Positions 1 to 15,413 of a stretch of 15,413 bases of DNA are shown here, one piece after another; the stretch's first letter is position 1; each line of letters opens with the position of its first letter. The notes under the pieces are model-generated. The model did no database searches. It worked only from the letters and a program-made list of their open reading frames with translations, and had not been told where the DNA came from. The DNA is from Candidatus Helarchaeota archaeon (GTDB lineage: Archaea; Asgardarchaeota; Lokiarchaeia; Helarchaeales; RDOG01), in NCBI GenBank assembly GCA_029838215.1, contig JALGVI010000068.1:1-15413 (forward strand), written 5' to 3'. The position numbers and the translations under genes were made by a program.

Positions 1-3000
1 GTGACATTGATTTCATCAAAATAGCAGTAAGTACGGTTGGTAACCGAACCGTTCACGTATAATGTAAGGTTAGGCGTGGATTTAAGGATTTCATAGGATT
101 TCATCAAAGTTGAATTCCAATTACCTGCGGCATCACTGAAATACCAACGGTAATCATATGAACCAGCTTCTAAGTCTGACACATTAAAAGCGAAACCTTT
201 GGTCTCATCGTAATTTATTGTATTATTTTCTCCTAACCATTCAAAAAGGACATGACTTACGTTCAAGTTATCGGTAATGTTTAAACTAAATGTATAATTC
301 TGATTTGGTAAATACTCTTGGGGTGAAGATGGATTCACGGTTTCGTTAATAATAATGGGAGCTTGAGTGTCATGGGTATATTTCAAGTAGAGTAAATCCA
401 GTGATCCCGCTCCTTGACTTGAGGTAGTCCCTAAAATGTAAATCGATTCATTGATCGAAATAACCCGCTTAAATGAATCATCTCCATCACCTAACCAAAC
501 CATGAATTCATCGGTCTCGTGATATTCATCTAAGATGAGCAGAAATCCATCCATTGTATTGGTCCCGAAACTTGAAGTACGACCTACAATACATAATTGC
601 GAATTCATTTTTGTAATCCCGATAGGGAAATCAACAAGAACACCTCCCCACGACCTATTCCATCTTTGTTGTCCCGTTGAATAATTATAGTTTAATAGCC
701 AAGAATCTATGGTTCCTCCTATATTATAAAACTCTTCATCATCGATTAGGAGTAAATCTTCACCATTATATTCCTCAAAAATTGTGACCCAAGTCGTATT
801 CCAGATTTGATCCCCATTTGTTGCATTGTATTTGACCAAGAAGCCATTCCAACCGTTGCTATTTACGGGTCCAACCGCAATTAGTGTGTCATTCAAGTAC
901 TCTATACTAGTAAAAAGATCGTCTGCTGGAGTATCGAAGGTTCGATTCCATAGTTCTTCTCCAGAGGTTGAATTGAATTTGGCAATAAACCCTGAATACG
1001 TGGTAAGGACCCTGCAAACCCCAGCGATATAAACGATATCGTTGCTTGGCGTAACTACAACATCATATGCTTCATCCAATTCAGGTTTATCCCATGTTAC
1101 ATTCCATATTTGATTCCCATCCTTATCAAATTTAACGAGAAACACCCTCGAAGTTGTTTCAATCCAATCATAACCCGTTAAGTAAATGAACTCACCATCA
1201 CTTGATATTGCAATGGCAGTCCCGAGATCATTTAACGTGGGGTCACCATATGAAATATTCCAAATCTCAGACCCATTTAGATCAAATTTAACCAAAAATG
1301 CATCATGTAGACCTGATGAATTTTCATAACCACAACAATAAATTGTGTCATTTGCATAATCTGCATCATATAGAAAATCATACGCACTCGTCCCCCAAGT
1401 GTTATCAGCCTCTTGAATCCAACGTTCGTAAAAATTCCCCGTATTAAATAAATTTGGAGTCACCTCTAATTCGATTTCATTTAAAAGAAAAATCGTATTA
1501 TCTGAATCATTGGCAAAAATCTGGATGACTGAGGAACCAAATGGCCACTCTACAATCGAACTATTAATATAATGGGTTCCATTAAACGCAAGAGTTGTAT
1601 TCGTCGACCAATAGGAAGCTGCAGAGTTTTTGATCCGGAACCAACAGGAATTAAAATTCGTTACATTTTTGAAAATTACGGGAATCAAGTTATGGTCATA
1701 TGTGGTATTTAGAGGGCTTAAAAATCCTGTTGGATTGAGGAGATTTGCGCGATATATTTCAAATGTACCTGTTTGATTGCCTTCCCAGATTAGAGAAATC
1801 ATATCATTTGTATTTCGCGCTATTTTCGCGTTTCGTTTATATCCTGTACTTGAATTTAATACAAACTGCTTAGAACTGGAACTTGTTATATTACAATAAA
1901 TTAGATCTCCGTATTCATTTGTCCAGACGATATGTGTTACGTTTTGGGCATCGGATACAATATTAGGGTATTCATCAGAGAAATCATTAGCACTCACGTT
2001 AATAACGGTCTTAAAATTGCTTGAGCTATTCGTATAGAAAATCTCACCGTCGTTGCCATCGTAACCACGCCATGTGAGATGGATAACGTCTGCATCATCA
2101 ATATAAGCATTAGGGAATGTATTGTGTATCGAATTGGAAGTGATTTGAAACGCCTCTCCAAATTCTCCTAGAGAATTGTTTTTCACATAAATCTCAGAAA
2201 CACCCGTCGAATTATCATCGTAAAATACGAATATCACATCCTCTGAATTGATTACTATGTTGGAATGGCTAGATACATTATCATTCTCAGTTATATTGAA
2301 AAAATCTTCAAATTGACCGGTAGAATCATTAGCATATCTGATATTCGAATATCCATTTTCGTCATGAGTCCAAGTAATGTGAACTACCCCTGTACTATCA
2401 ACAACAATGTCTGGTTCGCTATCCCAATAACTATTAGCTGAAATATTTACTGGAGTGTTGAATTGTCCACCCGAATCATTACAATATAAAATTTCCGAGT
2501 CGGTATCGTACCCACCCCAAATGATATGAGTTATGTTGTTTTGATCATCACTTGCAATGTGCGGAAAAAAATCGTTATATGTTTCACTATTTGAGATATT
2601 TGTTGGTGTTGAAAATGAACCGAGGGAATTTTGGGTGAAAAAAATATCGAAATTATTCTCGTCCCCTTTTCCGTGCCATACGATATTCTCTTGACCGTTT
2701 TCTCTAATGTATAAATCCGAGCTAGGTATGCTCCAAGTAATTTCTGCATTAGTAGATAATTGTTCCGGAATTAATGTTAAATTGTTTGATGGCGTGCTAA
2801 ACCAAGTATCGATATGGCGTTCAATTCCAAAAGTATCAATGTAAAAAAGTTGAACGTGATTCCGAGTCCTATTAAATTGAGCAATGGTGGAATTGATAAA
2901 AACTGTTCCATTGAAGTACATGGAGGAATTTGATGTCCACCCCATTTTATCTTCTGTCCGGTACCATGCACTCTCGATGCTTGTGATATTATTAAAGATT

Positions 3001-5246
3001 AGTGGAATAAATTGAGAATCATACACCTTATCTCTTGGAGAATAATCCATCACGTGAAATTTCTGAATGCGATGGTTTGCATAATCGGTAATATAAATAT
3101 AGCCCTTGTAAGTAGCCAAGTCGATTGGCGTGTTAAATTGACCTGTCTTATTCCCTGATTCACCCCACTCGTTAAGATATCCTCCTGTCGTATTAAAAAT
3201 CTGGATATTATTGTTAATGCCAGCATCCCCTACATAAACATTGTCGAACTCATCAATTTCAATACCACAAGGTTTGGAAAAATTTCCCCATTCCAATAAA
3301 TAGTTCAAATTATTATCGTATTTGAATATTTTATTTAGTGCATCGTCAGTGATGTATACGTTGTCTACTTGATCAATAGCAATACCAATCACGTCATCGA
3401 CTGTATGGGTGGAGGTTTCATTAATAAGTGAACCCGTTTTATTGAATTTCTTAACTTTATTGTCATTAATTGTGGTAACAAATATATTATTATTAGAATC
3501 AATAGCAATTGCGGTAGGTCTACCTCCCACCGCCCAGCTCCCGACAAAGTTGCCTGAATTATCGTACTTTTTTATAACTTGTCCATCATAATCTCCAACA
3601 TAAACAATATTTTCTGAATCAATTGCTAACCCGGTAGTTGTCCCTCCGATAGCCCATTTCAAAACAAATGTTCCGTTTTCCGTAAACTTCTTCACATATT
3701 CATTATTTTCATCAGCAACATAAACATAACCTTGAGAATCAACATCTATCCCAAATGGCCACTGAAATTCGTCATCGCCCGTCCCTTCACTCCCCCACGA
3801 TTGAACAAAATCAATATCATCACGAAATTGAATTTTTCTGTAAAAAATGTCGTAATCAGATCCTGATCCAACATAATCTGCTGTATGATCTTCCCAAACT
3901 ATATGAACGATTCCTACATCTTCAACAGCTATTCTAGCGCAGATGGAAGAACAATTACTATTTTTTGAAATTAAATCCGTGTCATTATCGATTCCCTTCC
4001 AAACTTTCGTGTCTGAATCCCAATATTTATAGAATATGTCTGAATCCGTGCCTGCCCCAAAAATATCGGATTCATCCTGCCATGTGACGTGAACGTTCCC
4101 GTTAATGTCAACATCAATTGCTGGATGAGAAGAAGTAGCAGTACTCTCCGTTGAAATGACATCTGTTGAATTTATTTTACCGTTCCACTCATCAGTACTC
4201 GAATTTTTGAATTTATAGAAAATATTGTAATCTAACCCATATGAAGGTAAATTGTCATCCCAGACTAAATGGATATTTTCCAAATTGTCTATAACAATAT
4301 CAGGATTTCTTGAAGTCCCTGCTCCCGCAGAAATAACTTCAGTCAAAGTCCATTCTTTAGTTGTTGAGTTCCAGAATTTATAGAAAATGTCATAATCCGT
4401 TCCAGCACCATTGTAATCAGAAGAGTCAGACCAAGCTACGTGGACATTACCTCCTCCATCTACAGCAAGTGTAGGATAATATGAGTTTCCAGAACCTTCC
4501 GTGGAAACATTATCTGTTGAATTGATTTTTCCAGACCACAATTGTGTTGTATGATTTCTCATTCGATAAAGAATATCATTTTTTCCCATCGTGACACCTT
4601 CATACCATGCGACATGAACATTTCCATCCATGTCAACATCGATGACAGGAAATTTGGAAGATTCATTGCTTCCATCTGAAACCAGTTTGATATTTGTCCA
4701 AGAATTAGACGAAGCATTCCAACACCTATAATAAATGTCCTGATCTGTTCCAGAATTATTATAATCTTGCGTGTCGTTCCAAACAACGTGAATATTACCC
4801 TGAAAATCTACGAAAATGTCTGGAGATTCTGATACATTATTACTTTCTTCAGAGATCAAGTCTAGAGAATTTATTTTTCCACTCCATATTCCAGAACTGG
4901 AATTTCTGAACGTGTAAAATACATCACGATCCGAACCAGAACTGATTAAATTATTTGTATCGTCGAACCAAACAACGTGAATATTTCCTTGGGAATCAAG
5001 AGCGATATTTGGAGACCCGGATTCATCTGTACTAGAGTTTGACACCACCTCTGTTCCTGACCAATAAAATGCCGAAATATGAAATACTGGTGGGTTTTCG
5101 TCAGGCGTGCTTTGATAAAAACTTGTTGATTTATCAAACCGTTGGTAAAACCAACTAGGAAATGGCAAAAGAGCAAAATAAAATGAAAATGATAATAATA
5201 AGATAAAGCTCATGGCAAAAATCTTCCTTTTCGTTGATATAATCAT
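1..5246 (-). CDS. Giant secreted/cell-surface multi-beta-propeller repeat protein; partial, its C-terminus lies beyond the window start. Layout in protein order: signal peptide (MIISTKRKIFAMSFILLLSFSFYFALLPF), 7 x ~60-aa repeat with consensus P-x-I-x-V-D-x-x-G-N-[VI]-H-[VI]-V-W ... D-x-D-I-[FY]-Y, NHL repeats, a second 7 x ~47-aa repeat, SBBP-like beta-propeller repeats, Ig-like region.
   Basis: Manual translation of the minus strand gave an uninterrupted frame from the ATG at 5246 (an alternative ATG lies at 5213) to position 1. Spot-checks of the frame succeeded, for example TATSSHPAIDVDINGNVHVTW at 4080..4142 and ITDYANHRIQKFHV at about 3050. The ORF track shows no minus-strand ORF of 60 aa or more in this frame, which is expected for a frame open to the window edge with no in-window stop; an in-frame stop would have produced a listed ORF. 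All listed ORFs inside this span are short and in other frames. There is an in-frame upstream stop at 5268..5270. The SD-like motif GAAGGGA (5252..5258 on the minus strand) sits 6 nt before the ATG. The start is followed by a positively charged segment and a hydrophobic stretch, consistent with a signal peptide. NHL-type motifs are present (WPFGIDVDSQGYVYVAD, PTAIAIDSNNNIFVT, ANHRIQKF). SBBP-like motifs are present (DAFLVKFDLNGSEIWN, VFLVKFDKDGNQIWN, GFLVKYNATNGDQIWN). Confidence 0.8.
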   Translation of the reverse strand, partial: MIISTKRKIFAMSFILLLSFSFYFALLPFPSWFYQRFDKSTSFYQSTPDENPPVFHISAFYWSGTEVVSNSSTDESGSPNIALDSQGNIHVVWFDDTNNLISSGSDRDVFYTFRNSSSGIWSGKINSLDLISEESNNVSESPDIFVDFQGNIHVVWNDTQDYNNSGTDQDIYYRCWNASSNSWTNIKLVSDGSNESSKFPVIDVDMDGNVHVAWYEGVTMGKNDILYRMRNHTTQLWSGKINSTDNVSTEGSGNSYYPTLAVDGGGNVHVAWSDSSDYNGAGTDYDIFYKFWNSTTKEWTLTEVISAGAGTSRNPDIVIDNLENIHLVWDDNLPSYGLDYNIFYKFKNSSTDEWNGKINSTDVISTESTATSSHPAIDVDINGNVHVTWQDESDIFGAGTDSDIFYKYWDSDTKVWKGIDNDTDLISKNSNCSSICARIAVEDVGIVHIVWEDHTADYVGSGSDYDIFYRKIQFRDDIDFVQSWGSEGTGDDEFQWPFGIDVDSQGYVYVADENNEYVKKFTENGTFVLKWAIGGTTTGLAIDSENIVYVGDYDGQVIKKYDNSGNFVGSWAVGGRPTAIAIDSNNNIFVTTINDNKVKKFNKTGSLINETSTHTVDDVIGIAIDQVDNVYITDDALNKIFKYDNNLNYLLEWGNFSKPCGIEIDEFDNVYVGDAGINNNIQIFNTTGGYLNEWGESGNKTGQFNTPIDLATYKGYIYITDYANHRIQKFHVMDYSPRDKVYDSQFIPLIFNNITSIESAWYRTEDKMGWTSNSSMYFNGTVFINSTIAQFNRTRNHVQLFYIDTFGIERHIDTWFSTPSNNLTLIPEQLSTNAEITWSIPSSDLYIRENGQENIVWHGKGDENNFDIFFTQNSLGSFSTPTNISNSETYNDFFPHIASDDQNNITHIIWGGYDTDSEILYCNDSGGQFNTPVNISANSYWDSEPDIVVDSTGVVHITWTHDENGYSNIRYANDSTGQFEDFFNITENDNVSSHSNIVINSEDVIFVFYDDNSTGVSEIYVKNNSLGEFGEAFQITSNSIHNTFPNAYIDDADVIHLTWRGYDGNDGEIFYTNSSSNFKTVINVSANDFSDEYPNIVSDAQNVTHIVWTNEYGDLIYCNITSSSSKQFVLNSSTGYKRNAKIARNTNDMISLIWEGNQTGTFEIYRANLLNPTGFLSPLNTTYDHNLIPVIFKNVTNFNSCWFRIKNSAASYWSTNTTLAFNGTHYINSSIVEWPFGSSVIQIFANDSDNTIFLLNEIELEVTPNLFNTGNFYERWIQEADNTWGTSAYDFLYDADYANDTIYCCGYENSSGLHDAFLVKFDLNGSEIWNISYGDPTLNDLGTAIAISSDGEFIYLTGYDWIETTSRVFLVKFDKDGNQIWNVTWDKPELDEAYDVVVTPSNDIVYIAGVCRVLTTYSGFIAKFNSTSGEELWNRTFDTPADDLFTSIEYLNDTLIAVGPVNSNGWNGFLVKYNATNGDQIWNTTWVTIFEEYNGEDLLLIDDEEFYNIGGTIDSWLLNYNYSTGQQRWNRSWGGVLVDFPIGITKMNSQLCIVGRTSSFGTNTMDGFLLILDEYHETDEFMVWLGDGDDSFKRVISINESIYILGTTSSQGAGSLDLLYLKYTHDTQAPIIINETVNPSSPQEYLPNQNYTFSLNITDNLNVSHVLFEWLGENNTINYDETKGFAFNVSDLEAGSYDYRWYFSDAAGNWNSTLMKSYEILKSTPNLTLYVNGSVTNRTYCYFDEINV

Positions 5247-5323
5247 ATTATTCCCTTCTTTGGATTCTTAAGATTACCTCATCTTTTCTATTCAGTGACT
5301 TGGAATATTTTTCTTAAACAATA

Positions 5324-6070
5324 TTATCTATTAAATTCTCGATTCTGCATTTTTCTTTCATATTCTGGTTCAAGTATCCAACCTCGGATGTTAAAGGTGA
5401 TGACATCCAAGCCCCATTCTTGAAATTCCTCAACACTCTGAGCTCGTATTTCCGAGATTAATTCGTCTTTTTCGACACCCCCACGGATGACTACATGACC
5501 TGGATACTGACTGAGCTTATCCCTAAGGATATTTCTAATTGTATCAAGGATCCAAGCCTGTAAATCATCATGTGTATATAAATAGGGGTTCATTTTGTCT
5601 CGGATTGCTGTTTGTACGTCAATGTACTTTTCTTCTAGCTTCGCCTTCGTGATTTTTTCTCGTTTTTTTTCTCCTTCAAGAAAGACTTCCTCTTCAATAC
5701 CCTTTGTAAATTGAATTGACTGGGCGATTACGACATTACTATAGAAATTTAATGGATCGTTAATTTTAACCGTGATGTTGCCGTTACACCCCAAAACTGT
5801 GTCCTGGGTATACACTCCGTTACGTTGGGGGATACCCCAGTCAATCTTTAAATTCGTCTTTATCACGTAGATAATTTCGCTCCCAACTTTTTCTTTTTTT
5901 TGGAGTTTATGAGATCCACCTTCAAAGATCTCCTGATATTCACCATTTCTAAAGAAGAGTCCATATTCATAGGGTTTAACAATAAATCCCTTATCTTTTG
6001 TCGTAATAGGACGACGCCAAACAATTCCCTTATTCTGGGACAAATCCCAAGAAATTAGATTACTACCCAA
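5324..6070 (-). CDS. SPFH/band-7 (stomatin/flotillin-like, COG4260-like) domain protein
   Basis: 248-aa ORF with a TTG start at 6070, preceded by AAGGA about 10 nt upstream. The layout resembles the SPFH core: ...YVIKTNLKIDWGIPQRNGVYTQDTVLGCNGNITVKINDPLNFYSNVV matches the T.D...v.vd.vv.yrv.dp..f pattern, and ...LRDKLSQYPGHVVIRGGVEKDELISEIRAQSVEEFQEWGLDVITFNIRGWILEPEYERKM matches the wGi.v..v.I.di..p region. The gene begins 18 nt after the stop of the upstream same-strand gene. Confidence 0.6.
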   Translation of the reverse strand: MGSNLISWDLSQNKGIVWRRPITTKDKGFIVKPYEYGLFFRNGEYQEIFEGGSHKLQKKEKVGSEIIYVIKTNLKIDWGIPQRNGVYTQDTVLGCNGNITVKINDPLNFYSNVVIAQSIQFTKGIEEEVFLEGEKKREKITKAKLEEKYIDVQTAIRDKMNPYLYTHDDLQAWILDTIRNILRDKLSQYPGHVVIRGGVEKDELISEIRAQSVEEFQEWGLDVITFNIRGWILEPEYERKMQNREFNR

Positions 6071-6088
6071 ATTATCACATCCTTATGT

Positions 6089-7576
6089 TCATGATGGTTC
6101 TTTTAAATACCAGATTTCGCCTTTGGAGTGACTGGAATCGTGAACGAGAATCTTATTTTTTACCAACTCCTTCAGAGCATGCCGTGCTCGTTCTTGAGAC
6201 CAATTCAAAGATTTTATAATCATGGTAAGGGTTATCTTTCCTGTTTCGTTAATTAATTTTAGAATTGAATTCTGATCAGCTACTTGAAATTCATCTAAAA
6301 TGTGAGTAAACTCCTCCCTGAGTTGATTCGCCACGTTCTTCGCCTGATTCAACTCTGGCATGATTTGGATCCTCAGGTTGAGCAGTGTCGTGAGGTCTGA
6401 AACCGCTTTATTGATTTCTTGGATTAGGAGGGAAGTTTCTACCATATCTTCAAGTTGCTCCTCAAGCCGTGCAGATAAATTCAGTAAAATACTTGCTTGA
6501 ATAAAGAGAACGTTCATTATCTCGGCACTAATTCGCCTAACTTCCTTGTGTTTTATTTCTCGAATGATCAACTTCGTCAATTGAGTCTTCAAGGACGTCA
6601 CGCGGCTTCTCAGCTTATTGATTCGATTTCGATAATTTGCATTTTTGATAAAGTGCTTCATGGCTTTATTGAAGGAAACAATAGCTTGGCTCAGAATCGT
6701 TTGAACTTGTTGCTTGATTCGTTTTTCGTAGTCCTTTAGATCTTCACTCCTTTTAAAATCAACTTTGAGGAGCAAACCACTCTGCATTTTTATGCGCTCT
6801 ATAACTTGTCTGATCTGGTTTTCCTTCTGCTCTTGTTTCTCGATCTTATCTATGTATTGAACTATCGAAGTGAGAGGCTCCTTGAAAACAGAAGTGAGGA
6901 AAAAATCCTTGTAGAACTGGTTCCAGACGTTCTCATGCAGTTGATTGATCTCAGTTGAACGACTTGAAATCCAATTCGCAATCCGTGCTAACACAGTTTT
7001 ATCAAAGAATTCTCGTAGCTTGGTCGAATAGGACACATAGTCGTTAAATGGAAGCTGGTCCTTTTGGAATTCCGAAAAAAATTGGATTTGATCATGGAAA
7101 ATGAGTGCACTAACGAGTAGAACGGATATTAAAAATTGCAGTACCAACATTCTTAGATTCAATGGAAGGACGGTCGCATAGATCTCATTCAGAGAATTAA
7201 GTTGGAAGTCTCTATAAATACCTTTCTGGTATTCCTTTAGGCTTAAGAACAAGGGGCGCAAGAATTCAAGATATTCTCGTAACATCGTTGATTCCGCGGA
7301 TGTTAAATCAATCAAGCTCAAAATATATTTCAAATTCGTTATATAAAACGTGGAGGGAATTCCTGTTGTCCTGTCTTCTCGCGACTTATTAACCAACTGA
7401 TATTTTTCTAAGAGGTCCAAATCGGGACCTATCGTTTGTGGAGCCATTCCCAATATTTTGGAAATGCGTGACTTATTCTGTTCTGAGATGTATAACTCAA
7501 AAAGTATCTGCCTTAGTCGTGATATGCGGTCTCTTTGCATTTTTTTCAAGATCTGGGTAAAATCAGCGTCACTCAC
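6089..7576 (-). CDS. Hypothetical 495-aa protein with an N-terminal winged-helix/HTH-like region, a central predicted TM helix (LPLNLRMLVLQFLISVLLVSALIF), a long coiled-coil and a second C-terminal winged-helix-like region
   Basis: Long ORF with a GTG start at 7576, preceded by GAAGGGA (7581..7587 on the minus strand) 4 nt upstream; an alternative ATG lies at 7540. The N-terminal segment ISKILGMAPQTIGPDLDLLEKYQLVNK and the C-terminal segment ITLTMIIKSLNWSQERARHALKELVKNKILVHDSSHSKGEIWYLKE look like wHTH recognition units. The middle of the protein is rich in K/E/Q/L heptad-like sequence. No catalytic motif was recognised. Confidence 0.65.
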   Translation of the reverse strand: MSDADFTQILKKMQRDRISRLRQILFELYISEQNKSRISKILGMAPQTIGPDLDLLEKYQLVNKSREDRTTGIPSTFYITNLKYILSLIDLTSAESTMLREYLEFLRPLFLSLKEYQKGIYRDFQLNSLNEIYATVLPLNLRMLVLQFLISVLLVSALIFHDQIQFFSEFQKDQLPFNDYVSYSTKLREFFDKTVLARIANWISSRSTEINQLHENVWNQFYKDFFLTSVFKEPLTSIVQYIDKIEKQEQKENQIRQVIERIKMQSGLLLKVDFKRSEDLKDYEKRIKQQVQTILSQAIVSFNKAMKHFIKNANYRNRINKLRSRVTSLKTQLTKLIIREIKHKEVRRISAEIMNVLFIQASILLNLSARLEEQLEDMVETSLLIQEINKAVSDLTTLLNLRIQIMPELNQAKNVANQLREEFTHILDEFQVADQNSILKLINETGKITLTMIIKSLNWSQERARHALKELVKNKILVHDSSHSKGEIWYLKEPS

Positions 7577-7580
7577 GGAA

Positions 7581-7640
7581 TCCCTTCACCAATTTTAAAC
7601 GATATTCATATATACGATTCACTCATATATAAACCAATTG
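7581..7640 (-). promoter_or_regulatory. Promoter/leader of gene 6089..7576: tandem TCATATATA elements (plus strand 7603..7611 and 7621..7629; minus-strand reading GTATATATGA / TTTATATATGA), located 27..53 nt upstream of the GTG start, plus the GAAGGGA SD-like motif at 7581..7587
   Basis: Read directly in the sequence. The AT-rich TATA-like hexamers would serve either as an archaeal TATA box or as a bacterial -10 element. The RBS motif is identical to the one in front of the giant CDS. Confidence 0.3.
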
Positions 7641-7671
7641 GAATTCAAAATTTTTTAATCCCGAATAAGCA

Positions 7672-7866
7672 TTAACCAATTTCTCTTTTTAAATCTCTCA
7701 GGGAAAACGAGAAGAATTCTTCTATCGATGGGAATGACCGGTCTTCCCTACTCTCATCGTTGGTGTTTTTCTCTTTCTTTTGTTTCGCTCTTACTTGTCC
7801 TGCTTTGAAGCGTGTTGTGAGAATGAATAAAATGGTAGTATACGAGAAAGGGATATTTAGTGCCAT
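7672..7866 (-). CDS. Questionable small ORF (64 aa; hydrophobic N-terminus, K/E-rich C-terminus) inside the divergent intergenic region
   Basis: Present in the ORF track only. The ATG at 7866 has no SD-like motif upstream, and the ORF lies in a promoter/leader region of the downstream same-strand gene. It may be a spurious ORF over AT-rich DNA. Confidence 0.15.
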   Translation of the reverse strand: MALNIPFSYTTILFILTTRFKAGQVRAKQKKEKNTNDESREDRSFPSIEEFFSFSLRDLKREIG

Positions 7867-7889
7867 AAAAACTTAATTTGATCGGAAAA

Positions 7890-7910
7890 TTGCAATATTT
7901 ACGGTTGCAA
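7890..7910. promoter_or_regulatory. Candidate operator: TTGCAA-N9-TTGCAA (two self-palindromic hexamers) in the divergent intergenic region upstream of the HTH-gene cluster
   Basis: The sequence ttgcaatatttacggttgcaa was read directly. Three XRE-type HTH domains are encoded immediately downstream, which makes a palindromic operator plausible. No experimental support. Confidence 0.15.
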
Positions 7911-8088
7911 GTGTTCATTTTGTTGTTGATGTATCTGGTTGTTTCATTCTACGAAGAAATTTTTATCATATCTTTTGATTTCACGAACCTTCCAGATATA
8001 AAATTTCTAATTATTCTTGCCTGACAATCTTACACGAAACCAAACATTTTTAAACAAATAATATGATGATCATCCAGATGTAAAAAAT

Positions 8089-8973
8089 ATGTTACATTCC
8101 AAAAAAAAATTACATGGAAAGAAGTTGAATGGCATGGAAATGTCAACAAAATTCACTCAAGAACAAGGCATTGAAAAAGTCTTGGCAAAAAAAGAAACGC
8201 TAAAAGCGTTCTTGTTATCCGGTTTAATCGCTCCCATCACGTGCCTGATTACCTGTGGCGTGCTTTGGGGGATTGAATTAGATCCAACCAGTGCAACGTT
8301 GCCCCTGAATTTATTTCTACTCTTACTGGGATTCGTACTCATTTTCGTTGGAATGGTTCCAATCTTCGTTGTAACCCTAATTGTTGGGGTTTACATGGTC
8401 AAGTATGTCAAAACATTCTCATACCGCTTGACGAATAACCACGTGGAAGTCAAGCACGGCGTCTTTACAAAGGAAAAAAACATGATCCCGTATTCCCGAA
8501 TCCAGAACATCAACGTGGTCAACGGAATATTTGACCGCTTGTTCGGCGTGTTCACGTTAAAAATCGAGACGGCAGGAACATCTGGAACCGAACAAAAAAC
8601 CGCCGAGGGACACATTCCGGGCGTGAAAAACCCGCAGGAATTCGAGGCGCAATTAAAACAATTGCTTGATAAATATAGCGTCCTTCCATCGGGACTCGAA
8701 GAAAAGATCTTTAAGCCGCAGGAATTGGCATTCGATAACTTTGTCTCCTATATTCTATCAAAAATGAGGGATAAGGATGACATCTTGAAGACGAAGATCA
8801 CAGCAATTCGGGAAAAAATGAATATGGGCGTTCAGGAACTAGCCGAAAAAGTAGGAGTCAAGCCCGAAACCATCGAGCTCTTGGAAGCGGGTAGATATAC
8901 ACCCTCACTTTCACTGGCTTACAAGATCGCCAGGGAACTAAATGCAAGCATCGAAGAAATCTTCATTCTATAA
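8089..8973 (+). CDS. Membrane-anchored bPH_2 (bacterial PH, YdbS/YdbT-like, PF03703) domain protein fused to a C-terminal XRE/Cro-C1-type HTH
   Basis: 294-aa ORF. Two hydrophobic helices are present (FLLSGLIAPITCLITCGVLWGI and LFLLLLGFVLIFVGMVPIFVVTLIVGVYMV). They are followed by YSYRLTNNHVEVKHGVFTKEKNMIPYSRIQNINVVNGIFDRLFGVFTLKIETAGTSG, which matches the bPH_2 pattern (Y.lt...l....G.l.r....ip..rIq.v...q....r..gl..l.i.TAG). The C-terminal ITAIREKMNMGVQELAEKVGVKPETIELLEAGRYTPSLSLAYKIARELNASIEEIF is a canonical HTH_3. The start is uncertain: ATG at 8089, or ATGs at 8134 or 8140 (MEMSTKF). Confidence 0.7.
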   Translation: MLHSKKKLHGKKLNGMEMSTKFTQEQGIEKVLAKKETLKAFLLSGLIAPITCLITCGVLWGIELDPTSATLPLNLFLLLLGFVLIFVGMVPIFVVTLIVGVYMVKYVKTFSYRLTNNHVEVKHGVFTKEKNMIPYSRIQNINVVNGIFDRLFGVFTLKIETAGTSGTEQKTAEGHIPGVKNPQEFEAQLKQLLDKYSVLPSGLEEKIFKPQELAFDNFVSYILSKMRDKDDILKTKITAIREKMNMGVQELAEKVGVKPETIELLEAGRYTPSLSLAYKIARELNASIEEIFIL

Positions 8974-8996
8974 GTTTTTTTCATTTTTATCTGCCA
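8974..8996 (+). terminator. T-rich tract (gtttttttcatttttatc) immediately after the stop of 8089..8973; possible oligo-T terminator or attenuator
   Basis: Read directly in the sequence. There is no strong hairpin. Oligo-T terminators are typical of archaea, but this may simply reflect AT-rich DNA. Confidence 0.2.
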
Positions 8997-9398
8997 ATGC
9001 AGGGTGAAACAGTGCGACTACGAAGAAAATTGGTCTCAAACATGAAAAAATTGCGGGCTGAGAAGAAAATCACCCAAGAACAATTGGCCGAAGCCATCGG
9101 CATCACGCGACAAACAATTTCCTATCTCGAAAAAGGAGAATACAATCCATCGCTTAAAATAGCTCACGACATTGCCAAATTCTTCGATAAAGCCATTGAT
9201 GAAGTCTTTCAATACGAGCCCATCCTGAAAATAAAACGTGAACAATTCAATCTCTCTCAAGATCAACTCGCAACCCTGATCGGAGTAAACGTGAAAGAGA
9301 TCATCAAGCTGGAGAATGAAGAATTCGACGAAATTCCCGTTTTTGCAACGAAACTGGCTCAGCAACTGAATTGCACGCTAGATGATTTATTCGAATGA
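8997..9398 (+). CDS. Tandem double XRE-family HTH (two HTH_3 domains) transcriptional regulator
   Basis: 133-aa ORF. The first domain is MKKLRAEKKITQEQLAEAIGITRQTISYLEKGEYNPSLKIAHDIAKFFDKAIDEVF, a textbook Cro/C1 signature (Q...LA...G.....IS..E.G...P). The second is IKREQFNLSQDQLATLIGVNVKEIIKLENEE...ATKLAQQLNCTLDDLF. The canonical family N-terminus (MKKLR...) suggests the true start may be the ATG at 9043 rather than 8997. Confidence 0.75.
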   Translation: MQGETVRLRRKLVSNMKKLRAEKKITQEQLAEAIGITRQTISYLEKGEYNPSLKIAHDIAKFFDKAIDEVFQYEPILKIKREQFNLSQDQLATLIGVNVKEIIKLENEEFDEIPVFATKLAQQLNCTLDDLFE

Positions 9399-9435
9399 TC
9401 AAATAATGTTGCTATAGATTTAAATCTCAGGAAAT

Positions 9436-9457
9436 GGATGAAACACCATCTTTTTTT
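9436..9457 (+). terminator. Short stem (GGATG-aaacac-CATC) followed by T7; candidate intrinsic or oligo-T terminator after the double-HTH gene
   Basis: Read directly in the sequence at 9436..9457. The stem is only 4-5 bp, so this is weak. Confidence 0.25.
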
Positions 9458-9532
9458 CTCAGAAATTGATTGCGTTATTGTTCCGTGCTCATAAATAAGC
9501 ATTGAAGTAAATATATTAAATATAGAAAATTA

Positions 9533-9799
9533 ATGAGAGAAATGATGATGAGTAAATTCAAGCGAATTGTTCGTGATCCCGAAATTTGTGGAGGACAACC
9601 GACTATTAAAGGCACTCGCGTGTTGGTTTTGGACATTCTGGATTGGATGAAAGAAGGAAAAGACTTTAATGAAATAATATCGAATTTTCCATCCATAACT
9701 CGTGAAGACATTCAGGAAATTATTGCTTATGCAAAGGAAATGATTGCTGGTGAAGTCATCATCTACGGATCTAAAGAAGGCAAGGTTTCTATTGGATGA
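9533..9799 (+). CDS. DUF433 (PF04255) family protein, the predicted antitoxin-like partner of DUF5615/PIN-like proteins
   Basis: 88-aa ORF. IVRDPEICGGQPTIKGTRVLVLDILDWMKEGKDFNEIISNFPSITREDIQEIIAYAKE matches the DUF433 hallmark (dP.i.gG.P.i.GTRi.V..il..l..G.s.eeI...yP.lt.edI..al.yA). The start may be the ATG at 9548 (MSKFKR...), which is preceded by GAGAGA, instead of 9533. An unusual ~17-aa C-terminal tail overlaps the next gene. Confidence 0.75.
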   Translation: MREMMMSKFKRIVRDPEICGGQPTIKGTRVLVLDILDWMKEGKDFNEIISNFPSITREDIQEIIAYAKEMIAGEVIIYGSKEGKVSIG

Positions 9800-10115
9800 G
9801 AACGTGCCGATAAAACTTAAACGCGTGTTTGATGAGCGTGGAATCTCCTGCTTTACCATTAAGGAAAAAGGCTGGTTGGGGATTAAAAATGGTGAATTAT
9901 CGCTTGAGGTAAATGAAAAGGATTATATCCTACTTACGAGAGACAAAGACTTCACATTCCTTTGGCAAAAATTCCAAATAAAAGTTATTTATTCTGCCAT
10001 TGAACCTGCGATACTTGAATTCATTAAATCTAAAGTGATTTTTTTGCTCGATAATTGGGAGCATGATATATCAAAACCATTTTTACAAAAAGATACTATC
10101 CGATTTTGGAAATGA
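9744..10115 (+). CDS. DUF5615 (PF18480; PIN-like/Mut7-C-related) putative toxin partner of DUF433
   Basis: RFLLDENVPIKLKRVFDERGISCFTIKEKGWLGIKNGELSLEVNEKDYILLTRDKDFT matches the DUF5615 consensus (kfLlDEn.p..l...L...G..v..v.e.g..G..D.el...a.e...iLlT.DkDF). The frame has no ATG before the domain. The candidate starts are TTG at 9744 or GTG at 9750, which gives a 50-56 nt overlap with the DUF433 gene in the +1 frame. Confidence 0.7.
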   Translation: MLVKSSSTDLKKARFLLDENVPIKLKRVFDERGISCFTIKEKGWLGIKNGELSLEVNEKDYILLTRDKDFTFLWQKFQIKVIYSAIEPAILEFIKSKVIFLLDNWEHDISKPFLQKDTIRFWK

Positions 10116-10193
10116 CATTAACTTAAAACAGGCTAAGCCTAATTGAATTTTGTATTGGACTAATATGATCAATAGAGTAATTGTCAATCCAAT

Positions 10194-11066
10194 TTATTTC
10201 TTTTTATATTTAATTGCATCAGAAGGACAAATATCAACGCATCGCATGCATTGATAGCACTCCGATTTTTTACTGTCTTCAAATGCTTCCCCTGTTGGAC
10301 AAACCTTTTCACATGCTTTACATTGAATGCATTTATCAGTTCTACGAAGTTTAAAGATGCTAAATCGACTCGTCAACCAAGCAATGGTTCCAAAAGGACA
10401 AAGAAGCCTGCACCACGGGCGATAAACAAAGACACTTGATACCAAAATAATGATAAATAAAATTATTGGGATCAATATCACTTGTAAATTTAAGATATTA
10501 GTTGAAATCGTAAATGCATTAAAGGGGTTTATTATTGAGAATAAAGCGAAAGACCAAATGAGTGTCAAAACAATACTACCGATGAATATACACAATCTAA
10601 AATAATTTGCGAATTTTTCAGGAATCTCGATAACGTATTTATGCTTCTTCACTTTTTTACCAATAATTAATTTTGAAGTTAATTCTTGCACGGACCCTAA
10701 AGGACAAACATAACTGCAGAATGTTCGCCCGAAGATTAATGTCGAAACGGTAAATACCATTAAGATCACTAAAAATACAATCATGGTCGGGAGAATCATT
10801 AAAGCCGTGTTTGGATTGTGAACGGCATTAGACATGATTAAAAGCACTTGTTGAAAGGCAAACACGGGATGAGCTCCCGATCCCAATATAAATCCCGGAA
10901 CAATGATTGAAGCCAATAAAATGACAATTGAAACTTTTTTGTTCATTTTATCCTTAAACAAAAGGATTACTGCAATTGCGAAAAGAATGACATAAGAAAT
11001 CAGTATTGGTATCATCATTTGCGGATTTAGAAAGGGACTATTTGCCAACATGGATACCATCTTCAT
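10194..11066 (-). CDS. Membrane-bound polyferredoxin of the NapH/MauN/YccM type (COG0348-like): multiple TM helices, two C-x-x-x-C-P-x-G motifs (CSYVCPLG, CRLLCPFG) and two C-terminal 4Fe-4S ferredoxin motifs (CIQCKACEKVCP, CYQCMRCVDICP)
   Basis: 290-aa ORF with an ATG at 11066, preceded by AGGAGA (11069..11074 on the minus strand). The cysteine motifs were read directly. The architecture is characteristic of NapH-like integral membrane iron-sulfur proteins. Confidence 0.8.
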   Translation of the reverse strand: MKMVSMLANSPFLNPQMMIPILISYVILFAIAVILLFKDKMNKKVSIVILLASIIVPGFILGSGAHPVFAFQQVLLIMSNAVHNPNTALMILPTMIVFLVILMVFTVSTLIFGRTFCSYVCPLGSVQELTSKLIIGKKVKKHKYVIEIPEKFANYFRLCIFIGSIVLTLIWSFALFSIINPFNAFTISTNILNLQVILIPIILFIIILVSSVFVYRPWCRLLCPFGTIAWLTSRFSIFKLRRTDKCIQCKACEKVCPTGEAFEDSKKSECYQCMRCVDICPSDAIKYKKK

Positions 11067-11322
11067 TATCTCCTATTAAAATTTTACACTTGATCATTTC
11101 AATGATATAGAAAAATAGGAAATGGTCATGGTCATTACTAATCTTTTATGGGTAATTTAAATTTTTTATATTGTTCAACTACCTCTAAAACTACTTTATC
11201 CATTTGTACCTTTTCTTGTTTTGATAGTTTAGGAGTTCAAAGCTCGTTTCTTTTAATCCATTTGATTGGTTTCATTCTAATTCCCGGTAATTCATTTAAA
11301 TAATCCGATCTAAAAATCGTTT

Positions 11323-12669
11323 TTATTCTATTTTTCTCACAAAATTTGCGAAGTAAACTGTCTTTTTTGGATTTTCTCCTGTAATTTGGATGAGAACCTC
11401 TTCGTCATTCAATAATTTTATACCAGCTCTTATGAACACGATTTTACCATCGGGATGTCTAGCAATATACGTTCCTTTTGGTGTTTGTTCCATTATTTTT
11501 ACTTCAATTATGTTATTTGCTTGTTTTTTCTCAGGGAAAAATTGAATGTCATCAACAACCGGGATAAGTGATTCGGCAAGACCTCTACTTGAAGAAATTG
11601 CGAGAATGATCTTAATATCGTGTTCTTTTTTGACGTCTTTTATAAAATTCAAGAAGTCTTGGTCTTTTGTACCTAAAATGAGAATGTTTGGAGGTGATTT
11701 TGTTTTTAATTTCTCTCGAATTTCATCCCGCATTAAATAATCAATATCTTTATGACTTTCTAAAATTTTATACCCAAGTCGGGAGATCTCCTTTTTATCA
11801 ATAGAACAATCCTGAATCTTGGTCAAATAATAAATATTGGCATTGGTATCCATTGAGTAAGCATAATCTCGAACTTGCTTCAAGTCTAATCGATCATTGT
11901 AATTTTTTCCTAAGGAATTGGGTCCGTCTATCATTACCAAAACGAGGTCTTTAATGCGTGCTTTCTGATATCGTTGTTTAAGCTGAAATGTTTTTTCTAA
12001 TTGTTTTAGAGAGGGTGATGATGCTTGTTGTATCTTCTTTAAATCTTTGCAAAGAAACCAGAAAAATCCATCTAAATAAACAAGATCTGTCCCGATTTTA
12101 TCAGCAAGAGCAAGTAATAATTCATTAAATATTTCATAACTCTTCCCTAAATTACTTCGTAGCTTGAAATTAACGCCTAGAACCGAAATTGCTTCTATTG
12201 ATTTTCTATTCATTACTCCGTATCGATTTGGATCCTGAATCATCAATAACCCTGTTGAAATGTTCTTTCCTAAACCTCGAACGTGAGCTGTTCCGCTTCT
12301 CTTCACGACTTTATTGATCCGTTCGATAATTGGTTGATTCTCATCAAACAAAGTTTTCAAGGCATTTCTTAAACGGTCCATATCTTCAACTGCTTTATTT
12401 CCCACACGGGGTAAACCAGTCCAAGAAAAATTCGTGCGAAATTGTAGAAAATCTAAAAAATCGTATTTTTGCAAAAAATCTAAGCGTTTTACTTGAAATA
12501 CTTCACGGAATCGCTCATAAACCTTTTTTCTATCCTGAATCCAAATCTCTCCCGTTTCCCAATAGATTCCACTAACATCAATTGGAGTAATTAAGAATTG
12601 GTTAAACCTTTCCTTAATGTATTTAATATCAAAAATGTCTTCTATTACTTTAAGATTGAAACCATTCAA
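11323..12669 (-). CDS. 448-aa protein: unrecognised ~230-aa N-terminal domain, then an NYN (PF01936, PIN-like RNase) domain, then a C-terminal TRAM (PF01938) RNA-binding domain
   Basis: TTG start at 12669 with GAGG/AGGT 4-12 nt upstream. NYN strand 1 is DLVLVMIDGPNSL (the D-G-x-N signature). The later NILILGTKDQDFLNFIKDVKKEHDIKIILAISSSRGLAESLIPVVDD matches the NYN pattern ivLvSgDsDF.pl...l...G..V.v.g....s..L...aD. The C-terminal KGTYIARHPDGKIVFIRAGIKLLNDEEVLIQITGENPKKTVYFANFVRKIE looks like a TRAM barrel (dG..vF......pGe.v.v.I...k...a.a..v). It begins 58 nt downstream of the HEPN gene on the same strand. Confidence 0.7.
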   Translation of the reverse strand: MNGFNLKVIEDIFDIKYIKERFNQFLITPIDVSGIYWETGEIWIQDRKKVYERFREVFQVKRLDFLQKYDFLDFLQFRTNFSWTGLPRVGNKAVEDMDRLRNALKTLFDENQPIIERINKVVKRSGTAHVRGLGKNISTGLLMIQDPNRYGVMNRKSIEAISVLGVNFKLRSNLGKSYEIFNELLLALADKIGTDLVYLDGFFWFLCKDLKKIQQASSPSLKQLEKTFQLKQRYQKARIKDLVLVMIDGPNSLGKNYNDRLDLKQVRDYAYSMDTNANIYYLTKIQDCSIDKKEISRLGYKILESHKDIDYLMRDEIREKLKTKSPPNILILGTKDQDFLNFIKDVKKEHDIKIILAISSSRGLAESLIPVVDDIQFFPEKKQANNIIEVKIMEQTPKGTYIARHPDGKIVFIRAGIKLLNDEEVLIQITGENPKKTVYFANFVRKIE

Positions 12670-12727
12670 GATACCTCGCCTCTCGATCTTTTAACATCAT
12701 TATTTATCATTTATCTCTTTTTCAGAA

Positions 12728-13756
12728 TTATATAAGATCTTCGAAATTATACTTCCAACTATTGGAATAAATTTCAAAATAATCGATCCAAAGACTTCTC
12801 ACGGTGTCATCCTTTGACTCTCTCATTAATTCATTAATTTTATAATCAAAAAGGGTTGTGAACCATGTCATTATATTGGAGAGTACTTGAAATTTTTCAT
12901 GTATTTGCTTATCACGGAATTTCGTTTTATAAGCTTCGAATTCGAGTTTTTCTGGGTTTATATAATAATTACCGTGAGCTAGATCATTCCTCACGCGGTA
13001 ATCAAAGATATCGAGGTATTTGTTTTTCGCCTGTTCTTGATTATCATTCTTAAGTGGTATTCTTAAAAACCCAGGTAAAAGGTATCGATATAGATGGTTT
13101 GCATTAATTGTATCTTTCTCTTTTGCGATCTTATGCTGATTTTGTTTTTCCCAAATTTTTTTAATTAGATAAAAAACAAAGTGCGCAAAAGATTCATATG
13201 AATTGAAATAGAGCGATAGATGAATGTACAACTTCAGATTGGGTCTTTTTTCAAGATCCTCACTCCAGTGTCTTCGGACAATACCCGCAATATGATTTAT
13301 CTGATATATCCTTTTCCTATATAGCTGATTTTCTCGATCCTTAAATAGATATTTAAAAATAGCTGAATTGTTCTTATTAAAACTCTCATAAAATTCAATA
13401 AAAAGCTTTTCAAAACTCTTCTCAATCGTTTCAACATCATATCCTGCCGTTTCTAAATCTTCCCGGGCACTAACTATTAGATGGCTTATATATTTATTTA
13501 ACTCATTTATATCATTGAGGAGATCCTCCATTTCCAGTGATTCTTTTTTCTCATTTAGCTCACGAAGAAATGGTTTGAATTTCTCTTCGAAGATGTTTTT
13601 ATCTAAAAGATTATATTCTATTTGAAGCCGATACTCCCTCATTTTCTGGCACCATTTTTGATTTCGATAATTTATTTTGTTGTCTAAGTGCTGTAAGTAA
13701 TAAATAGTCCTCATTAATGGTATCAAAAAACTTTCTGATGCGGATGTTTCTTTCAA
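12728..13756 (-). CDS. HEPN-superfamily protein with an R-x4-H motif (RVRNDLAHGNYY); AbiD/AbiF (Abi_2)- or DUF4145-like putative abortive-infection RNase
   Basis: 342-aa all-helical-looking K/E/L-rich ORF. The motif F-D-Y-R-V-R-N-D-L-A-H-G was checked on the DNA at about 12962..12997. The annotated start is a TTG at 13756, which lies 22 nt after the upstream gene's stop and has no obvious SD. An alternative ATG lies at 13714. The RN..AH form of the HEPN motif is typical of Abi_2/AbiD/AbiF and related families. Confidence 0.6.
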   Translation of the reverse strand: MKETSASESFLIPLMRTIYYLQHLDNKINYRNQKWCQKMREYRLQIEYNLLDKNIFEEKFKPFLRELNEKKESLEMEDLLNDINELNKYISHLIVSAREDLETAGYDVETIEKSFEKLFIEFYESFNKNNSAIFKYLFKDRENQLYRKRIYQINHIAGIVRRHWSEDLEKRPNLKLYIHLSLYFNSYESFAHFVFYLIKKIWEKQNQHKIAKEKDTINANHLYRYLLPGFLRIPLKNDNQEQAKNKYLDIFDYRVRNDLAHGNYYINPEKLEFEAYKTKFRDKQIHEKFQVLSNIMTWFTTLFDYKINELMRESKDDTVRSLWIDYFEIYSNSWKYNFEDLI

Positions 13757-13778
13757 TTCGAAATTTATGACCTATAAT

Positions 13779-15413
13779 TCATGAGTTCTGAAAAAACAAT
13801 ATATTTTCAGTAAAAGTCTTGCGGTAATCCATGTTGCTACTTTTTTGGAGATCAACTTCAACTTTTTTTAATTTCAAATGTGTATAACCAATGCTAGTTA
13901 AAATTAATCGAATGAATTCGGCATTAGGGATGAAAAACTCTTCTTTTTTAATTTTCCAAAGATGTACGTTACTAACCACCAAGCAAATAATACCTGATTT
14001 TCTCATTTTCGTTTTTAATTTTAAGAAAATGCTTTTTAAATCATTGTAATAATGAAATGTAAGAATTCCTCTTTCCAAATCAATTTTACTAATTTTTTTT
14101 AAAAAATTGGAAATTCTTTCGGGCAAATTCTCAAGCGATTTAGTCAATTCTTCATGTTTTAGAGTATTATGTTTCCAGCCAATTGATGAATTCTGCAATT
14201 TTTTGAAACTCTTTTCATTGAACTCGGGATAGAGATGAAAAATCGAATTCTTCACCATGTTCAGATAATCAACAGTATTGAGATAAGGGGGAGAAGAGAT
14301 AATGAAATCAAAGACGGGTAATTTTTCACTCTTAATTTCTATCAGATCCTCACAAATGATTATTGGTTTTTTTACATTTGGAGTCCTTTTTAGGAACCGC
14401 ATTACGTTTTCATGTAAAAATAGCGTCGAATAATTTTTTATCAAGACTTTTTCAAGTTGGCTAATCAAATTCTTTGCTTTTTTCCTTTGTAGATGATTTA
14501 TTGCTTCGCTCAGGGAGATTTTAAAAAACAGTTTCACCCACTCTGATCCTTGAATGGATTTTTCGCCTGAATCTTCTATAATGGCATTGATAACCTCTTG
14601 AATTATCTCTATTGAGATTTCTTCTTGATCGTGCAGCTTGCAAAGATTTATTATTTGCGAATCCCTCTTTTCTCTATAATTATCCAATTCTTGTAGCAAT
14701 TTTATTAACGTTATCCTTAAATTCGATGTTTTTACGGTAAAATCTGTTTTTAATAGACTTATATCGACAAATAACGGCACGTGATCGATTCCGTGTACTT
14801 GCACGCCTAATGAACTTGCATCGATCAAAAAAGTTCCGCTACCCACGAAAGGATCCAAGAGAACCTGATCTTGAGTGATTTTAAGAACGTTTTGTAGAGC
14901 TCTACCCATTCTTGGGAAAGCTTTTGCCTTAAAAAAATGGAAATCGTGTGTAAGATGGTTTTTTCCTCTTCTATAATGCCAGTCCAGAAAATCCCCCATG
15001 TATGTCTTGCCTTGTCCTATATTCGGCACGTAATTAAAAACGGCATGAAGATGAATTATCGATTGAATGAGATAGAATAGCAGTTCATTCTCCTTGGCTT
15101 CAAGCTTAGATTGTAAGTCGTGTTTCCTTCCCCCACTAATATAGGAACCCCACATCTTTAAAACTTCAAGTGATGTTTCCAAGAAAACAGAATCTGGAAT
15201 TATCCTCAATAGTTTAATTTCTTCATCCACGAACAGTCGAGTTGAAGGATTGACCAAATCACTTGAAAGCAATTCTTCTGTCTCAACATTACGGCATCCT
15301 TTTTTGAGTGAAAATTCGAGTTTTTTTCTCGATTTCTCATTTGTTAAATAAGATTCTATAATGTCTACAATTTTCAAAGTTGCTCTTTCGATTTTAAATG
15401 AATTAAGAACGAC
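13779..15413 (-). CDS. SAM-dependent nucleic-acid amino-methyltransferase-like protein (motif I LLDPFVGSGTFLIDAS, motif IV FDFIISSPPY). N-terminus uncertain: the frame is still open at the window edge.
   Basis: The ORF track gives 13779..15377 (532 aa) with a TTG start. I checked that the same frame contains no stop between 15377 and 15413 (codons ...VVLNSFKIERAT-L), so the gene may start outside the window. FxGxG followed about 190 aa later by (D/N/S)PPY matches the order of alpha-class DNA amino-MTases, but the GSGT-F-LIDA context also resembles UPF0020/THUMP-type RNA m2G/m6A MTases. Stop codon TGA at 13779..13781. Confidence 0.7.
   Translation of the reverse strand, partial: VVLNSFKIERATLKIVDIIESYLTNEKSRKKLEFSLKKGCRNVETEELLSSDLVNPSTRLFVDEEIKLLRIIPDSVFLETSLEVLKMWGSYISGGRKHDLQSKLEAKENELLFYLIQSIIHLHAVFNYVPNIGQGKTYMGDFLDWHYRRGKNHLTHDFHFFKAKAFPRMGRALQNVLKITQDQVLLDPFVGSGTFLIDASSLGVQVHGIDHVPLFVDISLLKTDFTVKTSNLRITLIKLLQELDNYREKRDSQIINLCKLHDQEEISIEIIQEVINAIIEDSGEKSIQGSEWVKLFFKISLSEAINHLQRKKAKNLISQLEKVLIKNYSTLFLHENVMRFLKRTPNVKKPIIICEDLIEIKSEKLPVFDFIISSPPYLNTVDYLNMVKNSIFHLYPEFNEKSFKKLQNSSIGWKHNTLKHEELTKSLENLPERISNFLKKISKIDLERGILTFHYYNDLKSIFLKLKTKMRKSGIICLVVSNVHLWKIKKEEFFIPNAEFIRLILTSIGYTHLKLKKVEVDLQKSSNMDYRKTFTENILFFQNS

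Follow-up and report, generated by a model that had tools for sequence, protein, structure and literature searches.

At the right end of the window (by which we mean the whole stretch of DNA that was analysed, 15,413 nucleotides), three genes on one strand encode an amino-methyltransferase (MTase), a HEPN-like protein and a protein with NYN and TRAM domains. A preliminary description of the locus took them for a tight three-gene operon in which the MTase, as sensor or as immunity function, may be coupled to two RNases. Do these genes form one system, or are they separate immunity modules that lie side by side? The layout from which the answer starts is as follows.

13779..15413, minus strand: ORF1, 3′ part of the amino-methyltransferase gene (listed as 13779-15377, with the frame open to the window end)
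13643..13778, minus strand: ORF1-ORF2 spacer, 136 nt, from the MTase stop to the JGI start of ORF2
12728..13642, minus strand: ORF2, HEPN-like, with the JGI start (12728-13756 with the first in-frame TTG)
12670..12727, minus strand: ORF2-ORF3 spacer, 58 nt, with GAGGCGAGGT 4 nt upstream of the ORF3 TTG start and no T-run
11323..12669, minus strand: ORF3, HhH sensor, NYN and TRAM, 448 aa, TTG start

Direct reading confirmed the coordinates of the three ORFs; all the peptides named in the preliminary description (LLDPFVGSGTFLIDAS, SSPPY, RNDLAH, IDGPN and GTKDQDF) were found, and its amino-MTase, HEPN, NYN and TRAM calls all hold. Because the ORFs are called as genes by both JGI and NCBI, have homologues and, in the case of the MTase, show 12 synonymous and 4 non-synonymous differences between strains, they are genuine genes, and chance ORFs are ruled out; ORF1 evolves under purifying selection. 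The intergenic gaps are indeed 22 nt (ORF1/ORF2) and 58 nt (ORF2/ORF3) if the first in-frame TTG is taken as the start, but the shorter one is tied to the TTG start of ORF2. This gene has three possible starts, namely TTG 13756 (342 aa), ATG 13714 (328 aa, NCBI) and ATG 13642 (304 aa, JGI), and since the N-termini of ORF2 homologues agree with the JGI start, the gap is 136 nt. ORF1 is, moreover, incomplete, and two further same-strand genes, for a restriction enzyme of 417 aa and an AbrB-like protein of 117 aa, lie directly upstream, past the window. The term tight three-gene operon thus does not fit the locus. On balance, the evidence tips towards three independent immunity modules, a restriction-modification (R-M) methylase, a solo HEPN protein and an END-like nuclease, that are collinear by chance in a defence island.

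The ORF1 frame has no stop between position 15377 and the window end, which shows that the gene is truncated by the window edge. On a near-identical longer contig (L001, 7891-9864), the full-length gene encodes 657 aa, of which the 3′ 545 codons lie in the window and the first 112 past its end. An N-terminal domain of ~260 aa, whose fold is not recognised and which has no match in Pfam or PDB, is followed by motif X/I, a ~170-aa helical insert and SPPY. The two hallmark motifs are located at:

14814..14861, minus strand: MTase motif I, the AdoMet-binding loop (LLDPFVGSGTFLIDAS), aligned to motif I of Trm11-type and beta-class DNA MTases
14283..14297, minus strand: MTase motif IV (S-S-P-P-Y), the catalytic loop of exocyclic-amino methyltransferases (the relatives P0006 and P0007 have TSPPY here)

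In PDB and NCBIfam, ORF1 is by sequence most similar to tRNA m2G10 methyltransferases (TIGR01177; ~55 residues at motif X/I only), PF01170 scores above its cutoff (36.8 bits, covering motif I only), and P0006 lies near an RNA 3′-phosphate cyclase gene. The N-terminal extension (a β-strand, then 'LQLAEEEL') may resemble THUMP-type MTase N-termini. These features would suit a tRNA or rRNA amino-methyltransferase of the Trm11/RlmL type, with the three genes serving RNA modification or turnover and not defence. The matching stretch is, however, also common to beta-class DNA MTases, and the N-terminal domain itself resembles no Pfam or PDB entry. Over the full length, only Type II DNA MTase models match: PADLOC MTase_II PDLC03322 aligns with residues 264-625 (E 3.6e-21), and REBASE-derived MTase_II models span the whole catalytic region, insert included. 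With ORF1 situated beside a restriction endonuclease (REase) in an island of TIR, R-M and toxin-antitoxin genes, we consider an RNA-directed role very improbable.

The region beyond the window argues for R-M. The 417-aa gene matches PADLOC REase_II PDLC03572 (E 1.7e-31, 311/371 profile positions), and ORF1 lies 121 nt downstream of this Type II REase. The 117-aa gene is weakly AbrB/MazE-like (E ~1e-3); upstream of it stands a divergent beta-class N6/N4 MTase (285 aa), and a Dam-like MTase adjoins. A 22-bp palindrome, TCTGTGGTG-NTAT-CACCACAGA, occurs in exactly two copies (L001 6453-6474 and 7851-7872; 0 expected by chance), 42 nt upstream of the REase ATG and 19 nt upstream of the ORF1 ATG, while the window contains no copy and none precedes ORF2 or ORF3. 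Most simply, the palindrome is a putative operator shared by the REase and ORF1, which it would co-regulate, but it could be an RNA hairpin instead. Given the REase and AbrB-like genes upstream, the divergent MTase and the palindrome before both REase and ORF1, ORF1 is most likely a Type II R-M methylase with the other parts of its cassette just past the window; its role there as a second MTase is assumed, since the cassette already has the divergent one. A relative on a Pseudanabaena plasmid has a second MTase on one side and an HNH endonuclease on the other. The short distance to the REase, the palindrome in common and this plasmid relative speak against the suggested coupling of the MTase, as sensor or immunity function, to two RNases in a three-gene system of their own.

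ORF2 is a helical protein of 304 aa with a large N-terminal helical region, a C-terminal HEPN-like domain and a β-hairpin after the following motif.

12974..12991, minus strand: candidate HEPN catalytic motif R-N-D-L-A-H (R256/H261 in the 342-aa numbering, R218/H223 in the 304-aa numbering)

The R, N, A and H of this motif (RNxxxH) are conserved in 16/16 full-length members of a small, unannotated family, of whose members two have a named source, an Asgard archaeon in each case. ORF2 has no Walker A motif and no PrrC-like NTPase domain.

ORF3 combines three domains, the first of which had been left as unknown.

12040..12552, minus strand: HhH domain of the Ogg2/EndoIII type, residues ~40-210
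12262-12276, minus strand: hairpin V-R-G-L-G-K within the HhH domain
12208-12222, minus strand: invariant Asn (YGVMN) at the position of the Ogg catalytic Asp, within the HhH domain
11548..11943, minus strand: NYN (PIN-like) nuclease domain, residues 243-374, with acidic motifs IDGPN, ESHKDID and GTKDQDF
11917-11931, minus strand: IDGPN motif
11653-11673, minus strand: GTKDQDF motif
11332..11517, minus strand: TRAM β-barrel nucleic-acid-binding domain, residues 385-446

By tblastn, homologues of the first domain stand at the N-termini of McrB-like, NucS-like and PD-(D/E)xK proteins from plasmids (E 6e-23 to 4e-3). The six best PDB matches of a nine-sequence profile are all archaeal Ogg glycosylases (9o01, 8.8e-4; 3fhg, 3.6e-3), and a Methanothermobacter homologue matches PF21790 OGG at 1.6e-4 (21.9 bits, under the 27-bit cutoff). 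Together with the Asn that replaces the catalytic Asp, these comparisons mark the domain as a predicted inactivated Ogg/EndoIII-like sensor, an assignment based on transitive homology and E-values between 1e-3 and 1e-4, the predicted structure (pLDDT 51) being too poor to test it by fold. END nucleases (END-PaCF1, END-Mag; bioRxiv 2025) are fusions of such a sensor to PLD, NucS-like or McrB-like modules, and two of them experimentally restrict phages carrying hypermodified DNA (PMC12191111). With a sensor of this kind, ORF3 would be a self-contained END-type sensor-nuclease, in which the sensor appears joined to a nuclease type (NYN and TRAM) previously unreported with it. NYN and TRAM domains are classically RNA-directed, so a role in DNA restriction fits uneasily, and the NYN substrate may be either DNA or RNA. 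The same NYN-TRAM cassette stands behind another N-domain, Clp_N, in the protein P0004, and iOgg-domain genes lie beside or within R-M or MTase loci in 3/7 plasmid contexts.

The suggested defence-island setting was borne out by Thoeris-like TIR genes, R-M genes and a DUF433/DUF5615 pair nearby, and the right end of the window is probably part of an Asgard-archaeal defence island. The contexts of five other ORF2 homologues (two on very short contigs), two ORF3 homologues and three MTase relatives were read, and neither the trio nor any pair from it recurs in any of them. A conserved three-gene neighbourhood is therefore not seen in this small sample, in which the lack of linkage is weakly powered because the contexts are few and many contigs are short. 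ORF2 homologues instead share an epimerase/GT4/radical-SAM/O-MTase neighbourhood, seen in Borrarchaeum, in a Helarchaeota MAG and on two further metagenome contigs; in Borrarchaeum, an RNase III/dsRBD gene comes after the homologue. The genes around the closest ORF3 homologue are of OLD/GajA-like, PIN, DarG-like, HD and integrase type, and two PIN genes (predicted RNases) stand just upstream of it on the same strand.

These contexts weigh against the idea that the MTase, HEPN and NYN-TRAM proteins form one integrated system, in which the MTase or R-M complex would hold two RNases latent until phage interference, as in PrrC/EcoprrI. The genes are adjacent on one strand, genes with an ORF3-type sensor are repeatedly met next to MTases or R-M systems, and linkage of HEPN genes to R-M is a known pattern with at least 16 clades (Anantharaman et al. 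2013, PMC3710099). Yet the trio and its pairs are unrepeated in the homologue contexts read, ORF2 lacks the NTPase domain of PrrC, the cassette is Type II-like and not a Type Ic hsd operon, the palindrome ties ORF1 to the REase only, and ORF3 bears a sensor domain of its own, all of which makes such a system improbable. A looser logic, with HEPN as back-up to R-M, is possible and has been described for other systems (PMC3710099), but the ORF2 family does not preserve such a linkage.

Alternatively, ORF2 and ORF3 may constitute a two-gene module apart from R-M, in which ORF3 would sense modified nucleic acid and the HEPN RNase would be its effector, amplifier or TA-like counterpart, both genes being transcribed together from a promoter within the 136 nt that follow the MTase. 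This gap holds a T6 run and, 26-35 nt upstream of ATG 13642, a TATA-like AAAATAAATT, with GGTG 8 nt upstream of the same ATG; a promoter or terminator function is putative. The 58-nt spacer has a strong SD sequence before ORF3, and, as it contains no T-run, ORF2 and ORF3 could plausibly share a transcript, and their co-expression and cooperation are possible. The PIN genes next to the closest ORF3 homologue and the RNase III/dsRBD gene in Borrarchaeum are in line with an RNase partner. On the other hand, no ORF2 homologue adjoins an ORF3 homologue in the other contexts read, gaps in other loci are 147-185 nt, and END nucleases tested to date act as single proteins (PMC12191111), so that we regard this module as unlikely.

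Under the preferred reading of three independent modules, we propose a layered defence. ORF1 would act as a DNA amino-methyltransferase protecting against the REase, both under the shared operator, and R-M would kill unmodified invaders. Invaders that evade it by DNA hypermodification would be killed by ORF3, whose HhH domain may probe nucleic acid for non-canonical (hypermodified) bases, whereupon NYN would cut and TRAM would add single-strand binding. If ORF2 behaves like other HEPN proteins, two copies would pair to build an R-N-x3-H RNase site, and the protein would serve as a toxic or abortive-infection RNase in a back-up layer. Any cross-talk between the modules is likewise conjectural.

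Among known systems, Type II R-M cassettes with a controller and C-box operators share with this locus the layout of divergent MTase, small DNA-binding protein, REase and MTase, as well as a palindromic site, here of 22 bp, repeated before the REase and MTase genes. They differ in that the putative controller here is AbrB/MazE-like (E ~1e-3) and not an Xre-type C protein, in that up to three MTases are present, and in the ~260-aa N-terminal domain of ORF1, which has no assigned function. PrrC/EcoprrI and other R-M-linked HEPN RNases (PMC3710099) resemble ORF2 in that an R-N-x3-H protein is encoded right after R-M genes within a defence island. Unlike PrrC, ORF2 has no ABC/NTPase domain, the cassette is Type II-like as opposed to Type Ic, and the linkage is unconserved, ORF2 relatives occupying the glycosyltransferase/radical-SAM neighbourhood without R-M genes. 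HEPN-MNT toxins (8xdj, 7ae2, 5yep) show no sequence-level similarity to ORF2, which differs from them in its 304-aa length with the large extra N-terminal helical region and β-hairpin after the motif, and which no MNT nucleotidyltransferase gene adjoins.

Bacillus YacL is a PIN/TRAM protein, and ORF3 shares with it, and with the NYN proteins of TIGR00288, a PIN-fold nuclease followed by a TRAM domain; it differs in its NYN subtype with an added sensor domain and in its defence-island, as opposed to housekeeping, context. From END nucleases (PMC12191111), ORF3 differs in its effector (NYN and TRAM in place of PLD, PD-(D/E)xK or McrB GTPase), in the N-terminal position of the sensor, in a probably archaeal host and in a substrate that may be RNA or ssDNA. 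It resembles them in having an HhH domain that lacks the catalytic Asp in one polypeptide with a nuclease; homologues of its sensor carry the same NucS-like and McrB-like partners as in PMC12191111, and both the ORF3 sensor and END-Mag have S. solfataricus Ogg (3FHG) among their closest structural relatives.

The three genes that the preliminary description had joined into one tight operon, a modification-guarded dual-RNase system of methyltransferase, HEPN and NYN-TRAM proteins, lie on the minus strand toward the right end of the window, and every peptide quoted for them was found in the sequence. They were read in the window as follows.

13779-15377, minus strand: ORF1, amino-methyltransferase (MTase)
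12728-13756, minus strand: ORF2, HEPN-like protein, from a TTG start
11323-12669, minus strand: ORF3, NYN-TRAM protein

The gaps of 22 nt and 58 nt are reproduced with the first in-frame TTG starts, but the first of them depends on the start of ORF2, which is placed by NCBI at ATG 13714 (328 aa) and by JGI at ATG 13642 (304 aa). The JGI start fits the N-termini of the ORF2 homologues in an alignment and leaves 136 nt between the MTase gene and ORF2, in which a T6 run and a TATA-like element can be read directly. Furthermore, the ORF1 frame is open as far as the window end, and ORF1 is thus cut by the window edge. Where a contig ends, neighbours on one strand can pass for an "operon", and here the absent upstream genes altered the reading of the methyltransferase. 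The exact ORF2 product is recorded on two near-identical longer sister-sample contigs, L001 (15,685 bp) and L002, which reach beyond this edge (L001 coordinate 23643-p for window position p). On L001, ORF1 has its full length of 657 aa and is preceded, outside the window, by the following genes.

Upstream of the MTase gene, same strand: 417-aa gene and 117-aa gene
Upstream, divergent: 285-aa N6_N4 MTase gene
Adjoining the 285-aa gene: Dam-like D12 MTase gene
L001 1000-3802, farther out: three ThsB-like TIR genes and an LD_cluster/SLOG-type gene
L001 contig start: ISL3 transposase fragment

The 417-aa protein matches the PADLOC restriction enzyme (REase) model REase_II PDLC03572 over nearly the entire profile (E 1.7e-31), and its gene stands 121 nt upstream of ORF1. 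A 22-bp palindrome, TCTGTGGTG-NTAT-CACCACAGA, is present in L001 in exactly two copies (6453-6474 and 7851-7872), which precede the ATG starts of the REase and MTase genes by 42 nt and 19 nt, respectively. Zero matches are expected by chance, and the window contains no copy. Being common to both genes, the palindrome ties ORF1 to the restriction gene, and we infer that the two are cognate. One possibility is that it serves as a common operator for the 117-aa protein, which has a weak AbrB/MazE-like match; another is a pair of RNA hairpins. The TIR and LD_cluster/SLOG genes look like a Thoeris-like module adjoining this restriction-modification (R-M) cassette. The D12 MTase gene is complete in L002 (307 aa, region about 100-170), and in L001 (about 4330-4390) an estimated 55-60 bp or so are gone near its 5' end, with a 231-aa ORF remaining; one methylase thus appears to be inactivated in one strain.

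ORF1 carries both amino-MTase motifs, I (FxGxG) and IV ((S/D/N)PPY), and the 12 synonymous against 4 non-synonymous changes between its window and L001 versions point to a functional gene. In Pfam, NCBIfam and PDB sequence searches, its matches to PF01170, TIGR01177 and Trm11 (5e71) are limited to about 55 residues around motif X/I. Only REBASE-derived models of Type II MTases (E 3.6e-21) span motif I, an insert of about 170 aa and the SPPY motif. The N-terminal domain is shared with two distant relatives, P0006 and P0007, which also have TSPPY.

L001 7891-8670 (residues 1-260); about 14634-15413 in the window (residues 114-260), minus strand: ORF1 N-terminal domain, common to ORF1, P0006 and P0007

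This domain opens with a β-strand and the motif L-x-L-A-x-x-E-L, has no match in Pfam or PDB, and has what we take to be a THUMP-like look. It is missing from a plasmid relative located in a classical R-M operon; the relative on a Pseudanabaena plasmid is flanked by a second MTase gene and an HNH endonuclease gene. An RNA-MTase, for which the short Trm11 match and the look of the N-terminal domain might speak, is unlikely given the span of the Type II models, and we favour an R-M methylase for ORF1, which may be the second MTase in its cassette. Two neighbours of the relatives were considered and dropped: the 301-aa gene 3' of P0006 is not homologous to ORF2, and the fragment 5' of P0007 bears no resemblance to a REase.

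ORF2 was assigned by the HEPN hallmark R-x4-6-H, typically R-N-x-x-x-H. Its motif L-R-N-x-I-A-H-S (window 12974-12991) belongs to a family of 17 members (186-330 aa) retrieved by an exhaustive HMMER search, and the R, N, A and H are kept in all 16 full-length members; a word-index search returned the ORF2 protein alone. ORF2 is modelled confidently by AF2 (pLDDT 83.6, pTM 0.86), and a Foldseek search of PDB with the model gave helical proteins only, none of them significant. No curated HEPN-clan profile in Pfam, PADLOC or NCBIfam matched ORF2, and the family profile found no HEPN chain among PDB sequences. The earlier HEPN call thus stands on the invariant RNxxxH motif but not on a curated profile, and we consider ORF2 to be probably a HEPN protein and a putative metal-independent RNase. 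As there is no MNT gene nearby, we reject ORF2 as the toxin of a HEPN-MNT toxin-antitoxin pair.

The ORF2 relatives of named source come from Ca. Borrarchaeum weybense and one Ca. Helarchaeota MAG, and a narrower alignment run against the genome collection found Borrarchaeum alone. In four distinct genomes the family adjoins a syntenic epimerase/GT4/radical-SAM-SPASM/O-methyltransferase cluster, and these four loci hold no MTase or NYN-TRAM gene; nor were R-M genes seen beside ORF2 homologues in the contexts examined. In B. weybense (L012 6001-7899, JAHQJS010000007.1), an RNase III + dsRBD gene lies 147 nt 3' of the ORF2 homologue on the same strand and is followed by a Cas12f1-like TNB/OrfB fragment. 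Scans of metagenomes and viral contigs with the ORF2 and ORF3 families gave no matches, and neither did tblastn searches of plasmids with ORF2 and the REase or of phages with ORF3 and the REase. Exact look-ups of ORF3 and of ORF1 as cut by the window edge likewise returned no record, although the collection contains ORF3 as P0002. With its 17 members, both named ones Asgard, the family is a clean unannotated target for the study of archaeal HEPN function.

The N-terminal ~170 residues of ORF3 have no Pfam match. A tblastn search relates them to the N-termini of a number of proteins encoded on plasmids (E 6e-23 to 4e-3), and the matched proteins are these.

Salinibacter plasmid: MrcB_N + AAA_5 McrB-like protein
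Paracoccus plasmid: NucS-like nuclease gene with hsdM and hsdS on either side
Chlorohelix plasmid: EVE + HARE-HTH + AAA_5 protein, adjoining an N6 methylase and a DUF2357 protein
Archaea and bacteria: small proteins with PD-(D/E)xK C-termini

The Paracoccus seriniphilus gene (NZ_CP067132.1 270694-278272, L018) joins an Ogg-like sensor to a NucS-type nuclease inside a Type I R-M operon, of which an FRG-domain gene is a further member, and by its sequence it is a predicted END-type gene embedded in that operon. A profile of nine N-domain sequences had archaeal Ogg 8-oxoguanine glycosylases as all six of its best PDB matches (8.8e-4 to 0.06; 9o01 at 8.8e-4, 3fhg at 3.6e-3), and one homologue matches PF21790 OGG (1.6e-4). 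The HhH/Ogg match was first seen at E 0.083, was gone with a two-sequence profile and became consistent only after the plasmid homologues were added; a NADAR/YbiA-like match at the extreme N-terminus was dropped as weak (E 1.2). Within the family, the HhH hairpin G-x-G is invariant, the HhH Lys is shifted by one position, and the catalytic Asp of Ogg (AIIDRH) has an invariant Asn (N154) as its counterpart in the alignment, so that the glycosylase catalytic residues are lost in ORF3. By sequence profiles and transitive homology, on which the Ogg-like assignment rests, the N-domain is a predicted EndoIII/Ogg-like HhH domain, the "iEndoIII" sensor of END nucleases. Genes with such iOgg sensors adjoin or sit in methylase or R-M loci in 3 of 7 plasmid contexts. 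This looser association does recur, and it is biologically sensible, hypermodification being one way to evade R-M.

The remainder of ORF3 carries NYN and TRAM signals. The expected PF01936 and PF01938 domains are seen in these signals, and the NYN domain also in invariant acidic motifs, but the scores fall slightly under the Pfam cutoffs (PF01936: 19.8 bits against a cutoff of 24.2, E 1.2e-3); TIGR00288 matches at E 1e-4, and the homologue P0004 reaches 23.3 bits with PF01936. With the NYN active site taken as D-G-x-N after strand 1 together with S/T-x-D-x-D-F, the motifs IDGPN, ESHKDID and GTKDxD are invariant among three homologues. The TRAM part is a five-stranded β-barrel resembling the TRAM domains of RumA, RlmCD and MiaB. 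The AF2 model of ORF3, built from a three-sequence alignment, is too poor (pLDDT 51) to judge the fold of the N-domain. The only relative with the full architecture, P0003 (56% identity), has OLD/GajA-like, PIN, DarG-like, HD and integrase genes as neighbours. P0004 (L005 1362-4148) is Clp_N + NYN + TRAM, i.e. the ORF3 effector cassette with another N-domain, which fits a modular NYN-TRAM effector; directly 3' of it lies a Ser/Thr kinase gene resembling PD-T4-6/mad6 models.

Elsewhere in the window, a giant minus-strand frame (1-5267, more than 1755 codons) runs past the left end; its NHL, PQQ_2 and SGL β-propeller repeats make a very large surface or secreted protein the probable product. The product of a minus-strand gene (6089-7576) is a coiled-coil protein of 495 aa whose C-terminus is a winged helix, and its EAP30/Vps36 match, weak and below threshold (E 0.0025), would merit attention in an Asgard host. 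On the plus strand, an 84-aa DUF433 gene followed by a DUF5615/PIN_10-like gene (9545-10115) forms a putative toxin-antitoxin pair, and immediately to its left are two genes for Xre-type HTH proteins, one of them with a bPH_2 domain (8089-8973) and the other at 8997-9398.

Combining these findings, we lean, if not strongly, towards a layered defence island of independent modules, in which (i) a Type II R-M cassette with ORF1 among its methylases would form one layer, (ii) ORF2 would act as a putative solo HEPN RNase, and (iii) ORF3 would act as a putative END-like, modification-dependent nuclease. The single integrated system proposed earlier was to be refuted if homologues of the three genes proved never to be neighbours elsewhere, and in a small sample of few, short contexts they never are. 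The guarding of the RNases by the MTase, suggested by the closeness of the genes, is accordingly improbable. We give a little more weight, while still doubting it, to a two-gene module of ORF2 and ORF3, which are 58 nt apart here and separate at the four ORF2-homologue loci. A role of all three genes in RNA metabolism is very hard to credit beside the R-M setting of ORF1.

A bolder reading of ORF3, offered tentatively and with low expectation, is that it would be the first END-type enzyme with an inactivated Ogg/EndoIII sensor wired to an RNA-type NYN+TRAM effector, performing modification-dependent restriction by cutting RNA or single-stranded/transcribing nucleic acid, not duplex DNA. It might then pair with ORF2 as an RNA-directed, Type IV-like Asgard module that is sited downstream of the R-M cassette and catches viruses that evade R-M by hypermodification. 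If true, it would follow that viruses of the host lineage, probably Asgard archaea to judge by the relatives of one gene, carry hypermodified genomes. An archaeal END version with NYN+TRAM would show modified-base sensing to be more modular than known so far, and one would have to ask whether RNA or ssDNA can be cleaved under the direction of such sensors.

Two known systems bear on these readings. In PrrC, the model for the guarding proposed earlier (PrrC/EcoprrI), an N-terminal ABC/NTPase domain is fused to HEPN, whereas none was found in ORF2, which has neither a Walker A motif nor an ATPase profile match. Likewise, prrC is embedded in a Type I (hsd) R-M operon, and its linkage there is conserved, whereas the neighbours of ORF2 are a Type II-like REase and MTases, and no R-M gene was seen beside its homologues in the contexts examined. 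The END nucleases, which entered the literature only in 2025 with three types of effector, each of them tested in bacteria, have the "iEndoIII" sensor fused to PLD, NucS-like PD-DExK or McrB-like modules, and two of them, END-PaCF1 and END-Mag, were shown to restrict phages whose DNA is hypermodified (PMC12191111). NYN, PIN and HEPN have no mention in that paper (PMC12191111), and the "iEndoIII"/END term has no use in the other literature searched; ORF3 is thus, as predicted from its domains, a new effector combination for an END-type sensor. Like the END nucleases, ORF3 has an HhH domain that has lost its catalytic residues, fused to a nuclease in one protein; unlike them, it follows the sensor with NYN+TRAM, an effector class outside the PLD, NucS-like and McrB-like types reported.
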